Virus record (IMG/VR): IMGVR_UViG_2529293139_000012 | Length of the DNA: 12,539 nucleotides | From: a virus | Taxonomy: Duplodnaviria > Heunggongvirae > Uroviricota > Caudoviricetes | Reading direction: 5' to 3' (one strand) | Shown here: piece after piece, positions 1-12,539 of the stretch | How positions within the stretch are numbered: the first letter of the stretch is position 1 | Layout: the number at the start of each line of letters is the position of its first letter | The notes under the pieces: generated by a model | Seen by the model: only the letters and a program-made list of their open reading frames with translations | Told to the model about the DNA's origin: nothing | The model's database searches: none | Position numbers and translations under genes: made by a program

Positions 1-687
1 CTAATAGCCAGGGATACCACCTTCTATATCTTTACTGATCTTCGCTCGTATATCAGCAGAGGGATAATCCAGGTCATTTTTACCACTACCCCCAATTCCC
101 ATAAAGTTAAAGGTATAATCAGGAATGATATCGATACCAAATTTTTTAGCATCTTTAACCAATGCAATAAAATCCTGCAAATCTCCCATTGGATTATGGA
201 TGGTACAAAGATCTTCGGGTTGATAAGCATGAAACCAGTAACCCTTTTCTTCTTCGGGAGTTTCTGGTCCGTCGGCGCGGAAAGTTGTCACTGGAGGGAT
301 TTGTATATACCCATAATGGCAACGTGCAAATTCAGACATATTTTCTCTGATCTGCTGGTAGGTGGCATTAAAAGCATGAAGAATCGCTTCGCCAGGTTTT
401 TTGGGGGTGATGATTTCACATTGTGATTTCTGAACAGCAGTAAGAGATTTACGCTCAAGTGTTTGCCGTAGATGTTCTAGATTGATTAATATTTTAAATG
501 TTTCTTGCTGTCCGGAAGGTGACGTCACGTTAATATTATATACATCGGCTGCCAGCTCATAGTCAGGAATGTTAATAGCATATGCAACATATTTATCTTT
601 TGGGGAAGGTTTGTCAGATATAATGTGGGTGAAATGTTCAGCACGACCATACTGATAAACACCGCTGTTATCACCTCTTTCAATCAT
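1..687 (-). CDS. Hypothetical protein, C-terminus truncated by window start; central region loosely resembles a glycoside hydrolase family 13 (alpha-amylase-like) fold
   Basis: Open minus-strand frame of 228 codons running off position 1; start ATG at 685-687, 18 nt after the stop of the upstream ORF. Segment 'GDLQDFIALVKDAKKFGIDIIPDYTFNF' has the layout of GH13 region I but lacks the canonical NH. AT-rich codon usage. Confidence 0.4.
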   Translation of the reverse strand: MIERGDNSGVYQYGRAEHFTHIISDKPSPKDKYVAYAINIPDYELAADVYNINVTSPSGQQETFKILINLEHLRQTLERKSLTAVQKSQCEIITPKKPGEAILHAFNATYQQIRENMSEFARCHYGYIQIPPVTTFRADGPETPEEEKGYWFHAYQPEDLCTIHNPMGDLQDFIALVKDAKKFGIDIIPDYTFNFMGIGGSGKNDLDYPSADIRAKISKDIEGGIPGY

Positions 688-705
688 TGTATCTCGTTGA
701 TAAGC

Positions 706-1038
706 CTATGTTTTTCTTTCTCCTATCCTGTCTGGCGCTGTAATGCTACGCTGTGCTGCTTTATTCAACTCTCGGTAAGTTGTATCTGGAGAAAGGGAAA
801 TTTTATAATCGTTTTTTAACAGATCATTAATAACTTTTTCTGCGTGAAAAGTTGATATAATTTCTCTGTCTTTTAATCCTTGAGGGTAAACTCCACAAGA
901 ATTAATAATATTTGTTATACAGTTTAGATATTCTAATGTATTTAATTTGGAATTTAGATCCCCGTCAGTAATGTTCCATGATAACAATGTGGGGTTGTCG
1001 ATAGGTAAATTTCTGGGTCCTGGTTTTATAGAAAACAT
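706..1038 (-). CDS. Hypothetical protein (110 aa), first gene of an AT-rich two-gene operon
   Basis: ORF with GAGGA Shine-Dalgarno about 10 nt upstream of the ATG at 1036-1038; stop 18 nt before the next ORF start. No recognisable motif. Confidence 0.45.
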   Translation of the reverse strand: MFSIKPGPRNLPIDNPTLLSWNITDGDLNSKLNTLEYLNCITNIINSCGVYPQGLKDREIISTFHAEKVINDLLKNDYKISLSPDTTYRELNKAAQRSITAPDRIGERKT

Positions 1039-1597
1039 AATAAAGTTCCTCTAATGGTAGAGTAATATGATGTATACGGAAACATAAAAATGTTTAATTG
1101 TTGTGAAAGTAATTGCAAACAGATGTCCTACTTTTATCCAATATTTATATGGAAAAGGATAATGCTTAAATCTGTTTTATTAATTATCGATGTGGTCTGG
1201 AGAGGCAACTGTCAAAAATCGCTCATACGAAACTAATGATTAGCAGAATAAGATCTATGAAAGAATATATTGCTATACGAAGTTTATTTTTATGGAGTGA
1301 AAAGTAACAGATATCATAATGATGCGAAAACTCTTCAGCTAATGTAATAAAGTTATATTATTAGATACAAAATCATTACAAAGTATCATTGAATCGATGA
1401 TAACTATAGATAGTGCTAATTATTAACATTTGCTTGTTGACTGCGAGTATCGACTTTGCGAATGGAGGCGGTGTCGGGTTTTATGTCGCGTGTAATCACG
1501 ACCCAAGGTGAATGGGAACGCATAAAAATCTGTTATTTACATCATATGATCATCATGTTTATTGCGTGGTTTATAAGTATTGTTATTGCACACTCAA

Positions 1598-1673
1598 GGC
1601 CCTTTAGCTCAGTGGTTAGAGCAGGCGACTCATAATCGCTTGGTCGTTGGTTCAAACCCAACAGGGGCCACCA
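1598..1673 (+). tRNA. tRNA with CAU anticodon, most similar to enterobacterial tRNA-Ile2 (lysidine-CAU, ileX/ileY-like); elongator tRNA-Met not excluded
   Basis: 76 nt, GGCCCTTTAGCTCAGTGGTTAGAGCAGGCGACTCATAATCGCTTGGTCGTTGGTTCAAACCCAACAGGGGCCACCA. Acceptor stem GGCCCTT/AGGGGCC pairs, anticodon loop CT-CAT-AA, T-loop TTCAAAC, encoded CCA. D-arm and anticodon arm match E. coli tRNA-Ile2 as I recall it; T-arm differs. Confidence 0.9.
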
Positions 1674-1681
1674 TATCTATC

Positions 1682-1719
1682 AAGGGGTTACGTTAACAGC
1701 GTGACCCCTTCGTTTTTTC
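1682..1719 (+). terminator. Rho-independent terminator after the tRNA
   Basis: Imperfect hairpin AAGGGGTTACG / CGTGACCCCTT followed by a T6 run (cgttttttc). Confidence 0.6.
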
Positions 1720-2056
1720 TAGGATACCTATAGGATACCGTGACAGAGTATAAGCAGGTATAAAAACAACAAGTTACGCAACATCATACCTGTCATGAAA
1801 CTTTAACTATCCGACATGATAGCTGGTCGATGATCACGGATAATCCGTTATGTGGATCCCCATATCGGCATCAGGCCCACCAGCGTGAAGCGTTTTTCAT
1901 TTTTCGCGGGTATAAAAAATCGATGGGGCTGGCAGTCCGGAAGACGTCAGGGTACAGAGATTTGCCCCGCCCCTCCCTGTGCATGGGCACAATAAGTAAC
2001 CGAAGGCGGAATTCCTCCCTCGGTACTCACATATGAGAAACGATATTTCTTCCTCT

Positions 2057-2131
2057 GATACCCAAAATATGGGTATCACAAGTAACCCCCAAAATCTGGG
2101 TGTTGCTCTTACTACCCAAACTACGGGTAGT
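2057..2131. repeat. Array of three dyad-symmetric ~21 bp sites spaced 27 bp centre to centre (candidate cosB-like or integrase/regulator binding sites)
   Basis: Site 1 GATACCCA-AAATA-TGGGTATC (perfect 8 bp arms, 2057-2077); site 2 AACCCCCA-AAATC-TGGGTGTT (2084-2104); site 3 ACTACCCA-AACTA-CGGGTAGT (2111-2131). Related GGATACC half-sites also occur in tandem at 1721-1739. Confidence 0.6.
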
Positions 2132-2150
2132 TTCCGTAATTTCATGGTCG

Positions 2151-2168
2151 AGTTGCAGATCTGCAACT
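2151..2168. repeat. 18 bp perfect palindrome AGTTGCAGATCTGCAACT
   Basis: Exact inverted repeat read directly from the sequence, in non-coding DNA about 20 bp from the three-site array. Confidence 0.7.
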
Positions 2169-2214
2169 CACCCACCAGCCAACGCAATTTTGCGTTATCG
2201 GGAATATCAGCAAG

Positions 2215-2502
2215 TTACCGCCGCAGCCGTTCCGGCTTCTTCCACTGGTAAGTATTTTTCGCGCTCTCCCTCCGTTGTTGAGAACGGCGACGGTATGCCA
2301 GCAACTCAAGGACTCTTGTTCGTATGTTGCGCATATCCACGCCGTTAAGCTCAATACCGTCACGGAGCATCACCTCAGCCACCACACGCGCGTAATTTTC
2401 AGCGGTGACTGTATCCGGCTGCGCGGCCTGTTCGTCAGCCAACTGGCTGATTCCACCAGCACAGCGGATTAATCGCAGTATTTCAGATTCGGTCATTATC
2501 AT
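2215..2502 (-). CDS. Hypothetical protein (95 aa), translationally coupled to the small terminase gene
   Basis: Its ATG overlaps the TGA stop of the upstream gene in an ATGA arrangement at 2499-2502. No recognisable motif. Confidence 0.5.
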   Translation of the reverse strand: MIMTESEILRLIRCAGGISQLADEQAAQPDTVTAENYARVVAEVMLRDGIELNGVDMRNIRTRVLELLAYRRRSQQRRESAKNTYQWKKPERLRR

Positions 2503-2984
2503 GCCTGTTTTGCGACCTCATTCACTACGTCATTTTTTACCATCCGGCTGATAATCTGATTACGCAAATCGTCAATAATTGACTGCACTCTGTTTACTGC
2601 CATCGGTTTAAGCCCGGCATCACGTGCCAGAATATTGGGGAGTTTTGCCAGTTCCTCGCTTACGATTTCCCCCCATATAGCCATCTCTTTTCGCACATCA
2701 TCGGCGGGTATGAGTTGCGCCGTTTCCTGTTCGAACCTGAGGCGCTCACGTTCGGACTGATACCAGGCCTTACGGTCATGTGGCTCCATTTCTTCCAGTG
2801 ATGCCGGAACGGGAAGATCAAGAAAACAGGTCAGAATGTCAGTCACCCGATAGAGTTTTAGCTTGTCATGCCCTCCGGCTGGCTGGATGTTTTTCAGCCT
2901 TGCCGCCGCAGTCTGACGACATATTCCCGCTATCGCCGCCAGTTGATTAATGTTCAGCATCAGATTTTTCAGTTCTCGATCCAT
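2499..2984 (-). CDS. Nu1-like terminase small subunit (possible Rpp-type packaging-redirection protein)
   Basis: Start taken at ATG 2982-2984 (MDRELKNL) with GGAG Shine-Dalgarno 7 nt upstream; the longer ORF-track form from 3071 lacks a ribosome binding site. N-terminal HTH 'LNINQLAAIAGICRQTAAARL' followed by a GG..K..LY motif parallels lambda Nu1 (VNKKQLADIFGASIRTIQNW...GGGKG..LY) as recalled. Confidence 0.7.
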   Translation of the reverse strand: MDRELKNLMLNINQLAAIAGICRQTAAARLKNIQPAGGHDKLKLYRVTDILTCFLDLPVPASLEEMEPHDRKAWYQSERERLRFEQETAQLIPADDVRKEMAIWGEIVSEELAKLPNILARDAGLKPMAVNRVQSIIDDLRNQIISRMVKNDVVNEVAKQA

Positions 2985-3137
2985 ACCCGCTCCAGAATGT
3001 TTTAAACATGCATCTTGCGAACAACTTTCAGAAGAGGTCAAAAAATGCGCTATATGTTGAGCATAAAACAAGCAAAATTAACATGCCAAAAATAAAAATA
3101 CTTAAAATTCAATACAATAGAAAGATGATGATGACGA

Positions 3138-3220
3138 ATGAAAATGCAAAAACTAGCTTTTTCCGCGCCGTTCCCGCCCCGTGGCAGGCCACCTCACCGG
3201 GAGGACCCACCCAAAAAAGG
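3138..3220. repeat. Copy 1 of a GC-rich ~75-80 bp conserved non-coding element, upstream of the small terminase operon
   Basis: Near-identical to 6487-6560 (ATGAAAATGCAAAAAC.AGC.TTTTTCCGCGCCGTTCCCGCCCCGTGGCAGG.CAC..CACCGGGAGGACCCA). The plus-strand ORFs over the two copies share nucleotides but diverge in frame after about 5 codons, so the conservation is not protein-coding. Confidence 0.75.
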
Positions 3221-3254
3221 CGACTGTCACTATTGTTTATGCTCCATGAGCGAC

Positions 3255-3276
3255 AAAACCGCCCGCAGGCGGTTTT
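3255..3276. terminator. Bidirectional rho-independent terminator downstream of the gpI-like gene
   Basis: AAAA-CCGCC-cgca-GGCGG-TTTT: perfect 5 bp GC stem flanked by A4 and T4. Confidence 0.6.
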
Positions 3277-3293
3277 ACATAAAACGTTTTGTA

Positions 3294-3965
3294 TCAGCGA
3301 CCAATCACCACAATCTGGCCGCCATCCCCTTCATCTGCCGTGCTGATCTCTTGCGAAATCACCCGCGACCCGACGCGCATTTCACCGTACAGAACAGGCA
3401 GAACATTGCCCTGGGCAACCATGTTATCCAGTGAGGAGAAATAGGTGTTCTGCTTACCGTTATCCGTTGTCTGTGTACGGGGAGTTCTGGCTTTCGGTGC
3501 CAGCATCTGCGCCACACCACCGAGCACCATACTGGCACCGAGAGAAAACAGGATGCCGGTCATACCACCGGCCCCAATGGCTGCCCCCCATGCTGCAAGG
3601 GTGGCTCCGGCGGTAAAGAATGATCCGGCAATGGCGGCAGCCCCCAGGACAATCTGGAATACGCCACCTAACTTGGCCCCGGCGACTCTGGGAACAATAT
3701 GAATCACAGCGCCATCAGGCAGAGTCTCATGTAACTGCGCCGTTAACCCGGACGTGCTGACGTCCCGCCCGGCAATCCGTACCTGATACCAGCCGTCGCT
3801 CAGTTTCTGACGAAACGCCGGGAGCTGTGTGGCCAGTGCCCGGATGGCTTCAGCCCCCGTTTTCACACGAAGGTCGATGCGGCGACCAAATCGTTGTAAA
3901 TCCCCGTAAAGGCAGATGCGTGCCATGCCCGGTGACGCCAGAGGGAGTGTGTGCGTCGCTGCCAT
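3294..3965 (-). CDS. Lambda gpI-like tail assembly protein (223 aa)
   Basis: Intact ORF with purine-rich stretch upstream of the ATG. N-terminal 'MAATHTLPLASPGMARICLYGDLQRFGRRIDLRVKTGAEAIRALA', a Gly/Ala-rich hydrophobic middle and C-terminal '...VVIGR' match my recollection of lambda tail assembly protein I. It is flanked by a capsid gene and a terminator rather than K and J homologs. Confidence 0.65.
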   Translation of the reverse strand: MAATHTLPLASPGMARICLYGDLQRFGRRIDLRVKTGAEAIRALATQLPAFRQKLSDGWYQVRIAGRDVSTSGLTAQLHETLPDGAVIHIVPRVAGAKLGGVFQIVLGAAAIAGSFFTAGATLAAWGAAIGAGGMTGILFSLGASMVLGGVAQMLAPKARTPRTQTTDNGKQNTYFSSLDNMVAQGNVLPVLYGEMRVGSRVISQEISTADEGDGGQIVVIGR

Positions 3966-4054
3966 TTGTCGGTATACCTCTCTCGTTTGCTCAGTTGTTC
4001 AGGAATATGGTGCGGCAGCTCGCCGCCCCACGTGTTCAAAGTACCGCCTTGTTG

Positions 4055-5968
4055 TCATGCTCCATTCGATTTCAGCAATCCACGATAATCGAGGGCCGCG
4101 ACACCTGCATCTATGCGCACCTTCCAGGCGACACCATCAACAGTAAAGCCCACCTGCTCCTCAAGATATGGCGTATCCATACCATCAAGATAAGCGACTT
4201 CTATTGTGTCCATCCCCTTAGCTGCGGCTACATACCATTCCTTGCTATTGGCCTTATCAAGACGTGGCTCAACAATTACTTCTGCCATATCTTTCACAAC
4301 GTTAATGATGCCGGGGTTCTGATTGATAGTGCCCTCATCACCAACCGGAAAGACTGATGACGATGACAGAATGGCGCGACGCGCGGCAGATTCCAGCGCG
4401 GCAGGGACCAGAACAAAAGCAGGGGTAATATTCAGTGAGTCGCCGTTAGCATCCTCCTGGAGGCGCATCAGCTTACGGGCTTCATCAAGCCCCACCATGT
4501 CCATATCCTTCGCAATAAGATTTTTATGATCGGCATGGAATAACGCTTTACCATCCGTAAACTTGCCGTTGCTGGTTAACAGGAGATAAACCAGATTGCC
4601 AACTGTTCTGGCGGCTGCGCGTCCCATCGCCATGGGGATTGTAGTTAACTGGGTCAGGTCATCGTTGATAATGGCCTGACGGGTAACGGAGAAAATATTC
4701 CCGTACGTGGCCAGCGCAATAGGTACACCTTTATCGCTGGTGGTGATGTATTTATATTCCGCACCTTCCGGTACTTTATCCAGCTTTGAAAAACCATTCA
4801 GACCAACGCGCTTTGCTTCATGAAAGTTTGAAAGCGAACCGGTACGCGTCCATTTCTGGAACGTTTCGCCGCTGTCCTGCCAGCCTTTCAGTACAGATTT
4901 TTCAGCCCCACCAGCCAGAATATGAGAAAAATCACTGCTGCTGTGTGTAAAAGCCGCATTAACAACCTGCGAGCGATTAATAAAACCACTCACAGTGATA
5001 CCACGATCAACCAGTGATGCCTGGGCCATTTCAAAAAGGCTCATCATCGCGTAAGGGTTGCCTCGTTCAGGGCGTTCATACCCAAGACGGGAATAAAGCC
5101 CCTGACGAATTGCATCACCTGTTATGTTTCCGTTTCCGGCATAGATATGAGCCGGGGTATTTTTATTGGATGGCGTGGACTCGCGCCCCAGCTCGTTCAA
5201 CAGCTTTTCACGGGCCATTTCCGGTGTACATGATGCATCTTCCAGACACGCCATTTTGATCCCGTCGTAACGACTGCCGAACAGGCTAAACACTTCACTT
5301 ATTCCATTGATGCGTTTCTGTTCATTACCAGCAATATTTGCCGCTCCCTGTGGCGGTGTAATCATTCCTTTAATGGTTTCCGGCATATGTAAAAAATCTC
5401 CTGTGCGCTTCGATTCAATTCGCGCCATTGCTCTGACGGATGGCAACAATTCATCAGCAAAACCGTGCTTAAGGCATTCTTTCCCGTCCATCCAGGTTTC
5501 ATCTTCCAGCATGGCGGTAATTTCCTGTGCTGATTTGCCCGTTTTTCTGGCATAAGCAGGGACTAACACGGTTTCCACCTTATCCAGCAAATCAGCATAA
5601 TCACGCATATCACCAGCATTTCCGCCAGAGATACCCCACGGCTTATGTATCATCATCATGGCGTTTTCCGGCATCACAACACGATCGCCAGCCATTGCGA
5701 CCACCGAAGCCATTGAAGCCGCAACACCATCGATATAAACCGTAATGTCTGCCGGATGATTCCGTAGCAGGTTATAGATGGCGATGCCTTCAAACACATC
5801 ACCACCTGGTGAATGGATCCTCAGATTGATATGTGAAACATCGCCAAGGGCTTTCAGGTCTTCCGCGAACTGCTTTGCAGTAACACCGAAGCCGCCAATC
5901 TCCTCATAGATAGATATATCCGCCGCTCCGCGAACATCCGCCGCCTTAATGGTGTACCAGCGATTCAT
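4055..5968 (-). CDS. Fusion of ClpP-like (S14) prohead protease with a major-capsid-like domain (637 aa)
   Basis: N-terminal ~200 aa carry ClpP-type motifs (IYEEIGGFG, HSPGGDVFEGIAIYNLL, IDGVAASMASVVAMAGDRVVMPENAMMMIHKPW). The remaining ~430 aa look like a phage major capsid domain, possibly Mu gpT-like; the family cannot be fixed without a search. Confidence 0.75.
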   Translation of the reverse strand: MNRWYTIKAADVRGAADISIYEEIGGFGVTAKQFAEDLKALGDVSHINLRIHSPGGDVFEGIAIYNLLRNHPADITVYIDGVAASMASVVAMAGDRVVMPENAMMMIHKPWGISGGNAGDMRDYADLLDKVETVLVPAYARKTGKSAQEITAMLEDETWMDGKECLKHGFADELLPSVRAMARIESKRTGDFLHMPETIKGMITPPQGAANIAGNEQKRINGISEVFSLFGSRYDGIKMACLEDASCTPEMAREKLLNELGRESTPSNKNTPAHIYAGNGNITGDAIRQGLYSRLGYERPERGNPYAMMSLFEMAQASLVDRGITVSGFINRSQVVNAAFTHSSSDFSHILAGGAEKSVLKGWQDSGETFQKWTRTGSLSNFHEAKRVGLNGFSKLDKVPEGAEYKYITTSDKGVPIALATYGNIFSVTRQAIINDDLTQLTTIPMAMGRAAARTVGNLVYLLLTSNGKFTDGKALFHADHKNLIAKDMDMVGLDEARKLMRLQEDANGDSLNITPAFVLVPAALESAARRAILSSSSVFPVGDEGTINQNPGIINVVKDMAEVIVEPRLDKANSKEWYVAAAKGMDTIEVAYLDGMDTPYLEEQVGFTVDGVAWKVRIDAGVAALDYRGLLKSNGA

Positions 5969-6174
5969 TGTTCCCCCACCGATGCAAAACCATTCTGATT
6001 AAGCCAGGTGTTTACGGCATGTCTGACAATCTGCGCCACACCTGGTAATGGTTGGTCAGGATGATGATTTATATGGTCGATCCTGTACTGCTTAAGGCGC
6101 ATAACGGTCTGCGCATCCAGATGAACGGAACCACCTCTGGTATCACCTGTGTTCAGGTCATTAATACAACTCAC
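5965..6174 (-). CDS. Small hypothetical protein (69 aa), translationally coupled to the protease-capsid gene
   Basis: GTG start with GAGGAAG Shine-Dalgarno upstream; its stop overlaps the downstream start by 4 nt. Confidence 0.45.
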   Translation of the reverse strand: MSCINDLNTGDTRGGSVHLDAQTVMRLKQYRIDHINHHPDQPLPGVAQIVRHAVNTWLNQNGFASVGEQ

Positions 6175-6273
6175 AGCAACTTCCTCTGACTGACTAAACT
6201 ATGCACATTATTGATCGATAAAAGTGGTAAATAAACATATTTCTATCATAAAAACAGATTAATTAGATTCAGA

Positions 6274-6299
6274 CACAAAAAAGCCGGAGAAAATCCGGC
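6274..6299 (-). terminator. Rho-independent terminator on the minus strand, upstream of the capsid operon
   Basis: GCCGGA-gaaaa-TCCGGC hairpin followed on the minus strand by TTTTTTGTGT. Confidence 0.65.
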
Positions 6300-6486
6300 A
6301 TAAATATCCCGCCATCTGAACACGTTTTGACACAGGCAACTCCACCTGGCAGGTGAAAAACAGATTTATTTATATATTTCAATTAATTGCAAACTGGTCT
6401 AATGACAGGGAGAAAAAAATATTGTACAGGTGAAAACAGAAATAACTTTTAATTATCAATAAATTATCACACATGCTGCCGCCGCC

Positions 6487-6560
6487 ATGAAAATGCAAAA
6501 ACCAGCCTTTTTCCGCGCCGTTCCCGCCCCGTGGCAGGTCACTACACCGGGAGGACCCAT
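6487..6560. repeat. Copy 2 of the GC-rich conserved non-coding element, upstream of the capsid operon
   Basis: Aligns with 3138-3220 over about 75 nt with a handful of substitutions and a 1 nt indel. Confidence 0.75.
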
Positions 6561-6582
6561 AAAAAAGCCGGATTGCTCCGGC
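6561..6582 (-). terminator. Rho-independent terminator on the minus strand, between the putative ori and repeat copy 2
   Basis: GCCGGA-ttgc-TCCGGC hairpin followed on the minus strand by T6. Confidence 0.6.
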
Positions 6583-6713
6583 TTCTGTTACTCGTTGCTT
6601 AAAACGGTATGTTATCCCCGTACGGATCATCATTCCCCGCCTGTTGTTTTGGTGTGCTTCGCTGTCATAGGCTTTATCTCACAGCAGTAAATTAAAATTT
6701 TTGCGTTTTAACC

Positions 6714-6941
6714 CTTCACCTGTTCACCTTTTGATATTTTCTCTTTTAATTCATAATGTTAAGGGGTGAGCAGTTTCACAAAAACTATTCACCAACTGTT
6801 CACCACTGTTCACCCTTGAAGCTCAATAAACAATCAAAAAGGTGAACAGTGAATAGTTTGGTGAACAGTTCATAAATAACTGTTCACCCTATAATATACT
6901 GATATAAAAGATATTTATGACAGGGTGAACAGTGGTGAACA
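6714..6941. repeat. Iteron cluster, putative replication origin
   Basis: At least nine copies of the 8-mer GGTGAACA / TGTTCACC in both orientations (6721, 6797, 6807, 6841, 6860, 6881, 6924, 6934, plus degenerate copies) flanking an AT-rich core (ctgatataaaagatatttatga), directly 3' of the primase-helicase gene. Related CAGGTGAAAA(A)CAG motifs at 6350 and 6427. Confidence 0.65.
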
Positions 6942-6955
6942 GTTATTCCATAAGT

Positions 6956-8731
6956 TTAATTTTTGCTATCGTCATTAGTGACCGATACACATGATGGCAT
7001 CCAGTCTTCTGATTCCTCCGTCAGTGTCACGTTTGAACGCAAACCGTGCTTCGTTTTCCGTTTCATATACTCCCTGCCATATTCCGCCATTGCCCCCGGC
7101 ATATCTTTACCGAAGCGCGTCAGTGTTACAGGTTTACCAAACCCATGTGCCCTCATATAAGCCAGATAGGCATGATAGAGATACCTGCGTGGGCTGAATG
7201 GCACAATTTCAGCATTACCCACTAACAGGCCATCACACATTACCGACGCCATGAGATAGCCGCAGAAGTCCACCAGCGAATCCCCCTCTCGCTTTATCGC
7301 CAGTGCTTCTTCAGATTTCTGCTGCTCATATAACAGGCGTCTGGCTTCGTCCTGGTCAGCAAACCGTGTAAGCAGATGGCGAATCACTACCGCCAGCTCA
7401 CCTTCTATTTTTTCCGCCAGCATTGGATCGCGTTCGTTCTCCGGTACAACTTCCGAAAAATTGAATATCACCCGACGACGTGAGATCCCCCCGCTGCGGT
7501 CACTGAATGACATGGCGTTATTGTTAACCGCCAGCACTACTGCCGGAATACGCGTTGAGTAGGGGGCTTTGTGTTTCGGATCAATTGCCACCTTGTCACC
7601 GCCTGTAATGGCCTTAATTCCTGCCCCATCACCAGCGTAGCGGGTCATATCCGGCATGATAATCAGCGAAAAGCCAACCACTAACGCGCGTTCCCTTGCA
7701 TCTTCCAGCGCCTTCATGCTTGCCGATACTGTGTTGGCCTTACCCGCCAGCATGGTGCAAATCTCCGCCATCACGCTTTTACCACTTCCCCCTGGACCTG
7801 TTACCTCAATGAATAACTGCCAGTCGTACCGGTTCGCCAGCACCATGAATAATGCAGCCAGTACGCGATCCGCCTTGCGGTCATTCTCAGCCACCGAACG
7901 GCGTAACCACTTCCAGAAATTCGGCGCATGTGTTGCCAGCGTTTCCCCCTCTGCTGGTGGGCTGAAAGGTAATTCACTGGCAATTAACAACCAGTCGTTT
8001 TTGTTATGCTCCCGAAAATTACCTGTTCTGGTATCAAATACCCCGTTACTGAATCCAATCAGGTTACGGGCTGTATTCCCCATAACAGGCAAACTTAACT
8101 TCATGGTATCGACCGCCGATTTAATGGCGTTCTGCGAATAGCTGATCTCCGCATCAATGAAAATCTGTGCCATAGCTCGCTGTAATTCTTTATCCTGTAC
8201 TGGCTCCCATACAACGCCGTTGTAATGGTGAACAGTGTCAGAGTCAGCATGAATCGCCAGTTCACCGCCATAATGTGCCAGGAGAACTTCGCCGCGTTGA
8301 CTTGCTCCCATCTGGTTAAGCGCCAGTGATGAAGCGTTATCGTCTTTTACCCGCTCTTTTTTCTTTACAGGCAGTTCAACTACCTTTTTCTTTTCCGCCA
8401 GCTCTGCCCGTTCACGTTCCAGATATTCGCGCCAGTTCTCCCGTTTCTGGCTGTGCATTCCTTCAGGGTAATAATCAGCATCCCTGACACCTGCCTCTGC
8501 CAGTTTCTGCCCGATGGTATTAACAAGCCCCGGACGCAATAACCCCGCCTGATAGAGACGCACGCGATAGCGTCCGTCCGGTACGATTTGCAGGTTGTCC
8601 AGTTCGGCAAGTTGTTGCTCTCCAAGCCAGACAGGTGGCACGTTATCGCCAGCCAGTCGCCCGTCCTGTTCCTGCCACTGATTCGCATGTGCCCACGCAT
8701 CACTACCCGCAAAAATGATGACTTCCGTCAT
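6956..8731 (-). CDS. Phage/plasmid primase P4-family C-terminal domain helicase (D5-like NTPase), putative replication initiator Pri-Rep (591 aa)
   Basis: Walker A 'VTGPGGSGKS' with the surrounding D5_N-like region (NFWKWLRR...YDWQLFIEVTGPGGSGKSV...VIFNF); the gene is followed immediately by the iteron cluster. Confidence 0.8.
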   Translation of the reverse strand: MTEVIIFAGSDAWAHANQWQEQDGRLAGDNVPPVWLGEQQLAELDNLQIVPDGRYRVRLYQAGLLRPGLVNTIGQKLAEAGVRDADYYPEGMHSQKRENWREYLERERAELAEKKKVVELPVKKKERVKDDNASSLALNQMGASQRGEVLLAHYGGELAIHADSDTVHHYNGVVWEPVQDKELQRAMAQIFIDAEISYSQNAIKSAVDTMKLSLPVMGNTARNLIGFSNGVFDTRTGNFREHNKNDWLLIASELPFSPPAEGETLATHAPNFWKWLRRSVAENDRKADRVLAALFMVLANRYDWQLFIEVTGPGGSGKSVMAEICTMLAGKANTVSASMKALEDARERALVVGFSLIIMPDMTRYAGDGAGIKAITGGDKVAIDPKHKAPYSTRIPAVVLAVNNNAMSFSDRSGGISRRRVIFNFSEVVPENERDPMLAEKIEGELAVVIRHLLTRFADQDEARRLLYEQQKSEEALAIKREGDSLVDFCGYLMASVMCDGLLVGNAEIVPFSPRRYLYHAYLAYMRAHGFGKPVTLTRFGKDMPGAMAEYGREYMKRKTKHGLRSNVTLTEESEDWMPSCVSVTNDDSKN

Positions 8732-8770
8732 TTTGTCACGCGGCTGGTGTTTTAAATTTGGCGCTTTTTT

Positions 8771-9064
8771 TCATTTCTGCTCTCTCCACGCGGCAATCAT
8801 GTTTTTCAGTTCCTGTAGTTTTTTATCCACACGTGACACATGGTTATTTCTGGAAGTCGGGATTTCCCGCCGGAATCTGCAAATAAAGATCTCCACGTTC
8901 AGCGAACTAAGAAATGAATATCCATCACGGATAAAATAAACACGGTCAAACATCAGTTCTTTTACCGTTACTCTGTTACCGTTCTTATCCAGATAAATAG
9001 CGCCGGGGATAATTTTGGGGTGTGCATAACCGCTGGCAGTCAAGCCAGATAAATATGTTCTCAT
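8771..9064 (-). CDS. Hypothetical protein (97 aa)
   Basis: ORF in the co-oriented gene string upstream of the primase-helicase gene; no recognisable motif. Confidence 0.4.
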   Translation of the reverse strand: MRTYLSGLTASGYAHPKIIPGAIYLDKNGNRVTVKELMFDRVYFIRDGYSFLSSLNVEIFICRFRREIPTSRNNHVSRVDKKLQELKNMIAAWREQK

Positions 9065-9070
9065 GATTAT

Positions 9071-9391
9071 TTATCCCCGATTTGAATCAGTATTCGCTTT
9101 CTTTATGGCATTTAATGCATCTGTGGCATTTTCAATGGTGCACCGTAACGAAATATCAAACTGCCCAAGCATTGCCAGTAACAAACCGATATTACCCATA
9201 TCAATGCGCATGGCCTTTTCGTCATAGTCCTCATTTTCTGACGCATGCCACATCAGGCTACCAATTGACGCAACAGCCATTGATATATTGTCAGTAGCCC
9301 CATCAGCAGCGGAATAAACCTTTTTAGCAATATCATGCTCACAGTTAAAATGCGGATTAATCAGGTACTGGTAATTTGACATATCAGGCAT
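9071..9391 (-). CDS. Hypothetical protein (106 aa)
   Basis: ORF with AGGGGG Shine-Dalgarno about 8 nt upstream of the ATG; its start overlaps the stop of the preceding ORF by 8 nt. Confidence 0.45.
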   Translation of the reverse strand: MPDMSNYQYLINPHFNCEHDIAKKVYSAADGATDNISMAVASIGSLMWHASENEDYDEKAMRIDMGNIGLLLAMLGQFDISLRCTIENATDALNAIKKANTDSNRG

Positions 9392-9587
9392 GGCACACCC
9401 CCTGACGAATACGGGCGGCGAATACCATCACGTAGCCAGCCGGGGATTGCTGGCGTGCTTCCTGTTCGCTGGTGGCCTCAATGGTAATCACGCGCGGTTG
9501 TGCCGTGCTCAGGGCGATAAAACGCCAGATGTATTTATTCAGGTCGTGCGAGTACCGCCCTTGCGGGTGTGTGGTATGATTTAACAT
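9384..9587 (-). CDS. Hypothetical protein (67 aa), first gene of the leftward small-ORF and primase string
   Basis: Start taken at ATG 9585-9587 with GAGGT Shine-Dalgarno 5 nt upstream. The longer 221-aa ORF-track form would run antisense through the divergent gene and operators. Confidence 0.45.
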   Translation of the reverse strand: MLNHTTHPQGRYSHDLNKYIWRFIALSTAQPRVITIEATSEQEARQQSPAGYVMVFAARIRQGVCHA

Positions 9588-9688
9588 AGCTACCTCGATA
9601 CTATCGTTATCGTTGGTGGTTAGAAGCCCGGTTAGTGTTCCCGCACTACCGGGCTTCGCTGTATTTAATGGTTGCGTATTTTTAATGC

Positions 9689-9731
9689 GGTACGTACCAT
9701 TTAATTTCAGTTTATAACGATGGTACGTACC
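9689..9731. promoter_or_regulatory. Pair of 10 bp perfect palindromes GGTACGTACC (putative operators) in a divergent promoter region
   Basis: Exact copies at 9689-9698 and 9722-9731, 33 bp centre to centre, between the start of the 67-aa minus-strand ORF and the plus-strand small ORF. Confidence 0.55.
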
Positions 9732-9732
9732 A

Positions 9733-9915
9733 ATGCAAGAAGAAAATGTGAAACCAAAATTTGATCGCTCCGGCAGCACAAAGAAAAACATCCGCTTCGA
9801 AGACACATTGTTGCAACAAATTAACGAAGTTGCTGGGCCTGGTAATTTCAGCTCATGGGTAAAAAATGCTTGTCGTGATAAGCTACGCAAAGAAGGCATA
9901 GAACCCAAAGGCTGA
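9733..9915 (+). CDS. Small putative regulatory/DNA-binding protein (60 aa), possibly YlcI/YnfO (DUF3950)-like
   Basis: The only plus-strand gene in the island; followed by a plus-strand terminator and preceded by the operator pair. 'NIRFEDTLLQQINEVAGPGNFSSWVKNACRDKL' resembles the DUF3950 pattern as recalled (low certainty). Weak ribosome binding site. Confidence 0.45.
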   Translation: MQEENVKPKFDRSGSTKKNIRFEDTLLQQINEVAGPGNFSSWVKNACRDKLRKEGIEPKG

Positions 9916-10009
9916 CAGCCAACCAGCAAGCCAGCACACTGATCACATTGCCCACCAGCCGCAAATGTGGCATTGTTGGTGATGCGTTCAAGTTTAGTGT
10001 GTATCCATT

Positions 10010-10038
10010 GGCGACCGCCCCCGGTCGCCTTTGTTTTA
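10010..10038 (+). terminator. Rho-independent terminator for the plus-strand small gene
   Basis: GGCGACCG-cccc-CGGTCGCC hairpin followed by TTTGTTTTA. Confidence 0.6.
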
Positions 10039-10055
10039 TGTGCCATCACTCCCCC

Positions 10056-10265
10056 TTACACCGTCTGCGTTCTGCGAGTGGATGCAAGATAAGCATCGAG
10101 ATCAGTGCGCATATACAGCACTTTGCGACCAAGCTTATGGAAAGGGATTTTTACCTTGCCAGTACACGCCCAGTTCGCCAGTGTTTGATTGTTAACGCCA
10201 AGGTAGGCAGCAGCTTCAGCACGTGTAAGGCGGTCAGTTGATAAATCAGATTTCTTTAAATTCAT
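10056..10265 (-). CDS. AlpA/excisionase-family HTH DNA-binding protein (about 69 aa)
   Basis: Start taken at ATG 10263-10265 (MNLKKSDL); the ORF-track form starts 3 codons earlier at a GTG. HTH 'LTRAEAAAYLGVNNQTLANWACTGKVKIPFHKLGRKVLYMRTDLDAYL' has the Xis/AlpA architecture. Confidence 0.6.
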   Translation of the reverse strand: MNLKKSDLSTDRLTRAEAAAYLGVNNQTLANWACTGKVKIPFHKLGRKVLYMRTDLDAYLASTRRTQTV

Positions 10266-10407
10266 ATCTATCACCGTGTACGTCTAAGTAACAACGGTGA
10301 TAAATATCAATCAATGAGTATTTTGTTTTTAGCCCAATAGCCAGTTGCTGTGGGGCTGTTACCAGTTATTTAGCCTCAATAGCCAGCTATTAAAATACCG
10401 TAGCCAG

Positions 10408-11133
10408 CTATTGGGGGTGAACAAGCTCAAACGAAGAGTATTTATCAGGCTTTGGTGGTTGTGCCCCTGATTCTTTAATCCATCTATCTAGCGTGTTTTT
10501 ACTTACTTTCCCATGGTAGTAAACAGAAAGCTCGTTCAATAAACCTGTTTTACTGGCTTTAGGGTACTTTTCCCATGTTAGTTTAATTACGTGCATAACT
10601 TCATTGTAATAATGATTTCTTGGTTTGCGCGCTTTTTCTTTCTGTGATAAGGATAAAGCATCCTTTATTTTTTTATCTTTTTCATGGTTCGATATAATTT
10701 CTTCAAAAAAATCATTAAGCAATAACTCAACACCAACTCTAGTAAGTTTGTCTGCGTGATTACGCATTCCGACATGGTACAATGCAACTGCTGAATTTAA
10801 AGTATCGACAACCTGACAAGATAGTTTACTATCAAATATTAAAAAACCACACGAATCAATTTTTGCAGCTAATTCAATAGGATATTGCTCGATTTCACTT
10901 GATTCTAAACCATAACACAAAAGAAATTCTCTTGTTGGATATTTTGATTTATAAAAATAATCTCTTATATCATCAATCAAGCGTTTTATAGCCTCTATGG
11001 TGGAGTTTCTCGGGGATAAAGATACAGGAACGTTTAAAACTGAAGATTCTCGCCCACCAGTAATTAAATCATTCATAACCGAATAAATAATATATTGTTT
11101 GACCGATATATTGTTATCATCCATATATGTCAT
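10408..11133 (-). CDS. AT-rich hypothetical protein (241 aa), candidate accessory/cargo gene
   Basis: ORF overlapping the integrase 3' end by 17 nt. Visibly much more AT-rich than the island genes on either side, with Lys/Asn/Ile/Tyr-rich codon usage. No recognisable catalytic motif; the C-terminus (KNTLDRWIKESG) may be HTH-like. Confidence 0.55.
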   Translation of the reverse strand: MTYMDDNNISVKQYIIYSVMNDLITGGRESSVLNVPVSLSPRNSTIEAIKRLIDDIRDYFYKSKYPTREFLLCYGLESSEIEQYPIELAAKIDSCGFLIFDSKLSCQVVDTLNSAVALYHVGMRNHADKLTRVGVELLLNDFFEEIISNHEKDKKIKDALSLSQKEKARKPRNHYYNEVMHVIKLTWEKYPKASKTGLLNELSVYYHGKVSKNTLDRWIKESGAQPPKPDKYSSFELVHPQ

Positions 11134-12539
11134 TCTTTTCTTGTACTATAGCAAATAGTAAACGACGTTTTTCATCATCACTCATGCCCTCCAGTGCGGA
11201 AAGCAATTGCGCATCGATAGATTTTTTACTCTCCACCAGCCCGGCATGTTCCTGAATTGCCCGTTCTATCCGTGACGCTGGCTCCAGCAATTCATCAGCA
11301 CCAAAATGTAAATACCCCTGCGTTACGTCAGCACTTCGCATAGTACGGTGATTCATCAGGCGCTTGAGGATGTAATTGCCCACGCCCACCAGTTCGGCAA
11401 CCGTTCCGAACGTCCGGCGCGCATCGTGCCATTTGAATGGTACAGGGGAGAGCATTTCATCGTTCGACTCTGAAACGGTAGCCGCGCTTATCCGGTCTAT
11501 GATGTGCCGTGTCTCCTGAATAACGCCCTTCACACCAGGAAACACCAGCACATCATCAGCAGCTTTGTTTTTTAGCCTGCGAAGAAACATTTTCCGCAAC
11601 GTATCAGTGATCGGCAGTTCAAGCGGATCCCCGTTTTTCGTGGTGTCTATCCAGAAAAAAACGACCGCCCATATTCACGCGATCCCACGTAAGGCCAAAA
11701 ATTTCTGATTTCCTCAGTCCGGTAAAAAGCGCCATTTCCACGGCATCGCATACCGTCACCGCTATATCATCCCTTTCCTGTTCGCCCTGGTCGCGCACAG
11801 CAGCTACAGCAGCAAACCAGCGGGGAAAATCATGCAGGCGGATACGTTCCGTTTTTCTTACCGTTCCGTGCCACTGGCGCTTGGTGCTCAGTACCAGAGT
11901 CGGCGGATCCGGTAAAAGAGTATTACCCGCATCATCACGGTAATGATCATGCGCAAACCGACACACAGCACGTAGCGCACGCGCCCATAAATCGGCCTGT
12001 GCCTTGCTTCCTGTACCAACCCCAGCCCGTAACGTGGTTTTATCAGCACCGAACCATACAGCCCCATCAGTGATGGCCTTATGCCGTTGTTCCACCCGTT
12101 CGCGGGAAATACTGGCGAGGGTATGGGCCATCCAGTCACCGGAATAATTCTGTAATATGCTGCGGTACTGTTTTTCTGTGGCGGGTTTCAGGCGGTGGCC
12201 ACGATTTTTTACGTAGGCGTCAATCGCCTCACTCAGCGTTATCATGGCCTTGTTGTTAGTGCGCTTTGCTATGTTCGGATTTATCCCCGTTGTGGCGACT
12301 TCGCCAAGGAGTTCCATAGCTTTAGCCCTGGCATTATCCACGCTCAGATCAGGAAAACGCCCCAGCGTTGCACGAATAAATTTTCCGTTACGCTTACGGG
12401 AAATGCAGAAACTTTTCACACCAGACGAACCTACACGGACACGCAGCCCGTTAACCTCCGTATCACCATATTCGACCTGTCCATGTTCCGGCGTTGGCAG
12501 TTCTGCAATTTTTACTTTAGAGAATCTGAATAATTTCAC
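11117..12539 (-). pseudogene. Tyrosine site-specific integrase (P4-like family), interrupted by a frameshift in an A7 run at 11655-11661; N-terminus runs off the window
   Basis: The 306-aa upstream frame carries the first Arg box (TGLRKSEIFGLTWDRV); the 160-aa downstream frame carries HDARRTF and the catalytic Tyr region (RSADVTQGY). Removing one base from the homopolymer joins them as ...GRFFWIDTTKNGDPLELPITDTLRKMFLRRLK.... Confidence 0.85.

What the first reader, a model, noticed from the sequence alone, without database searches (positions are those of the whole stretch)
1598..1673. The tRNA 3' end as the probable attachment site
The island genes begin directly after the tRNA and its terminator, and tyrosine integrases of this kind usually target tRNA 3' ends. 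Unusually, the integrase is at the distal end of the island. The tRNA T-arm also differs from the E. coli tRNA-Ile2 sequence I recall, suggesting a different host lineage or a divergent copy.
Basis: partly seen in the sequence, partly recalled or inferred. Interest (0 to 1): 0.4.

Follow-up and report, generated by a model that had tools for sequence, protein, structure and literature searches.

The report
Satellite island inserted in tRNA-Ile2 gene
The tRNA at 1598-1673 is the left junction of an 11-kb phage-satellite island inserted into the E. coli ileY tRNA gene at the anticodon loop, so the tRNA's last 46 bases are island DNA; islands of this type at this site have already been described.

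Summary
A copy of the tRNA's 3' portion lies 181 nt beyond the window end, just past the integrase start. It was found in strain L73, which matches the window except at three positions.

The repeat is 46 nt, running from the anticodon loop to CCA. Only its first 19 nt (window 1628-1646) are identical between the two copies. The T-arm differs, so the crossover lies in the anticodon-loop to variable-loop block and not at the 3' end.

The tRNA in the window is therefore a hybrid. Its first 30 nt are chromosomal ileY. Its 3' part and its terminator are island DNA. K-12 has the empty site.

The odd T-arm is the island's copy. The same allele appears to be native in Kluyvera and in unidentified metagenome bacteria.

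The distal integrase is not unusual for this site. Phage 186 uses the same site with the same layout, and three integrase relatives in other genera also sit next to the displaced fragment.

The element is a Gram-negative PICI-type phage satellite. It is found at ileX as well as ileY. A 2023 paper supplement (PMC10111431) lists a right-junction arm (57 nt shown) identical to ours and describes CLP_protease-bearing PICIs in tRNA-Ile2. The finding is ordinary and already known.

The parts
1598..1673 (+). Hybrid tRNA-Ile2 (anticodon CAU) gene at the ileY locus. This is attL of the island.
   Evidence: The cloverleaf keeps all standard pairs, with one U6-G67 wobble.
1598..1627 (+). Chromosomal 5' part of ileY (tRNA positions 1-30). 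The native upstream flank continues to its left.
   Evidence: The 5' part and the upstream flank visibly match K-12 ileY by reading the two sequences side by side. No alignment was run.
1628..1646 (.). 19-nt identity block ACTCATAATCGCTTGGTCG shared by attL, attR and attB. The strand exchange must lie within it.
   Evidence: The left edge of tRNA likeness is the same in five attR copies from four genera.
1629..1635 (.). Anticodon loop CTCATAA. This is the predicted 7-bp overlap (crossover) region. It is inferred, not shown.
   Evidence: The phage 186 record annotates the same 7 nt as its predicted crossover. tRNA likeness in attP starts at this edge in all relatives.
1647..1673 (+). Island-supplied T-arm, 3' acceptor strand and CCA. 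It carries the variant allele GTTGG-TTCAAAC-CCAAC.
   Evidence: It differs from the displaced native fragment at attR and from K-12. The same sequence is present at the ileX copy of the island.
1682..1720 (+). Terminator-like hairpin plus T run for the hybrid tRNA. It is island DNA (P' arm).
   Evidence: It is absent from the K-12 ileY downstream flank.
1720..1739 (+). Doubled motif TAGGATACC x2. Probable arm-type integrase-binding sites of the P' arm.
   Evidence: Five of the six AGGATACC matches in the 36.5-kb locus lie in the two att arms; 0.62 are expected by chance. The doubled GGATA motif is conserved in relatives. The layout parallels the annotated P4 attP arm repeats.
11117..12539 (-). 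Tyrosine integrase with Arm-DNA-bind_3 and Phage_integrase domains. In the window it is split by a 1-nt homopolymer insertion at 11655.
   Evidence: It is an intact 473-aa protein in strain L73.
10056..10265 (-). 69-aa HTH_17 / excisionase-family protein. Candidate AlpA/Xis-like regulator.
   Evidence: Pfam HTH_17, 45.1 bits against a cut-off of 27. TIGR01764 excisionase family, 38.8 bits against 28.8.
6956..8731 (-). Replication protein. Its C-terminal 450 aa are 51% identical to the helicase part of P4 alpha.
6838..6953 (.). Repeats of GGTGAACAGT (4-5 copies) directly downstream of the replication gene. Probable origin of replication.
   Evidence: families D4, D6 and D10. PICI origins lie downstream of pri (PMC10111431; PMC6092414).
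6498..6566 (-). cos-like sequence, copy 2.
   Evidence: 86% identical to copy 1. Copy 1 is the one that was searched against phage genomes.
3148..3216 (-). cos-like sequence, copy 1, about 75 nt upstream of the TerS-like gene.
   Evidence: It matches the ends of lambdoid phage records mEp460, cdtI and Tritos.
4055..5968 (-). ClpP-like prohead protease / major capsid protein fusion. This is the CLP_protease gene noted for tRNA-Ile2 PICIs.
   Evidence: NF045540, 902 bits. PMC10111431.
2499..3071 (-). DUF1441 / small-terminase-like protein.
   Evidence: phrog_141.

Best explanation
The window holds the left junction (attL) and almost the whole body of an 11.09-kb integrative phage satellite of the Gram-negative PICI type. 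It is inserted in the E. coli ileY gene for tRNA-Ile2.

Shown:
- The island's attP carries a 46-nt replacement for tRNA positions 31-76, plus its own terminator.
- Recombination took place inside the 19-nt block ACTCATAATCGCTTGGTCG (window 1628-1646).
- The gene now in the window has a chromosomal 5' part and an island-supplied 3' part. It still folds as a cloverleaf.
- The native 3' part was displaced. It lies 181 nt upstream of the integrase start, just outside the window (attR).

Inferred:
- The 7-bp overlap is the anticodon loop CTCATAA, flanked by imperfect inverted core sites.
- The integrase binds the doubled AGGATACC motifs on both arms through its N-terminal arm-binding domain.
- The small HTH_17 protein directs excision.
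- Mobilisation is by a lambdoid cos helper phage.
For: Direct repeat: window 1628-1677 matches L001 24718-24767.

Empty site: by eye, the K-12 ileY locus reads as the window's left flank, the 5' tRNA part, the attR fragment and the right flank joined together, with no island. No alignment was run.

Second site: the same island with the same attL and attR structure sits at ileX in other strains. There the native ileX 3' half and its terminator are displaced to attR. Seven complete genomes have the island at ileY. 87 genomes carry this P arm.

Edge of tRNA likeness: it is at A31/C32 in all five attR copies from E. coli, Kluyvera, Leclercia and Aeromonas, while the P arms diverge right up to it. 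The 30 metagenome fragments are consistent with this, but the search pattern itself began at A31.

Arm motif: AGGATACC occurs 6 times in 36.5 kb against 0.62 expected, and 5 of the 6 are in the att arms. The arm layout relative to int parallels the annotated P4 attP.

Phage 186: it carries the same 46-nt segment, and the same 7 nt are annotated as its predicted crossover.

Natural tandems: junctions of a 186-type P arm, the core and a PICI-type P' arm occur in metagenome contigs.

Literature: PMC10111431 describes PICIs in tRNA-Ile2 that carry a CLP_protease gene. Its supplement lists an attR, Eco12671.21.M, whose 57-nt P-arm stretch is identical to ours.

Island modules: integrase, HTH_17 protein, P4-alpha-like replication protein, repeats downstream of it, and two cos-like sites.
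Against: No excised circular attP junction was found by exact search in viral or metagenome contigs. Current mobility of this copy is therefore not shown.

In the window, the integrase is frameshifted at a homopolymer. If that is real, this copy cannot excise on its own.

The exact cleavage positions within the 19-nt block cannot be read from sequence alone.

No sigma-70-like int promoter was found in the P arm by the simple scan.
Confidence: 0.88

Rival explanations
1. One reading: the integrase recombines at the extreme 3' end or T-loop of the tRNA, within the last 15-25 nt. The whole tRNA and its terminator would then be chromosomal, and the island would begin after them.
For: Many integrases with this arm-binding domain use the T-loop or 3' end. 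A preprint reports that most group I.a integrases start in the T-loop. Pasteurellaceae PICIs in tRNA-Ile2 use the T-loop.
Against: attL and attR differ at tRNA positions 50, 59, 60 and 64 (and 67 at ileY). They are identical only from 31 to 49. The native T-arm and native downstream flank are found at attR, not at attL. The terminator at 1682-1720 is absent from the empty K-12 site.
Confidence: 0.03
2. The tRNA is a complete gene carried by the island, or a divergent host paralogue, and the island boundaries lie elsewhere.
For: In most genomes the BLAST match to the window starts exactly at 1595-1598, the tRNA start, at a different chromosomal place. Many phages carry whole tRNA-Ile2-like genes.
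Against: The other place is ileX, whose 5' part is nearly identical to that of ileY. That explains why the match starts there. Position 6 follows the locus and not the island: T at ileY and C at ileX. The 5' part is therefore chromosomal. K-12 has the ileY 5' part and flank without the island.
Confidence: 0.03
3. The element is a decayed, immobile remnant. The repeat would be a scar of one ancient integration, and the tRNA junction would no longer be a working attachment site.
For: The integrase is frameshifted in the window, and there is a second homopolymer indel near the start of the replication gene. The island carries stray phage late-gene pieces, a tail assembly I gene and a partial tail protein. 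L73 has a stop codon in the DUF1441 gene. No attP junction was found in public contigs.
Against: The two closest complete genomes lack both indels, and L73 is annotated with an intact 473-aa integrase. Islands 97-100% identical occupy two different tRNA genes in different strains, and most genomes have empty sites. attL and attR are undamaged.
Confidence: 0.06

Closest known systems
tRNA-Ile2 PICIs of Enterobacteriaceae, e.g. Eco12671.21.M (PMC10111431)
   Same: The target gene is the same. The supplement's 57-nt attR P-arm stretch (aatactaaggtattgaaaagtatcgctaagtatctgtaagtaaagggttatcaaccaAC|TCATAATCGC...) is identical to ours. The island carries a CLP_protease gene and, per the paper, a phylogenetically distinctive integrase.
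   Different: The published example is a 20.6-kb composite invaded by a helper-embedded PICI in the protease gene. Here the protease-capsid gene is uninterrupted and the island is 11.09 kb. The paper says these PICIs lack alpA. This copy has an HTH_17 / excisionase-family gene. This copy sits at ileY, the rarer of the two sites.
Coliphage 186 attP/attB (ileY and ileX)
   Same: The attB genes are the same (PMC3448106). The 46-nt tRNA segment carried in attP, positions 31-76, is the same. The predicted crossover is the anticodon loop CTCATAA. The int gene is on the P-arm side, so it ends up next to the displaced fragment and far from the intact tRNA.
   Different: The integrases show no BLASTP similarity (E = 1.3). 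The arm-site motifs differ: YAYCGCCAYTY in 186 against AGGATACC here. The 186 int is transcribed toward the core, while the island int is transcribed away from it. Phage 186 carries the canonical E. coli T-arm and the island carries a variant one.
Satellite phage P4 (int/attP module and alpha replication protein)
   Same: The integrase domain architecture is the same, an arm-binding domain plus a catalytic domain, with 21% identity and E = 7e-4. The attP layout relative to int is the same: an inverted arm repeat near the int start, a doubled arm repeat, the core 150-180 nt from the int start, and a second doubled arm repeat beyond the core. The helicase part of the replication protein is 51% identical to P4 alpha.
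   Different: P4 targets the 3' end of leuX with a 20-bp core. Its tRNA-like core has the same orientation as int, so P4-type int genes lie next to the intact tRNA. Here the tRNA segment is inverted relative to int and the exchange is at the anticodon loop. The record shows no match to P4's sid, delta or psu: the pairwise P4 comparisons covered only Int and alpha, and the family searches of the island proteins listed nothing annotated as such. The island has lambdoid cos and capsid genes instead.
EcCICFT073, the model Gram-negative PICI (PMC6092414)
   Same: Size class. The int, regulator and pri genes run in one direction. The origin lies downstream of pri. There is a capsid-protein homologue. 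EcCICFT073 has two functional cos sites, and this island has two cos-like sequences.
   Different: I did not look up the EcCICFT073 attachment site or compare the two elements directly. PICI att sites were described as never occupied by prophages. This site is shared with phage 186 and with 186-like prophages.

Membership tests
tRNA-integrated genomic island (Islander signature) | An intact tDNA plus a displaced 3' tDNA fragment, in the same orientation, bracketing the element | tested here: met
   tRNA at 1598-1673. The fragment starts 181 nt beyond the window end, in the same orientation. The definition is from PMC4383910.
tRNA-integrated genomic island (Islander signature) | A tyrosine integrase gene inside the interval | tested here: met
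   Phage_integrase and Arm-DNA-bind_3 domains. The gene is frameshifted in the window but intact in L73.
tRNA-integrated genomic island (Islander signature) | An uninterrupted attB in a related genome that equals the left flank plus the right flank | tested here: met
   K-12 MG1655 ileY locus, compared by eye.
Anticodon-loop sublocation class of tRNA att sites (Williams 2002 classification) | The attP/attB identity or tRNA-like block starts at the anticodon loop and extends to the 3' end | tested here: met
   The block starts at A31/C32 in all five attR copies from four genera and in E. coli at both loci.
Anticodon-loop sublocation class of tRNA att sites (Williams 2002 classification) | The strand exchange falls within the 7-nt anticodon loop, flanked by symmetric core sites | not testable with these tools
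   The exchange is confined only to the 19-nt block 1628-1646. By my own inspection, the inverse of the right half-site matches the tRNA left half-site at 7 of 9 positions and the attP left half-site at 6 of 9. Cleavage mapping is needed.
Gram-negative PICI (phage-inducible chromosomal island) | int, a small HTH regulator (alpA) and pri, all in one direction, in a 10-20 kb element | tested here: met
   All lie on the minus strand and the island is 11.09 kb. The regulator matches HTH_17 and the excisionase family. No match to a Phage_AlpA model was listed.
Gram-negative PICI (phage-inducible chromosomal island) | A replication origin with repeats directly downstream of pri | tested here: met
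   GGTGAACAGT repeated 4-5 times at 6838-6953. Function was not tested.
Gram-negative PICI (phage-inducible chromosomal island) | A packaging signal or terS that allows capture by a helper phage | tested here: inconclusive
   There are two cos-like sequences. Copy 1 matches the ends of lambdoid phage genomes. There is a DUF1441 / TerS-like gene. Function was not tested.
Gram-negative PICI (phage-inducible chromosomal island) | Induction, excision, replication and transfer dependent on a helper phage | not testable with these tools
   No excised junction was found in viral or metagenome contigs.
Gram-negative PICI (phage-inducible chromosomal island) | A unique att site never occupied by prophages (PMC6092414) | tested here: not met
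   Phage 186 uses ileY and ileX at the same loop. 186-like prophages occur in tandem with PICI-type arms.
P4-like satellite | P4-type hijacking genes (sid, delta, psu) and dependence on a P2 helper | tested here: inconclusive
   Pfam and PHROGs searches of the main island proteins listed nothing annotated as sid, delta or psu. No island protein was compared directly with those P4 proteins. Only the alpha helicase part (51% identity) and a distant Int are shared with P4.

The most novel reading that the evidence does not exclude
The PICI and unrelated 186-type temperate phages exchange DNA at the same 7-nt anticodon loop, and PICI integration leaves a fully usable attB in the hybrid tRNA. The tRNA-Ile2 genes could therefore act as a shared docking site. 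There, satellites and prophages would stack in tandem and could co-excise, swap att arms or regulate each other. The foreign T-arm and the U6-G67 wobble in the hybrid tRNA could also measurably change decoding of the rare AUA codon, or make the host dependent on the island.
Probability: 0.07. Interest if true: 0.45.

Novelty: already known. Interest (0 to 1): 0.15.

Why it matters
It gives exact island boundaries for annotating this locus. It shows that the annotated tRNA-Ile gene is a chimera whose 3' part and terminator are mobile DNA. It explains why about 9% of complete E. coli genomes carry a tRNA-Ile2 3' half with a non-E. coli T-arm (473 of 5426).

It is also a clear example of two integrases with no detectable sequence similarity, phage 186 Int and the PICI Int, using the same sublocation of the same tRNA gene. 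That qualifies the rule that PICI att sites are never used by prophages.

None of this is new in kind.

Tried and rejected
1. Exact searches for the excised attP junction (P arm, core, island T-arm) found nothing in IMG/VR viral contigs or in metagenome contigs. There is therefore no direct evidence of a circular form.

2. The scan of GTDB genomes with the integrase gave only three relatives. Their islands ran past the 10-kb flank or the contig end, so their attL copies could not be read and the 19-nt block could not be narrowed.

3. tblastn with E. coli NfeF, NfeR, Aer, Mug and the ypjCB-region product against the three relatives' flanks gave nothing. The claim that the Kluyvera fragment is native therefore rests only on its downstream terminator, which resembles the native ileX one.

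4. Rfam at gathering thresholds found only the tRNA.

5. The integrase has no sequence relative in the PDB and no similarity to 186 Int.

6. A search of phage records with the ileY gene mostly returned whole phage tRNA genes and was not informative about attP sites.

7. Williams 2002 (PMC100330) is not held. The sublocation classes are cited through PMC4383910, PMC10111431 and a preprint.

8. No sigma-70-like promoter was found for int in the P arm.

9. PADLOC gave no hit for the four small or unknown island proteins.

10. Considered and rejected: a different host lineage, an island-borne whole tRNA, and a 3'-end crossover. See the rival explanations.

Full report
**What is at 1598-1673**

ARAGORN finds a single tRNA there, on the + strand, with anticodon CAT. 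Rfam's tRNA model scores it 70.5 bits. The window matches E. coli strains L73 and PK5074 over its whole length at 99.98% identity. In L73 the gene is annotated tRNA-Ile and lies between the ygaQ alpha-amylase pseudogene and ypjC. That is the ileY locus. A CAT anticodon in a tRNA-Ile gene marks tRNA-Ile2, whose C34 is converted to lysidine. This last point is established knowledge and was not tested here.

I fetched L73 DNA beyond the window end. A direct repeat of the tRNA's 3' portion lies there. Window 1628-1677 matches L001 24718-24767, which starts 181 nt past the integrase start codon at the window end. The repeat covers tRNA positions 31-76.

Its first 19 nt, ACTCATAATCGCTTGGTCG, are identical in the two copies. 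After that the T-arms differ:

| Copy | T-arm and 3' acceptor strand |
|---|---|
| Intact gene in the window | GTTGG-TTCAAAC-CCAAC, then AGGGGCC |
| Displaced fragment | GCTGG-TTCAAGT-CCAGC, then AAGGGCC |

K-12 MG1655 has no island. Read side by side, its ileY locus is the window's left flank, the first 30 nt of the tRNA, the displaced fragment and the right flank joined together. No alignment was run for this comparison.

The island is therefore 11,090 bp in L73. The exchange occurred inside 1628-1646. The tRNA in the window is a chimera with a chromosomal 5' part and an island-supplied 3' part. The terminator-like hairpin at 1682-1720 is island DNA, because it is absent from the K-12 downstream flank.

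**The hybrid tRNA**

All cloverleaf pairs remain standard. The T-stem change is compensatory, C50-G64 becoming U50-A64. The only cost at ileY is a U6-G67 wobble, because native ileY has U6-A67 while the island's copy has G67.

At ileX, which has C6, the hybrid acceptor stem is perfect. Position 6 follows the locus and not the island. This confirms that the 5' part is chromosomal.

**A second site**

In most other genomes that carry the island, the match starts at the tRNA and lies between mug and nfeF. That is ileX. There attR holds the native ileX 3' half and its native terminator. Seven complete genomes have the island at ileY. 87 genomes carry this P arm.

The variant 3' half is present in 473 of 5426 complete E. 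coli genomes, always on the chromosome. In O145:H28 RM12581 it abuts a different island at ileX. In the three E. coli cases I inspected, the variant T-arm sits next to foreign DNA.

**Where the variant T-arm comes from**

An integrase relative in Kluyvera has, at its attR, a fragment with this same variant T-arm. That fragment is followed by a terminator resembling the native ileX one.

In metagenome contigs the variant 3' half is common. Of the matches, 81 are whole tRNAs and 30 are displaced fragments. Many fragments have non-E. coli flanks that also occur downstream of whole tRNAs. The allele therefore appears to be native in some other enterobacteria, and the island carries it into E. coli.

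**Where the crossover is**

The sequence confines it to 1628-1646. In five attR copies from four genera, the P arms diverge right up to A31/C32, while everything to the right is tRNA-like. The 30 metagenome fragments are consistent with this, although the search pattern itself began at A31.

An attP needs to carry tRNA sequence only to the right of the exchange. This edge therefore argues that the exchange begins at the 5' side of the anticodon loop.

Phage 186 integrates in ileY and ileX (PMC3448106). It carries the same 46-nt segment, and its record annotates the same 7 nt as the predicted crossover: TTATGAG, the complement of CTCATAA.

Anticodon-centred attP sites make up 2083 of 3919 Islander islands (PMC4383910). 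The loop as the overlap region is my inference. The 19-nt block is what the data show.

**attP anatomy**

AGGATACC occurs 6 times in the 36.5-kb locus against 0.62 expected. Five of the six are in the att arms:
- a doublet 93-111 nt after the start of the core block (window 1721-1739);
- a doublet 109-127 nt before the core;
- an inverted copy nearer the int start.

The doubled GGATA motif is kept even in the Aeromonas relative. The P arm also holds an inverted copy and a direct copy of the core's right half, ATCGCTTGGT.

This layout relative to int parallels the annotated P4 attP. P4 has an inverted arm repeat at the int start, a doublet, the core about 150 nt from the int start, and a second doublet beyond the core. 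I take the motifs to be arm-type sites for the integrase's Arm-DNA-bind_3 domain. That is inferred.

**The distal integrase**

In the excised circle, int would be 181 nt from the core, so it is adjacent to attP as usual. Its distal position simply reflects the orientation of the tRNA segment relative to int.

The same placement is seen in phage 186. It is also seen in all three integrase relatives, which have the fragment 180-190 nt upstream of int. P4 has the opposite orientation.

The island integrase shows no detectable similarity to 186 Int and is only a distant relative of P4 Int, at 21% identity.

**What the island is**

All on the minus strand, in order:
- the integrase;
- a 241-aa protein that matched no family;
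- an HTH_17 / excisionase-family protein;
- small proteins, one of which PGAP annotates as Icd-like;
- a replication protein whose C-terminal 450 aa are 51% identical to P4 alpha;
- repeats directly downstream of it;
- a ClpP-protease / major-capsid fusion;
- a lambda-I-type tail assembly gene and a partial tail gene;
- a TerS-like DUF1441 gene;
- two cos-like sequences. Copy 1 matches the ends of lambdoid phage genomes.

This is the Gram-negative PICI pattern (PMC6092414; PMC10111431). PMC10111431 explicitly describes PICIs integrated in tRNA-Ile2 that carry a CLP_protease gene and distinctive integrases. Its supplement prints an attR, Eco12671.21.M, whose 57-nt P-arm stretch is identical to ours and whose identity block begins at ACTCATAATCGC. 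This island type and its att site were therefore already mapped.

**Tandems**

Six metagenome junctions join a 186-type P arm to the core and then to a PICI-type P' arm carrying a terminator. Five of the six P' arms also carry the GGATAC- or GGATA-type motif (L025, L029, L049, L085, L123); the L120 arm does not. The 186-type P arm has AGTGGCGATA-type arm sites. In two of the six (L029, L123) the upstream stretch also encodes a 186-like Int C-terminus. At least L029 and L049 lie on contigs longer than 200 kb.

These look like 186-like prophages inserted into the hybrid tRNA of a resident PICI. The hybrid attL therefore remains a usable attB, and both integrase types exchange in the same block. 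This conflicts with the stated PICI hallmark of att sites never occupied by prophages.

**State of this copy**

Compared with L73, the window has one SNP and two 1-nt homopolymer insertions:
- The insertion at 11655 splits the integrase at about residue 295, inside the catalytic domain.
- The insertion at 8765 affects the start of the replication gene.

The two closest complete genomes lack both insertions. They may be sequencing errors. If they are real, this copy cannot excise by itself.

**Verdict**

The tRNA gene is the att site and the predicted repeat exists. However, the crossover is at the anticodon-loop region, the 3' part of the tRNA and its terminator belong to the island, the integrase position is normal for this site, and the T-arm difference is the signature of the island-supplied half. 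This is an already described kind of element at an already mapped site.

Noticed in passing
window 11655, 8765 and 2764: Compared with strain L73, the window has an extra A at 11655 (A7 against A6) that frameshifts the integrase inside its catalytic domain. It has an extra T at 8765 (T7 against T6) near the start of the replication gene. It has a SNP at 2764, where L73 carries a stop codon in the DUF1441 gene and the window is intact. Two homopolymer indels suggest sequencing error, but a real pseudogene is not excluded.
   Followed up: partly
window 3148-3216 and 6498-6566 (minus strand): Two copies, 86% identical, of a 69-nt-plus element. Copy 1 matches the extreme ends of lambdoid phage records: mEp460 at its right end, cdtI and Tritos at positions 1-97. 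The copies are therefore probably cos sites. EcCICFT073 also has two functional cos sites.
   Followed up: partly
window 6838-6953: GGTGAACAGT repeated 4-5 times directly downstream of the replication gene. Probable origin of replication.
   Followed up: no
window 3294-4024 (minus strand): A lambda tail-assembly-I-type gene and, at about 3863-4024, a partial phage tail protein gene sit inside a satellite that otherwise has no tail module. This looks like a piece captured from a lambdoid phage.
   Followed up: no
window 10408-11133 (minus strand): A 241-aa ORF in an AT-rich stretch (GC 0.32-0.35) between the integrase and the HTH gene. It overlaps the integrase stop codon. It has no Pfam, PHROGs or PADLOC match. 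It may be accessory or anti-phage cargo.
   Followed up: partly
L001 24549-24609, the P arm just outside the window end: A dense symmetric arrangement between the int start and the arm doublet: ACCAAGCGAT / GGTATCCTGGA / ATCGCTTG / TCCAGGATACC. It includes an inverted copy and a direct copy of the core's right half-site. It may be an operator for autoregulation of int. No sigma-70-like promoter was found there.
   Followed up: partly
E. coli complete genomes; L128 (O145:H28 RM12581, ileX): The variant tRNA-Ile2 3' half occurs in 473 of 5426 genomes, with up to 5 copies in one genome. In RM12581 it abuts a different island carrying a CbtA/YeeU toxin-antitoxin pair and a reverse transcriptase. 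Several island families therefore share this attP tRNA segment.
   Followed up: partly
L025, L029, L049, L085, L120, L123 (metagenome contigs): Junctions of a 186-like prophage P arm, the core and a PICI-type P' arm. At least L029 and L049 lie on contigs longer than 200 kb. These imply tandem arrays of a prophage and a satellite at tRNA-Ile2.
   Followed up: partly
L028 (metagenome contig, 4886 nt): Only about 4.8 kb separates a tRNA junction with a PICI-type P' arm from a second fragment with a different P arm, which is followed by another island-type arm. This would be a very small element within a tandem array.
   Followed up: no
window 1-1038 (minus strand): The left flank is the ygaQ alpha-amylase-like pseudogene, which has an internal stop as in K-12. 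It is AT-rich, with GC 0.31-0.41.
   Followed up: no

Follow-up and report, generated by a model that had tools for sequence, protein, structure and literature searches.

The 12,539-nt window that we analysed (viral record IMGVR_UViG_2529293139_000012; all positions are counted from its first letter) covers all but the right-hand end of what is very probably, at a probability of roughly 85%, a classical Gram-negative PICI of E. coli, of the EcCI type, cos-packaged, 11.09 kb long and inserted in the 3' end of ileY (tRNA-Ile2). Its gene set, a capsid gene and a small terminase (TerS) without a portal or large terminase (TerL), is already the published norm for enterobacterial PICIs, and both its genotype and its late module are already catalogued. 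What is new here is the presence of two lambda-like cos sites, the match of TerS, capsid and cos to mEp460/cdtI-type phages, a captured lambda I cassette, and the selection acting on the capsid fusion. As a discovery the island carries little weight, and its remaining value is as a clue to the function of PICI capsid genes.

Boundaries and backbone of the island

The integration target is a tRNA-Ile2 gene (ileY, anticodon CAU; 1598..1673, plus strand), identified with ARAGORN, Rfam and RefSeq; the island provides the 3' half of this gene. ARAGORN calls this tRNA Met(CAT), and the RefSeq annotation is tRNA-Ile, i.e. ileY. A repeat search placed the attL core at 1628..1677 (plus strand), 50 nt from the tRNA 3' half that recur as a direct repeat. 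Its right-hand partner, which a previous reading of this DNA from sequence only had suggested looking for in the full contig, falls beyond the end of the window: in the near-identical strain L73 as well as in the source contig (GCA_000190815.1, GL871773.1), it is found 181-226 bp past the integrase start. The repeat is 46-50 nt long with 88% identity between attL and attR, and the spacing in L73 is 11,090 bp. Beyond attR in L73 begin the core genes ypjC, ypjA and ssrA, and because attR follows the integrase and core genes follow attR, the island is complete at 11.09 kb. No portal or TerL gene lies just past the integrase, a location that had been named as decisive. Probable integrase arm-type sites, recognized as a repeat family (GGATACCTATAGGATACC), are found at 1718..1762 (plus strand), with a second copy between the integrase start and attR. 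The direct att repeats, the specific site and the length are those of PICIs, which measure about 8-15 kb.

Every component that the sequence-only reading had listed, namely the integrase, HTH protein, primase-helicase, iteron origin, protease-capsid fusion, lambda gpI-like gene and small terminase, is present on ORF, Pfam and PHROG evidence. That reading was also right that portal and large terminase are missing: no ORF between attL and attR matches either, and no unassigned gap there is big enough for one. Lysis genes and complete head or tail modules are likewise absent, the late captures being confined to the capsid fusion, TerS and I, and no C4 or isrK immunity RNAs, which have been reported in some Gram-negative PICIs, were detected in the island at Rfam gathering thresholds.

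The backbone is of PICI type, with Pri-Rep, DUF4222 and Icd-like genes. The tyrosine integrase (11117..12539, minus strand; Arm-DNA-bind_3 by Pfam and the RefSeq annotation of L73) is only 24% identical to that of EcCICFT073. Its ORF is broken in this assembly by an additional A in a homopolymer at 11661; since the gene is intact at 473 aa in L73, the frameshift is probably a sequencing error rather than decay. Next to it is a 241-aa accessory gene (10408..11133, minus strand; ORF call) of low GC content (0.32), with no Pfam, PHROG or PADLOC (defense-system) match and only 14 homologues in a homology search, all uncharacterised. An excisionase/activator-type regulator (10056..10274, minus strand; Pfam HTH_17, E=1.4e-11) occupies the position of AlpA. 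It has no sequence similarity to EcCICFT073 AlpA and matches HTH_17 rather than Phage_AlpA; published tRNA-Ile2 PICIs are likewise reported to have no alpA of the Pfam Phage_AlpA family (PMC10111431). A YlcI/YnfO (DUF3950) gene (9733..9915, plus strand), recognized by RefSeq annotation and gene order, is encoded on the other strand, an arrangement shared with EcCICFT073 and EcCIIHE3034. It is followed on the minus strand by an Icd-like gene (9384-9587), a 106-aa gene (9071-9391) and a DUF4222 gene (8771-9064), recognized by Pfam and by the RefSeq annotation of L73; the order of these three (8771..9587) is shared with EcCICFT073.

The Pri-Rep primase-helicase (6956..8731, minus strand; Pfam D5_N/DUF5906/Pox_D5) is 48% identical over its full length to the EcCICFT073 Pri-Rep. 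It is 605 aa long in L73, and in this assembly an additional T at 8771 strips the first 14 codons. A repeat search predicted a replication origin directly downstream (6719..6948), with at least nine copies of the iterons GGTGAACAGT / ACTGTTCACC in both orientations. A Pri-Rep gene with the origin immediately downstream is characteristic of PICIs.

Relation to known satellites

The closest published layouts are those of EcCICFT073 and EcCIIHE3034 (Fillol-Salom et al. 2018, PMC6092414; 2019, PMC6739421), which share with the island a size of about 11 kb, two cos sites, the absence of portal, TerL and tail module, and a common order: int, regulator, YlcI (opposite strand), Icd-like, DUF4222, Pri-Rep, ori, cos, a small ORF, a capsid gene, cos, TerS or Rpp, and a gene of ~95 aa. 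The sequence-only reading had taken classical PICIs to be devoid of capsid genes. This premise is not supported: in EcCICFT073, c1499 codes for a capsid protein and c1500 for a decoration protein (PMC6092414), EcCIIHE3034 is annotated with capsid, decoration and small terminase genes and without portal or TerL, and Mageeney et al. (2023, PMC10111431) report a capsid gene for 21 of the 29 reference Gram-negative PICIs. The late modules differ: the island has a ClpP-capsid fusion and a DUF1441 TerS of the mEp460/cdtI head type, where the two published islands combine Rpp or a Nu1-like TerS with lambda E/D-like capsid and decoration genes. Further differences are the tRNA-Ile2 target, the lack of SSB and PerC genes, and the extra lambda I cassette.

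Both the genotype and the late module have been described before. Mageeney et al. (2023, PMC10111431) reported PICIs in tRNA-Ile2 genes whose late genes include a CLP_protease and whose integrase is distinctive, and the island shares their target, their integrase and their lack of a Phage_AlpA-family gene. EcCI224 (CP018948.1 1961620-1972242), a published PICI with the att gene frmR-thiM (Table S1 of PMC6092414), contains the same module of ClpP-capsid fusion, DUF1441 gene and terminal gene at 97.4% nucleotide identity; it differs in its att site and in having no K'-I cassette. Because capsid-bearing PICIs, the tRNA-Ile2 genotype and the EcCI224 module are already in the literature, the element fits the classical Gram-negative type, and the earlier suggestion that it belongs to no described type and represents a distinct hijacking strategy does not stand. 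Capsid-forming PICIs (cf-PICIs) such as EcCIEDL933 have in common with it a PICI-type backbone, a capsid protein, a head protease and TerS; cf-PICIs add portal, head-tail connectors, HNH and TerL, tails being all that they steal (bioRxiv 10.1101/2022.09.08.507074). We rejected a cf-PICI identity because these defining genes are absent between attL and attR.

Packaging genes and cos sites

Two copies of cosQ-cosN were found by alignment on the minus strand, and both align with the cos of lambda, of mEp460 and of EcCICFT073 upstream of rppA. The first, cos1 (3148..3216; checked against the lambda ends), is nearly identical to mEp460 cos and is followed by a diverged cosB-like stretch that runs down to the TerS start. 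The second, cos2 (6498..6566), is 86% identical to cos1, and its downstream sequence differs. TerS (2499..2984, minus strand; 161 aa) lies directly downstream of cos1, in the position of rppA in EcCICFT073, and matches Pfam DUF1441 and phrog_141 'terminase small subunit' (E=1e-56). It is 65% identical to mEp460 TerS and 53-71% identical to TerS proteins of lambdoid phages. By gene content, the island has the packaging determinants of PICIs, cos sites with a TerS or Rpp gene, which would rely on the TerL of a helper.

We considered whether the DUF1441 protein might be an Rpp and ruled this out, as it is instead a full-length TerS homologue. It has no PDB match at E<=1, crystal structures of RppA/B/C being published, and no BLASTP match to RppA. 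As the protein is not an Rpp homologue, the details of how packaging is hijacked may not be those of the Rpp mechanism. The last gene of the island (2215..2502, minus strand; 95 aa) is a conserved terminal PICI gene that matches phrog_1561 and is 73% identical to its counterpart at the end of EcCICFT073.

The protease-capsid fusion

The capsid gene (4055..5968, minus strand) encodes a 637-aa fusion of ClpP-like prohead protease, scaffold and major capsid protein. Its identification as a capsid protein, on which the sequence-only reading depended, is upheld by the Pfam profiles Phage_capsid_4 (E=2.6e-54) and CLP_protease (E=2e-35). The protein is 58% identical over its full length to the mEp460 head protein and 56-57% identical to those of Stx and mEp phages. 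The AASMAS (Ser) and IHKP (His) motifs, presumably the ClpP active-site motifs, are conserved between the fusion and the mEp460 protein. A 69-aa gene overlaps the capsid start (5965..6174, minus strand; phrog_4934 match), in the same position as a 68-aa gene of EcCICFT073 and EcCIIHE3034.

The fusion is clearly maintained by selection: its dN/dS is 0.04-0.08, indicating strong purifying selection. This selection contrasts with the result in EcCICFT073, where deletion of the capsid gene, the only knockout of a PICI capsid gene, gave no phenotype (PMC6092414, PMC6739421). The fusion could act by co-assembly, change capsid size, interfere with the helper, or serve as a back-up copy. It is doubtful, though conceivable, that it assembles, alone or with helper capsid protein, on the helper portal into the shell of the transducing particle, possibly altering capsid size. 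If so, this PICI lineage would be a functional intermediate between classical and capsid-forming PICIs.

Somewhat less probable still is the wider proposal that the island represents a distinct satellite class between those two types, in which the ClpP-capsid fusion would form the island's own shell on a portal stolen from the helper and the island TerS would work with stolen TerL. The selection on the fusion is in keeping with such a class, as are the retention of the protease, linker and capsid parts and the divergence from the helper-type protein, with only 58% identity and a 29-aa linker deletion relative to mEp460. There is also a precedent in SaPIbov5, a cos-type SaPI that carries Ccm, a diverged homologue of its helper's major capsid protein, without portal or TerL; Ccm redirects capsid size (cited in PMC6092414). 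SaPIbov5 belongs, however, to another lineage with a Gram-positive host, and size redirection is not known for E. coli PICIs. Against a distinct class, moreover, the gene set is not distinct and the genotype and module are already catalogued as PICIs, as described above; the EcCICFT073 capsid and decoration genes are dispensable for transfer and interference (PMC6092414, PMC6739421), and its packaged DNA is phage-sized (PMC6092414). Island length also argues for full-size heads: four copies amount to 44.4 kb, compared with 44.5 kb for the mEp460 genome, which fits the packaging of multimers.

The captured lambda I cassette

Between the capsid stop codon and cosQ, a terminator hairpin is interrupted by a 0.8-kb lambdoid cassette (3229..4046, minus strand), delimited by DNA alignment to lambda and consisting of the K 3' end, the whole of I and the I-J spacer; its junctions were mapped against the related locus L006, which has no cassette. 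The I tail-assembly gene (3294-3965, minus strand) encodes a protein 98% identical to lambda gpI. The cassette is present in 23 of 144 related islands, and I was captured recently, as a single gene, from a lambdoid prophage; it stands outside the basic plan of the family. This is a clean, datable case of a satellite taking up a late gene, and the captured gene might tune the assembly of helper tails.

Distribution and mobility

Among 5426 complete E. coli genomes, 144 carry the late module (ClpP-capsid fusion and DUF1441 gene). Islands that hold it were mapped to ileY, ileX and cspD-clpS, and it is also present within the published bounds of EcCI224. In addition, a 10,790-bp circular record corresponds exactly to such an island, a sister of ours with the K'-I cassette included. 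It is very unlikely that the element is a decaying, immobile remnant, a cf-PICI or lambdoid prophage from which the genes for portal, TerL and tail have been deleted. The integrase frameshift and disturbed primase start in this assembly, a stop codon at W74 of TerS in L73, and the fragment of K would all suit a remnant. Yet the same compact architecture recurs across the 144 genomes, a free circular copy of 10.79 kb exists, neither the att ends nor the arm sites are damaged, purifying selection on the capsid gene is strong, and the backbone is of PICI rather than prophage type. L73, moreover, has neither frameshift, and both fall in homopolymers of what is an older draft assembly. Individual copies may nonetheless be defective, given the frameshifted integrase of this assembly and the TerS stop in L73.

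A P4-like satellite of P2-type helpers, which would share the Arm-DNA-bind_3 tyrosine integrase, D5-type primase-helicase and Icd-like gene, can be dismissed as highly improbable, as no Psu, Sid, Delta or Epsilon homologues were found among the island ORFs (Pfam, PHROG), the cos sites are of lambda/mEp460 rather than P2 type, TerS and the capsid fusion match lambdoid and not P2-type phages, and the primase is akin to EcCICFT073 Pri-Rep.

Helper phages and a proposed life cycle

Judged by sequence, the cos, TerS and capsid fusion of this PICI are homologous to, though diverged from, the head and packaging module of lambdoid phages of the mEp460/cdtI type (proteins 58-65% identical), in which the mEp460 order is cos-terS-terL-W-portal-ClpP/MCP. 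Phages of this type are thus likely to be the helpers, and the view that a lambdoid phage must supply the island with portal, large terminase and tail is supported. We found no literature on experiments with EcCI224 or with PICIs carrying ClpP-capsid genes.

By analogy with EcCICFT073, an mEp460/cdtI-type helper prophage would induce the island through the HTH regulator, upon which Int would excise it and Pri-Rep would replicate its DNA into concatemers. Island TerS together with helper TerL would then recognise the island cosB and cut at cosN, and the DNA would be packaged, plausibly as multimers in full-size heads; the capsids would be assembled on the helper portal and then joined to helper tails. 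The match of the late module to a single head type gives a clear prediction of the helper, and such helpers would be widely available: of the 5426 complete E. coli genomes, 1819, or about one third, contain the mEp460-type terL-W-portal segment.

Relationship to published PICIs

The island is a known kind of element, its genotype and late module having already been catalogued among tRNA-Ile2-integrated PICIs and in EcCI224. The sequence-only reading had proposed a new satellite type on the premise that classical PICIs carry no capsid gene. That premise is wrong, as Mageeney et al. 2023 (PMC10111431) count 21 PICIs with a major capsid gene among 29 Gram-negative reference elements, and the proposal of a new type is not supported. 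The paper describes PICIs integrated at tRNA-Ile2 with a CLP_protease gene and a distinctive integrase but no alpA, and reports this CLP_protease gene as a target for helper-embedded PICIs, with insertion at site C:CLP_protease:110 giving rise to 20.6-kb satellite-in-satellite composites. In the window, the corresponding fusion gene (4055-5968, minus strand) is uninterrupted. EcCI224, a reference PICI (Fillol-Salom et al. 2018, PMC6092414; Table S1), shares the ClpP-capsid, DUF1441 and terminal-gene module with the window at 97.4% nucleotide identity (match H160).

All of the genes originally named from the sequence were confirmed by profile searches. These are the integrase (Arm-DNA-bind_3), the regulator (HTH_17), the primase-helicase (D5_N/DUF5906/Pox_D5), whose gene has an origin downstream of it containing nine or more GGTGAACAGT iterons, the 637-aa fusion (CLP_protease and Phage_capsid_4), the tail protein (Lambda_tail_I) and the small terminase, TerS (DUF1441; PHROG 'terminase small subunit' family, E=1e-56). 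Their order is that of published E. coli PICIs. EcCICFT073 is arranged as int, HTH, YlcI (on the opposite strand), an Icd-like gene, small ORFs, DUF4222, primase, (SSB, PerC), a 68-aa ORF, major capsid, decoration, an ORF, rppA and a 93-aa ORF, and EcCIIHE3034 has the same order but with a 'terminase small subunit' in place of rppA. The window primase is 48% identical to EcCICFT073 Pri-Rep over its full length, and the terminal genes are 73% identical. The integrase (24% identity) and the HTH regulator (no similarity) belong to types different from those of EcCICFT073. In its relation to a helper head module, the island closely parallels EcCICFT073, whose capsid gene has 45% identity to that of its helper and whose RppA is similar to the N-terminal part of the helper TerS. 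The terminal gene of about 95 aa (2215-2502, minus strand; phrog_1561) and an ORF of about 69 aa that overlaps the capsid start (5965-6174, minus strand; phrog_4934) are conserved in position in EcCICFT073, EcCIIHE3034 and the window island, and are core to the late zone.

The slot between the integrase and the regulator in PICIs can hold variable or defense cargo. Here, it holds an accessory gene for a 241-aa protein (10408-11133, minus strand; GC 0.32) that overlaps the integrase 3' end. This protein has no match in Pfam, PHROG or PADLOC and only 14 homologues in a large protein database. A HEPN-domain protein is annotated somewhere within the matching region of one relative, H7.

Integration site and element ends

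The window is 99.98% identical to E. coli L73 (NZ_CP033378.1). The tRNA gene at 1598-1673, called Met(CAT) by ARAGORN and tRNA-Ile by RefSeq, is ileY, with a ygaQ-type amylase pseudogene on one side and ypjC/ypjA/ssrA on the other. The 3'-terminal 46-50 nt of this tRNA (1628-1677) are directly repeated 181-226 bp past the start codon of the integrase, both in L73 and in the source scaffold GL871773.1 (GCA_000190815.1), and this copy is the right-hand att repeat; ARAGORN detected no complete tRNA gene in this repeat stretch of the source contig. A second repeat family (GGATACCTATAGGATACC...) lies just inside both island ends and looks like a set of putative integrase arm sites. With tRNA-end repeats and inner repeats at both ends, the element is therefore complete at 11.09 kb, with only core genes beyond, and the expectation that no portal or large terminase would lie past the integrase within it holds. 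The island-supplied tRNA 3' half (1628-1677) and the displaced attR copy (24718-24767 in locus L001) show paired differences in the T-stem (GTTGG...CCAAC versus GCTGG...CCAGC), which makes the functional ileY a hybrid gene carrying compensatory substitutions.

Three positions differ between the window and L73. At 8771 and 11661, the window has +1 homopolymer insertions, which break the integrase in two and take away the start of the primase; they probably arose as errors in the sequencing of the draft GCA_000190815.1. At the third position, 2764, a C/T difference gives L73 TerS a stop at W74, and the window TerS is intact.

Packaging and the likely helper

Positions 3148-3216 and 6498-6566 are the two copies of a 69-nt direct repeat that is nearly identical to the cos of the lambdoid phage mEp460. 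The repeat can also be aligned to cosQ-cosN of lambda and to the cos that lies immediately upstream of rppA in EcCICFT073. Two cos sites, 3,350 bp apart, are therefore present in the island, as in EcCICFT073, whose transfer increases when cos2 is deleted. The copy at 3148-3216 lies directly upstream of the TerS gene, and only downstream of this copy does mEp460 homology continue, through a diverged cosB-like stretch and into terS. TerS is 65% identical to that of mEp460. Across its whole length, the capsid fusion shares 58% identity with the protease/scaffold/capsid protein of mEp460, keeping the conserved Ser and His motifs, with a 29-aa deletion in the linker. The mEp460 order is cos-terS-terL-W-portal-ClpP/capsid, and a set of lambda-like tail genes, K, I and J among them, comes next. 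Head modules related to that of mEp460 are found in Stx and mEp phages, and 1819 of 5426 complete E. coli genomes carry them. The earlier view of the island as a satellite of a lambdoid helper is reasonable, and phages of the mEp460 type are its likely helpers.

By analogy with EcCICFT073, a helper would induce the island via the HTH regulator, Int would excise it at the att repeats, and Pri-Rep would replicate it from the iteron origin. Island TerS would then steer helper TerL to the island cos, with DNA entering heads on the helper portal that are joined with helper tails. Four island copies (44.4 kb) match the mEp460 genome (44.5 kb), which is consistent with phage-sized packaging as reported for EcCICFT073 (PMC6092414).

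Maintenance of the late module

It could be argued that the island is a decaying remnant, but three observations speak against this. The late module is paired with differing integrases, in islands at ileY, ileX and cspD-clpS and also in EcCI224, for which the att gene is listed as frmR-thiM (Table S1, PMC6092414). The capsid fusion has a dN/dS of 0.04-0.08 across four copies. Finally, a 10,790-bp circular 'plasmid' record, pZ1323HEC0475-3 (NZ_CP148328.1), is exactly such an island, complete and with the K'-I cassette included. The chromosome of that strain matches K-I only, so in that assembly the satellite is present solely as a free circle. As for the role of the capsid fusion, capsid-gene knockouts of EcCICFT073 had no phenotype, yet selection on the fusion here is strong. 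The fusion may build the shell of the particle, although we consider this unlikely.

The lambda I cassette

The I cassette is a recent single-gene capture in the late zone, outside the family's basic plan. Mapped against a sister island without it (L006), the insert spans 818 bp (3229-4046) and interrupts the terminator hairpin that separates the capsid stop codon from cosQ. It consists of ~65 nt from the end of K, ahead of the I start codon, then all of I and the spacer between I and J, with homology to lambda ending at about the J start codon. The island I protein shares 98% identity with lambda gpI, and many resident prophages match the cassette DNA at 96-97%. The K'-I cassette is found in 23 of 144 genomes with the late module, and among the cassette-bearing islands examined are some located at ileY and ileX and another whose integrase is of the cspD-clpS type.

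What the first reader, a model, noticed from the sequence alone, without database searches (positions are those of the whole stretch)
3294..3965. Lambda gpI-like tail assembly gene stranded in a satellite
In lambdoid phages gene I sits between K and J in the tail-tip assembly cluster. Here a gpI-like ORF stands alone between the capsid fusion gene and a terminator, with no K or J homolog nearby. It could be a tool for interfering with, or redirecting, helper tail-tip assembly, or a recombination scar.
Basis: partly seen in the sequence, partly recalled or inferred. Interest (0 to 1): 0.7.

Follow-up and report, generated by a model that had tools for sequence, protein, structure and literature searches.

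The report
Lambda tail gene I captured by satellite
A small E. coli phage satellite carries an intact copy of phage lambda's tail-tip gene I, picked up once with a stub of the neighbouring gene K; this is an unusual but explicable case of a satellite capturing a helper-phage gene, with no sign that it is a new weapon.

Summary
The ORF is real. Window 3294-3965 (-) encodes 223 aa, 219/223 identical to lambda gpI and 97.6% identical in DNA. It belongs to a ~790-bp lambdoid patch (window 3241-4025 = lambda 14713-15497). The patch holds the last 53 codons of K (overlapping I), I with its RBS, and the I-J intergenic hairpin. It stops just before J.

The patch sits inside what is, in I-less sister islands, the intrinsic terminator behind the ClpP-protease/capsid fusion gene of a ~10.8-kb tRNA-Ile2 PICI-type satellite. 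The junctions are the same in 23 of 74 related islands among 5,426 complete E. coli genomes, so there was one capture. It then spread across capsid backgrounds, integrases and attachment sites.

All 21 copies examined are intact but mosaic. The last ~100 nt of I are private to the islands (nearest prophage 91.7%). The interior is lambda-like here and a private 213-aa allele elsewhere. dN/dS (~0.1) equals phage-phage values.

Best reading: a captured, assembly-competent gpI read through from the capsid unit, redundant with the helper's copy and exchanging sequence with prophage alleles. Nothing supports a specialised interference role. [quoted passage not shown]

The parts
3294..3965 (-). Gene I: lambda-type tail tip protein gpI, 223 aa, intact. 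Codons ~1-190 are lambda-like (4 mismatches in 566 nt). The last ~106 nt are an island-private allele (12 mismatches to lambda).
3863..4039 (-). K' remnant: the 3' end of lambdoid gene K (C40 peptidase), 51/53 aa identical to gpK 147-199, with the N-terminal ~146 residues missing. It overlaps the start of I as in lambda. PGAP calls 3863-4024 a pseudogene. 4026-4043 is of uncertain origin (diverged K or filler).
3241..4025 (-). The whole captured lambdoid patch, equal to lambda 14713-15497 (K 3' end, I, I-J intergenic region). It is absent from sister islands L004 and L005.
3976..3980 (-). Ribosome-binding site of I (GAGGT), retained from the phage. This is the position annotated as RBS in phage 21.
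3255..3276 (-). Lambda I-J intergenic hairpin (AAAACCGCC-TGC-GGGCGGTTTT). It is annotated 'terminator' in phage 21 and now ends the capsid-I transcription unit.
4057..4065 (-). ATGGAGCAT, the last codons of the capsid gene. This is the left copy of the 9-nt direct repeat that flanks the insert. Lambda has ATGGAGC at the matching place, in the J RBS region.
3239..3247 (-). ATGGAGCAT, the right copy of the repeat. This is the right junction, where lambda homology ends (microhomology).
3211..3222 (-). CGCCTTTTTTGG: the surviving 3' arm and T-run of the island's native terminator. In I-less islands this is GGGCGGCGATAGCCGCCTTTTTTT directly after the capsid stop.
4055..5968 (-). ClpP-like prohead protease/major capsid fusion gene, the upstream cistron of the same transcription unit. 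It is only 56-57% aa identical to lambdoid phages (mEp213, mEp043, mEp460, VT1-Sakai), so it is an old acquisition, unlike I.
2499..2984 (-). DUF1441 / PHROG 141 terminase-small-subunit-like gene, the next late-zone unit downstream of the insert. It has a promoter-like site at 3089-3060.

Best explanation
The ORF is a genuine lambda-family gene I. Its product, gpI, is the trimeric tail-tip plug and putative outer-membrane-inserting protein seen in the lambda tail tip.

Shown: about 790 bp of a lambdoid tail operon was captured once by illegitimate, microhomology-type recombination. The fragment comprises the K 3' stub, I with its RBS, and the I-J hairpin. It landed in the terminator behind the protease-capsid gene of a tRNA-Ile2-integrating Gram-negative PICI. 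The insert then spread by homologous recombination into other island backgrounds. It keeps exchanging sequence with I alleles of lambdoid prophages, while the reading frame stays intact.

Inferred: the insertion destroys the 5' arm of the native terminator, and no promoter-like site precedes I. So I is probably expressed as the distal cistron of the island's capsid unit after induction. It would yield ordinary, assembly-competent gpI that enters the helper's J-I-L-K tail-tip pathway. There it acts as a second supply that is redundant with the helper's own copy.

Its fitness effect is probably small: neutral to mildly useful as a backup. It is not a specialised interference device.
For: Identity:
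- 219/223 aa and 97.6% nt identical to lambda I, over the full length, with the RBS retained.
- The K' stub is 51/53 identical to gpK 147-199.
- The patch ends at lambda 14713 and 15497.

Insertion site:
- I-less sister islands have an intact hairpin terminator exactly where the patch sits.
- An ATGGAGCAT repeat flanks the insert.

One capture:
- The capsid|K' junction is >=99% identical in 23 genomes, out of 74 that carry this capsid 3' end.
- The same junction occurs in 6 IMG/VR contigs.
- It is present at both the ileX and ileY sites and with different integrases, including a 10,790-bp circular excised copy.
- The cassette plus at least 33 nt of flank is shared across capsid haplotypes that differ by 3.5%.

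Maintenance and exchange:
- 21/21 copies are intact.
- There are at least 4 mosaic allele forms.
- dN/dS between island and phage alleles is 0.08-0.13, equal to the phage-phage values.

Expression context: no promoter-like site lies on the minus strand between the capsid gene and I.

Literature:
- gpI is a stoichiometric tail-tip component, three copies per virion (PMC11101478, PMC12617516).
- The late zones of Gram-negative PICIs are known to capture helper late genes (PMC10111431).
Against: - No expression or protein data exist. Read-through from the capsid gene is inferred from sequence only.
- A redundant gene should decay, yet the 3' end of the island's I (156 nt) is found at >=97% only in the 23 islands; the best of >9,000 prophage copies is 91.7%.
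- The 213-aa allele's middle segment is found at >=99% only in 14 islands; the nearest prophage copies are 94.5% and ~91%, and the best isolated phages match the whole cassette (691 nt) at 85-87%.
- This 'private' allele, still intact at low dN/dS, could mean long-term selection on the island, i.e. more than redundancy. It could equally reflect an unsampled donor.
- Within-island polymorphism is too sparse to decide: in the 213-aa class, 2 non-synonymous against 6 synonymous singletons outside recombination tracts.
- No I-less island with the same capsid 3' haplotype was found. That could hint that the I-bearing form replaced its ancestor.
Confidence: 0.6

Rival explanations
1. Selected 'own tail-tip part'. 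The satellite keeps its own gpI under purifying selection because it raises satellite transfer. Possible routes are relief of a limiting step in tail-tip initiation when the island replicates to high copy, rescue of helpers or defective prophages with a damaged I, or supply of a plug/ejection protein suited to satellite particles.
For: - The island-private 3' end and the private 213-aa allele are still intact, with dN/dS ~0.1.
- 21/21 copies are intact.
- The cassette has spread into several island backgrounds, integrases and hosts on several continents, and is in 23 of 74 islands.
- No I-less island with the cassette-linked capsid haplotype was sampled.
- gpI is structural: three copies per tail (PMC11101478).
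Against: - The window's own copy is lambda-like over 85% of its length, so no particular satellite-specific sequence is required.
- Two thirds of related islands do without I.
- Low dN/dS can be inherited from phage donors and from gene conversion.
- Resident prophages in the island genomes that could be examined have intact I genes.
- Knock-outs of other captured late genes (the PICI capsid gene) had no effect on transfer (PMC6092414, as cited in PMC10111431).
Confidence: 0.22
2. Pure passenger. The fragment is a neutral scar of illegitimate recombination with a co-replicating lambdoid phage, is not usefully expressed, and persists by drift, hitch-hiking and repair through gene conversion from prophage copies.
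For: - The ends are ragged and leave a useless K stub.
- There was a single origin.
- Conversion tracts from prophage alleles are frequent.
- The lambda hairpin is carried along.
- Most related islands lack the cassette.
Against: - The RBS and full ORF are preserved in all 21 copies.
- The insertion destroys the upstream terminator, so read-through transcription is likely.
- The private regions, which conversion from sampled prophages cannot explain, are also intact and have mostly synonymous differences.
Confidence: 0.13
3. Interference or defence device. Mis-timed or over-dosed gpI, or a dominant-negative allele, poisons the tail-tip assembly of the helper or of competing lambdoid phages, by analogy with the PICI-encoded Tai tail-assembly inhibitors.
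For: - PICIs do encode tail-assembly inhibitors (PMC11364771).
- The 213-aa allele differs from lambda-type gpI in the hydrophobic helices and the plug region while keeping the J-binding C-terminus.
- A replicating island would raise the dosage of I.
Against: - The satellite itself needs helper tails.
- The window's protein is 98% lambda gpI.
- Alleles are interchangeable with phage alleles.
- No defence-model hit was found, although PADLOC-DB predates Tai.
- No promoter-like site was found that would allow expression in the uninduced state.
- Escape mutants suggest Tai acts on J, and Tai is encoded next to pri, not in the late zone.
Confidence: 0.05

Closest known systems
Phage lambda gene I / gpI (tail tip assembly protein I; Pfam PF06805; PDB 8IYK, 8IYL, 8K35, 8XCG, 9E7M)
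   Same: Same length (223 aa), 219/223 identical, same RBS. The same overlap with the end of K and the same downstream hairpin are kept.
   Different: It is not in a tail operon. There is no functional K, no J, and no L, M or H nearby. It lies in a 10.8-kb satellite behind a capsid gene. Its last ~35 codons belong to an allele not seen in any sampled phage or prophage.
Late-gene capture in the 'Late zone' of Gram-negative PICIs (Williams lab, PMC10111431), including the tRNA-Ile2 PICI genotype with a CLP_protease gene
   Same: Same island type: tRNA-Ile2 site, ClpP-type capsid gene, no AlpA-family hit in the Pfam scan of nine window ORFs (the 72-aa HTH ORF was not among them and hits an excisionase family instead). 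Same phenomenon, with helper late DNA captured downstream of the replication zone.
   Different: The captures reported there are mostly capsid genes or long clusters of 5-17 genes in elongated PICIs, at up to 87.5% nt identity. [quoted passage not shown] Here a single tail-tip gene is captured in a normal-sized PICI, with base-pair-resolved junctions and 97-98% identity to lambda.
Capsid-forming PICIs (cf-PICIs; Alqurainy et al. 2023)
   Same: A satellite that carries phage structural genes and depends on helper tails.
   Different: As described in PMC10085698, cf-PICIs encode a complete head and head-tail adaptor set and no tail genes. This island has only a protease-capsid fusion and a TerS-like gene, plus one tail-tip gene.
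Tai tail-assembly-inhibition systems of PICIs, prophages and P4-like satellites (PMC11364771)
   Same: A satellite-borne gene whose product could touch the tail-tip assembly pathway.
   Different: Escape mutants suggest Tai proteins act on J or the tail needle. [quoted passage not shown] Nothing in the paper links them to gene I, and I made no sequence comparison. This gene is an ordinary gpI in the late zone, and no inhibitory role is indicated.
Domesticated helper capsid homologues in satellites (SaPIbov5 Ccm; EcCICFT073 c1499; this island's ClpP-MCP fusion)
   Same: A helper structural gene resident in a satellite late operon.
   Different: Those are old, diverged copies (here 56% aa identity to phages), some with a remodelling function. 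I is near-identical to phage alleles and still recombines with them.

Membership tests
Lambda gpI family (PF06805 / PHROG 32) | N-terminal ubiquitin-like Lambda_tail_I domain | tested here: met
   Pfam PF06805 E=1.2e-28, residues 14-97, 99.8 bits against a cutoff of 23.8
Lambda gpI family (PF06805 / PHROG 32) | Hydrophobic helices H1/H2, a plug, and a C-terminal beta-strand region that sits in the gpJ hub (residues ~101-223 in the solved tail tips) | tested here: met
   Full-length match to PDB 8IYK chain I, E=3e-140. Residues 133-222 match 9E7M. Only S99L, I164T, V203I and V218I differ from lambda
Lambda gpI family (PF06805 / PHROG 32) | Position in a tail-tip cluster between K and J | tested here: not met
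   Only a 53-codon K stub lies upstream. There is no J, and the neighbours are a capsid fusion gene and a TerS-like gene
Lambda gpI family (PF06805 / PHROG 32) | Requirement for, and incorporation into, the tail tip | not testable with these tools
   Needs complementation of a lambda I amber mutant and mass spectrometry of tails
Gram-negative PICI (phage-inducible chromosomal island) | Size ~10-15 kb, with a tyrosine integrase at one end and a specific attachment site | tested here: met
   tRNA (CAT anticodon, tRNA-Ile2) at 1598-1673, integrase at 11117-12539. Sister islands are 10.7-10.9 kb at ileX or ileY
Gram-negative PICI (phage-inducible chromosomal island) | Own primase/replication gene with an adjacent iteron origin | tested here: met
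   D5_N/Pox_D5/DUF5906 primase at 6956-8731. GGTGAACAG iterons at ~6700-6950
Gram-negative PICI (phage-inducible chromosomal island) | AlpA-type regulator/excisionase | tested here: inconclusive
   The 72-aa HTH (10056-10274) hits the excisionase family TIGR01764 at 38.6 bits (cutoff 28.8) and PHROG 66. This ORF was not put through Pfam. The literature notes that this tRNA-Ile2 type lacks alpA (PMC10111431)
Gram-negative PICI (phage-inducible chromosomal island) | Packaging or capsid late genes but no tail or lysis genes | tested here: not met
   The capsid fusion and TerS-like genes are present, but a tail gene (I) is present too. SatelliteFinder treats tail genes as 'forbidden' in PICI models (PMC10085698). 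I did not check whether a gpI profile is among them
Gram-negative PICI (phage-inducible chromosomal island) | Excision/circularisation and helper-dependent transfer | tested here: inconclusive
   A 10,790-bp circular record (NZ_CP148328.1) is a free copy of an I-bearing island. Helper dependence and transfer are not testable here
Tai tail-assembly-inhibition systems | Homology to Tai proteins, and location next to pri or in a defence hotspot | not tested
   No Tai sequence was available for comparison. The location does not fit (late zone, not next to pri), and there was no hit in PADLOC-DB v2, which predates Tai

The most novel reading that the evidence does not exclude
A classical, non-capsid-forming PICI lineage has domesticated a tail structural gene. 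It keeps a lineage-private gpI under purifying selection and builds it into the tips of the helper-made tails that deliver satellite DNA. At the same time the ~790-bp patch acts as a standing recombination interface with lambdoid helpers. If so, it would be the first such tail-tip contribution by a satellite that I am aware of (nothing comparable turned up in the papers searched), and a class of satellites that current detection rules (tail genes 'forbidden') may discard.
Probability: 0.2. Interest if true: 0.6.

Novelty: new member of a known kind. Interest (0 to 1): 0.35.

Why it matters
Satellites are defined, and computationally detected, partly by the absence of tail genes. SatelliteFinder lists tail profiles as forbidden components (PMC10085698). 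This island lineage is a clean counter-example that such rules may reject, if a gpI profile is among the forbidden tail profiles (not checked).

It also gives a base-pair-resolved snapshot of how a PICI late zone acquires helper DNA. The steps are microhomology-type insertion into a terminator, introgression into sister islands, and repeated allele exchange with prophages.

If the gene proved to be selected, it would show a satellite contributing a part to the tail it steals. If not, it is a useful marker of physical recombination between satellites and lambdoid helpers.

Tried and rejected
1. Allele matching to the resident helper: rejected. The 213-aa allele's middle is absent (only one place) from the rest of several island-bearing genomes. 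In the strain with the free circular island, the best chromosomal copy is only 91.3% identical.
2. 'I-less islands arose by deletion between the flanking repeats': rejected. I-less islands have a perfect hairpin terminator, not the chimeric sequence a deletion would leave.
3. Recent capture from a sampled phage: not supported for the 3' end or for the 213-aa allele. No record at >=97% exists outside the 23 islands in 5,426 genomes. The best phage match of the 213-type cassette (691 nt) in INPHARED is 85-87%. IMG/VR exact-pattern hits are islands only.
4. Occurrence in other species: the junction pattern gave 0 hits in GTDB species representatives.
5. Independent promoter for I, or LexA control: no sigma-70-like site on the minus strand upstream of I, and LexA-box-like matches are not above chance.
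6. RNA families: only the tRNA reached threshold.
7. Defence models: no PADLOC hits for I or for the small island ORFs.
8. DUF1441 as the crystallised Rpp: no PDB sequence match. It matches PHROG 141, a terminase small subunit, instead.
9. PGAP's 'internal stop' in DUF1441: explained by a C/T difference at 2764 between the window and the L73 record. The window copy is intact.
10. The HE-PICI paper's supplements contain no mention of Lambda_tail_I or DUF1441.
11. The exact origin of 4026-4043 and 3223-3238 at the two junctions could not be assigned. They may be diverged K or J sequence, filler, or a diverged island terminator.

Full report
**1. The observation**

The window holds an ATG-to-stop ORF of 223 codons at 3294-3965 on the minus strand.
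- It hits Pfam PF06805 (Lambda_tail_I) at E=1.2e-28 and PHROG 32 at 4e-83.
- It hits the PDB chains named 'tail tip assembly protein I' of phage lambda (8IYK, 8IYL, 8K35, 8XCG, 9E7M) at E=3e-140.
- Against lambda gpI it is 219/223 identical; the differences are S99L, I164T, V203I and V218I.
- At DNA level it is 97.6% identical to lambda 14773-15444 over its whole length, and up to 98.2% to other lambda-type phages.

It is lambda-type gene I itself.

**2. What surrounds it**

The window is an E. coli chromosomal island. Apart from three single-base differences it is identical to strains L73 and PK5074. Reading the minus strand, from high to low window coordinates, the features are:
- a tyrosine integrase
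- a 241-aa ORF
- an excisionase-family HTH
- an Icd-like gene
- DUF4222
- a D5-type primase
- GGTGAACAG iterons
- a ClpP-protease/major-capsid fusion gene (4055-5968)
- the I region
- a DUF1441 / PHROG 141 TerS-like gene (2499-2984)
- a 95-aa ORF
- a tRNA with a CAT anticodon, annotated tRNA-Ile (1598-1673)

These assignments rest. The gene order is that of a Gram-negative PICI. It matches the 'tRNA-Ile2 PICI with a CLP_protease gene and no alpA' described in PMC10111431. A 10,790-bp circular record, filed as plasmid pZ1323HEC0475-3, is a free copy of such an island, I gene included.

**3. Anatomy of the insert**

Homology to lambda covers window 3241-4025, equal to lambda 14713-15497.
- *Content.* The patch holds the last 163 nt of K, which overlap I as in lambda. 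The K frame gives 51/53 identity to gpK 147-199, and PGAP calls it a pseudogene. The patch also holds I with its RBS, and the I-J intergenic hairpin that phage 21's record annotates as a terminator. Homology stops about 7 nt before J's start codon.
- *Site.* Sister islands without I (L004, L005) have only 257 bp between the capsid gene and the TerS-like gene. Immediately after the capsid stop they carry a perfect terminator, GGGCGGCGATAGCCGCC followed by T7. In the I-bearing form the 5' arm of that hairpin is replaced by the insert, and only CGCCTTTTTTGG survives (3211-3222).
- *Junctions.* The insert is flanked by ATGGAGCAT, at 4057-4065 (the last codons of the capsid gene) and again at 3239-3247. 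Lambda itself reads ATGGAGC at the matching place. This is what a microhomology-type illegitimate recombination would leave. About 12-18 nt at each junction cannot be assigned.
- *Direction.* I-less islands cannot be deletion derivatives, because they carry the intact hairpin rather than the chimeric sequence.

**4. One capture, then spread**

A 111-nt probe across the capsid|K' junction finds the capsid 3' end in 74 of 5,426 complete genomes. It finds the junction itself, at >=99% identity, in 23 of them. The hosts include humans, pigs, chickens, dogs, a goose, a bat and river water, on several continents.
- The same junction occurs in 6 IMG/VR contigs, all the same island, and in none of the GTDB species representatives.
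- I-bearing islands sit at both ileX (next to mug) and ileY, and carry different integrases.
- Their capsid genes differ by up to 3.5%. Yet all share the last 33 nt or more of the capsid gene together with the cassette, with breakpoints 34-77 nt upstream. The cassette has therefore introgressed into other island backgrounds by homologous recombination.
- No I-less island with the cassette-linked capsid 3' haplotype was found.

**5. Age and selection**

The island's capsid fusion is only 56-57% identical in protein to lambdoid phages such as mEp213, mEp043, mEp460 and VT1-Sakai. It is an old acquisition, whereas I looks phage-like. The detail is more interesting than that.
- *Intactness.* All 21 copies examined (16 from genomes, 5 from IMG/VR) are intact. 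They fall into a 223-aa lambda-like form (this window), a 213-aa form with a divergent middle covering residues ~68-170, and several chimeras.
- *Private 3' end.* All genome-derived copies share a 3' end (window 3245-3400) found at >=97% identity in exactly the 23 islands. The best of the prophage copies is 91.7%. One IMG/VR copy has had this end converted to a lambda-like sequence.
- *Private middle.* The 213-aa allele's middle is found at >=99% only in 14 island records. The nearest prophage copies are 94.5% and ~91%, and the best isolated phages match the whole 213-type cassette at 85-87%. Among those phages, mEp460 and HannyBb also carry the related head gene.
- *This window's copy.* It is a graft. 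Its first 566 nt are 99.3% lambda-like, and its last 106 nt are 88.7% identical to lambda and island-private.
- *Order of events.* The most parsimonious history is capture of a 213-type allele from an unsampled mEp460-like lambdoid phage, followed by repeated partial overwriting from lambda-type prophages.
- *dN/dS.* Between island and phage alleles it is 0.08-0.13, the same as between phage alleles. Within the 213-aa class, singleton polymorphisms outside obvious conversion tracts are 2 non-synonymous against 6 synonymous. This is suggestive of constraint, but too few sites to decide, and partly importable by recombination.
- *Allele matching.* The island allele does not match the resident prophage allele.

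**6. How it most likely works**

*Shown:*
- the identity of the gene
- its capture site
- its single origin and later spread
- its intactness
- its ongoing recombination with prophage alleles

*From the literature:* gpI is a structural, trimeric part of the lambda tail tip. Its plug closes the tube, its C-terminal strands thread through gpJ, it contacts the C-terminus of gpH, and its two hydrophobic helices may enter the outer membrane on ejection (PMC11101478, PMC12617516).

*Inferred:* the native terminator is disrupted, and no promoter-like site precedes I. I is therefore probably transcribed by read-through from the capsid gene and translated from its own RBS. The transcript would end at the imported hairpin. 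The product should be interchangeable with the helper's gpI and enter the J-I-L-K pathway.

I rate this 'functional but redundant, near-neutral' reading at about 0.6. A genuinely selected role (insurance, or relief of a limiting step) gets about 0.2. A silent passenger gets about 0.13. An interference or defence role gets about 0.05.

The interference idea is weak for four reasons. The satellite needs the tails itself. The protein is 98% lambda gpI. Alleles are freely swapped. And escape mutants point to J as the target of the known PICI tail-assembly inhibitors, which sit elsewhere in the island (PMC11364771).

**7. Comparison with what is known, and novelty**

Capture of helper late genes into the PICI late zone has been described (PMC10111431). 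It mostly involves capsid genes or long clusters in elongated islands, with at most ~87% nucleotide identity to prophages. In that study the tail markers tested were found in none of the non-elongated satellite models.

I found no description of a gene I copy in a satellite in the papers searched. The finding is therefore a new, well-resolved member of a known kind of event. It has a practical consequence for satellite detection, and it leaves an open question: is the private allele maintained by selection?

**8. Verdict**

- The 'recombination scar' reading is supported; the 'interference tool' reading is not.
- Interest is moderate to low (0.35).
- The most novel reading not excluded, a satellite that contributes its own tail-tip protein, has a probability of about 0.2.

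Noticed in passing
window 3148-3216 and 6498-6566: A 69-nt direct repeat (86% identical). On the minus strand, each copy lies just downstream of a terminator and upstream of a late-zone unit (the capsid unit and the TerS-like unit). It is G+C-rich and strongly folding, with no Rfam match. It is a candidate late-operon regulatory element of this PICI type.
   Followed up: partly
window 2764, 8771, 11661: The window differs from the L73 and PK5074 records at three sites. At 2764 it has C where L73 has T; L73 therefore has a nonsense codon in the DUF1441/TerS-like gene, while the window copy is intact. There is also one extra T in a T-run at 8771 and one extra A in an A-run at 11661. The last splits the integrase into two ORFs in the window (11117-11599 and 11619-12539), whereas L73 has a single 474-aa CDS. 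This is either a homopolymer sequencing error or a real frameshift.
   Followed up: partly
L006 (NZ_CP148328.1, 1-10790): A record deposited as a 10,790-bp circular plasmid is a complete free copy of an I-bearing island with a different integrase. It is probably the excised, replicating form of the satellite.
   Followed up: partly
window ~6700-6950: About nine copies of the iteron GGTGAACAG(T), in both orientations, lie just downstream of the primase gene. This is the likely replication origin of the island.
   Followed up: no
L004 7188-7852, L005 7049-7713 versus window ~6290-6950: The two I-less sister islands examined carry an ssb gene plus a small ORF (~950 bp) upstream of the capsid unit. 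The three fully examined I-bearing islands lack these genes. Total lengths stay close (10.7 against 10.9 kb), which might reflect a packaging-size constraint. The sample is too small to judge.
   Followed up: no
window 9588-9660 (+): A weak SymR-antitoxin-like Rfam match (34.7 bits, gathering threshold 61, E=0.0017) next to the Icd-like gene and the divergent YlcI/YnfO gene. It is below threshold and possibly chance.
   Followed up: no
window 10408-11133 (-): A 241-aa ORF next to the integrase has no Pfam, PHROG, NCBIfam or PADLOC match. It sits in the position where PICIs often carry accessory or defence genes, and some relatives carry a HEPN-domain gene in the island instead.
   Followed up: no
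phage records ON470618.1 (14,852 bp) and ON470578.1 (16,180 bp): Two short 'phage' records carry a ClpP-capsid fusion 56% identical to the island's. ON470618.1 also carries K-I at one end. They may be satellites or partial phage genomes recovered from virions.
   Followed up: no

What the first reader, a model, noticed from the sequence alone, without database searches (positions are those of the whole stretch)
6714..6941. Iteron-type origin directly downstream of the primase-helicase gene
Numerous GGTGAACA/TGTTCACC repeats in both orientations flank an AT-rich core immediately 3' of the Pri-Rep gene. This is the arrangement known for SaPI and PICI origins, where the initiator binds iterons beside its own gene.
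Basis: partly seen in the sequence, partly recalled or inferred. Interest (0 to 1): 0.55.

Follow-up and report, generated by a model that had tools for sequence, protein, structure and literature searches.

The report
Satellite replication origin with P4-type iterons
The repeats are real and mark the replication origin of an E. coli phage satellite (a PICI), an already described kind of origin; it uses the same 8-base binding site as satellite phage P4.

Summary
Eight exact and four degenerate copies of TGTTCACC lie in 6713-6941, directly 3' of the initiator gene (6956-8731, minus strand). Chance would give 0.41 exact copies in the whole window.

- The region is two inverted ~115-bp modules with a dyad axis near 6827. 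Each module is two tandem iterons, a 35-bp 80% AT spacer, one inverted iteron, then three tandem iterons.
- This is the module of the phage P4 origin. TGTTCACC is P4's annotated "ori type 1 repeat".
- The initiator's C-terminal domain matches the solved P4 alpha origin-binding domain (1KA8, E 2e-24).
- The same site layout follows the homologous gene in EcCICFT073, whose pri-rep-ori replicon was shown by experiment to replicate. It also follows EcCIRM13514, whose protein is 87% identical and whose iteron is the same.
- Across 72 relatives the layout is kept while the octamer changes in concert. The change tracks one segment of the DNA-binding domain.

One correction: the protein lacks P4's primase domain, so the "primase" label is not supported.

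Verdict: a new member of a known kind, of low to moderate interest.

The parts
6713..6941 (.). Whole origin: 12 iterons (8 exact TGTTCACC, 4 degenerate) arranged as two inverted modules, with the dyad axis near 6827
   Evidence: It is the only such cluster in the element and in 6 kb of flanks on each side.
6828..6945 (-). Gene-proximal module. Read in gene orientation it is > > [AT spacer] < > > >. It corresponds to the phage P4 ori core.
   Evidence: 75 of 127 aligned columns are identical to P4 9296-9420, with the same iteron offsets of about 0, 10, 53, 74, 85 and 93. Local blastn gives 72% over 131 bases and 61 bits; shuffled queries reach at most 28 bits.
6698..6827 (+). Gene-distal module: an inverted copy of the same module, also similar to each 120-bp unit of the P4 crr
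   Evidence: blastn to the P4 ori in the opposite orientation gives 70% over 126 bases and 60 bits. To the two crr units it gives 75% and 74% over 74 bases. Alignments; inverted repeats I1 and I2.
6889..6923 (.). AT-rich spacer 1 (80% AT), the most likely site of first melting
   Evidence: It holds the least stable 30-mer of the whole window. It lies at the same place as the AT-rich spacer of the P4 ori and of EcCICFT073.
6729..6764 (.). AT-rich spacer 2 (81% AT), the mirror-image partner of spacer 1
   Evidence: It shares the motif TTCTCTTTTAATT with the P4 crr units.
6924..6941 (-). Iterons 1 and 2 (6934-6941 and 6924-6931), exact, tandem, 10-bp spacing
6881..6888 (+). Iteron 3, exact, inverted relative to iterons 1 and 2
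6841..6867 (-). Iterons 4-6: 6860-6867 exact, 6848-6855 TATTCACT, 6841-6848 exact
6786..6814 (+). Iterons 7-9: 6807-6814 exact, 6797-6804 exact, 6786-6793 TATTCACC
6765..6772 (-). Iteron 10, TGCTCACC (one mismatch)
6713..6728 (+). Iterons 11 and 12: 6721-6728 exact, 6713-6720 CCTTCACC
6956..8731 (-). Initiator gene (591 aa): a 125-aa N-terminal domain of unknown family, an SF3 (D5-type) helicase, and a C-terminal winged-helix origin-binding domain
   Evidence: Pfam D5_N, DUF5906 and Pox_D5. 51% identity to P4 alpha residues 320-771. 87% identity to the EcCIRM13514 Pri-Rep and 48% to the EcCICFT073 Pri-Rep. The helicase core matches SaPI5 PriRep5, PDB 7OLA, at E 2.7e-10.
6995..7285 (-). Residues 483-579, the C-terminal origin-binding domain
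   Evidence: phmmer E 1.8e-24 to PDB 1KA8, the P4 alpha origin-binding domain
7022..7069 (-). Residues 555-570 (YMKRKTKHGLRSNVTL), the segment that changes together with the iteron sequence among relatives. It is inferred to be the beta-hairpin wing.
   Evidence: Alignment and table. The assignment to the wing is inferred from the winged-helix topology described for 1KA8 in PMC2777425.

Best explanation
Region 6713-6941 is the replication origin of an integrated E. coli phage satellite of the PICI type. Its gene order is int, alpA-like HTH, icd-like, DUF4222, rep, ori.

The origin carries twelve copies of the octamer TGTTCACC. They form two inverted ~115-bp modules. Each module is two tandem sites, a 35-bp 80% AT spacer, one inverted site, then three tandem sites.

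Proposed mechanism:
1. The protein of the adjacent gene binds the octamers through its C-terminal winged-helix domain.
2. It assembles at the origin, by analogy probably as hexamers of its SF3 helicase domain. The dyad symmetry would allow one hexamer per module, facing opposite ways.
3. It melts an AT-rich spacer. 6889-6923 is the easiest to melt.
4. It then serves as the replicative helicase for bidirectional replication of the excised element.
5. Because it has no recognisable primase catalytic domain, primers most likely come from the host DnaG.

What is shown here: the sites, their layout, homology of both the protein domain and the DNA module to phage P4 and to an experimentally validated PICI origin, and concerted change of site and protein among relatives.

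What is inferred: binding itself, double-hexamer loading, the melting site and the source of primers.
For: 1. The repeats are far above chance and form a single cluster.
2. TGTTCACC is the annotated 'ori type 1 repeat' of phage P4, in both its ori and its crr. The gene-proximal module matches the P4 ori in sequence and in iteron geometry, and the distal module is its inverted copy.
3. The initiator is 51% identical to P4 alpha across the helicase and origin-binding domains. It matches the solved origin-binding domain 1KA8 at E 2e-24.
4. EcCICFT073 has the same gene order and the same site layout after its homologous gene. Its pri-rep-ori segment supported plasmid maintenance only when both rep and ori were intact (PMC6092414). 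EcCIRM13514 has an 87% identical protein and the same iteron.
5. Across 72 relatives in Enterobacterales the layout is kept while the octamer changes in all sites at once. The variants are TGTTCACC, TGTCTACC, TGTCCGCC, TGTCCACC, TGTGCACC, TCTCTACC and TATACA(C/T)C. Each variant goes with a distinct sequence in one segment of the DNA-binding domain. The TGTCTACC proteins L007, L011 and L012 are about 85% identical to the window's domain outside that segment, yet carry a rewritten segment with a 5-aa insertion.
6. Within the TGTTCACC group, iteron columns are conserved more than spacers: 63 of 96 invariant against 40 of 137, Fisher p 6e-8.
7. The spacer at 6889-6918 is the least stable 30-mer of the window.
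8. SaPI Reps work in the same way: an SF3 helicase, a C-terminal winged helix, 6-12 iterons just downstream of rep, and an AT-rich centre (PMC9371898).
Against: Nothing was tested by experiment for this allele.

By position, the P4 feature directly 3' of alpha is the crr, a cis-acting replication region, and not the site called ori.

The element in this strain shows decay. In the 100% identical strain L73, DUF1441 has an internal stop and a tail gene is partial. An extra A in a homopolymer run puts the annotated rep start codon out of frame, so the ORF starts 14 codons later. The origin could therefore be idle here.

The conservation test used iteron columns defined on the window itself, and the co-variation table is not corrected for shared ancestry.
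Confidence: 0.87

Rival explanations
1. The cluster is a crr-like cis-acting replication enhancer, as in phage P4. It binds the initiator but is not where replication starts; the true origin lies elsewhere in the element.
For: In P4 the iteron cluster directly 3' of alpha is the crr, and the ori lies about 4.7 kb away. The distal module resembles the crr units. A P4-like split arrangement also exists in Erwinia rhapontici L017.
Against: There is no second cluster anywhere in the element or in 6 kb of flanks. The proximal module has the sequence and geometry of the P4 ori itself. In EcCICFT073 the rep gene plus this downstream region sufficed for plasmid maintenance. Relatives that do carry a full P4-type primase domain (Symbiopectobacterium, Proteus, Rahnella) also have the complete layout directly after the gene.
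Confidence: 0.04
2. It is an origin by descent but inactive in this strain: a relic inside a decaying island that no longer excises, replicates or is packaged.
For: Pseudogenes are annotated in the island. The annotated rep start is frameshifted. The hypothetical and ssb genes that follow the ori in EcCICFT073 and in the O157 element are absent here.
Against: Eight iterons are exact, and the symmetry and spacers are intact. The 591-aa ORF is uninterrupted and begins where some homologues begin, such as MTEVIIF and the Klebsiella MEEAIIF. The region is at least 95% identical in 550 of the 670 complete E. coli genomes that hold a match.
Confidence: 0.07
3. The repeats mainly serve control rather than initiation, for example copy-number 'handcuffing' or repression or termination of the rep operon by its own product.
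For: Iterons of many plasmids double as control sites (general knowledge). The cluster sits at the 3' end of the rep transcript. One isolated exact site lies upstream of the alpA-like gene at 10416-10423.
Against: This reading does not compete with origin function. The AT-rich spacers, the P4 ori homology and the EcCICFT073 delta-ori phenotype all point to initiation. The isolated sites are not conserved in relatives.
Confidence: 0.015
4. The repeats are terminase or packaging sites belonging to the neighbouring cos-like region.
For: A cos-like segment lies 150-300 bp away. Window 6400-6529 matches the first 130 bases of phages cdtI and Tritos, and an IHF consensus lies at 6454-6466.
Against: The octamer co-varies with the initiator's DNA-binding domain and equals the P4 alpha-binding iteron. 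In EcCICFT073, EcCIRM13514 and the O157 element the cluster stays next to rep, with other genes lying between it and the capsid genes. The lambdoid phages that match the cos-like part do not match the repeat region.
Confidence: 0.005

Closest known systems
Replication origins of E. coli PICIs (EcCICFT073, EcCIRM13514; Fillol-Salom et al. 2018, PMC6092414)
   Same: The gene order is the same (int, alpA, icd-like, DUF4222, rep, ori). The origin follows rep directly, with the same twelve-site layout and two AT-rich spacers. The EcCIRM13514 protein is 87% identical and uses the same TGTTCACC iteron. The EcCICFT073 protein is 48% identical and has the same layout with TGTCTACC. The EcCICFT073 replicon was validated by experiment.
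   Different: The island sits at a different chromosomal site, between a tRNA with anticodon CAT and ypjC, which is not among the att sites listed in that paper's Table S1. Its morphogenesis cargo differs (a ClpP-capsid fusion). The hypothetical and ssb genes after the ori are missing. This allele has not itself been tested.
Satellite phage P4 ori and crr with the alpha protein
   Same: The octamer is identical (TGTTCACC, annotated 'ori type 1 repeat'). The module of 2 + 1 + 3 iterons around a 35-bp AT-rich spacer is the same. The helicase and winged-helix origin-binding domains are homologous: 51% identity, and 1KA8 at E 2e-24. The KRxTKxG(I/L)(R/Q)(S/T)N segment is conserved.
   Different: P4 splits the sites into an ori and a duplicated crr about 4.7 kb apart. 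Here two modules abut as an inverted repeat. P4's type II repeats are absent. The initiator lacks alpha's N-terminal zinc-finger and Toprim primase domain.
SaPI origins and Rep or PriRep initiators of Staphylococcus aureus
   Same: The logic is the same: a self-loading SF3 helicase with a C-terminal winged helix, 6-12 short iterons immediately 3' of rep, and an AT-rich centre with iterons pointing in opposite directions (PMC9371898). The helicase core is detectably homologous to SaPI5 PriRep5, PDB 7OLA, at E 2.7e-10.
   Different: SaPI iterons are 5-6 nt with unrelated sequences. Only the ATPase core aligns; homology of the DNA-binding domain was not detected. SaPIs carry a separate or fused primase.
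Dyad-symmetric origins of viral SF3 helicases (SV40 large T antigen, papillomavirus E1)
   Same: Initiator binding sites are arranged as an inverted repeat next to easily melted DNA, and two hexamers are loaded head to head (textbook knowledge, not tested here).
   Different: There is no sequence relationship in the origin DNA, the DNA-binding domains have a different fold, and the similarity is mechanistic analogy only.

Membership tests
Gram-negative PICI origin (Fillol-Salom 2018) | Lies immediately 3' of the replication initiator gene | tested here: met
   The first iteron starts 15 bp after the stop codon of ORF 6956-8731.
Gram-negative PICI origin (Fillol-Salom 2018) | [quoted passage not shown] | tested here: met
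   Twelve sites and two 80-81% AT spacers; the least stable 30-mer of the window lies in one of them.
Gram-negative PICI origin (Fillol-Salom 2018) | The host element has the PICI gene order and unidirectional transcription (int, alpA, rep, ori, morphogenesis genes) | tested here: met
   Annotation of the 100% identical strain L73, compared with EcCICFT073 and EcCIRM13514.
Gram-negative PICI origin (Fillol-Salom 2018) | Homology of initiator and origin to a published PICI replicon | tested here: met
   87% protein identity and the same iteron layout as EcCIRM13514. 48% identity and the same layout as EcCICFT073.
Gram-negative PICI origin (Fillol-Salom 2018) | Rep plus ori drive autonomous replication, and deleting either abolishes it | not testable with these tools
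   Shown only for EcCICFT073 in the paper.
Phage P4 replicon | Type I iteron TGTTCACC in clusters | tested here: met
   The P4 GenBank annotation and sequence compared with the window.
Phage P4 replicon | Initiator with the alpha-type C-terminal origin-binding domain | tested here: met
   1KA8 at E 1.8e-24 over residues 483-579.
Phage P4 replicon | Separate ori and crr, several kb apart | tested here: not met
   A single cluster only; two modules abut as an inverted repeat.
Phage P4 replicon | Initiator carries the N-terminal DnaG-type primase domain (zinc motif plus EGYATA Toprim) | tested here: not met
   There is no alignment to alpha residues 1-319, no Pfam or NCBIfam hit on residues 1-134, and no CxxC or EGY motif.
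Phage P4 replicon | Type II repeats beside the ori | tested here: not met
   The pattern CAYTTAAAG is not enriched, and no copy lies near the origin.
Phage P4 replicon | Element carries the P4 hijacking genes (sid, delta, psu, epsilon) | tested here: not met
   No such products appear in the annotation of the identical island. It carries a ClpP-capsid fusion instead.
SaPI origin | SF3 or MCM-type self-loading helicase with a C-terminal winged helix, and iterons directly 3' of rep around an AT-rich centre | tested here: met
   The architecture matches the description in PMC9371898. The helicase core is homologous to 7OLA.
SaPI origin | Sequence relationship of the iterons and DNA-binding domain to a SaPI allele | not tested
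   No SaPI origin DNA was compared. Only the ATPase core of PriRep5 aligned.

The most novel reading that the evidence does not exclude
This PICI allele and satellite phage P4 share one origin specificity: the same octamer, the same module and a conserved recognition segment. P4 alpha and the PICI initiator could therefore fire, block or compete at each other's origins when both satellites sit in one cell. That would be replicon-level cross-talk between two satellite families that have been treated as independent.

A corollary is that the one-segment 'code' seen across relatives (wing sequence to central four bases of the octamer) would let origin specificity be predicted and re-engineered. 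A second corollary is that P4's split ori and crr would be a rearranged derivative of the compact dyad origin.
Probability: 0.35. Interest if true: 0.45.

Novelty: new member of a known kind. Interest (0 to 1): 0.3.

Why it matters
The result places this island's replicon firmly in a published and partly tested class, so the annotation "origin of replication" can be made with confidence. A match to the origin region is found in 670 of 5,426 complete E. coli genomes.

Three further points are new here and modest in scope.
- The PICI origin is built from two inverted copies of the P4 ori module.
- Iteron identity across Enterobacterales tracks one short segment of the initiator, which gives a testable recognition code.
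- The so-called primase of these islands lacks a primase domain, which raises the question of who primes.

These points bear on incompatibility and interference between co-resident satellites, and on the design of satellite-based delivery vectors.

Tried and rejected
- **Structure of the C-terminal domain.** A single-sequence AlphaFold model gave pLDDT 38 and was unusable. The wing assignment therefore rests on the published winged-helix topology.
- **Primary P4 papers.** The PMC ids tried from memory for the P4 papers of Ziegelin et al. 1993 and Tocchetti et al. 1999 (PMC413647, PMC104256) are not held, and full-text searches for TGTTCACC or crr found nothing useful. The P4 GenBank annotation was used instead.
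- **Iteron sequences from Fillol-Salom Fig. 2a.** These are not in the held text or supplements. EcCICFT073, EcCI042 and EcCIRM13514 were fetched and read directly. ED1a is not in the collection.
- **P4 type II repeats.** Absent.
- **Host-factor sites.** No DnaA box lies in or near the origin, and no IHF consensus lies within it.
- **Promoters and RNA families.** No sigma-70-like promoter was found in 6100-7100. Rfam found only the tRNA.
- **Small ORFs 6379-6633 and 6487-6690.** Neither has a Pfam hit, and neither is annotated in L73. They were treated as non-genes.
- **Rejected readings.** Chance or low complexity was rejected. A packaging role for the repeats was rejected by the co-variation and by synteny.

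Full report
**Observation**

The window holds 10 exact copies of GGTGAACA/TGTTCACC. Dinucleotide-preserving shuffles give 0.41 on average and never more than 3. Eight of the ten lie in 6721-6941. Reading the sequence and allowing one or two mismatches adds four degenerate copies in register: 6786-6793 TATTCACC, 6765-6772 TGCTCACC on the minus strand, 6848-6855 TATTCACT on the minus strand, and 6713-6720 CCTTCACC.

The cluster starts 15 bp after the stop codon of the 591-aa ORF 6956-8731 on the minus strand. No second cluster exists in the window or in 6 kb of flanking chromosome on either side. There are two 35-36-bp spacers of 80-81% AT, at 6889-6923 and 6729-6764. The stretch 6889-6918 is the least stable 30-mer of the whole 12.5-kb window.

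**Anatomy**

Read in the orientation of the gene, the sites are arranged as > > [AT] < > > > [26 bp] < < < > [AT] < <. The two halves are inverted copies of each other. This shows in the inverted repeats I1 and I2 and in the alignment. The dyad axis lies near 6827. Tandem sites are 7-11 bp apart start to start; the exact and one-mismatch copies are 10-11 bp apart, roughly one helical turn.

**The neighbouring gene**

The protein has Pfam D5_N, DUF5906 and Pox_D5 domains. It is 51% identical to phage P4 alpha protein over alpha residues 320-771, which cover the SF3 helicase and the C-terminal origin-binding domain. Residues 483-579 match the solved P4 alpha origin-binding domain, PDB 1KA8, at E 1.8e-24. 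The helicase core also matches PDB 7OLA at E 2.7e-10, and 7OLA is PriRep5 of SaPI5.

The same N-terminal domain is fused to a different helicase class (RepA/AAA_25) in other islands, such as EcCI042. So the protein is a helicase with an origin-binding domain, and the name "primase" is inherited from annotation rather than supported.

**Link to phage P4**

In the P4 GenBank record, TGTTCACC is the annotated "ori type 1 repeat". It is present in the ori (9310-9413) and in both 120-bp units of the crr (4291-4590). The crr lies directly 3' of the alpha gene.

The gene-proximal half of the window's cluster aligns with the P4 ori at 75 of 127 identical columns, with the same iteron offsets and a 35-bp AT-rich spacer in the same place. 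A local blastn against the P4 genome gives:
- window 6820-6943 against P4 9289-9415: 72% over 131 bases, 61 bits;
- window 6698-6819 against the same P4 segment in the opposite orientation: 70% over 126 bases, 60 bits;
- the two crr units: 75% and 74% over 74 bases.

Shuffled queries never exceed 28 bits. The origin here is thus two inverted copies of the P4 ori module. The P4 crr units are shorter versions of the same module. P4's type II repeats are absent.

**Link to published PICI origins**

The window is 100% identical to a chromosomal island of E. coli L73. That island is annotated int, hypothetical, HTH, YlcI, Icd-like, hypothetical, DUF4222, "DNA primase family protein", then a ClpP-capsid fusion. 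EcCICFT073 has the same gene order. Its Pri-Rep is 48% identical overall to the window's protein. Its downstream region has the same site layout, with the octamer TGTCTACC.

Fillol-Salom et al. [quoted passage not shown] They showed that a plasmid carrying the EcCICFT073 rep and ori was maintained only when both were intact (PMC6092414). EcCIRM13514 is one of the four Pri-Rep alleles compared in that paper. It has a protein 87% identical to the window's and an origin with the same TGTTCACC layout. The window therefore carries a member of the RM13514-type allele.

A match to the origin region is found in 670 of 5,426 complete E. coli genomes, and 668 of these cover most of it. It is also present in a 16.5-kb "induced prophage" record, vB_KppS-Ant.

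**Comparative test of function**

A scan of one genome per species returned 72 loci encoding relatives. In the enterobacterial relatives whose downstream sites were mapped, the region after the gene holds a cluster in the same layout, but the octamer differs by lineage:
- TGTTCACC in Kluyvera, Raoultella, Pluralibacter, Citrobacter and Klebsiella;
- TGTCTACC in E. ruysiae, K. georgiana and Enterobacter hormaechei;
- TGTCCGCC and TGTCCACC in Serratia;
- TGTGCACC in Proteus;
- TCTCTACC in Symbiopectobacterium;
- TATACA(C/T)C in Xenorhabdus and Photorhabdus.

All sites of a locus change together. The locus-specific octamer is essentially absent from the rest of each locus.

Aligning the C-terminal domains shows that each octamer class goes with its own sequence in one segment, window residues 555-570. 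The proteins of L007, L011 and L012 are about 85% identical to the window's domain elsewhere, but carry a rewritten segment with a 5-aa insertion, and they use TGTCTACC. P4 alpha is only about 50% identical overall, keeps KRHTKQGIQTN against KRKTKHGLRSN here, and uses the same TGTTCACC.

By the winged-helix topology described for 1KA8 (PMC2777425), this segment should be the beta-hairpin wing. That assignment is inferred, because my single-sequence model of the domain failed.

Within the TGTTCACC group, iteron columns are invariant more often than spacer columns: 63 of 96 against 40 of 137, Fisher p 6e-8. Two caveats apply. The columns were defined on the window itself, and the lineages are not independent.

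**Mechanism**

The best-supported reading is a self-loading initiator-helicase origin of the P4, PICI and SaPI kind. The C-terminal domain binds the octamers. The SF3 helicase assembles on the origin. An AT-rich spacer is opened. The same protein then unwinds the replicon.

The dyad arrangement of two complete modules suggests head-to-head loading of two hexamers for bidirectional replication, as at the origins of other SF3 helicases. This step is inference.

No DnaA box lies in or near the origin. No IHF consensus lies within it. No promoter-like site is found in 6100-7100. Since no primase catalytic domain is recognisable, I infer that host DnaG supplies the primers. A cryptic activity of the N-terminal domain is not excluded.

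**Rivals**

- A P4-style crr role without initiation is unlikely. There is only one cluster. It contains the ori-type module. The homologous EcCICFT073 segment suffices with rep. Relatives that do carry the full primase domain also have the complete layout right after the gene.
- A packaging role is unlikely, because the octamer follows the initiator and not the cos-like segment.
- The origin could be idle in this strain. The island shows decay, and the rep start is shifted by an extra A. Against that, the ORF and all sites are intact.

**Novelty and verdict**

This kind of origin is published, and a homologous allele has been validated by experiment. This copy is a further member of it.

The following appear to be additions made here. 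I did not find them stated in the papers I could read, and Fillol-Salom et al. stress instead that PICI Pri-Rep proteins differ from alpha.
- The octamer is identical to the P4 type I iteron.
- The PICI origin is two inverted P4-ori modules.
- A single segment of the protein co-varies with the site.
- The protein lacks a primase domain.

Later work already notes that P4-like elements and PICIs share int, AlpA and primase-replicase components (PMC10085698). Interest is low to moderate.

Noticed in passing
window 6400-6558: A cos-like segment lies about 150-300 bp beyond the origin. Window 6400-6529 is 92-94% identical to the first 130 bases of the linear genomes of lambdoid phages cdtI and Tritos, which puts the phage end at about 6529. 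Bases 6487-6558 match near the other end of the mEp460-type records. The only IHF consensus in this part of the window is at 6454-6466. This looks like the helper-type packaging site of the island.
   Followed up: partly
window 8766-8772: The window has a run of 7 A where strain L73 has 6. This puts the start codon annotated in L73 out of frame. The short frame stops at 8738-8740 and the long ORF restarts at the ATG at 8731, losing 14 N-terminal residues. It could be a real slippage variant or a homopolymer sequencing error. The window is 2 bases longer than L73 overall.
   Followed up: partly
window 8357-8731 (protein residues 1-125); L079 6425-7825: The 125-aa N-terminal domain (TEVIIFAGSDAW...) has no family assignment. 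It is shared between two unrelated initiator helicases of E. coli PICIs: the D5/SF3 type here, and the RepA/AAA_25 type in EcCI042. The origin of EcCI042 uses different repeats, AAAGTGAGG-like. A module kept across helicase classes suggests a common partner, such as a host primase, SSB or a regulator.
   Followed up: partly
[not shown]
   Followed up: no
window 4055-5968: The island encodes a 637-aa ClpP-like prohead protease fused to an HK97-type major capsid protein. In the annotation of the identical strain there is no portal or terminase, and a partial tail gene and a DUF1441 pseudogene lie next to it. This is either a capsid-redirecting cargo or a decayed capsid-forming island.
   Followed up: no
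window 8227-8234, 8259-8266 and 10416-10423: Isolated iteron copies lie outside the origin. One exact copy lies inside rep (codons TVHH), with a one-mismatch inverted partner 24 bp away. Another exact copy lies about 150 bp upstream of the alpA-like HTH gene. Relatives with the same iteron have no such extra sites within their loci, so these are probably chance.
   Followed up: partly
window 6566-6583 and 6283-6299: Two similar GC-rich hairpins (GCCGGA...TCCGGC) are each followed by a T run on the minus strand. The second was called terminator-like. The first, read from the sequence, would end the rep transcript after it has crossed the origin. In P4 the terminator lies between alpha and the crr.
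   Followed up: no
L017 (Erwinia rhapontici) 52-137 and 6508-6603: A P4-type 773-aa initiator has no iterons directly after the gene. Its TGTTCACC clusters lie about 1.8 kb upstream and about 2.1 kb downstream, a split arrangement like P4's ori and crr. Other relatives with full-length primase domains (Symbiopectobacterium, Proteus, Rahnella) keep the compact origin.
   Followed up: partly
window 1598-1673: The tRNA gene at the island's far end has anticodon CAT. ARAGORN calls it tRNA-Met, while RefSeq annotates the identical gene as tRNA-Ile. That would fit a lysidine-modified tRNA-Ile2. It is the likely integration target.
   Followed up: no

What the first reader, a model, noticed from the sequence alone, without database searches (positions are those of the whole stretch)
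9689..9731. Twin GGTACGTACC operators in the divergent control region
Two exact 10 bp palindromes 33 bp apart (three helical turns) lie between the only rightward gene and the leftward small-ORF and primase string. This looks like the island's regulatory switch, where a repressor or helper-responsive activator would bind.
Basis: seen in the sequence. Interest (0 to 1): 0.55.

Follow-up and report, generated by a model that had tools for sequence, protein, structure and literature searches.

The report
Twin operators of a DUF3950 repressor
The two identical 10-bp palindromes are real and are almost certainly the binding sites of the small uncharacterised protein encoded right next to them, which probably keeps this phage-satellite island's replication genes switched off.

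Summary
GGTACGTACC occurs exactly twice in the window (9689-9698 and 9722-9731), against 0 in 200 shuffles. The window is an E. coli satellite-type island with integrase, an AlpA-like HTH protein, D5 primase and a capsid fusion.

In about 70 related loci from more than 20 genera, two GGT-N4-ACC sites lie 30-35 bp apart, and the second ends 0-1 nt before the ATG of a DUF3950 (YlcI/YnfO) gene.

The 4-bp core of the sites changes together with residues 17 and 19 of that protein:
- K..N pairs with ACGT
- M..H with AGTT
- M..N with AGGT
- V/A..N with ATAT
- RRT with TCGA
- RKI with TCAT

The core does not track the AlpA-like or Icd-like neighbours. A prediction made from the residues (Hafnia) and a reverse search by operator alone (12 of 12 relevant hits) both held.

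The protein looks like a ribbon-helix-helix protein, but this is weakly supported. Conserved promoter-like elements put site 1 on the -10 of the protein's own promoter and site 2 in the spacer of the leftward promoter. I infer an autoregulated repressor of the leftward Icd-like/primase operon.

The same cassette, together with a SymR-like antisense RNA, also guards symE toxin genes. Nothing has been tested experimentally. This is a new member of a known kind.

The parts
9689..9698 (.). Operator O1 (GGTACGTACC), the palindrome distal to the DUF3950 gene
   Evidence: Exact match. A GGT-N4-ACC site sits at the same position (-44 from the ATG) in nearly all related loci. It overlaps the predicted -10 (TACCAT) of the rightward promoter.
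9722..9731 (.). Operator O2 (GGTACGTACC), ending 1 nt before the ATG of the DUF3950 gene
   Evidence: Exact match. It is conserved at -11/-10 from the ATG in related loci. It lies in the spacer of the predicted leftward promoter.
9733..9915 (+). Gene for the 60-aa DUF3950 / YlcI-YnfO protein, the predicted cognate operator-binding protein (ribbon-helix-helix-like)
9672..9700 (+). Predicted rightward promoter P_R: -35 TTGCGT (9672-9677), 17-bp spacer, -10 TACCAT (9695-9700). The -10 shares TACC with O1.
   Evidence: It is the best-conserved plus-strand promoter-like position over 18 loci (mean PWM score 6.0, 14 of 18 above 4). It was missed by the strict consensus scan. Inference only; no transcript data.
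9711..9738 (-). Predicted leftward promoter P_L: -35 TTGCAT (9738-9733, the reverse complement of the ATGCAA start of the DUF3950 gene), 16-bp spacer containing O2, -10 TATAAA (9716-9711)
   Evidence: It is the best-conserved minus-strand promoter-like position over 18 loci (mean 5.5, 11 of 18 above 4). Reading the spacers printed, I find the -10 to be TATAAT in several of the M..H loci. Inference only.
9575..9668 (+). SymR-like cis-antisense small RNA (about 9588-9668) with its -10 TATGAT (9575-9580). It is antisense to the Shine-Dalgarno sequence and 5' UTR of the leftward operon.
   Evidence: Rfam RF01809 at 34.7 bits, below the gathering score of 61, E 2.4e-5. RNAalifold on 24 loci including K-12 symR gives 22 pairs, 15 with compensatory changes, and G-U pairs that are valid only on the plus strand. 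The -10 aligns with the experimentally mutated symR -10 (PMC1891008).
9384..9587 (-). Icd-like gene (67 aa), first gene of the leftward operon (Icd-like, hypothetical, DUF4222, D5 primase) that the operators are inferred to control
   Evidence: NCBIfam NF033153 at 70 bits. Annotation of the identical L73 locus. The GAGG Shine-Dalgarno sequence is read directly from the sequence.
10010..10037 (+). Intrinsic-terminator-like hairpin plus T-run downstream of the DUF3950 gene
   Evidence: GGCGACCG-CCCC-CGGTCGCC followed by TTTGTTTT. It would make the rightward gene a one-gene transcription unit.

Best explanation
The two palindromes are the operators of the 60-aa DUF3950 (YlcI/YnfO) protein encoded immediately to their right. 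I infer that this protein is a ribbon-helix-helix-type dimer. One dimer would sit on each GGT-N4-ACC site, with strand residues 17 and 19 reading the central 4 bp and the invariant Arg21 and Ser15-Thr16 reading the invariant outer GGT/ACC. O1 overlaps the -10 of the protein's own promoter, which gives autoregulation. O2 fills the spacer of the leftward promoter that drives the Icd-like/DUF4222/primase operon, which gives repression of the satellite's replication module. The two promoter footprints overlap, so the 43-bp unit acts as one compact bidirectional switch. Translation of the first leftward gene is additionally held down by a SymR-like antisense RNA. What is shown here: the sites exist, their geometry is conserved, and they co-vary specifically with the protein. 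What is inferred: the fold, the promoter positions, the sign of regulation, and any cooperation between the two dimers.
For: 1. Exact twin sites, with none in 200 shuffles.
2. Conserved architecture in about 70 loci from Escherichia, Pantoea, Serratia, Xenorhabdus, Photorhabdus, Proteus, Yersinia, Erwinia, Enterobacter, Hafnia, Aliiglaciecola and others. There are two GGT-N4-ACC sites 30-35 bp apart, and the second ends 0-1 nt from the ATG, while the spacer sequence diverges.
3. Specificity covariation in 52 dereplicated loci. KKN pairs with ACGT (GCGC in one distant homolog), MKH with AGTT, MKN with AGGT, V/AKN with ATAT, RRT with TCG(A/C), and RKI with TCAT. On a tree built with those columns masked the residue triple changes at least 9 times, and KKN and MKH are interleaved.
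4. Each site keeps its own internal dyad through compensatory changes: A4/T7 becomes T4/A7 or G4/C7. This is expected for a symmetric dimer.
5. Prospective test: Hafnia MKN in a satellite context was predicted to have AGGT and has it.
6. Reverse test: the operator pair alone retrieved 13 IMG/VR contigs. Twelve have a DUF3950 gene with STKKNIRFED directly downstream. The 13th is an unrelated repeat.
7. The AlpA-like and Icd-like neighbours are uncoupled from operator type.
9. Conserved promoter-like elements place O1 on a -10 and O2 in a spacer.
10. The homologous cassette sits in front of symE toxin genes. In K-12 symE the LexA repressor box occupies the equivalent position (PMC1891008), so a repressor is the functional analogue.
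Confidence: 0.7

Rival explanations
1. The sites do bind the DUF3950 protein, but it acts as an activator (or dual regulator) of the leftward operon rather than as its repressor. For example, it could recruit RNA polymerase when a helper phage is present.
For: The leftward -35 (TTGCAT) and the rightward -35 (TTGCGT) are imperfect, and the strict scan finds no promoter. Weak promoters often need activators. Gram-negative PICIs are reported to be activator-driven through AlpA (PMC6092414).
Against: O2 fills a 16-bp spacer and O1 overlaps a -10. These are positions typical of repression. RHH proteins are, from general knowledge, mostly repressors. The same cassette guards symE toxins, where K-12 uses the LexA repressor at the same place.
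Confidence: 0.12
2. The two copies function as the arms of an RNA (or cruciform DNA) hairpin. This would be a 12-bp stem with a 19-nt loop just upstream of the start codon, controlling translation, processing or read-through, rather than acting as protein operators.
For: Folded as RNA, 9684-9740 gives -20.5 kcal/mol with z = -5.0. In several loci with asymmetric cores the two sites are in inverted orientation, which keeps perfect complementarity.
Against: Two copies of any palindrome are automatically complementary. A hairpin does not require each arm to be a palindrome, yet every variant keeps its internal dyad. Arms are mismatched in Xenorhabdus loci (GGTACGTACC/GGTACATACC and GGTTCGCACC/GGTTCGAACC) and are in direct orientation in five M..H loci. 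The hairpin model does not explain covariation with protein residues 17/19. With the inferred start sites the two arms are not on the same transcript. No T-run follows on either strand.
Confidence: 0.07
3. The palindromes are bound by the AlpA-type/excisionase-family HTH protein (10056-10265, minus strand) or by the Icd-like protein, not by the DUF3950 protein.
For: AlpA activates PICI genes in EcCICFT073 (PMC6092414). The Icd-like protein matches PHROG families labelled 'transcriptional repressor'.
Against: The same operator (GGTACGTACC) occurs with three AlpA/HTH families, of which the window's type has no detectable similarity to the other two. Conversely, the window's AlpA type (70-75% identity) occurs with ACGT, AGTT and ATAT operators. 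An Icd-like homolog is absent from many loci that share the operator, and the symE-type loci have neither protein nearby.
Confidence: 0.04
4. The sites are recognised by a host or helper-phage factor, for example a phage DUF3950 homolog such as the unannotated lambda ORF, and the adjacent gene is only a passenger.
For: Lambda and many lambdoid phages encode DUF3950 homologs. The helper-derived inducer of Gram-negative PICIs is unknown (PMC6092414).
Against: Operator cores track the residues of the locally encoded protein, in hosts from Vibrio-like Alteromonadales to Enterobacterales. The lambda homolog has a different strand motif (TTRNIRFP) and no twin sites upstream.
Confidence: 0.05

Closest known systems
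Arc / Mnt repressors and their operators in the immI region of phage P22 (ribbon-helix-helix)
   Same: Both involve very small proteins (53-83 aa) with a strand-helix-helix layout. Both have short dyad-symmetric operator subsites overlapping closely spaced divergent promoters, with autoregulation. The weak alignment register puts the co-varying residues 17/19/21 on Arc Q9/N11/R13 (the Arc contacts are from my recollection of the Arc-operator crystal structure). Arc is the top Foldseek hit.
   Different: There is no significant sequence or profile similarity. Here two 10-bp palindromes lie 33 bp apart, rather than two adjacent subsites in a 21-bp operator. The element is a chromosomal satellite/toxin cassette, not the phage antirepressor region.
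CopG (pMV158) and ORF56 (pRN1) plasmid copy-control RHH repressors
Stl/Rpr master repressor and the stl-str divergent region of Gram-positive PICIs (SaPIs)
   Same: A regulator gene is divergent from the excision/replication operon of a phage satellite, with operators in the short intergenic region (PMC6092414).
   Different: Stl proteins are large HTH repressors unrelated to DUF3950. Anti-repression by a helper protein is documented for Stl but is unknown here. [quoted passage not shown]
symE-SymR locus of E. coli K-12 (LexA box plus cis-antisense RNA)
   Same: [quoted passage not shown] DUF3950-linked copies of the cassette actually precede symE genes.
   Different: K-12 uses a host LexA box and has no adjacent regulator gene. 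Here a dedicated DUF3950 gene with twin operators replaces it, and in the window the cargo is a satellite replication operon rather than symE. The Rfam score is below the gathering threshold (34.7 against 61).
AlpA/Vis regulation of P4 and E. coli PICIs
   Same: The island type is the same: integrase, an AlpA-like HTH protein and a primase.
   Different: The palindromes do not track AlpA type. The window's protein is an excisionase-family HTH_17 rather than PF05930.

Membership tests
DUF3950 / YlcI-YnfO family (Pfam PF13132, NCBIfam NF041551) | Profile match above the curated cutoff | tested here: met
   PF13132 at 33 bits against a cutoff of 25. NF041551 at 31.1 against 30. The identical RefSeq locus is annotated 'YlcI/YnfO family protein'.
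Ribbon-helix-helix (Arc/MetJ/CopG) DNA-binding proteins | Strand-helix-helix fold forming an intertwined dimer with a two-stranded antiparallel sheet | tested here: inconclusive
Ribbon-helix-helix (Arc/MetJ/CopG) DNA-binding proteins | Sequence or profile membership in an RHH family | tested here: not met
   No PDB sequence hit. RHH_1 at E 0.12 in 1 of 22 members. hhalign to Arc, CopG and Mnt gives Prob 2% or less. The only link is indirect: a paralog homologous to DUF3950 (Prob 95%) hits Pfam Arc at E 0.05.
Ribbon-helix-helix (Arc/MetJ/CopG) DNA-binding proteins | Base recognition by alternate residues of the N-terminal strand; operators built of two or more short dyad or repeat subsites | tested here: met
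   This is indirect evidence. Residues 17 and 19 of the S-T-x-K-x-I-R-F motif co-vary with the central 4 bp, and the invariant R21 goes with the invariant GGT/ACC. There are two dyad sites per locus.
Ribbon-helix-helix (Arc/MetJ/CopG) DNA-binding proteins | Operator overlaps the regulator's own promoter (autoregulation) | tested here: inconclusive
   The conserved TTGCTT-17-TACCAT element overlaps O1, but no transcription start data exist and the strict scan was negative.
Gram-negative PICI / capsid-forming PICI satellites | Integrase, AlpA-type regulator, primase-replicase and (for cf-PICI) its own capsid genes, inserted at a specific attachment site | tested here: met
   Integrase, an HTH_17 excisionase-family protein, a D5 primase and a ClpP-capsid fusion lie next to tRNA-Ile. 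YlcI/YnfO and Icd are listed among cf-PICI accessory genes (PMC13612085). The island looks decayed: DUF1441 is a pseudogene in L73 and the integrase is split in the window. No portal or terminase ORF was recognised, but the remaining ORFs were not scanned for them.
Gram-negative PICI / capsid-forming PICI satellites | Induction and packaging dependent on a helper phage | not testable with these tools
   Requires experiments.
PICI master repressor (Stl/Rpr type) | Regulator divergent from the replication operon, repressing it; relieved by a helper-phage protein | tested here: inconclusive
   The divergent position is met. There is no sequence relation to Stl. Repression and helper relief are untested.
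SymR antisense RNA (Rfam RF01809) | Covariance-model score at or above the gathering threshold | tested here: not met
   34.7 bits against 61 in the window. 41.0 and 34.8 bits in L007 and L002.
SymR antisense RNA (Rfam RF01809) | Two-hairpin RNA encoded opposite the RBS and 5' end of the regulated gene, with its promoter inside that gene | tested here: met
   The alignment with K-12 symR gives 22 pairs, 15 of them compensatory, with plus-strand G-U pairs. The -10 TATGAT aligns with the validated symR -10. The RNA starts 1 nt beyond the CAT of the Icd-like gene.
AlpA/Vis operator sites | Site sequence tracks the AlpA-type protein of the element | tested here: not met
   Operator type and AlpA family are uncoupled.

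The most novel reading that the evidence does not exclude
DUF3950 (YlcI/YnfO) proteins are a previously unrecognised family of Arc-like repressors with a readable two-residue specificity code. In capsid-forming and related Gram-negative phage satellites they would be the 'missing' master repressor that keeps the replication operon silent until a helper phage intervenes. The same portable cassette (repressor, twin operators and a SymR-like antisense RNA) was exchanged between satellites and symE type I toxin loci. Lambdoid phages carry homologs that might cross-talk with it.
Probability: 0.35. Interest if true: 0.75.

Novelty: new member of a known kind. Interest (0 to 1): 0.6.

Why it matters
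[quoted passage not shown] A dedicated repressor with mapped operators in the capsid-forming/AlpA-type satellites would give a concrete handle on how these elements stay silent and how helpers induce them.

It would also assign a function to a domain of unknown function (DUF3950/YlcI/YnfO) that is present in E. coli K-12 prophages and in lambda. The natural series of operator/residue pairs (K-N, M-H, M-N, V/A-N, RRT, RKI) is a ready-made specificity table that can be tested by simple swaps.

The link to symE/SymR shows that a transcriptional repressor and an antisense RNA travel together as a control cassette for toxic or replication genes.

Tried and rejected
- The strict sigma-70 consensus scan of 9350-10350 found no promoter. 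I replaced it with a comparative PWM scan.
- Rfam at gathering threshold found only the tRNA. A weak scr4677 hit on the minus strand was judged spurious because it comes from a Streptomyces family and is a partial match.
- A profile search of PDB sequences gave only chance hits, SMYD1 and eIF4G2.
- Pfam scans of 22 family members gave no RHH family beyond one hit at E 0.12.
- hhalign to Arc, CopG and Mnt was not significant. I used it only for the alignment register.
- AlpA-like and Icd-like proteins were tested as binders and rejected by the uncoupling analysis.
- I looked for twin sites upstream of the lambda DUF3950 ORF and found none.
- Near-matches to the palindrome elsewhere in the window (4227 and 11841, 2 mismatches each) are at chance level.
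- One IMG/VR hit (L075) is an unrelated repeat.
- One Rfam call failed on its size limit.
- The L079 coordinates were wrong, and I ignored that row.
- Literature searches for DUF3950/YlcI/YnfO, cf-PICI repressors and SymR in islands found no prior functional description.

Full report
**1. The observation**

GGTACGTACC is present at 9689-9698 and again at 9722-9731. These are the only exact copies in the window, and none appeared in 200 dinucleotide-preserving shuffles. Matches with up to 2 mismatches elsewhere are at chance level. The loose pattern GGTNNNNACC is not enriched either.

The copies are 33 bp apart, start to start. They extend to 11 nt as a direct repeat and to 12 nt as an inverted repeat.

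They lie in the 145-bp gap between the ATG of a leftward gene (9587) and the ATG of the rightward 60-aa gene (9733). Site 2 ends one base before that ATG.

**2. Context**

The window is 99.98% identical to a chromosomal island of E. coli strain L73. The gene order is as follows:
- tRNA-Ile
- DUF1441
- a lambda-I-like tail assembly gene
- a ClpP-protease/capsid fusion
- D5-type primase
- DUF4222
- a hypothetical gene
- an 'Icd-like' gene (9384-9587, minus strand)
- the control region
- a 60-aa DUF3950 / YlcI-YnfO gene (9733-9915, plus strand)
- an excisionase-family HTH_17 'AlpA-like' gene (10056-10265, minus strand)
- a 241-aa hypothetical gene
- integrase

This is the layout of Gram-negative phage-inducible islands, in particular capsid-forming ones. 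A 2026 survey lists 'YlcI/YnfO family protein' and 'Icd' merely as accessory genes of such islands (PMC13612085). [quoted passage not shown]

**3. Comparative anatomy**

I retrieved homologs of the 60-aa protein with their DNA, from single-protein look-ups and from one scan of 185,579 species genomes. Nearly every locus has two GGT-N4-ACC sites. The distal site starts at -44/-45 from the ATG and the proximal one at -11/-10. Start-to-start spacing is 33 bp in most satellite-type loci, 34-35 bp in a second group, and 30-31 bp in two distant cases.

The 23-bp spacer diverges freely. In a second E. coli island only 89% identical over the region, both sites are untouched while flanks and spacer differ.

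**4. Which protein binds**

The outer GGT/ACC is invariant. The central four bases come in discrete types, and each type goes with a particular pair of residues in the motif S15-T16-x17-K18-x19-I20-R21-F22 of the adjacent protein:

| Residues 17-19 | Operator | Where seen |
|---|---|---|
| K-K-N | GGTACGTACC | window, Pantoea, Serratia, Xenorhabdus, a MAG |
| M-K-H | GGTAGTTACC | not itemised |
| M-K-N | GGTAGGTACC | not itemised |
| V-K-N and A-K-N | GGTATATACC | not itemised |
| R-R-T | GGTTCG(A/C)ACC | not itemised |
| R-K-I | GGTTCATACC | not itemised |
| K-K-N (52%-identical protein) | GGTGCGCACC | Aliiglaciecola |

In 52 dereplicated loci the association has no exception at the level of the main core. 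The only partial case is Buttiauxella, where M-K-N pairs with one AGTT site and one ACCT site.

The rest of the protein is strongly conserved. On a neighbour-joining tree made with the three columns masked, the residue triple changes at least 9 times for 7 types, with K-K-N and M-K-H interleaved. The pairing is therefore not a single inherited event, although trees of 60-residue proteins are poorly resolved.

Changes at site positions 4 and 7 are compensatory within each site (A/T to T/A or G/C). This keeps each site a dyad, as a symmetric dimer would require.

Two further tests held:
- **Prediction from the residues.** A Hafnia protein with M-K-N in a satellite context was predicted to have AGGT cores, and it has GGTAGGTACC-N23-GGTACCTACC.
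- **Reverse search by DNA alone.** GGTACGTACC-N20-26-GGTACGTACC in 2.9 million viral contigs gave 13 hits. Twelve are followed within 1 nt by a DUF3950 gene carrying STKKNIRFED, and the thirteenth is an unrelated repeat.

The neighbours do not track the operator. The same GGTACGTACC pair occurs with three AlpA/HTH families, of which the window's type has no detectable similarity to the other two. The window's AlpA type, at 70-75% identity, occurs with ACGT, AGTT and ATAT operators. An Icd-like homolog is present in only a minority of loci.

I therefore take the 60-aa protein as the cognate binder, with a confidence of about 0.85 for this step.

**5. What kind of protein**

Databases give only DUF3950 / YlcI_YnfO_N / PHROG 949 'unknown function'. 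Sequence searches of the PDB and Pfam give no RHH membership.

With a 111-sequence alignment, AlphaFold2 predicts an extended N-terminus followed by two helices, 24-34 and 39-53 (pLDDT 74). That is the expected appearance of a ribbon-helix-helix monomer, whose strand only forms in the dimer.

hhalign to Arc and CopG is also not significant. Its register, however, puts residues 17/19/21 on Arc Q9/N11/R13 and CopG R4/T6/T8. From my recollection of the Arc-operator and CopG-DNA structures, those are the base-contacting strand residues.

There is also a bridge through a paralog. In Pantoea dispersa a 57-aa paralog with an Arc-like strand, PQYQMRL (Arc has PQFNLRW), sits between the operators and the DUF3950 gene. 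It is homologous to DUF3950 (hhalign Prob 95%, E 3e-8). It weakly matches Pfam Arc (E 0.05). It has its own twin GGTCGTTACC-N21-GGTAATTACC abutting its ATG.

I rate the RHH fold at about 0.65.

**6. How it probably works (inference)**

A position-weight scan of 18 diverse loci, aligned on site 1, finds one outstanding promoter-like position on each strand:
- **Plus strand:** TTGC(T/G)T-17-TACCAT. In the window these are 9672-9677 and 9695-9700. The -10 shares TACC with O1.
- **Minus strand:** TTGCAT-16-TATAA(A/T). In the window these are 9738-9733 and 9716-9711. O2 occupies the spacer, and the -35 is the reverse complement of the conserved ATGCAA start of the DUF3950 gene.

Parts of both elements overlap sequence conserved for other reasons. 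The independent components are the TTGCTT hexamer and the spacer TATAAT. The strict consensus scan found nothing.

If these assignments are right, the starts lie near 9707 (rightward) and 9704 (leftward), and the two polymerase footprints overlap. A dimer on O1 would then shut the regulator's own promoter, and a dimer on O2 would shut the Icd-like/primase operon. Whether the two dimers cooperate over three helical turns is unknown.

The rightward gene has no Shine-Dalgarno sequence and a very short leader. It is followed by a terminator-like hairpin at 10010-10037.

**7. A second layer and a wider family**

Rfam gives a sub-threshold SymR hit on the plus strand at 9588-9660 (34.7 bits against a gathering score of 61).

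Aligning this stretch from 23 loci with K-12 symR gives a two-hairpin structure with 22 pairs, 15 of which show compensatory double changes. Many G-U pairs are valid only on the plus strand. The window's TATGAT (9575-9580) aligns with the symR -10 that Kawano et al. inactivated experimentally (PMC1891008).

The RNA is antisense to the Shine-Dalgarno sequence and 5' UTR of the Icd-like gene.

In the large M-K-N group (Enterobacter, Kosakonia, Trabulsiella, Buttiauxella and others, often near tRNA-Sec) the leftward gene is a SymE toxin (PF08845, E 1e-16). Its upstream region is homologous to the window's.

In K-12 symE, which has no DUF3950 gene, the LexA box lies just beyond the SymR terminator, where the twin operators lie here.

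So the repressor, twin operators and antisense RNA form a portable cassette that guards either a toxin or a satellite's early operon. The LexA analogy is my main argument that DUF3950 represses.

**8. Rivals**

- An RNA hairpin between the two copies would be stable (-20.5 kcal/mol, z -5). That follows automatically from duplicating a palindrome. It does not explain the internal dyads or the protein covariation, it is broken in several lineages, and the arms are probably not co-transcribed.
- Binding by AlpA-like or Icd-like proteins is rejected by the uncoupling analysis.
- An activator role cannot be excluded without reporters.
- A helper-encoded DUF3950 homolog might interact. Lambda has an unannotated 64-aa homolog next to cos. 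It has no twin sites, and this remains speculation.

**9. Verdict**

The mechanism is of a familiar kind, a small autoregulated dimeric repressor with dyad operators at divergent promoters. The protein family had no known function, and I found no published description of this operator pair, its specificity series, or its link to symE/SymR.

Everything beyond sequence comparison still needs experiment.

Noticed in passing
window 9575-9668 (+): A SymR-like cis-antisense small RNA lies opposite the RBS and 5' UTR of the Icd-like gene. It scores below the Rfam threshold (34.7 against 61 bits) but is supported by 15 compensatory pairs across 24 loci and by alignment of its -10 with the validated symR -10.
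   Followed up: yes
L035 2032-2652 and similar loci (L025, L045, L051, L053 and others): The same DUF3950, twin-operator and SymR-like cassette precedes SymE toxin genes (PF08845), often near tRNA-Sec. In E. coli K-12 symE (L069 2921-2940) a LexA box occupies the operator position.
   Followed up: partly
window 10260-10311: An inverted repeat, TATCACCGT-N16-ACGGTGATA, lies immediately upstream of the annotated ATG (10265) of the AlpA-like gene and partly over it. The arms resemble lambda operator half-sites. It may be the control site of the alpA-like promoter.
   Followed up: no
window 10335-10420: There are two exact copies of CAATAGCCAG (10335-10344 and 10377-10386; minus-strand reading CTGGCTATTG) and a third, related TAGCTGGCTA, between the 241-aa gene and the AlpA-like gene. 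They could be recombinase, excisionase or AlpA binding sites.
   Followed up: no
window 11117-12539: The integrase is split into two reading frames here (11619-12539 and 11117-11599), whereas the 99.98%-identical L73 island has an intact 474-aa gene. The window differs from L73 by one mismatch and two indels. This copy may be immobile, or the sequence may contain an error.
   Followed up: partly
window 3138-3209 and 6487-6559: A GC-rich repeat of about 75 nt (93% identical) occurs twice in intergenic regions of the island, after DUF1441 and upstream of the primase. No Rfam family matched at the gathering threshold.
   Followed up: no
L070 200-394 (lambda 48303..48109, minus strand): Phage lambda carries an unannotated 64-aa DUF3950 homolog (strand motif TTRNIRFP) about 200 bp from the right cos end. 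There are no twin GGT-N4-ACC sites upstream. Many lambdoid phages have it.
   Followed up: partly
L085 1280-1494; L066 2330-2497; L086 1330-1497: In Pantoea dispersa and Orbaceae an extra Arc-like paralog (strand PQYQMRL or PFQFRL) is inserted between the operator region and the DUF3950 gene. In L085 the paralog has its own twin GGTCGTTACC/GGTAATTACC sites. In the Orbaceae loci the upstream repeats are of a different type, and the DUF3950 gene has no sites of its own.
   Followed up: partly
window 3294-3965 and 4055-5968: A lambda-I-like tail assembly gene and a tail-protein fragment (annotated in L73) sit next to a ClpP-protease/major-capsid fusion, and I recognised no portal or terminase. 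The packaging module of this island looks mosaic or decayed.
   Followed up: no
L017 3332-3398 (-): The Rfam family 'int-alpA RNA' (RF02996) matches above its gathering score in the Photorhabdus relative. It did not match in the window.
   Followed up: no

What the first reader, a model, noticed from the sequence alone, without database searches (positions are those of the whole stretch)
10269..10412. Repeat-rich leader of the AlpA-type gene
Three AATAGCCAG(C/T)T direct repeats (about 10336, 10377, 10400) and a 9 bp inverted repeat TATCACCGT/ACGGTGATA (10269-10302) overlapping the gene's start lie between the cargo gene and the AlpA-type gene. These suggest autoregulation or integrase/excisionase binding.
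Basis: seen in the sequence. Interest (0 to 1): 0.4.

Follow-up and report, generated by a model that had tools for sequence, protein, structure and literature searches.

The report
Phased operator array and leader hairpin
The stretch in front of the AlpA-type master-regulator gene of this E. coli phage-satellite-like island holds four evenly spaced palindromic sites, probably bound by a so far unnamed protein encoded just upstream, plus an RNA hairpin that hides the gene's ribosome-binding site; it is a candidate for the switch that keeps such islands silent.

Summary
All genes here are on the minus strand. The 142-nt leader holds four sites, not three. Each is a palindrome (AATAGC-TG-GCTATT type), and their centres are exactly 21 bp apart. 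The inverted repeat extends to 18-nt arms and folds as an RNA hairpin over the Shine-Dalgarno sequence and the AUG of the AlpA-type gene.

The upstream "cargo" gene is not cargo. This gene (X) belongs to an unannotated family of 145 clusters, with a variable N-terminus and a conserved helix-turn-helix-like C-terminus. X lies directly upstream in 134 of 145 related loci.

Across 46 divergent leader types the repeats keep a 20-21 bp phase but change sequence. The changes track the X C-terminal domain. They do not track the integrase (100% identical over the N-terminal ~300 residues, yet different sites) or AlpA (same helix-turn-helix and wing, yet different sites). The hairpin shows compensatory and wobble changes in 65 distinct leaders.

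Best reading: an operator array for X controls the alpA promoter, and a hairpin that sequesters the ribosome-binding site adds a second layer. Binding by X and the sign of regulation are inferred, not shown. This is a new variant of a known kind, of moderate to high interest.

The parts
10399..10417 (-). Site 1 of the array. Minus-strand reading: CCCCCAATAGCTGGCTACG. The core TAGCTGGCTA is at 10401-10410. The site overlaps the TAG stop codon (10408-10410) and the last codons of gene X.
   Evidence: the same position is kept in relatives
10378..10391 (-). Site 2, the best palindrome of the four: AATAGC-TG-GCTATT.
   Evidence: information-content peak in the 18-leader profile
10357..10370 (-). 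Site 3, degenerate (AATAACTGGTAACA).
   Evidence: relatives L007/L008 read AATAGCTGGTAA at the same place
10336..10349 (-). Site 4 (AGCAACTGGCTATT, followed by GGGC), nearest to alpA.
10312..10335 (-). Conserved A/T-rich box (GGGCTAAAAACAAAATAC...) between site 4 and the hairpin. This is the likely promoter region of alpA. No consensus sigma-70 promoter is called here. The best weak candidate pairs a -35-like CTAAAA/CTGATA with a -10-like GATATT inside the 5' arm of the hairpin.
   Evidence: none called; conservation; 25 of 49 leader types have their best candidate 35-44 nt upstream of the ATG
10260..10311 (-). Leader hairpin. The 5' arm is 10311-10294, the 16-nt loop 10293-10278, and the 3' arm 10277-10260. 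The 3' arm contains the Shine-Dalgarno sequence GGTGA and the ATG at 10265-10263.
   Evidence: (-22.7 kcal/mol, z -5.97)
10056..10265 (-). AlpA-type gene: 69 aa, HTH_17 / excisionase-family DNA-binding protein.
   Evidence: PF12728, E 1.2e-11; TIGR01764
10408..11133 (-). Gene X: 241 aa (RefSeq starts it at 11124, giving 238 aa). It belongs to an unannotated family with a variable N-terminal domain, a long helix and a conserved C-terminal three-helix domain (…KVSKNTLDRWIKESG…). Its start overlaps the 3' end of the integrase gene.
11117..12538 (-). P4-type tyrosine integrase gene. It is frameshifted in this window by a 1-nt insertion near 11655 relative to E. coli strain L73.

Best explanation
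The leader is a two-layer control region for the island's AlpA-type master regulator.

Layer 1 is on DNA. Four dyad-symmetric sites, two helical turns (21 bp) apart, run from the stop codon of gene X to the A/T-rich promoter region of alpA. They form an operator array. Its most likely ligand is a dimer of X, whose gene is translationally coupled to int. X would bind through its conserved C-terminal helix-turn-helix-like domain and fill one face of the helix cooperatively. I favour repression of alpA, together with blocking of read-through from int-X, over activation by about 60:40. The hypervariable, freely exchanged N-terminal domain of X is the obvious candidate for a sensor of a helper-phage signal.

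Layer 2 is on RNA. An 18-bp hairpin in the alpA leader pairs the Shine-Dalgarno sequence and the AUG, so transcripts that carry the whole 5' arm are poorly translated. Such transcripts certainly include read-through from int-X.

Shown here: the anatomy, its conservation, the phasing, the co-variation with the X C-domain, the exclusion of Int and AlpA as specificity determinants, and the covariation in the hairpin. Inferred: that X binds, the sign of regulation, the position of the transcription start, and the sensor role.
For: - **Anatomy:** four sites exactly 21 bp apart, each a palindrome.
- **Conservation:** in 18 gap-free 142-nt leaders the information content peaks at the four cores while the spacers drift.
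- **Phasing:** in 46 divergent leader clusters, direct 8-mer repeats pile up at lags 20-21 (27 cluster counts against about 2 expected), 40-42, and 60 and 63.
- **Association with X:** 134 of 145 loci with this AlpA subtype have an X-family gene directly upstream. The X-less relatives L125, L128 and L132 keep the hairpin but show no phased repeat array on reading their upstream 300 nt.
- **Co-variation:** array similarity correlates with the X C-domain (Spearman 0.47; partial 0.46 given AlpA), more than with AlpA (0.17) or with the equally adjacent hairpin DNA (0.28). None of 2107 pairs with an X C-domain below 50% identity share an array. The 4 apparent exceptions among 80 pairs at or above 90% identity belong to the same site class.
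- **Natural domain swaps:** L007 against the window, and L066 against L005, have an X N-terminus at 29-50% identity but the same C-domain and the same sites.
- **X as a DNA binder:** all-alpha model (pLDDT 79.7) with a 46-residue helix and a C-terminal three-helix unit preceded by a basic arm. Weak Pfam HTH_32, HTH_Tnp_Tc3_2 and HTH_28 hits occur in 6, 2 and 2 of 86 members.
- **Hairpin energy:** -22.7 kcal/mol, z -5.97. Every one of 25 variant leaders folds so that the 3' arm covers the SD and runs up to or over the AUG.
- **Hairpin covariation:** on 65 distinct coding-strand leaders, 76% of cells are paired against 27-45% when partners are slid, and 75 cells have a change on both sides against at most 39. 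Swaps seen are TA to GC, AT to TA and GC to AT. The wobbles are 5'-U/3'-G, so they fit only the sense RNA.
Against: - No binding data exist. X has no significant match to any Pfam, PHROG, NCBIfam, PADLOC or PDB entry, and the fold searches are non-significant. Its DNA-binding role therefore rests on weak HTH hints and on context.
- X and the array are physically adjacent, so part of the co-variation could be linkage within one recombination module. That module also includes the first ~25 codons of alpA.
- No good sigma-70 promoter is called in the leader. With the weak candidate, site 4 would be centred near -46, a position used by activators as well as by repressors.
- The covariance-model alignment leans towards the modelled hairpin. 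The MAFFT-based count is weaker: 13 double changes, reached by 4 of 500 shuffles.
- Palindromic repeats also pair with each other in RNA.
Confidence: 0.5

Rival explanations
1. The repeats are binding sites for the AlpA-type protein itself (autoregulation) and/or for integrase and excisionase acting in recombination.
For: AlpA of EcCICFT073 activates its own promoter (PMC6092414). HTH_17/excisionase proteins do bind repeat arrays (own knowledge: lambda Xis, P2 Cox, P4 Vis). The leader and the first ~25 codons of alpA are exchanged together as one module.
Against: - L003 and L005 have the same AlpA helix-turn-helix and wing (97% identity) but unrelated repeats.
- 29 of 124 pairs with at least 90% identical AlpA have unrelated arrays.
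- The integrase is 100% identical over the first ~300 residues between the window and L003, yet the repeats differ.
- The array lies about 2.2 kb from the 5' end of int, where the attachment site sits.
- The sites are palindromes spaced at 21 bp, not head-to-tail repeats at about 10 bp.
- AlpA is conserved across all loci, so its own site should be conserved too. The conserved DNA lies in the hairpin and promoter part, not in the array.
Confidence: 0.1
2. The array is bound by a factor not encoded next to it, for example a helper-phage activator or repressor, so its diversity mirrors the diversity of helpers. X would then have another role.
For: Helper phages switch on alpA transcription in PICIs by an unknown factor (PMC6092414). 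At least eight site classes occur within one host range. The promoter looks weak and activator-dependent.
Against: The array is present where X is present and was not seen in the X-less relatives with the same alpA and hairpin. Array type follows the X C-domain even when the X N-terminus, int and alpA are swapped. A host factor is excluded, because three unrelated site types occur in E. coli islands at the same nfeF locus.
Confidence: 0.15
3. The repeats matter only as RNA structure. Palindromic copies pair with each other in the int-X read-through transcript, acting as an attenuator or stabiliser, with no protein operator involved.
For: Sites 1 and 2 pair into a 13-bp stem in the predicted fold of the whole leader. 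In some relatives site 1 is a 24-nt perfect palindrome whose outer C5/G5 flips to G5/C5 (L014 against L059).
Against: A strict 20-21 bp phase across 46 leader types is a property of the DNA helix, not of RNA folding. All copies within an island share one sequence class, including family-specific half-site flanks at sites that are not partners in the fold. No U-run follows, and no terminator is called.
Confidence: 0.07
4. The array plus the A/T-rich stretch is a replication origin: iterons for the island's primase/helicase, as in the lambda origin or plasmid origins.
For: Four phased, dyad-symmetric repeats followed by an A/T-rich stretch resemble ori-lambda (own knowledge).
Against: The replication gene type changes without any change in site type. 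The window has a D5_N primase and L008/L012 an AAA_25 helicase, with the same sites. L003 has a DUF927 protein and L004 a DNA primase family protein, again with the same sites. The array sits 1.5 kb upstream of the replication gene, at the promoter of alpA.
Confidence: 0.03

Closest known systems
SaPI / Gram-positive PICI master repressor Stl and its operators in the stl-str intergenic region
   Same: A satellite-encoded DNA-binding protein has a conserved DNA-binding part and a highly variable part that meets helper-phage proteins. Several operators sit in front of the gene that starts the excision-replication cycle. The gene lies next to int. (Own knowledge, and the PMC6092414 discussion.)
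   Different: X shows no sequence or fold similarity to Stl. Its helix-turn-helix-like domain is C-terminal. The genes are in tandem (int, X, alpA), not divergent. The target is an activator/excisionase-type gene. Neither binding nor derepression has been shown.
Phage P2 C repressor operator (two direct repeats about 22 bp apart flanking the -10 of Pe) and the Cox/Apl switch of P2/186
   Same: Operator copies lie two helical turns apart on one face of the DNA. An integrase-linked regulator opposes an HTH excisionase-type early gene. (Own knowledge.)
   Different: There are four copies, each dyad-symmetric. The gene order is tandem, the protein family is unrelated, and an extra RNA hairpin layer is present.
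EcCICFT073 / EcCIEDL933 alpA control (Gram-negative PICIs and cf-PICIs)
   Same: The islands share a P4-type int, an AlpA-type HTH_17 gene, a primase and, as in cf-PICIs, a capsid gene. AlpA is the switch that the helper phage turns on.
   Different: In EcCICFT073 alpA appears to follow int directly. This is inferred from the paper's 'ORF3' wording; I could not retrieve the locus. This AlpA allele occurs in only 84 of 5426 complete E. coli genomes and comes with X and the array.
Binding arrays of recombination directionality factors (lambda Xis X1-X1.5-X2, P2 Cox boxes, P4 Vis, TorI)
   Same: Repeated short sites lie near an excisionase-family gene.
   Different: Those arrays are head-to-tail copies about one helical turn apart, in or beside attP, and follow the excisionase. 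Here the copies are palindromes at 21 bp, about 2.2 kb from the att side of int, and do not follow AlpA.
Hairpins that sequester the ribosome-binding site and shield a gene from outside transcription (IS10 'fold-back inhibition')
   Same: The 5' arm is an anti-SD/anti-AUG sequence placed upstream, so long transcripts are translationally silent. A -10-like hexamer sits in the 5' arm, so promoter-proximal transcripts might escape (own knowledge of IS10).
   Different: The transcription start is not mapped. The -10-like hexamer can also be explained as the complement of UAUG. The conserved loop motif TGTTAAC..AATAC has no counterpart.

Membership tests
HTH_17 / excisionase-family (AlpA-type) protein gene downstream of the leader | Match to Pfam PF12728 or TIGR01764 above the curated cut-off | tested here: met
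   PF12728 scores 45.1 bits (cut-off 27). TIGR01764 scores 38.8 bits (cut-off 28.8)..
Excisionase/RDF binding array (Xis, Cox, Vis type) | Head-to-tail direct repeats about one helical turn apart | tested here: not met
   The copies are dyad-symmetric and exactly 21 bp apart.
Excisionase/RDF binding array (Xis, Cox, Vis type) | Site sequence follows the cognate excisionase | tested here: not met
   L003 and L005 have the same AlpA helix-turn-helix and wing but unrelated sites. 29 of 124 pairs with at least 90% identical AlpA have unrelated arrays.
Integrase arm-type sites (attP architecture) | Sites follow the integrase arm-binding domain and lie within attP | tested here: not met
   The first ~300 integrase residues, which include the arm-binding domain, are 100% identical in the window and L003, yet the sites differ. 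The array lies about 2.2 kb from the att side of int.
Repressor/operator array of a temperate element (P2 C, 186 CI, SaPI Stl type) | Several copies of one site, phased by whole helical turns | tested here: met
   Four copies at 21 bp. The 20-21, 40-42 and 60/63 lag peaks appear in 46 leader types.
Repressor/operator array of a temperate element (P2 C, 186 CI, SaPI Stl type) | Sites overlap or abut the promoter of the gene that starts the lytic or excision programme | tested here: inconclusive
   Site 4 abuts a conserved A/T-rich box in front of alpA, but no consensus promoter is called and the transcription start is unknown.
Repressor/operator array of a temperate element (P2 C, 186 CI, SaPI Stl type) | A cognate DNA-binding protein encoded by the element, whose specificity co-varies with the sites | tested here: inconclusive
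   The X C-domain is the only neighbour that co-varies, and the array goes with the presence of X. Linkage is not excluded, and the helix-turn-helix assignment is weak.
Repressor/operator array of a temperate element (P2 C, 186 CI, SaPI Stl type) | Demonstrated binding and repression | not testable with these tools
   Needs EMSA or footprinting and reporter assays.
Leader hairpin that sequesters the ribosome-binding site | SD and start codon lie inside a stable stem of the sense transcript | tested here: met
   -22.7 kcal/mol, z -5.97; the GGUGA and AUG lie in the 3' arm. The same holds in all 25 variant leaders and in most of the 47 further ones.
Leader hairpin that sequesters the ribosome-binding site | Pairing kept by compensatory or wobble changes | tested here: met
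   76% of cells paired against 27-45% when slid. 75 double-change cells against at most 39. TA/GC, AT/TA and GC/AT swaps. 5'-U/3'-G wobbles. Caveat: the alignment was fitted with a covariance model.
Leader hairpin that sequesters the ribosome-binding site | Both arms present in a natural transcript, with an effect on translation | not testable with these tools
   Needs 5'-end mapping and translational fusions.
Iteron-type replication origin | Repeats follow the element's replication initiator | tested here: not met
   The same sites occur with a D5_N primase, an AAA_25 helicase, and DUF927 or primase-family genes.
Known RNA family (Rfam) | Match above the gathering score | tested here: not met
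   Only a tRNA in the window reaches threshold. Leader matches are all chance-level, E of 2 or more.
PICI / cf-PICI-type satellite (the island as a whole) | int, alpA and a primase-replicase in one orientation, with a capsid module for cf-PICIs | tested here: inconclusive
   int, an HTH_17 gene, a D5 primase, a ClpP-capsid fusion and DUF1441 are present. However, tail-gene fragments, an internal stop in the DUF1441 gene (RefSeq note for strain L73) and a frameshifted int indicate a decayed element. Helper dependence is untested.

The most novel reading that the evidence does not exclude
X is the missing master regulator of a family of Gram-negative phage satellites. It would be a modular sensor-repressor. 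Its conserved C-terminal domain occupies a four-operator, helically phased array and silences alpA. Its hypervariable, freely swapped N-terminal domain is the receptor for a helper-phage protein that lifts the block, which would be functionally analogous to SaPI Stl but unrelated in sequence and fold. The leader hairpin would act as a fail-safe that keeps int-X read-through from producing AlpA.
Probability: 0.3. Interest if true: 0.75.

Novelty: new variant of a known kind. Interest (0 to 1): 0.58.

Why it matters
In Gram-negative phage-inducible islands the cycle starts when alpA is switched on. How the gene is kept off, and how the helper phage turns it on, is an acknowledged open question (PMC6092414).

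This leader offers a concrete, testable cis-element set: four phased operators and a hairpin that sequesters the ribosome-binding site. It also offers a concrete candidate trans-factor, an unannotated family of 145 clusters with a swappable N-terminal domain, in a sub-family of such islands found in Escherichia, Salmonella, Klebsiella and Superficieibacter.

The natural diversity, with at least eight site classes each paired with its own X C-domain, is a ready-made specificity-swap experiment. It could also supply orthogonal repressor/operator pairs.

Tried and rejected
- **Identity of X:** the Pfam, PHROGs, NCBIfam, PADLOC and PDB-sequence searches of X all found nothing significant. Foldseek of the full model against PDB and BFVD, and of the C-terminal 80 residues against PDB, gave nothing below E = 0.48. 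Small three-helix DNA-binding domains appear only at chance level.
- **Genome-contig scan with the X alignment:** it returned a single locus. The broad 86-sequence alignment was too diverse for the search for related loci.
- **Rfam:** no family matches the leader.
- **Promoter:** the consensus scan finds no alpA promoter. My own scan gives only a weak, recurrent candidate. Its -10-like hexamer can equally be explained as the complement of UAUG, so I do not claim a transcription start.
- **Intrinsic terminator at site 1:** rejected. No U-run follows, and nothing is called.
- **IHF and LexA boxes:** checked by eye in the hairpin and in the X-less relatives. The spacing does not fit.
- **EcCICFT073:** I looked in CFT073 at 1.39-1.485 Mb to compare its alpA leader. 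The island is not in that stretch.
- **Four apparent exceptions to the X C-domain/array rule:** they are L010-type against L024-type leaders of one site class.

Full report
**Context.** The window is 99.98% identical to a chromosomal island of E. coli strain L73. All island genes lie on the minus strand. In order they are:
- a P4-type tyrosine integrase (11117-12538, frameshifted here);
- a 241-aa gene that I call X (10408-11133), whose start overlaps the end of int;
- a 142-nt leader (10266-10407);
- a 69-aa HTH_17/excisionase-family AlpA-type gene (10056-10265);
- then Icd-like, DUF4222, a D5-type primase, a ClpP-capsid fusion and DUF1441.

This is the layout of a phage satellite of the PICI/cf-PICI/P4-like kind, partly decayed.

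**The observation.** TAGCCAGYT occurs exactly three times, at 10338, 10380 and 10401, and nowhere else in the window. Read on the coding strand, the leader has four sites: AATAGCTGGCTACG, AATAGCTGGCTATT, AATAACTGGTAACA and AGCAACTGGCTATT. Their CTGG cores are exactly 21 bp apart (+ strand CCAG at 10404, 10383, 10362, 10341). Each site is itself a palindrome (TARC-YR-GYTA). The degenerate pattern gives 6 strand-hits, 5 of them here, against 0.65 expected. It extends to 18-nt arms (16 of 18 complementary) that include the start codon.

**The inverted repeat is an RNA hairpin.**
- The sense transcript folds at -22.7 kcal/mol (z -5.97), with GGUGA and AUG in the 3' arm.
- All 25 distinct leader ends first collected fold the same way. 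In most of the 47 further leader types the SD is paired.
- In L003 and L005 the 5' arm has a different sequence and register but still pairs with the SD region. This argues for structure rather than for a conserved palindromic operator.
- On a MAFFT alignment of 22 leaders, 78.6% of cells pair against 27-45% when partners are slid. The covariation score is reached by 1 of 500 shuffles.
- I built a covariance model from that alignment. It finds the element upstream of alpA in 69 coding-strand leaders.
- On 65 distinct rows, pairing is 76% against 27-45% when slid. Swaps seen are TA/GC (46/9), AT/TA (41/10) and GC/AT (43/10). There are 25 U·G wobbles, always with 5'-U and 3'-G, which would be C·A mismatches on the other strand.
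- The model-fitted alignment is biased towards the structure, so I treat this as good but not final support.
- The loop carries a conserved TGTTAAC..AATAC motif of unknown role.
- No Rfam family matches.

**The repeats form a conserved, phased array.**
- Relatives were collected through X homologues and through AlpA. This gave 145 loci with this AlpA subtype.
- The leader length is strikingly constant, 142 nt in most.
- In 18 gap-free leaders, information content peaks at the four cores while the spacers drift.
- In 46 leader clusters that share few 8-mers, direct 8-mer repeats concentrate at lags 20-21, 40-42, and 60 and 63. Each lag has about one count expected by chance.
- The site sequence differs between island types but is shared by the copies within an island. 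Examples are TAGCTGGCTA, TAGCATGCTA, CATAGCGCGTTATG, TTAAGTACTTAA, AATCCAG/ATCTGG and CCCCTGG; at least eight classes exist. This is the signature of sites evolving together with a specific ligand.

**Which ligand?**
- *Integrase is excluded.* Its first ~300 residues are 100% identical in the window and L003, yet the sites are unrelated. The array is also about 2.2 kb from the att side of int.
- *AlpA is excluded as the specificity determinant.* L003 and L005 share the helix-turn-helix and wing (97% identity) but have unrelated sites. 29 of 124 pairs with at least 90% identical AlpA have unrelated arrays.
- *The replication protein is excluded.* D5_N, AAA_25, DUF927 and primase-family genes all occur with one site type.
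- *A host factor is excluded.* Three unrelated site types occur in E. coli islands at the same nfeF locus.
- *X remains.* The 'cargo gene' is present directly upstream in 134 of the 145 loci, and 4 of the remaining 11 are truncated contigs.
- The X-less relatives L125, L128 and L132 keep the hairpin, but reading their upstream 300 nt shows a single different palindrome instead of a phased array.
- Array similarity follows the X C-domain: Spearman 0.47, and partial 0.46 given AlpA. It follows AlpA only weakly (0.17, partial 0.15) and the equally adjacent hairpin DNA less well (0.28).
- No pair with an X C-domain below 50% identity shares an array (0 of 2107). The four apparent exceptions at 90% identity or more belong to one site class.
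- Natural domain swaps keep C-domain and sites together while the N-terminus changes (window/L007 and L005/L066).

**What X is.**
- It has no annotated family.
- A profile search finds 145 clusters at 50% identity. They share the C-terminal ~110-140 residues and differ in the N-terminus.
- The AlphaFold model (pLDDT 79.7) is all-alpha, with a 46-residue helix and a C-terminal three-helix unit preceded by a basic stretch.
- Weak HTH_32, HTH_Tnp_Tc3_2 and HTH_28 hits occur in a few members.
- Fold searches are non-significant.
- DNA binding by X is therefore an inference from sequence pattern and context.

**Mechanism proposed.** X dimers occupy the four sites on one face of the DNA, from the end of their own gene to the alpA promoter region, and set alpA transcription. 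The hairpin keeps any transcript that carries its 5' arm poorly translated; this certainly includes int-X read-through.

The sign of regulation is open. No consensus promoter is called. A weak candidate recurs in 25 of 49 leader types: a -35-like CTAAAA/CTGATA box with a -10-like GATATT in the 5' arm. With that candidate, site 4 would sit near -46. It would also let promoter-proximal transcripts start inside the 5' arm and escape the hairpin, as in IS10 fold-back inhibition. However, the hexamer can equally be explained as the complement of UAUG.

I favour repression (about 60:40). X is co-expressed with int, the only upstream operon, and a quiescent island needs alpA off. In Gram-negative PICIs AlpA is the activator whose expression triggers the cycle, and no repressor is known (PMC6092414; searches found no later description).

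**Comparison and novelty.** Functionally this most resembles a temperate-element immunity region, such as the SaPI Stl operators or the two-turn-spaced operators of P2 C, combined with a leader that sequesters the ribosome-binding site. It is not an excisionase array, an arm-site set or an iteron origin; the defining features of those were tested and not met. The protein family, the tandem int-X-operators-alpA arrangement and the hairpin are, as far as the searchable literature shows, undescribed. I rate it a new variant of a known kind.

**Limits.**
- Linkage between X and the array cannot be fully separated from function with these data.
- This AlpA allele is rare: 84 of 5426 E. coli genomes carry it, and 23 carry this exact leader.
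- The copy in the window has a frameshifted integrase.

Noticed in passing
window 11117-12538 (near 11655): The integrase gene carries a 1-nt insertion relative to the otherwise 99.98% identical locus of E. coli strain L73. This splits it into two ORFs (11619-12539 and 11117-11599). The copy may be immobile, or this may be a sequencing error.
   Followed up: partly
window 3138-3209 and 6487-6559: A 73-nt direct repeat (93% identical) lies in two intergenic or small-ORF stretches of the island, on either side of the capsid gene region. Its function is unknown.
   Followed up: no
window 10278-10293 (hairpin loop); relatives in alignment A8: The 16-nt loop of the leader hairpin carries a motif conserved across very different leaders (TGTTAAC...AATAC; in the window TGTTACTTAGACGTAC). 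Part of it forms an inner mini-stem (UUAA/UUAA or GUAC/GUAC). It may be a second recognition element.
   Followed up: partly
L125, L128, L132 (about 60-90 nt upstream of the hairpin): Relatives that lack gene X keep the alpA hairpin. In place of a phased array they show a single different palindrome (CTGTATAAAGTGTTATACAAG), suggesting a different regulator acting in trans.
   Followed up: partly
window 10040-10187 against 10188-11133: There is a mosaic boundary inside alpA. 61 E. coli genomes match only the 3' two-thirds of alpA (about 95%) and then diverge. So X, the leader and the first ~25 codons of alpA are exchanged as one module between an identical int and an identical alpA 3' end.
   Followed up: partly
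window 10010-10029: A G+C-rich stem followed by a T-run is called as a terminator on the + strand. It lies between the alpA stop codon and the + strand ylcI/ynfO-like ORF (9733-9915), and is probably the terminator of that opposite-strand gene.
   Followed up: no
window 1598-1673: A tRNA gene with anticodon CAT. ARAGORN calls it tRNA-Met; RefSeq annotates tRNA-Ile at the equivalent position in strain L73. It lies at the far end of the island from int, next to decayed tail, terminase-like and amylase-like genes.
   Followed up: no
L005, L010, L014 (gene just downstream of alpA): The variable gene after alpA is often an AntA/AntB or Bro-N antirepressor-type gene. This hints that these islands also act on the helper phage's repressor.
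   Followed up: no

What the first reader, a model, noticed from the sequence alone, without database searches (positions are those of the whole stretch)
10408..11133. AT-rich cargo gene wedged between integrase and the AlpA-type gene
The gene stands out in composition from the rest of the island and has no recognisable domain. It sits at the integrase-proximal position where satellites often carry accessory loci such as anti-phage or regulatory functions; a repressor role is also possible.
Basis: partly seen in the sequence, partly recalled or inferred. Interest (0 to 1): 0.65.

Follow-up and report, generated by a model that had tools for sequence, protein, structure and literature searches.

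The report
Hypervariable DNA-binding regulator candidate beside satellite integrase
The AT-rich gene is not random cargo but one allele of an unannotated, fast-evolving gene found at this exact position in a whole clade of enterobacterial phage satellites, and it most likely encodes the DNA-binding switch that decides when the satellite's activator gene alpA turns on.

Summary
There is a real 238-aa gene on the minus strand (10408-11124; the longest ORF runs to 11133). Its GC is 33% against 49% for the rest of the island, and it has no Pfam, NCBIfam or PADLOC hit.

The "cargo" reading does not hold. In 15 of 15 related islands from E. coli, Salmonella, Klebsiella, Citrobacter, Rouxiella and Serratia, a homologue sits in the same place. 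Its start overlaps or abuts the integrase stop, and the AlpA-like gene follows 110-150 nt downstream.

The family has about 170 clusters at 50% identity, is all "hypothetical", and has no phage homologue. Each protein has a hypervariable acidic N-terminal domain. After it come a conserved helical stalk and a basic C-terminal three-helix (winged-helix-like) domain.

Four dyad-symmetric sites lie between the gene and alpA, spaced 20-21 bp apart. Their positions are conserved, and their sequence changes with the allele of this protein, not with AlpA or the integrase. Gene, sites and alpA 5' end swap as one cassette between islands that are otherwise 97% identical.

Best reading: an allele-specific transcription factor controlling alpA, analogous to Stl and possibly the helper-phage sensor. 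This is computational inference only.

The parts
10408..11124 (-). Gene X: 238-aa protein of an unannotated family (WP_000342570.1). The longest ORF starts at 11133, but homologues align from the ATG at 11124, which overlaps the integrase stop codon by 8 nt.
10825..11124 (-). Codons 1-100: hypervariable acidic N-terminal domain. It is all-alpha in this allele and alpha/beta in the KFu023 allele. No fold match was found.
10630..10824 (-). Codons 101-165: conserved helix (LNSAxxLYxxGMxNxADxL) followed by a 45-residue helix. This is the 'stalk' and may be the dimerisation element.
10411..10629 (-). Codons 166-238: conserved basic arm (KxRKPRN), a three-helix helix-turn-helix (helices 173-186, 192-202, 209-218) and a conserved tail (PPKPDKYSSFELV). 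This is the putative DNA-binding domain.
10400..10411 (-). Site 1: ATAGCTGGCTAC, which overlaps the stop codon of X.
10379..10390 (-). Site 2: ATAGCTGGCTAT, a 12-bp palindrome (ATAGC-N2-GCTAT), 21 bp from site 1.
10358..10369 (-). Site 3: ATAACTGGTAAC, 21 bp from site 2.
10337..10348 (-). Site 4: GCAACTGGCTAT, 21 bp from site 3. Its core lies 79 nt upstream of the alpA ATG, as in 8 of 9 islands.
10264..10307 (-). alpA leader hairpin that sequesters the alpA Shine-Dalgarno sequence (GGUGAU) and the AUG.
10056..10265 (-). AlpA-like HTH_17 gene, the presumed regulated target.
10188..11144 (.). Cassette (X, the intergenic region and the first ~26 codons of alpA) that is replaced as a unit between this island and the otherwise 97-98%-identical KFu023 island.
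11117..12539 (-). P4-type tyrosine integrase (Arm-DNA-bind_3 plus Phage_integrase), upstream of X and overlapping it. In this window it is split by one extra A at 11655.

Best explanation
Gene X encodes an allele-specific, sequence-specific DNA-binding transcription factor that belongs to the backbone of this clade of enterobacterial phage satellites (PICI and capsid-forming PICI type). It is made together with the integrase, because its start overlaps the integrase stop. It probably dimerises through its long helix. Its basic C-terminal helix-turn-helix domain probably binds four dyad-symmetric sites, spaced two helical turns apart, between its own stop codon and the alpA promoter. In this way it would set whether alpA, the activator of the satellite cycle, is transcribed. 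The hypervariable N-terminal domain is the input module. The most likely input is a helper-phage (or competing-element) protein, by analogy with Stl of staphylococcal islands. X, its sites and the alpA 5' end are exchanged between islands as one specificity cassette, like an immunity region. What is shown: synteny, domain architecture, hypervariability, the site array and its co-variation with X, and the cassette swap. What is inferred: DNA binding, the sign of regulation (I lean to repression in the quiescent state, but the sites lie upstream of the likely -35, which would equally suit an activator), and the nature of the signal.
For: - **Synteny.** The order int -> X -> 110-150 nt -> HTH_17/AlpA is conserved in 15 of 15 places across six genera (49/58, 55-57, 67-69, 98). 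X overlaps the int stop by 4-19 nt in most islands and starts 2 nt after it in the Rouxiella island.
- **Charge.** The C-terminal part has a median pI of 9.8 (range 9.3-10.1) in all 60 members. The N-terminal part has a median pI of 4.85.
- **Weak domain hits.** The only Pfam hits at E<1e-3 among 133 divergent members are HTH_32 and HTH_Tnp_Tc3_2.
- **Site array in the window.** There are four ARCTGGYWA sites at exactly 21-bp spacing, found only in this intergenic region. Across the 18.5-kb locus there are 5 matches, against 1.3 expected by chance.
- **Site array across islands.** The same four positions (about 3-5, 24-25, 45 and 65-66 nt after the X stop; the last is 79 nt before the alpA ATG) hold sites in 8 of 9 distinct islands. 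The CCAG/CTGG core occurs 22 times against 4.0 +/- 2.0 expected (0 of 5000 shuffles).
- **Co-variation.** The site sequence changes with the type of X C-terminal domain. AlpA's HTH (for example L002 vs L019, or window vs L007) and Int (94-96% identical) stay the same.
- **Cassette swap.** Window and KFu023 are 96-98% identical except for 10188-11144.
- **Hypervariability.** Pairwise medians are Int 75%, AlpA 75%, X C-terminal part 35% and X N-terminal part 25%. L012 and L014 share Int 93%, AlpA 99% and X C-terminal part 86%, but X N-terminal part only 29%.
- **N-domain replacement.** The N-domain fold differs between alleles, all-alpha versus alpha/beta.
- **Selection within the allele.** pN/pS is 1.17 for codons 1-100 and 0-0.07 for the rest.
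- **Literature.** In Gram-negative PICIs a global repressor is 'unclear', and the helper signal that switches on alpA is unidentified (PMC6092414).
Against: - There is no experimental evidence of any kind.
- The co-variation of sites with X could partly reflect physical linkage, because the sites abut the 3' end of X.
- The CCAG core was chosen after looking at the sequences. One island (L016) lacks it, although it has other repeats.
- No sigma-70 consensus promoter was detected in the intergenic region. The sites lie upstream of the only weak -35/-10 candidate, which is not the usual position for a simple repressor.
- The prototype EcCICFT073 appears to have alpA directly after int (alpA precedes 'ORF3'), so X cannot be a universal Gram-negative PICI regulator.
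- The pN/pS figures rest on 23 substitutions.
Confidence: 0.5

Rival explanations
1. X is accessory cargo with an anti-phage or host-benefit function. The variable N-terminal domain would be an effector or phage-recognition module in an arms race, and the conserved C-terminus a common scaffold.
For: - The N-terminal domain is hypervariable, with within-allele pN/pS near 1.
- The gene is AT-rich.
- Satellites are known to carry defence genes, a point made in the abstract of PMC10085698.
- The gene has no known function.
Against: - There is no PADLOC hit.
- The same family occupies the same position in 15 of 15 islands, instead of unrelated genes replacing each other.
- No enzymatic or effector domain appears in 193 members scanned.
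- The conserved part looks like a DNA-binding domain and sits next to a phased site array.
- The island's real variable slot is elsewhere.
Confidence: 0.12
2. X is an accessory factor of the integrase: an architectural or directionality protein made by translational coupling with Int. It would assemble on DNA to assist or bias integration and excision rather than regulate transcription.
For: - The X start overlaps the int stop in most islands, so the two are co-produced.
- Phased repeats at 21-bp spacing resemble the arrays bound by excisionase-type proteins.
- The C-terminal domain is basic.
Against: - The site array lies more than 2 kb from the att core (window 1628-1677, with the attR copy beyond the integrase). 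No copies of the sites occur near att or upstream of int.
- The AlpA/HTH_17 protein already fills the excisionase niche (PMC10111431).
- Int is 94-96% identical where X is only 25-33% identical, so a tightly co-adapted partnership is unlikely.
Confidence: 0.12
3. X is a satellite-versus-satellite immunity or exclusion determinant. It would shut down alpA of an incoming island of the same type, so that the different alleles let several satellites live in one cell without cross-talk. Helper-phage sensing would lie elsewhere.
For: - The regulator and its sites swap as a cassette, as lambdoid immunity regions do.
- E. coli genomes often carry several related islands. Places matching this window range from 1 to 17 per genome, with a median of 4.
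- There are at least three X types on near-identical backbones.
Against: - This explains variation in the DNA-binding domain and its sites. It does not explain why the N-terminal domain varies further while the DNA-binding domain and sites stay fixed (L012 vs L014; window vs P0003).
- It is not exclusive of the best explanation.
Confidence: 0.15
4. The ORF is a chance reading frame in an AT-rich spacer.
For: AT-rich sequence has few stop-free frames by chance, and the gene is annotated only as 'hypothetical'.
Against: - The family has 105 clusters at 90% identity and 169 at 50%.
- The AF2 models are confident.
- pN/pS is 0.24 overall and 0-0.07 in the conserved half.
Confidence: 0.01

Closest known systems
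Stl / Rpr master repressors of SaPIs and other Gram-positive PICIs
   Same: [quoted passage not shown] Both are highly divergent between otherwise related islands. Both combine a helix-turn-helix DNA-binding module with a variable partner-binding module. Both are proposed to gate the island's excision and replication programme (PMC6092414).
   Different: No sequence or fold similarity was detected. From my own knowledge, the domain order is reversed: Stl has an N-terminal HTH, while X has a C-terminal one. X is co-directional with its presumed target rather than divergent from it. Its sites form a four-site phased array upstream of the promoter. The sign of regulation and any phage ligand are unknown.
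Immunity regions of lambdoid phages (cI-operators-cro cassettes)
   Same: The regulator gene, its cis sites and the start of the neighbouring regulatory gene are exchanged as one block between genomes that are otherwise near-identical.
   Different: The protein family and the gene order are different. There is no sign of a LexA/cI-type cleavage domain. Here the N-terminal domain is swapped independently of the DNA-binding domain.
Homeodomain-like / transposase-type HTH domains (Pfam HTH_32, HTH_Tnp_Tc3_2; Hin and resolvase DNA-binding domains)
   Same: Both have a basic arm followed by three short helices, with a 'T-[LI]-x-[RK]-W-[IL]-K' recognition-helix pattern. One divergent family member hits each Pfam model at E=5e-4 and 8e-4. 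There is also a weak hit to the HTH region of an ISNCY transposase.
Integrase-proximal defence hotspots of P4-like satellites
   Same: The gene is adjacent to a P4-type integrase in a phage satellite, and it is AT-rich and variable.
   Different: A hotspot holds unrelated gene sets, whereas here one homologous family always occupies the slot. No defence model matches. This island lacks the P4 markers psu, delta and sid, and it matches the tRNA-Ile2 PICIs carrying a CLP_protease-capsid gene that are described in PMC10111431.
AlpA / Vis / HTH_17 excisionase-type regulators
   Same: Both are small DNA-binding regulators of satellite induction encoded just downstream of int.
   Different: X is not a member. 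It has no HTH_17 or Phage_AlpA hit, it is three times larger, and the island has its own HTH_17 gene immediately downstream.

Membership tests
Variable accessory (cargo/defence) slot of a satellite | Related islands carry unrelated genes at the same position | tested here: not met
   All 15 places examined carry a homologue of the same family between int and the HTH_17 gene (49/58, 55-57, 67-69, 98).
Variable accessory (cargo/defence) slot of a satellite | Match to a known defence protein model | tested here: not met
   PADLOC gave 0 families at E<=1. No defence-related Pfam domain appeared in 193 members.
Stl/Rpr-like satellite master regulator (functional class) | Contains a sequence-specific DNA-binding domain | tested here: inconclusive
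Stl/Rpr-like satellite master regulator (functional class) | Cognate operator sites lie between the regulator gene and the regulated promoter | tested here: inconclusive
   Four phased dyad sites co-vary with the X type. Binding itself was not tested.
Stl/Rpr-like satellite master regulator (functional class) | Activity is switched by direct binding of a helper-phage protein | not testable with these tools
   The only evidence is indirect: a hypervariable N-terminal domain that is independently swapped.
Stl/Rpr-like satellite master regulator (functional class) | Sequence homology to Stl/Rpr (XRE-type HTH) | tested here: not met
   No HTH_3/XRE or any repressor family hit in Pfam, PHROGs or NCBIfam.
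Homeodomain-like transposase-type HTH (Pfam HTH_32 / HTH_Tnp_Tc3_2) | Score above the Pfam threshold | tested here: not met
   The window protein has no hit. One of 133 representatives hits each model at E=5e-4 and 8e-4.
Gram-negative PICI / cf-PICI satellite (the element that carries the gene) | int, an alpA-like gene and a primase are co-oriented, with late or capsid genes downstream, and the element is inserted at a specific att site | tested here: met
   The genes are int, HTH_17, a D5_N/Pox_D5 primase and a ClpP-capsid fusion, all on the minus strand. The tRNA-Ile lies at 1598-1670. A 50-nt att repeat was found. The element matches the tRNA-Ile2 PICIs of PMC10111431.

The most novel reading that the evidence does not exclude
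X is the missing helper-phage sensor of a large clade of Gram-negative PICIs and capsid-forming PICIs. Its interchangeable N-terminal domain would bind a specific helper-phage protein. That event would release or activate a tetramer-of-dimers array on the four phased sites and switch on alpA. Each allele would then define which phages can induce the island. This would be a functional analogue of Stl that evolved independently, on a new fold.
Probability: 0.25. Interest if true: 0.8.

Novelty: new variant of a known kind. Interest (0 to 1): 0.6.

Why it matters
How helper phages switch on alpA in Gram-negative PICIs is an acknowledged open question. PMC6092414 says a global repressor is 'unclear' and the inducer is 'under study'. 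This finding supplies three testable things for one widespread clade of satellites, including capsid-forming and prophage-embedded ones in E. coli, Salmonella and Klebsiella:
- a concrete candidate protein;
- its candidate operators;
- natural allele swaps.

If confirmed, the X allele would predict helper range and compatibility between co-resident satellites. The family would also deserve a name and a Pfam model. If X is instead an effector, it is still an unannotated and rapidly diversifying satellite protein.

Tried and rejected
- **Protein family searches found nothing significant.** This covers Pfam, PHROGs, PADLOC and NCBIfam on the protein and on 60 and 133 family members. PHROG 5215 (unknown function) matched 12 members.
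- **PDB sequence-profile searches were empty.** Both the full-length profile and the C-terminal profile found nothing.
- **tblastn against 50,697 phage records found no match**.
- **The genome-contig scan was limited.** It failed with the 60-sequence alignment and returned only one locus with the 13-sequence alignment. I therefore took genomic context from the look-up of encoding contigs.
- **YfjH is unrelated.** This is the gene between intA and alpA in K-12 CP4-57. It lies on the opposite strand and gave hhalign probability 0.5%.
- **Tandem Repeats Finder does not see the site array**, because only 9-12 nt of each 21-nt unit are conserved.
- **The sigma-70 consensus scan finds no promoter in the X-alpA spacer**.
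- **Literature searches found nothing on this protein.** I searched for the accession and for a regulator between int and alpA. EcCIMP1_002, the gene between int and alpA in another PICI, is a different, much smaller protein.
- **Readings I rejected.** A chance ORF is ruled out. Integrase arm-type sites are ruled out because Int stays constant while the sites change. AlpA operators are ruled out because the AlpA HTH stays constant while the sites change.

Full report
**1. Where the window comes from**

The window is E. coli chromosome. It matches strains L73 and PK5074 at 99.98%, differing from L73 by one substitution and two 1-bp indels.

It covers most of an ~11-kb phage satellite inserted at a tRNA-Ile gene (1598-1670). 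A 50-nt att repeat lies at 1628-1677, and its partner lies just beyond the integrase, outside the window.

All core genes are on the minus strand. The only exception is YlcI/YnfO, on the plus strand at 9733-9915:
- P4-type integrase (11117-12539)
- the gene in question (X)
- an HTH_17/AlpA-like gene (10056-10265)
- an Icd-like gene
- a DUF4222 gene
- a D5_N/Pox_D5 primase
- a ClpP-protease/major-capsid fusion
- tail-gene remnants
- a DUF1441 gene

This matches the 'tRNA-Ile2 PICIs bearing a CLP_protease gene' described in PMC10111431.

**2. The observation**

The ORF at 10408-11133 is real. Homologues and RefSeq start at the ATG at 11124, giving 238 aa. That start overlaps the integrase stop by 8 nt.

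GC content:

| Region | GC |
|---|---|
| Gene X | 33.2% |
| X, codons 1-154 | 30.7% |
| Integrase | 50.7% |
| Rest of the island | 48.7% |

No Pfam, PHROG, PADLOC or NCBIfam family matches.

Low GC is shared by every allele of the family that I measured (34-38%, against 49-52% for the neighbouring integrases). It is therefore a family trait and not a mark of recent insertion.

**3. Backbone gene, not cargo**

This exact allele occurs in only 24 of 5426 complete E. coli genomes. Closely related islands carry a different 'hypothetical' gene at the same spot, and that gene is a distant homologue (26% identity over 170 residues).

Family size:
- A profile search found 105 clusters at 90% identity. 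All named members are Enterobacterales, all are unnamed, and none has a Pfam domain.
- An exhaustive HMMER scan of 1.84 billion representatives found 169 clusters at 50% identity.
- No phage record encodes a relative.

I examined 15 places (49/58, 55-57, 67-69, 98). They span E. coli, Salmonella, Klebsiella, Citrobacter, Rouxiella and Serratia, and include one distant member at E=2e-14. The arrangement is always the same:
- integrase, with X overlapping its stop by 4-19 nt in most islands and starting 2 nt after it in the Rouxiella island;
- a 110-150-nt spacer;
- the HTH_17 gene, which went uncalled in L023 but is present;
- then primase and capsid genes.

Some of these satellites are capsid-forming PICIs, and some are embedded in prophage late regions.

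The island's real variable slot is at window ~6264-6692. There KFu023 carries a HEPN gene.

**4. Architecture of the protein**

Alignments show a strongly conserved C-terminal ~85 residues, with the consensus K-A-x-K-P-R-N-x-Y-Y-N-E-V-M...T-W-E-K-Y-P-K-A-S...N-T-L-x-R-W-I-K-E-S-G...P-P-K-P-D-K-Y-S-S-F-E-L-V. There is also a conserved helix around residues 103-127 and an N-terminal ~100 residues that barely align.

AlphaFold2 (pLDDT 84.4) gives helices at 8-26, 39-59, 63-71, 75-80, 83-91 and 103-117. A single 45-residue helix follows at 121-165. The terminal three-helix unit spans 173-186, 192-202 and 209-218, and a short beta-bridge ties it to the tail.

Structure searches found no full-length match:
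- Foldseek against PDB and BFVD found nothing significant.

The C-terminal part is basic in all 60 members (pI 9.3-10.1). The N-terminal part is acidic (median pI 4.85).

Among 133 divergent representatives, the only Pfam hits at E<1e-3 are HTH_32 and HTH_Tnp_Tc3_2, with one member each. This agrees with the arm-plus-'TLxRWIK' pattern but does not establish membership.

A model of the KFu023 allele (pLDDT 82.9) has the same stalk, HTH and tail. Its N-terminal domain is alpha/beta with three strands, not all-alpha. This points to domain replacement, not just divergence.

**5. Hypervariability**

Median pairwise identity across ten islands:

| Protein or region | Median identity |
|---|---|
| Int | 75% |
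| AlpA | 75% |
| X, C-terminal part | 35% |
| X, N-terminal part | 25% |

Other comparisons point the same way:
- In E. coli tRNA-Ile2 islands whose integrases are 94-96% identical, three X types share only 25-33% identity.
- L012 and L014 share Int 93%, AlpA 99% and X C-terminal part 86%, but X N-terminal part only 29%.
- The last ~75 residues of P0003 are identical to this allele, while its overall identity is 49%.
- Within this allele (96.8% DNA identity to strain 06-00048), pN/pS is 1.17 for codons 1-100, 0 for codons 101-165 and 0.07 for codons 166-238. The overall value is 0.24, and the counts are small.

**6. The cis elements**

Between the X stop and alpA lie four copies of ARCTGGYWA at exactly 21-bp spacing: 10400-10411, 10379-10390, 10358-10369 and 10337-10348. 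The best copies form the palindrome ATAGC-N2-GCTAT. These sites occur nowhere else in the island or its flanks apart from one chance match.

Other islands have sites at the same positions, about 3-5, 24-25, 45 and 65-66 nt after the stop. The last site is 79 nt before the alpA ATG in 8 of 9 islands. The sequences differ between islands:
- AATCCAGTTT / AACCAGATAT...ATATCTGGTT in type B;
- ACCCGGATAT in Serratia;
- AGCCAGGG/CCCCTGGCT in the OkiPb01694 type;
- CATATCA...TCTGA in L023.

The CCAG/CTGG core is enriched. It occurs 22 times against 4.0 +/- 2.0 expected, and no shuffle out of 5000 reached that count. I chose this motif after looking at the sequences.

The site type follows the type of X C-terminal domain. 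It does not follow AlpA, whose HTH is identical in L002 and L019 and nearly identical in the window, L007 and L016. It does not follow Int either.

Between the window and KFu023, the only non-homologous stretch in this region is 10188-11144. That stretch is X, the whole spacer and the first ~26 codons of alpA.

**7. A second element, noticed in passing**

An RNA hairpin at 10264-10307 pairs the alpA Shine-Dalgarno sequence and AUG with an upstream arm. Its folding energy is -20.3 kcal/mol, with z = -5.1.

It is conserved in nine distinct islands. Five of its nine pairs show compensatory changes, and some pairs are G-U wobbles, so it probably acts as RNA.

A weak -35/-10 candidate (TTGATT-17-TTACTT, 10286-10314) would put the transcription start inside the loop. 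Read-through transcripts from int-X would then be translationally silent for alpA. This is inference only.

**8. Interpretation**

The most economical reading is that X is an allele-specific DNA-binding regulator of alpA, co-expressed with Int, and that its N-terminal domain is an interchangeable input module.

The functional analogy is Stl/Rpr of Gram-positive PICIs and the immunity cassettes of lambdoid phages. There is no homology to either.

The literature states that a global repressor in Gram-negative PICIs is 'unclear' and that the helper-phage signal inducing alpA is unknown (PMC6092414). I found no paper on this protein.

Caveats:
- DNA binding is inferred from a model and from charge.
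- The site co-variation is confounded by physical linkage.
- The sign of regulation is open, because the sites lie upstream of the likely -35.
- EcCICFT073 seems to lack X, so X is specific to this clade.

The rivals are less well supported, and each is discussed in its own section: a defence effector, an integrase accessory factor, and inter-satellite immunity.

**9. Verdict**

The 'cargo' label is rejected. The family is unannotated. I rate it a new variant of a known kind (a satellite master regulator) with moderate-to-high interest, pending a simple EMSA and deletion test.

Noticed in passing
window 10264-10307 (- strand): A conserved RNA hairpin sequesters the alpA Shine-Dalgarno sequence and start codon. 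Its energy is -20.3 kcal/mol (z = -5.1), and 5 of 9 pairs show compensatory changes across nine islands. It may silence translation of read-through transcripts from the int-X operon.
   Followed up: partly
window 11655, 8765 and 2764: The window differs from strain L73 at three positions. An extra A in an A-run splits the integrase into two ORFs. An extra T in a T-run truncates the primase N-terminus. A C/T difference removes the internal stop that L73 has in the DUF1441 gene. The two homopolymer indels may be assembly errors.
   Followed up: partly
window ~6264-6692 (between the capsid fusion and the primase): This is the island's real variable slot. The otherwise 96-98%-identical KFu023 island carries a 714-nt HEPN-domain gene here (L002 7771-8484).
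   Followed up: no
window 3138-3222 and 6487-6570: An ~86-nt direct repeat (89.5% identity) flanks the tail-remnant/capsid block. No Rfam family matches it, and its function is unknown.
   Followed up: no
window 1628-1677 and L001 15718-15767: A 50-nt att repeat (88% identity) overlaps the 3' end of tRNA-Ile. The island therefore extends about 230 nt beyond the window end. Near-identical integrases use both tRNA-Ile2 loci, one next to ypjC and one next to nfeF.
   Followed up: partly
L007 and L008 (Klebsiella): Satellites carrying an X homologue are inserted inside prophage late regions, next to P2-type tail genes and ogr, or next to lysis and terminase genes. These are helper-embedded PICIs.
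   Followed up: no
window 3294-3965: A lambda-I-like tail assembly gene and a partial tail gene have GC of 59%, well above the island average. This block is absent from the KFu023 island and looks like a captured or decaying helper late-gene fragment.
   Followed up: no
window 9733-9915 (+ strand): A YlcI/YnfO (DUF3950) gene is the only plus-strand gene in the island core. It lies between alpA and the Icd-like gene and faces them.
   Followed up: no

What the first reader, a model, noticed from the sequence alone, without database searches (positions are those of the whole stretch)
11655..11661. Integrase frameshift in an A7 homopolymer
The integrase frame breaks at a 7-base run, and deleting one base restores a continuous protein with all catalytic motifs. 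This is either an assembly error, a phase-variable switch, or a recent inactivation that would leave the island unable to excise or integrate alone.
Basis: seen in the sequence. Interest (0 to 1): 0.5.

Follow-up and report, generated by a model that had tools for sequence, protein, structure and literature searches.

The report
Probable sequencing-error frameshift in satellite integrase
The broken integrase gene is real in this draft assembly, but the extra base is found in no other copy of the gene and is most likely a sequencing miscall in a run of identical bases, so the finding is ordinary.

Summary
Window 11655-11661 is an A7 run (T7 on the coding minus strand). It splits a P4-type tyrosine integrase into a 306-aa N-terminal ORF and a C-terminal part in the +1 frame. 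Removing one base gives a 473-aa protein identical to WP_000765554.1, which is intact in many complete E. coli genomes.

The window comes from the 2011 draft assembly of E. coli E1520 (GCA_000190815.1). The A7 allele is private to that assembly:
- 0 of 85 complete E. coli genomes with this gene carry it.
- 0 of 14 metagenome contigs carry it.
- All 26 independent copies fetched have A6 (23) or A5G (3).
- The truncated protein occurs on one contig among about 15 billion proteins.

A second private 6-to-7 homopolymer insertion lies 2.9 kb away, just after the primase start codon (0 of 462 genomes). The island has no private substitutions.

This pattern best fits homopolymer base-calling error (about 0.68). 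A genuine recent inactivation stays possible (about 0.27). Phase variation and programmed recoding are not supported, because the tract is short, invariant in length and not conserved at the nucleotide level. Interest is low.

The parts
11655..11661 (-). T7 homopolymer on the coding strand (A7 on +). It is one base longer than the T6 (or C+T5) found in all other copies, and it is the site of the frame break at codons 293-295 (R-F-F).
11619..12539 (-). N-terminal integrase ORF as assembled (306 aa; GenBank EGB31979.1). It holds the arm-binding and core-binding regions plus catalytic Arg276 only, and ends in 11 out-of-frame residues (LDRHHEKRGSA) and a stop.
11117..11674 (-). C-terminal integrase coding sequence, now in the +1 frame. 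It contains K301, H371, R374, H397 and Y409. The gene caller reports a 157-aa ORF (11117-11590) with no Pfam hit on record.
11117..12539 (-). Whole integrase gene. Apart from the extra base it is 100% identical in nucleotides to the intact 1422-nt gene of E. coli L73 (WP_000765554.1, 473 aa).
8765..8771 (-). Second private homopolymer +1: T7 on +, A7 on the coding strand, versus 6 in 462 genomes. It lies directly after the primase ATG (8774-8772) and shifts the frame at codon 4. The annotated primase therefore starts at an internal ATG (591 instead of 605 aa).
6956..8774 (-). D5_N/Pox_D5-type primase gene of the island, affected by the second indel.
1598..1677 (+). tRNA-Ile2 gene (anticodon CAT; ARAGORN calls it Met) containing attL. 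The att repeat spans 1628-1677 and has a 19-nt core identical to attR (ACTCATAATCGCTTGGTCG). attR lies 181 bp beyond the window end.
1678..12539 (-). Body of the ~11.1-kb integrated phage-satellite-like island, which continues 180 bp beyond the window to attR. Genes: terS-like DUF1441, tail-assembly-I-like, ClpP-protease/major-capsid fusion, primase, DUF4222, Icd-like/repressor, excisionase-like HTH, a 238-aa unknown, and the integrase.

Best explanation
The A7 is a one-base over-call of an A6 homopolymer in the 2011 draft assembly of E. coli E1520 (GCA_000190815.1, scaffold GL871773.1). In the organism the gene is most likely the intact 473-aa P4-type tyrosine integrase (identical to WP_000765554.1). 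This integrase inserts an ~11-kb PICI-like phage satellite into the 3' half of tRNA-Ile2 genes.

Shown: the frame break, its exact coincidence with the only difference from intact copies, its privacy to one assembly, and a second private 6-to-7 homopolymer insertion nearby.

Inferred: that the cause is flow-based (454-type) base calling rather than mutation. My recollection that Broad Institute E. coli drafts of that date were 454/Newbler assemblies could not be verified with the tools.
For: 1. Source and privacy. The truncated 306-aa protein is EGB31979.1 'integrase [Escherichia coli E1520]'. It occurs on exactly one contig in the ~15-billion-protein collection, as does the truncated primase.

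2. No other A7 allele. None was found in 85 complete E. coli genomes carrying this region; every listed row spans 71 of the 72 query bases and none reaches 99% identity. The exact A7 pattern was absent from metagenome and species-representative contigs. With a variable gap, 14 of 14 metagenome contigs have the 6-nt run. The independent copies fetched show A6 x23 and A5G x3, with A7 only in E1520.

3. Indel signature. Over 12.5 kb the window differs from strain L73 at three sites only. Two are +1 insertions in 6-nt A/T runs, both breaking genes that are intact elsewhere. The third is a substitution for which L73 carries the stop codon. The primase T7 is absent from 462 genomes. So the island has two private homopolymer insertions and no private substitution. 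That is the error signature of flow-based sequencing rather than the usual substitution-dominated divergence.

4. No other decay. Apart from the extra base, the integrase is nucleotide-identical to copies annotated as intact at two different tRNA-Ile2-associated loci, and the island is flanked by intact att repeats.

5. Provenance context. Australian strains named in the same style as E1520 were downloaded from the Broad Institute's E. coli antibiotic-resistance genome site (PMC4422515).
Against: No reads or platform metadata could be inspected. The 454 attribution rests on memory.

In 14.5 kb of flanking chromosomal backbone (26 runs of at least 6 bases) there is no private homopolymer indel. 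The one length difference there is a natural polymorphism shared with more than 200 genomes. Both private indels sit in the island (25 runs). That is what relaxed selection on a decaying element would also produce, although 2/25 versus 0/26 is not significant.

The nearest relative, L73, has a genuine nonsense mutation in the island's terS-like gene. Real decay of this island in this lineage is therefore happening.

Other strains carry frameshifted copies of this integrase at other positions: GF4, and Escherichia sp. HH154_1D.
Confidence: 0.68

Rival explanations
1. The extra A is a genuine, recent, strain-private slippage mutation (A6 to A7). It truncates the integrase after Arg276 and removes K301, H371, R374, H397 and Y409. 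Together with a genuine frameshift at primase codon 4, it would leave the satellite unable to excise, integrate or replicate on its own. This would be ordinary decay or immobilisation of a mobile element.
For: Homopolymer runs are the natural hot spots for spontaneous single-base indels (established knowledge). Both private indels lie in the island and none in 14.5 kb of flanking backbone. The sister strain L73 carries a nonsense codon in the island's terS-like gene, and GF4 and HH154_1D carry other integrase frameshifts, so inactivation of this element occurs in nature.
Against: The allele is seen in one draft assembly only, among more than 100 copies. Two private +1 events in 6-nt A/T runs with zero private substitutions is an unusual spectrum for real divergence in a mismatch-repair-proficient background. 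The gene shows no other sign of decay. Only 1 of the 40 listed complete-genome copies has a span that indicates a frameshift (GF4, annotated frameshifted), so the prior for two independent private frameshifts in one island is low.
Confidence: 0.27
2. The run is a phase-variable contingency tract. Reversible slipped-strand mispairing would switch the integrase, and hence satellite mobility, ON (A6) and OFF (A7) at a useful frequency.
For: The frame break is in a homopolymer, and a single-base change restores function within a 59-nt window bounded by stops in the two frames. A second length change in a homopolymer lies at the start of the primase gene.
Against: Tract length does not vary among strains: 6 nt in all other copies. 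The tract itself is not conserved. A synonymous CGT-to-CGC change shortens it to T5 in GF4, and the same A5G state occurs in 3 of the 26 fetched copies, so selection acts on the R-F-F-W peptide and not on a slippery tract. Six to seven bases is shorter than the tracts (about 8 or more) of known contingency loci (established knowledge). No OFF allele other than E1520's exists.
Confidence: 0.03
3. The two-frame arrangement is a programmed recoding site. Transcriptional slippage on U7, or +1 ribosomal frameshifting, would produce both a truncated DNA-binding protein and a full-length integrase.
For: Homopolymeric A/T runs support RNA-polymerase slippage in bacteria, and IS transposases use this for expression (PMC5009743). 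Some low-level restoration of the frame on a U7 tract is conceivable if the allele is real.
Against: A recoding site should be conserved, yet every homologue encodes the integrase in a single frame. Documented bacterial slippage sites cited in the review use runs of about 9 A/T. No stimulatory element was looked for or is needed to explain the data.
Confidence: 0.02

Closest known systems
Homopolymer-length miscalls of flow-based sequencing (454/Ion Torrent) producing artificial frameshifts in draft bacterial genomes
   Same: Single-base insertion in an A/T run of at least 6 bases. It is private to one draft assembly and splits a gene that is intact and otherwise nucleotide-identical elsewhere. 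A second event of the same kind lies 2.9 kb away.
   Different: The platform and reads of E1520 could not be checked here. No such indel was seen in 14.5 kb of adjacent backbone.
P4-type (Arm-DNA-bind_3 / DUF4102 + Phage_integrase) tyrosine integrases of enterobacterial tRNA-associated islands and satellites
   Same: Domain architecture. R-K-H-R-H-Y residues in the restored protein. Integration into the 3' half of a tRNA gene with a duplicated att core. The identical protein is found at two tRNA-Ile2-associated loci.
   Different: As assembled, the ORF lacks five of the six catalytic residues. There is no detectable sequence match to any solved recombinase. The gene lies at the island end distal to the tRNA.
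Enterobacterial PICI / cf-PICI phage satellites (SatelliteFinder definitions, PMC10085698)
   Same: Size of ~11 kb. Integrase, AlpA-like/excisionase HTH, primase-replicase, terS-like gene and a capsid-related gene, all in one orientation and flanked by att repeats.
   Different: It carries a lambda tail-assembly-I-like gene. Tail components are 'forbidden' in the PICI model. It lacks the portal, head-tail connector and adaptor, and terL genes that define cf-PICI. SatelliteFinder itself was not run.
Phase-variable homopolymeric contingency loci and slippage-based recoding sites
   Same: A frameshift located in a homopolymer that could in principle be reversed by slippage.
   Different: There is no length polymorphism among strains, the tract is short, it is not conserved at the nucleotide level, and all homologues are in-frame.

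Membership tests
Tyrosine recombinase / phage integrase (PF00589) with P4-type arm-binding domain | N-terminal Arm-DNA-bind_3 (DUF4102) domain | tested here: met
   PF13356, E 2.5e-13, residues 9-94. Also recorded for the 306-aa fragment.
Tyrosine recombinase / phage integrase (PF00589) with P4-type arm-binding domain | C-terminal catalytic domain matching PF00589 above the gathering score | tested here: met
   Restored protein: 50.6 bits against a cut-off of 27.1, residues 266-403. For the ORFs as assembled, no PF00589 hit is on record for either fragment.
Tyrosine recombinase / phage integrase (PF00589) with P4-type arm-binding domain | Catalytic R-K-H-x-x-R-H/W-Y residues in one polypeptide | tested here: inconclusive
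   All six are present in the one-base-corrected sequence (R276, K301, H371, R374, H397, Y409). They were read against the family consensus rather than against a solved structure (the PDB searches gave no usable alignment). As assembled, only R276 is in the N-terminal ORF.
Tyrosine recombinase / phage integrase (PF00589) with P4-type arm-binding domain | Site-specific integration with duplicated att core | tested here: met
   An ~50-bp att repeat with a 19-nt identical core lies at the tRNA-Ile2 3' half and 181 bp upstream of the integrase start. The empty site is seen in K-12-like loci.
Sequencing (homopolymer) artefact | Indel confined to a homopolymer and absent from all independent sequences of the same gene | tested here: met
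Sequencing (homopolymer) artefact | Further private homopolymer indels in the same assembly | tested here: met
   Primase T7 versus T6 in 462 genomes. However, there are none in 14.5 kb of backbone.
Sequencing (homopolymer) artefact | Flow-based platform, and reads that disagree with or weakly support the consensus | not testable with these tools
   No reads or assembly metadata are available. Literature searches for E1520 gave nothing on the platform.
Phase-variable contingency locus | Tract length polymorphic among strains or populations, with ON and OFF alleles both common | tested here: not met
   The run is 6 nt in 85 complete genomes, 14 metagenome contigs and all 26 independent copies fetched. 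It is 7 nt only in E1520.
Phase-variable contingency locus | Tract maintained by selection (conserved as a repeat) | tested here: not met
   A synonymous CGT-to-CGC change shortens the run to 5 nt in 3 of the 26 copies.
Programmed frameshift / transcriptional slippage gene | Two-frame architecture and shift site conserved in homologues | tested here: not met
   All homologues are single-frame proteins of 473-479 aa.
PICI phage satellite (SatelliteFinder model, PMC10085698) | Core components: integrase, AlpA-type regulator, primase-replicase, capsid-morphogenesis gene, terS homologue | tested here: inconclusive
   Candidates exist for all five by Pfam/PHROG hits, but the SatelliteFinder profiles were not run.
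PICI phage satellite (SatelliteFinder model, PMC10085698) | No tail or lysis genes ('forbidden' components) | tested here: not met
   Window 3294-3965 matches tail assembly protein I (phrog_32, E 4e-83; PF06805).
cf-PICI | Portal, head-tail connector and adaptor, and terL in addition to capsid and protease | tested here: not met
   None of these is among the island's genes.

The most novel reading that the evidence does not exclude
Both private homopolymer frameshifts (integrase codon 294 and primase codon 4) are real. Together they would form a reversible, slippage-mediated double lock that keeps a PICI-like satellite immobile in most cells. Rare A7-to-A6 revertants, or slipped transcripts, would restore excision and replication. 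This would be a bet-hedging control of satellite mobility. The 306-aa arm- and core-binding fragment might also act as an att-site-binding inhibitor.
Probability: 0.03. Interest if true: 0.45.

Novelty: not a real feature. Interest (0 to 1): 0.08.

Why it matters
As it stands this is mainly a data-quality point. The E1520 draft annotates a split integrase (EGB31979.1 plus a 157-aa ORF) and an N-terminally shortened primase. Both are probably artefacts, so surveys of satellite or prophage 'decay' that use such drafts will over-count pseudogenes.

If the base were real, it would be a routine example of a mobile element immobilised by a private frameshift. That would be of local interest only.

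The island itself has some interest independent of the frameshift. It is a widespread satellite-like element that targets tRNA-Ile2 genes and carries a protease-capsid fusion gene.

Tried and rejected
- **Solved-structure mapping.** Sequence searches of the restored integrase and of its catalytic domain against PDB chains gave no significant recombinase hit. The catalytic residues were therefore assigned from the family consensus only.
- **Literature.** Searches for the assembly accession and for strain E1520 found nothing on its sequencing platform. PMC4422515 only confirms that like-named Australian strains are Broad Institute genomes.
- **More E1520 sequence.** Look-ups of common window proteins returned other strains. 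Only the E1520-unique truncated proteins worked, giving 25.6 kb in total.
- **Scans for the A6 allele.** I replaced them with a variable-gap pattern from the window. The species-representative genomes hold no copy at all.
- **Phase variation and programmed recoding.** Considered and rejected because the tract is invariant in length, not conserved in sequence, and every homologue is in-frame.
- **The 73-nt repeat seen in passing.** It has no Rfam match and no fold signal.

Full report
**Observation.** The + strand at 11655-11661 is a run of seven A, flanked by CCAG and CGACC. The gene is on the minus strand, where the run reads CGT TTT TTT CTG. Frame 0 opens at the GTG that is the last codon position of the window (12539). 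It runs 306 codons and stops at 11619-11621, 13 codons after the run. The +1 frame is open from just after a stop at 11675-11677 to the stop at 11117-11119.

Removing one T gives a 473-aa protein with an Arm-DNA-bind_3 domain (E 2.5e-13) and a Phage_integrase domain (E 2.4e-13, 50.6 bits against a cut-off of 27.1). Read against the tyrosine-recombinase consensus, it contains R276, K301, H371-x-x-R374, H397 and Y409. The shift falls at codons 293-295, so the assembled N-terminal ORF keeps only R276. The run itself is unremarkable: the window has 27 runs of at least 6 bases, five of them 7 long.

**What the gene and its surroundings are.** A megablast of the gene region against 5,426 complete E. 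coli genomes found 87 records with a match. The best, strain L73, aligns to the whole 12.5-kb window at 99.976%. In L73 the gene is annotated as an intact tyrosine recombinase, WP_000765554.1, 473 aa.

The window covers the following:
- the end of the ygaQ pseudogene region;
- a tRNA with anticodon CAT, annotated tRNA-Ile, i.e. tRNA-Ile2, at 1598-1673;
- an island whose genes all lie on the minus strand: a 93-aa unknown, a terS-like DUF1441 protein, a lambda tail-assembly-I-like protein, a ClpP-protease/major-capsid fusion, a D5-type primase, DUF4222, an Icd-like/repressor protein, an excisionase-like HTH protein, a 238-aa unknown, and the integrase.

Comparison with an empty site (K-12-like locus L021) places the island between window 1678 and a point 180 bp beyond the window end. 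It is flanked by an ~50-bp repeat of the 3' half of the tRNA, with a 19-nt identical core (ACTCATAATCGCTTGGTCG).

The identical integrase protein also sits next to nfeF in ETEC strains TW10828, ETEC-2264, 90-9280 and NCTC9699, at the end of tandem satellite arrays. So the restored protein is a currently or recently active integrase of an ~11-kb phage-satellite-like element.

**Where the window comes from.** The exact 306-aa truncated protein is encoded on a single contig, GL871773.1 of GCA_000190815.1. GenBank names it 'integrase [Escherichia coli E1520]', EGB31979.1. Australian strains named in the same style were obtained from the Broad Institute's E. coli genome site (PMC4422515). From memory, and not verifiable here, Broad E. 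coli drafts released in early 2011 were 454/Newbler assemblies.

**Is the seventh A found anywhere else?** No.
- A 72-nt query centred on the run matched 85 complete genomes. None reached 99% identity, and every listed row spans 71 bases.
- The exact A7 pattern is absent from the species-representative genomes and from metagenome contigs.
- A variable-gap pattern found 14 metagenome contigs, all with the 6-nt run.
Only the two overlapping fetches of the E1520 contig have A7.
- The A5G state is a synonymous CGT-to-CGC change. The R-F-F-W peptide is conserved but the homopolymer is not.

**The other differences from the nearest relative.** Over the window, E1520 and L73 differ at three positions.
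- At 2764, L73 has a T that creates the internal stop annotated in its DUF1441 gene. E1520 has the intact state.
- At 8765-8771, E1520 has T7 where L73 has T6. On the coding strand this is ATG AAA AAA(A) GCG, directly after the primase start codon. The E1520 primase is therefore annotated from an internal ATG, 591 instead of 605 aa. None of 462 complete genomes sharing this junction has the 7-nt run.
- The third difference is the integrase run.

Extending the comparison to all 25.6 kb of E1520 sequence I could obtain adds two substitutions in the ypjC pseudogene region and one intergenic T7/T8 difference. More than 200 other genomes share the E1520 state at that intergenic site, so it is a natural polymorphism.

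In sum, E1520 has two private single-base insertions. Both turn a 6-nt A/T run into 7, and both break island genes that are intact elsewhere. There is no private substitution in the island.

**Weighing artefact against mutation.** Several points favour an artefact:
- the allele exists in one draft only;
- the spectrum (two homopolymer over-calls, no substitutions) is the signature of flow-based sequencing;
- roughly one consensus error per 10-20 kb at homopolymers is what I recall for such assemblies (from memory, not checked here);
- the integrase shows no other sign of decay.

Other points favour a real mutation:
- homopolymers are also natural indel hot spots;
- both events lie in the island (25 runs of at least 6 bases) and none in 14.5 kb of backbone (26 runs), which is what relaxed selection would give, although this contrast is not significant;
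- the sister strain L73 carries a genuine nonsense mutation in the same island;
- other frameshifted alleles of this integrase exist at other positions: GF4 with a +G, and Escherichia sp. HH154_1D with a shift seven codons downstream.

Among the 40 complete-genome copies listed, only GF4 has a span that indicates a frameshift, and it is annotated as frameshifted. The prior for two independent private frameshifts in one island is therefore low. I put the artefact at about 0.68 and a genuine private inactivation at about 0.27.

**Phase variation and programmed recoding.** A contingency tract should vary in length among strains and be maintained as a repeat. This one is 6 nt everywhere else and is interrupted by a synonymous change in some strains. 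A recoding site should be conserved as a two-frame arrangement, yet all homologues are single-frame proteins of 473-479 aa. The bacterial transcriptional-slippage cases summarised by Atkins et al. use runs of about nine A/T (PMC5009743). If the A7 is real, rare reversion or slipped transcripts could restore the frame anywhere within the 59-nt window between the two stops. That would be leakiness, not a designed switch.

**Consequence if real.** The 306-aa product would keep the arm- and core-binding regions but lack the lysine, both histidines, the second arginine and the tyrosine nucleophile. It could not catalyse recombination. With the primase also shifted at codon 4, the island would depend on an integrase in trans and on an internal primase start. 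This is inference; no part of it was tested.

**Comparison with known things.** The closest match is the well-known class of homopolymer miscalls in early pyrosequencing drafts. The gene is an ordinary P4-type tRNA-targeting integrase.

The island resembles enterobacterial PICI satellites in size, order and core functions. However, it has a tail-assembly-like gene, and tail components are 'forbidden' in the SatelliteFinder PICI model. It also lacks the portal, connector and terL genes that define cf-PICI. I call it PICI-like rather than a member.

**Verdict.** This is most probably not a real biological feature, and interest is low.

Noticed in passing
window 8765-8771 (primase start codon at 8774-8772, minus strand): A second private homopolymer +1: T7 versus T6 in L73 and in all 462 complete E. 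coli genomes sharing this junction. It shifts the primase frame at codon 4. The E1520 annotation starts at an internal ATG (591 instead of 605 aa).
   Followed up: yes
window 3138-3209 and 6487-6559: An ~73-nt direct repeat, about 93% identical. Both copies are intergenic and lie upstream (on the minus strand) of morphogenesis-type genes: the terS-like gene and the protease-capsid fusion. There is no Rfam match and no RNA-fold signal. It may be a shared DNA-level regulatory site such as a late promoter or activator site.
   Followed up: partly
window 1598-1677, and 181-230 bp beyond the window end (E1520 composite 12720-12769): attL lies inside a complete tRNA-Ile2 (CAT) gene whose T-arm reads GTTGG...CCAAC. 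The attR copy reads GCTGG...CCAGC. These are compensatory differences, consistent with one 3' half being island-borne and the other chromosomal. Which copy is the original was not determined.
   Followed up: partly
L001 (strain L73), and L004-L007 (TW10828, ETEC-2264, 90-9280, NCTC9699): The identical integrase protein WP_000765554.1 is found at two chromosomal sites: next to ypjC near ileY, and next to nfeF. At the nfeF site it ends a tandem array with a second satellite. That second satellite has its own integrase, a RepA-type helicase, a HEPN protein and another protease-capsid fusion gene.
   Followed up: partly
window 2764 (L001 position 4666): The only substitution between E1520 and L73 inside the island is a nonsense codon in L73's terS-like DUF1441 gene. 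This shows genuine decay of this island in the sister strain.
   Followed up: partly
window 3294-3965 and 4055-5968: The island carries a lambda tail-assembly-protein-I-like gene and a 637-aa ClpP-protease/major-capsid fusion. It has no portal, connector or large terminase gene. This repertoire fits neither the PICI nor the cf-PICI definition cleanly. The 93-aa protein next to it is listed in 856 blocks of the assembly collection, so the element family is widespread.
   Followed up: partly
P0008 (Escherichia sp. HH154_1D), P0002, L002 (strain GF4): Other truncated or frameshifted alleles of the same integrase exist at different positions. GF4 has a +G about 390 nt downstream of the run (near window 11270). 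HH154_1D has a shift in the AAAAA of T-T-K-N, seven codons after this run. P0002 has an altered end near K-N-K.
   Followed up: partly
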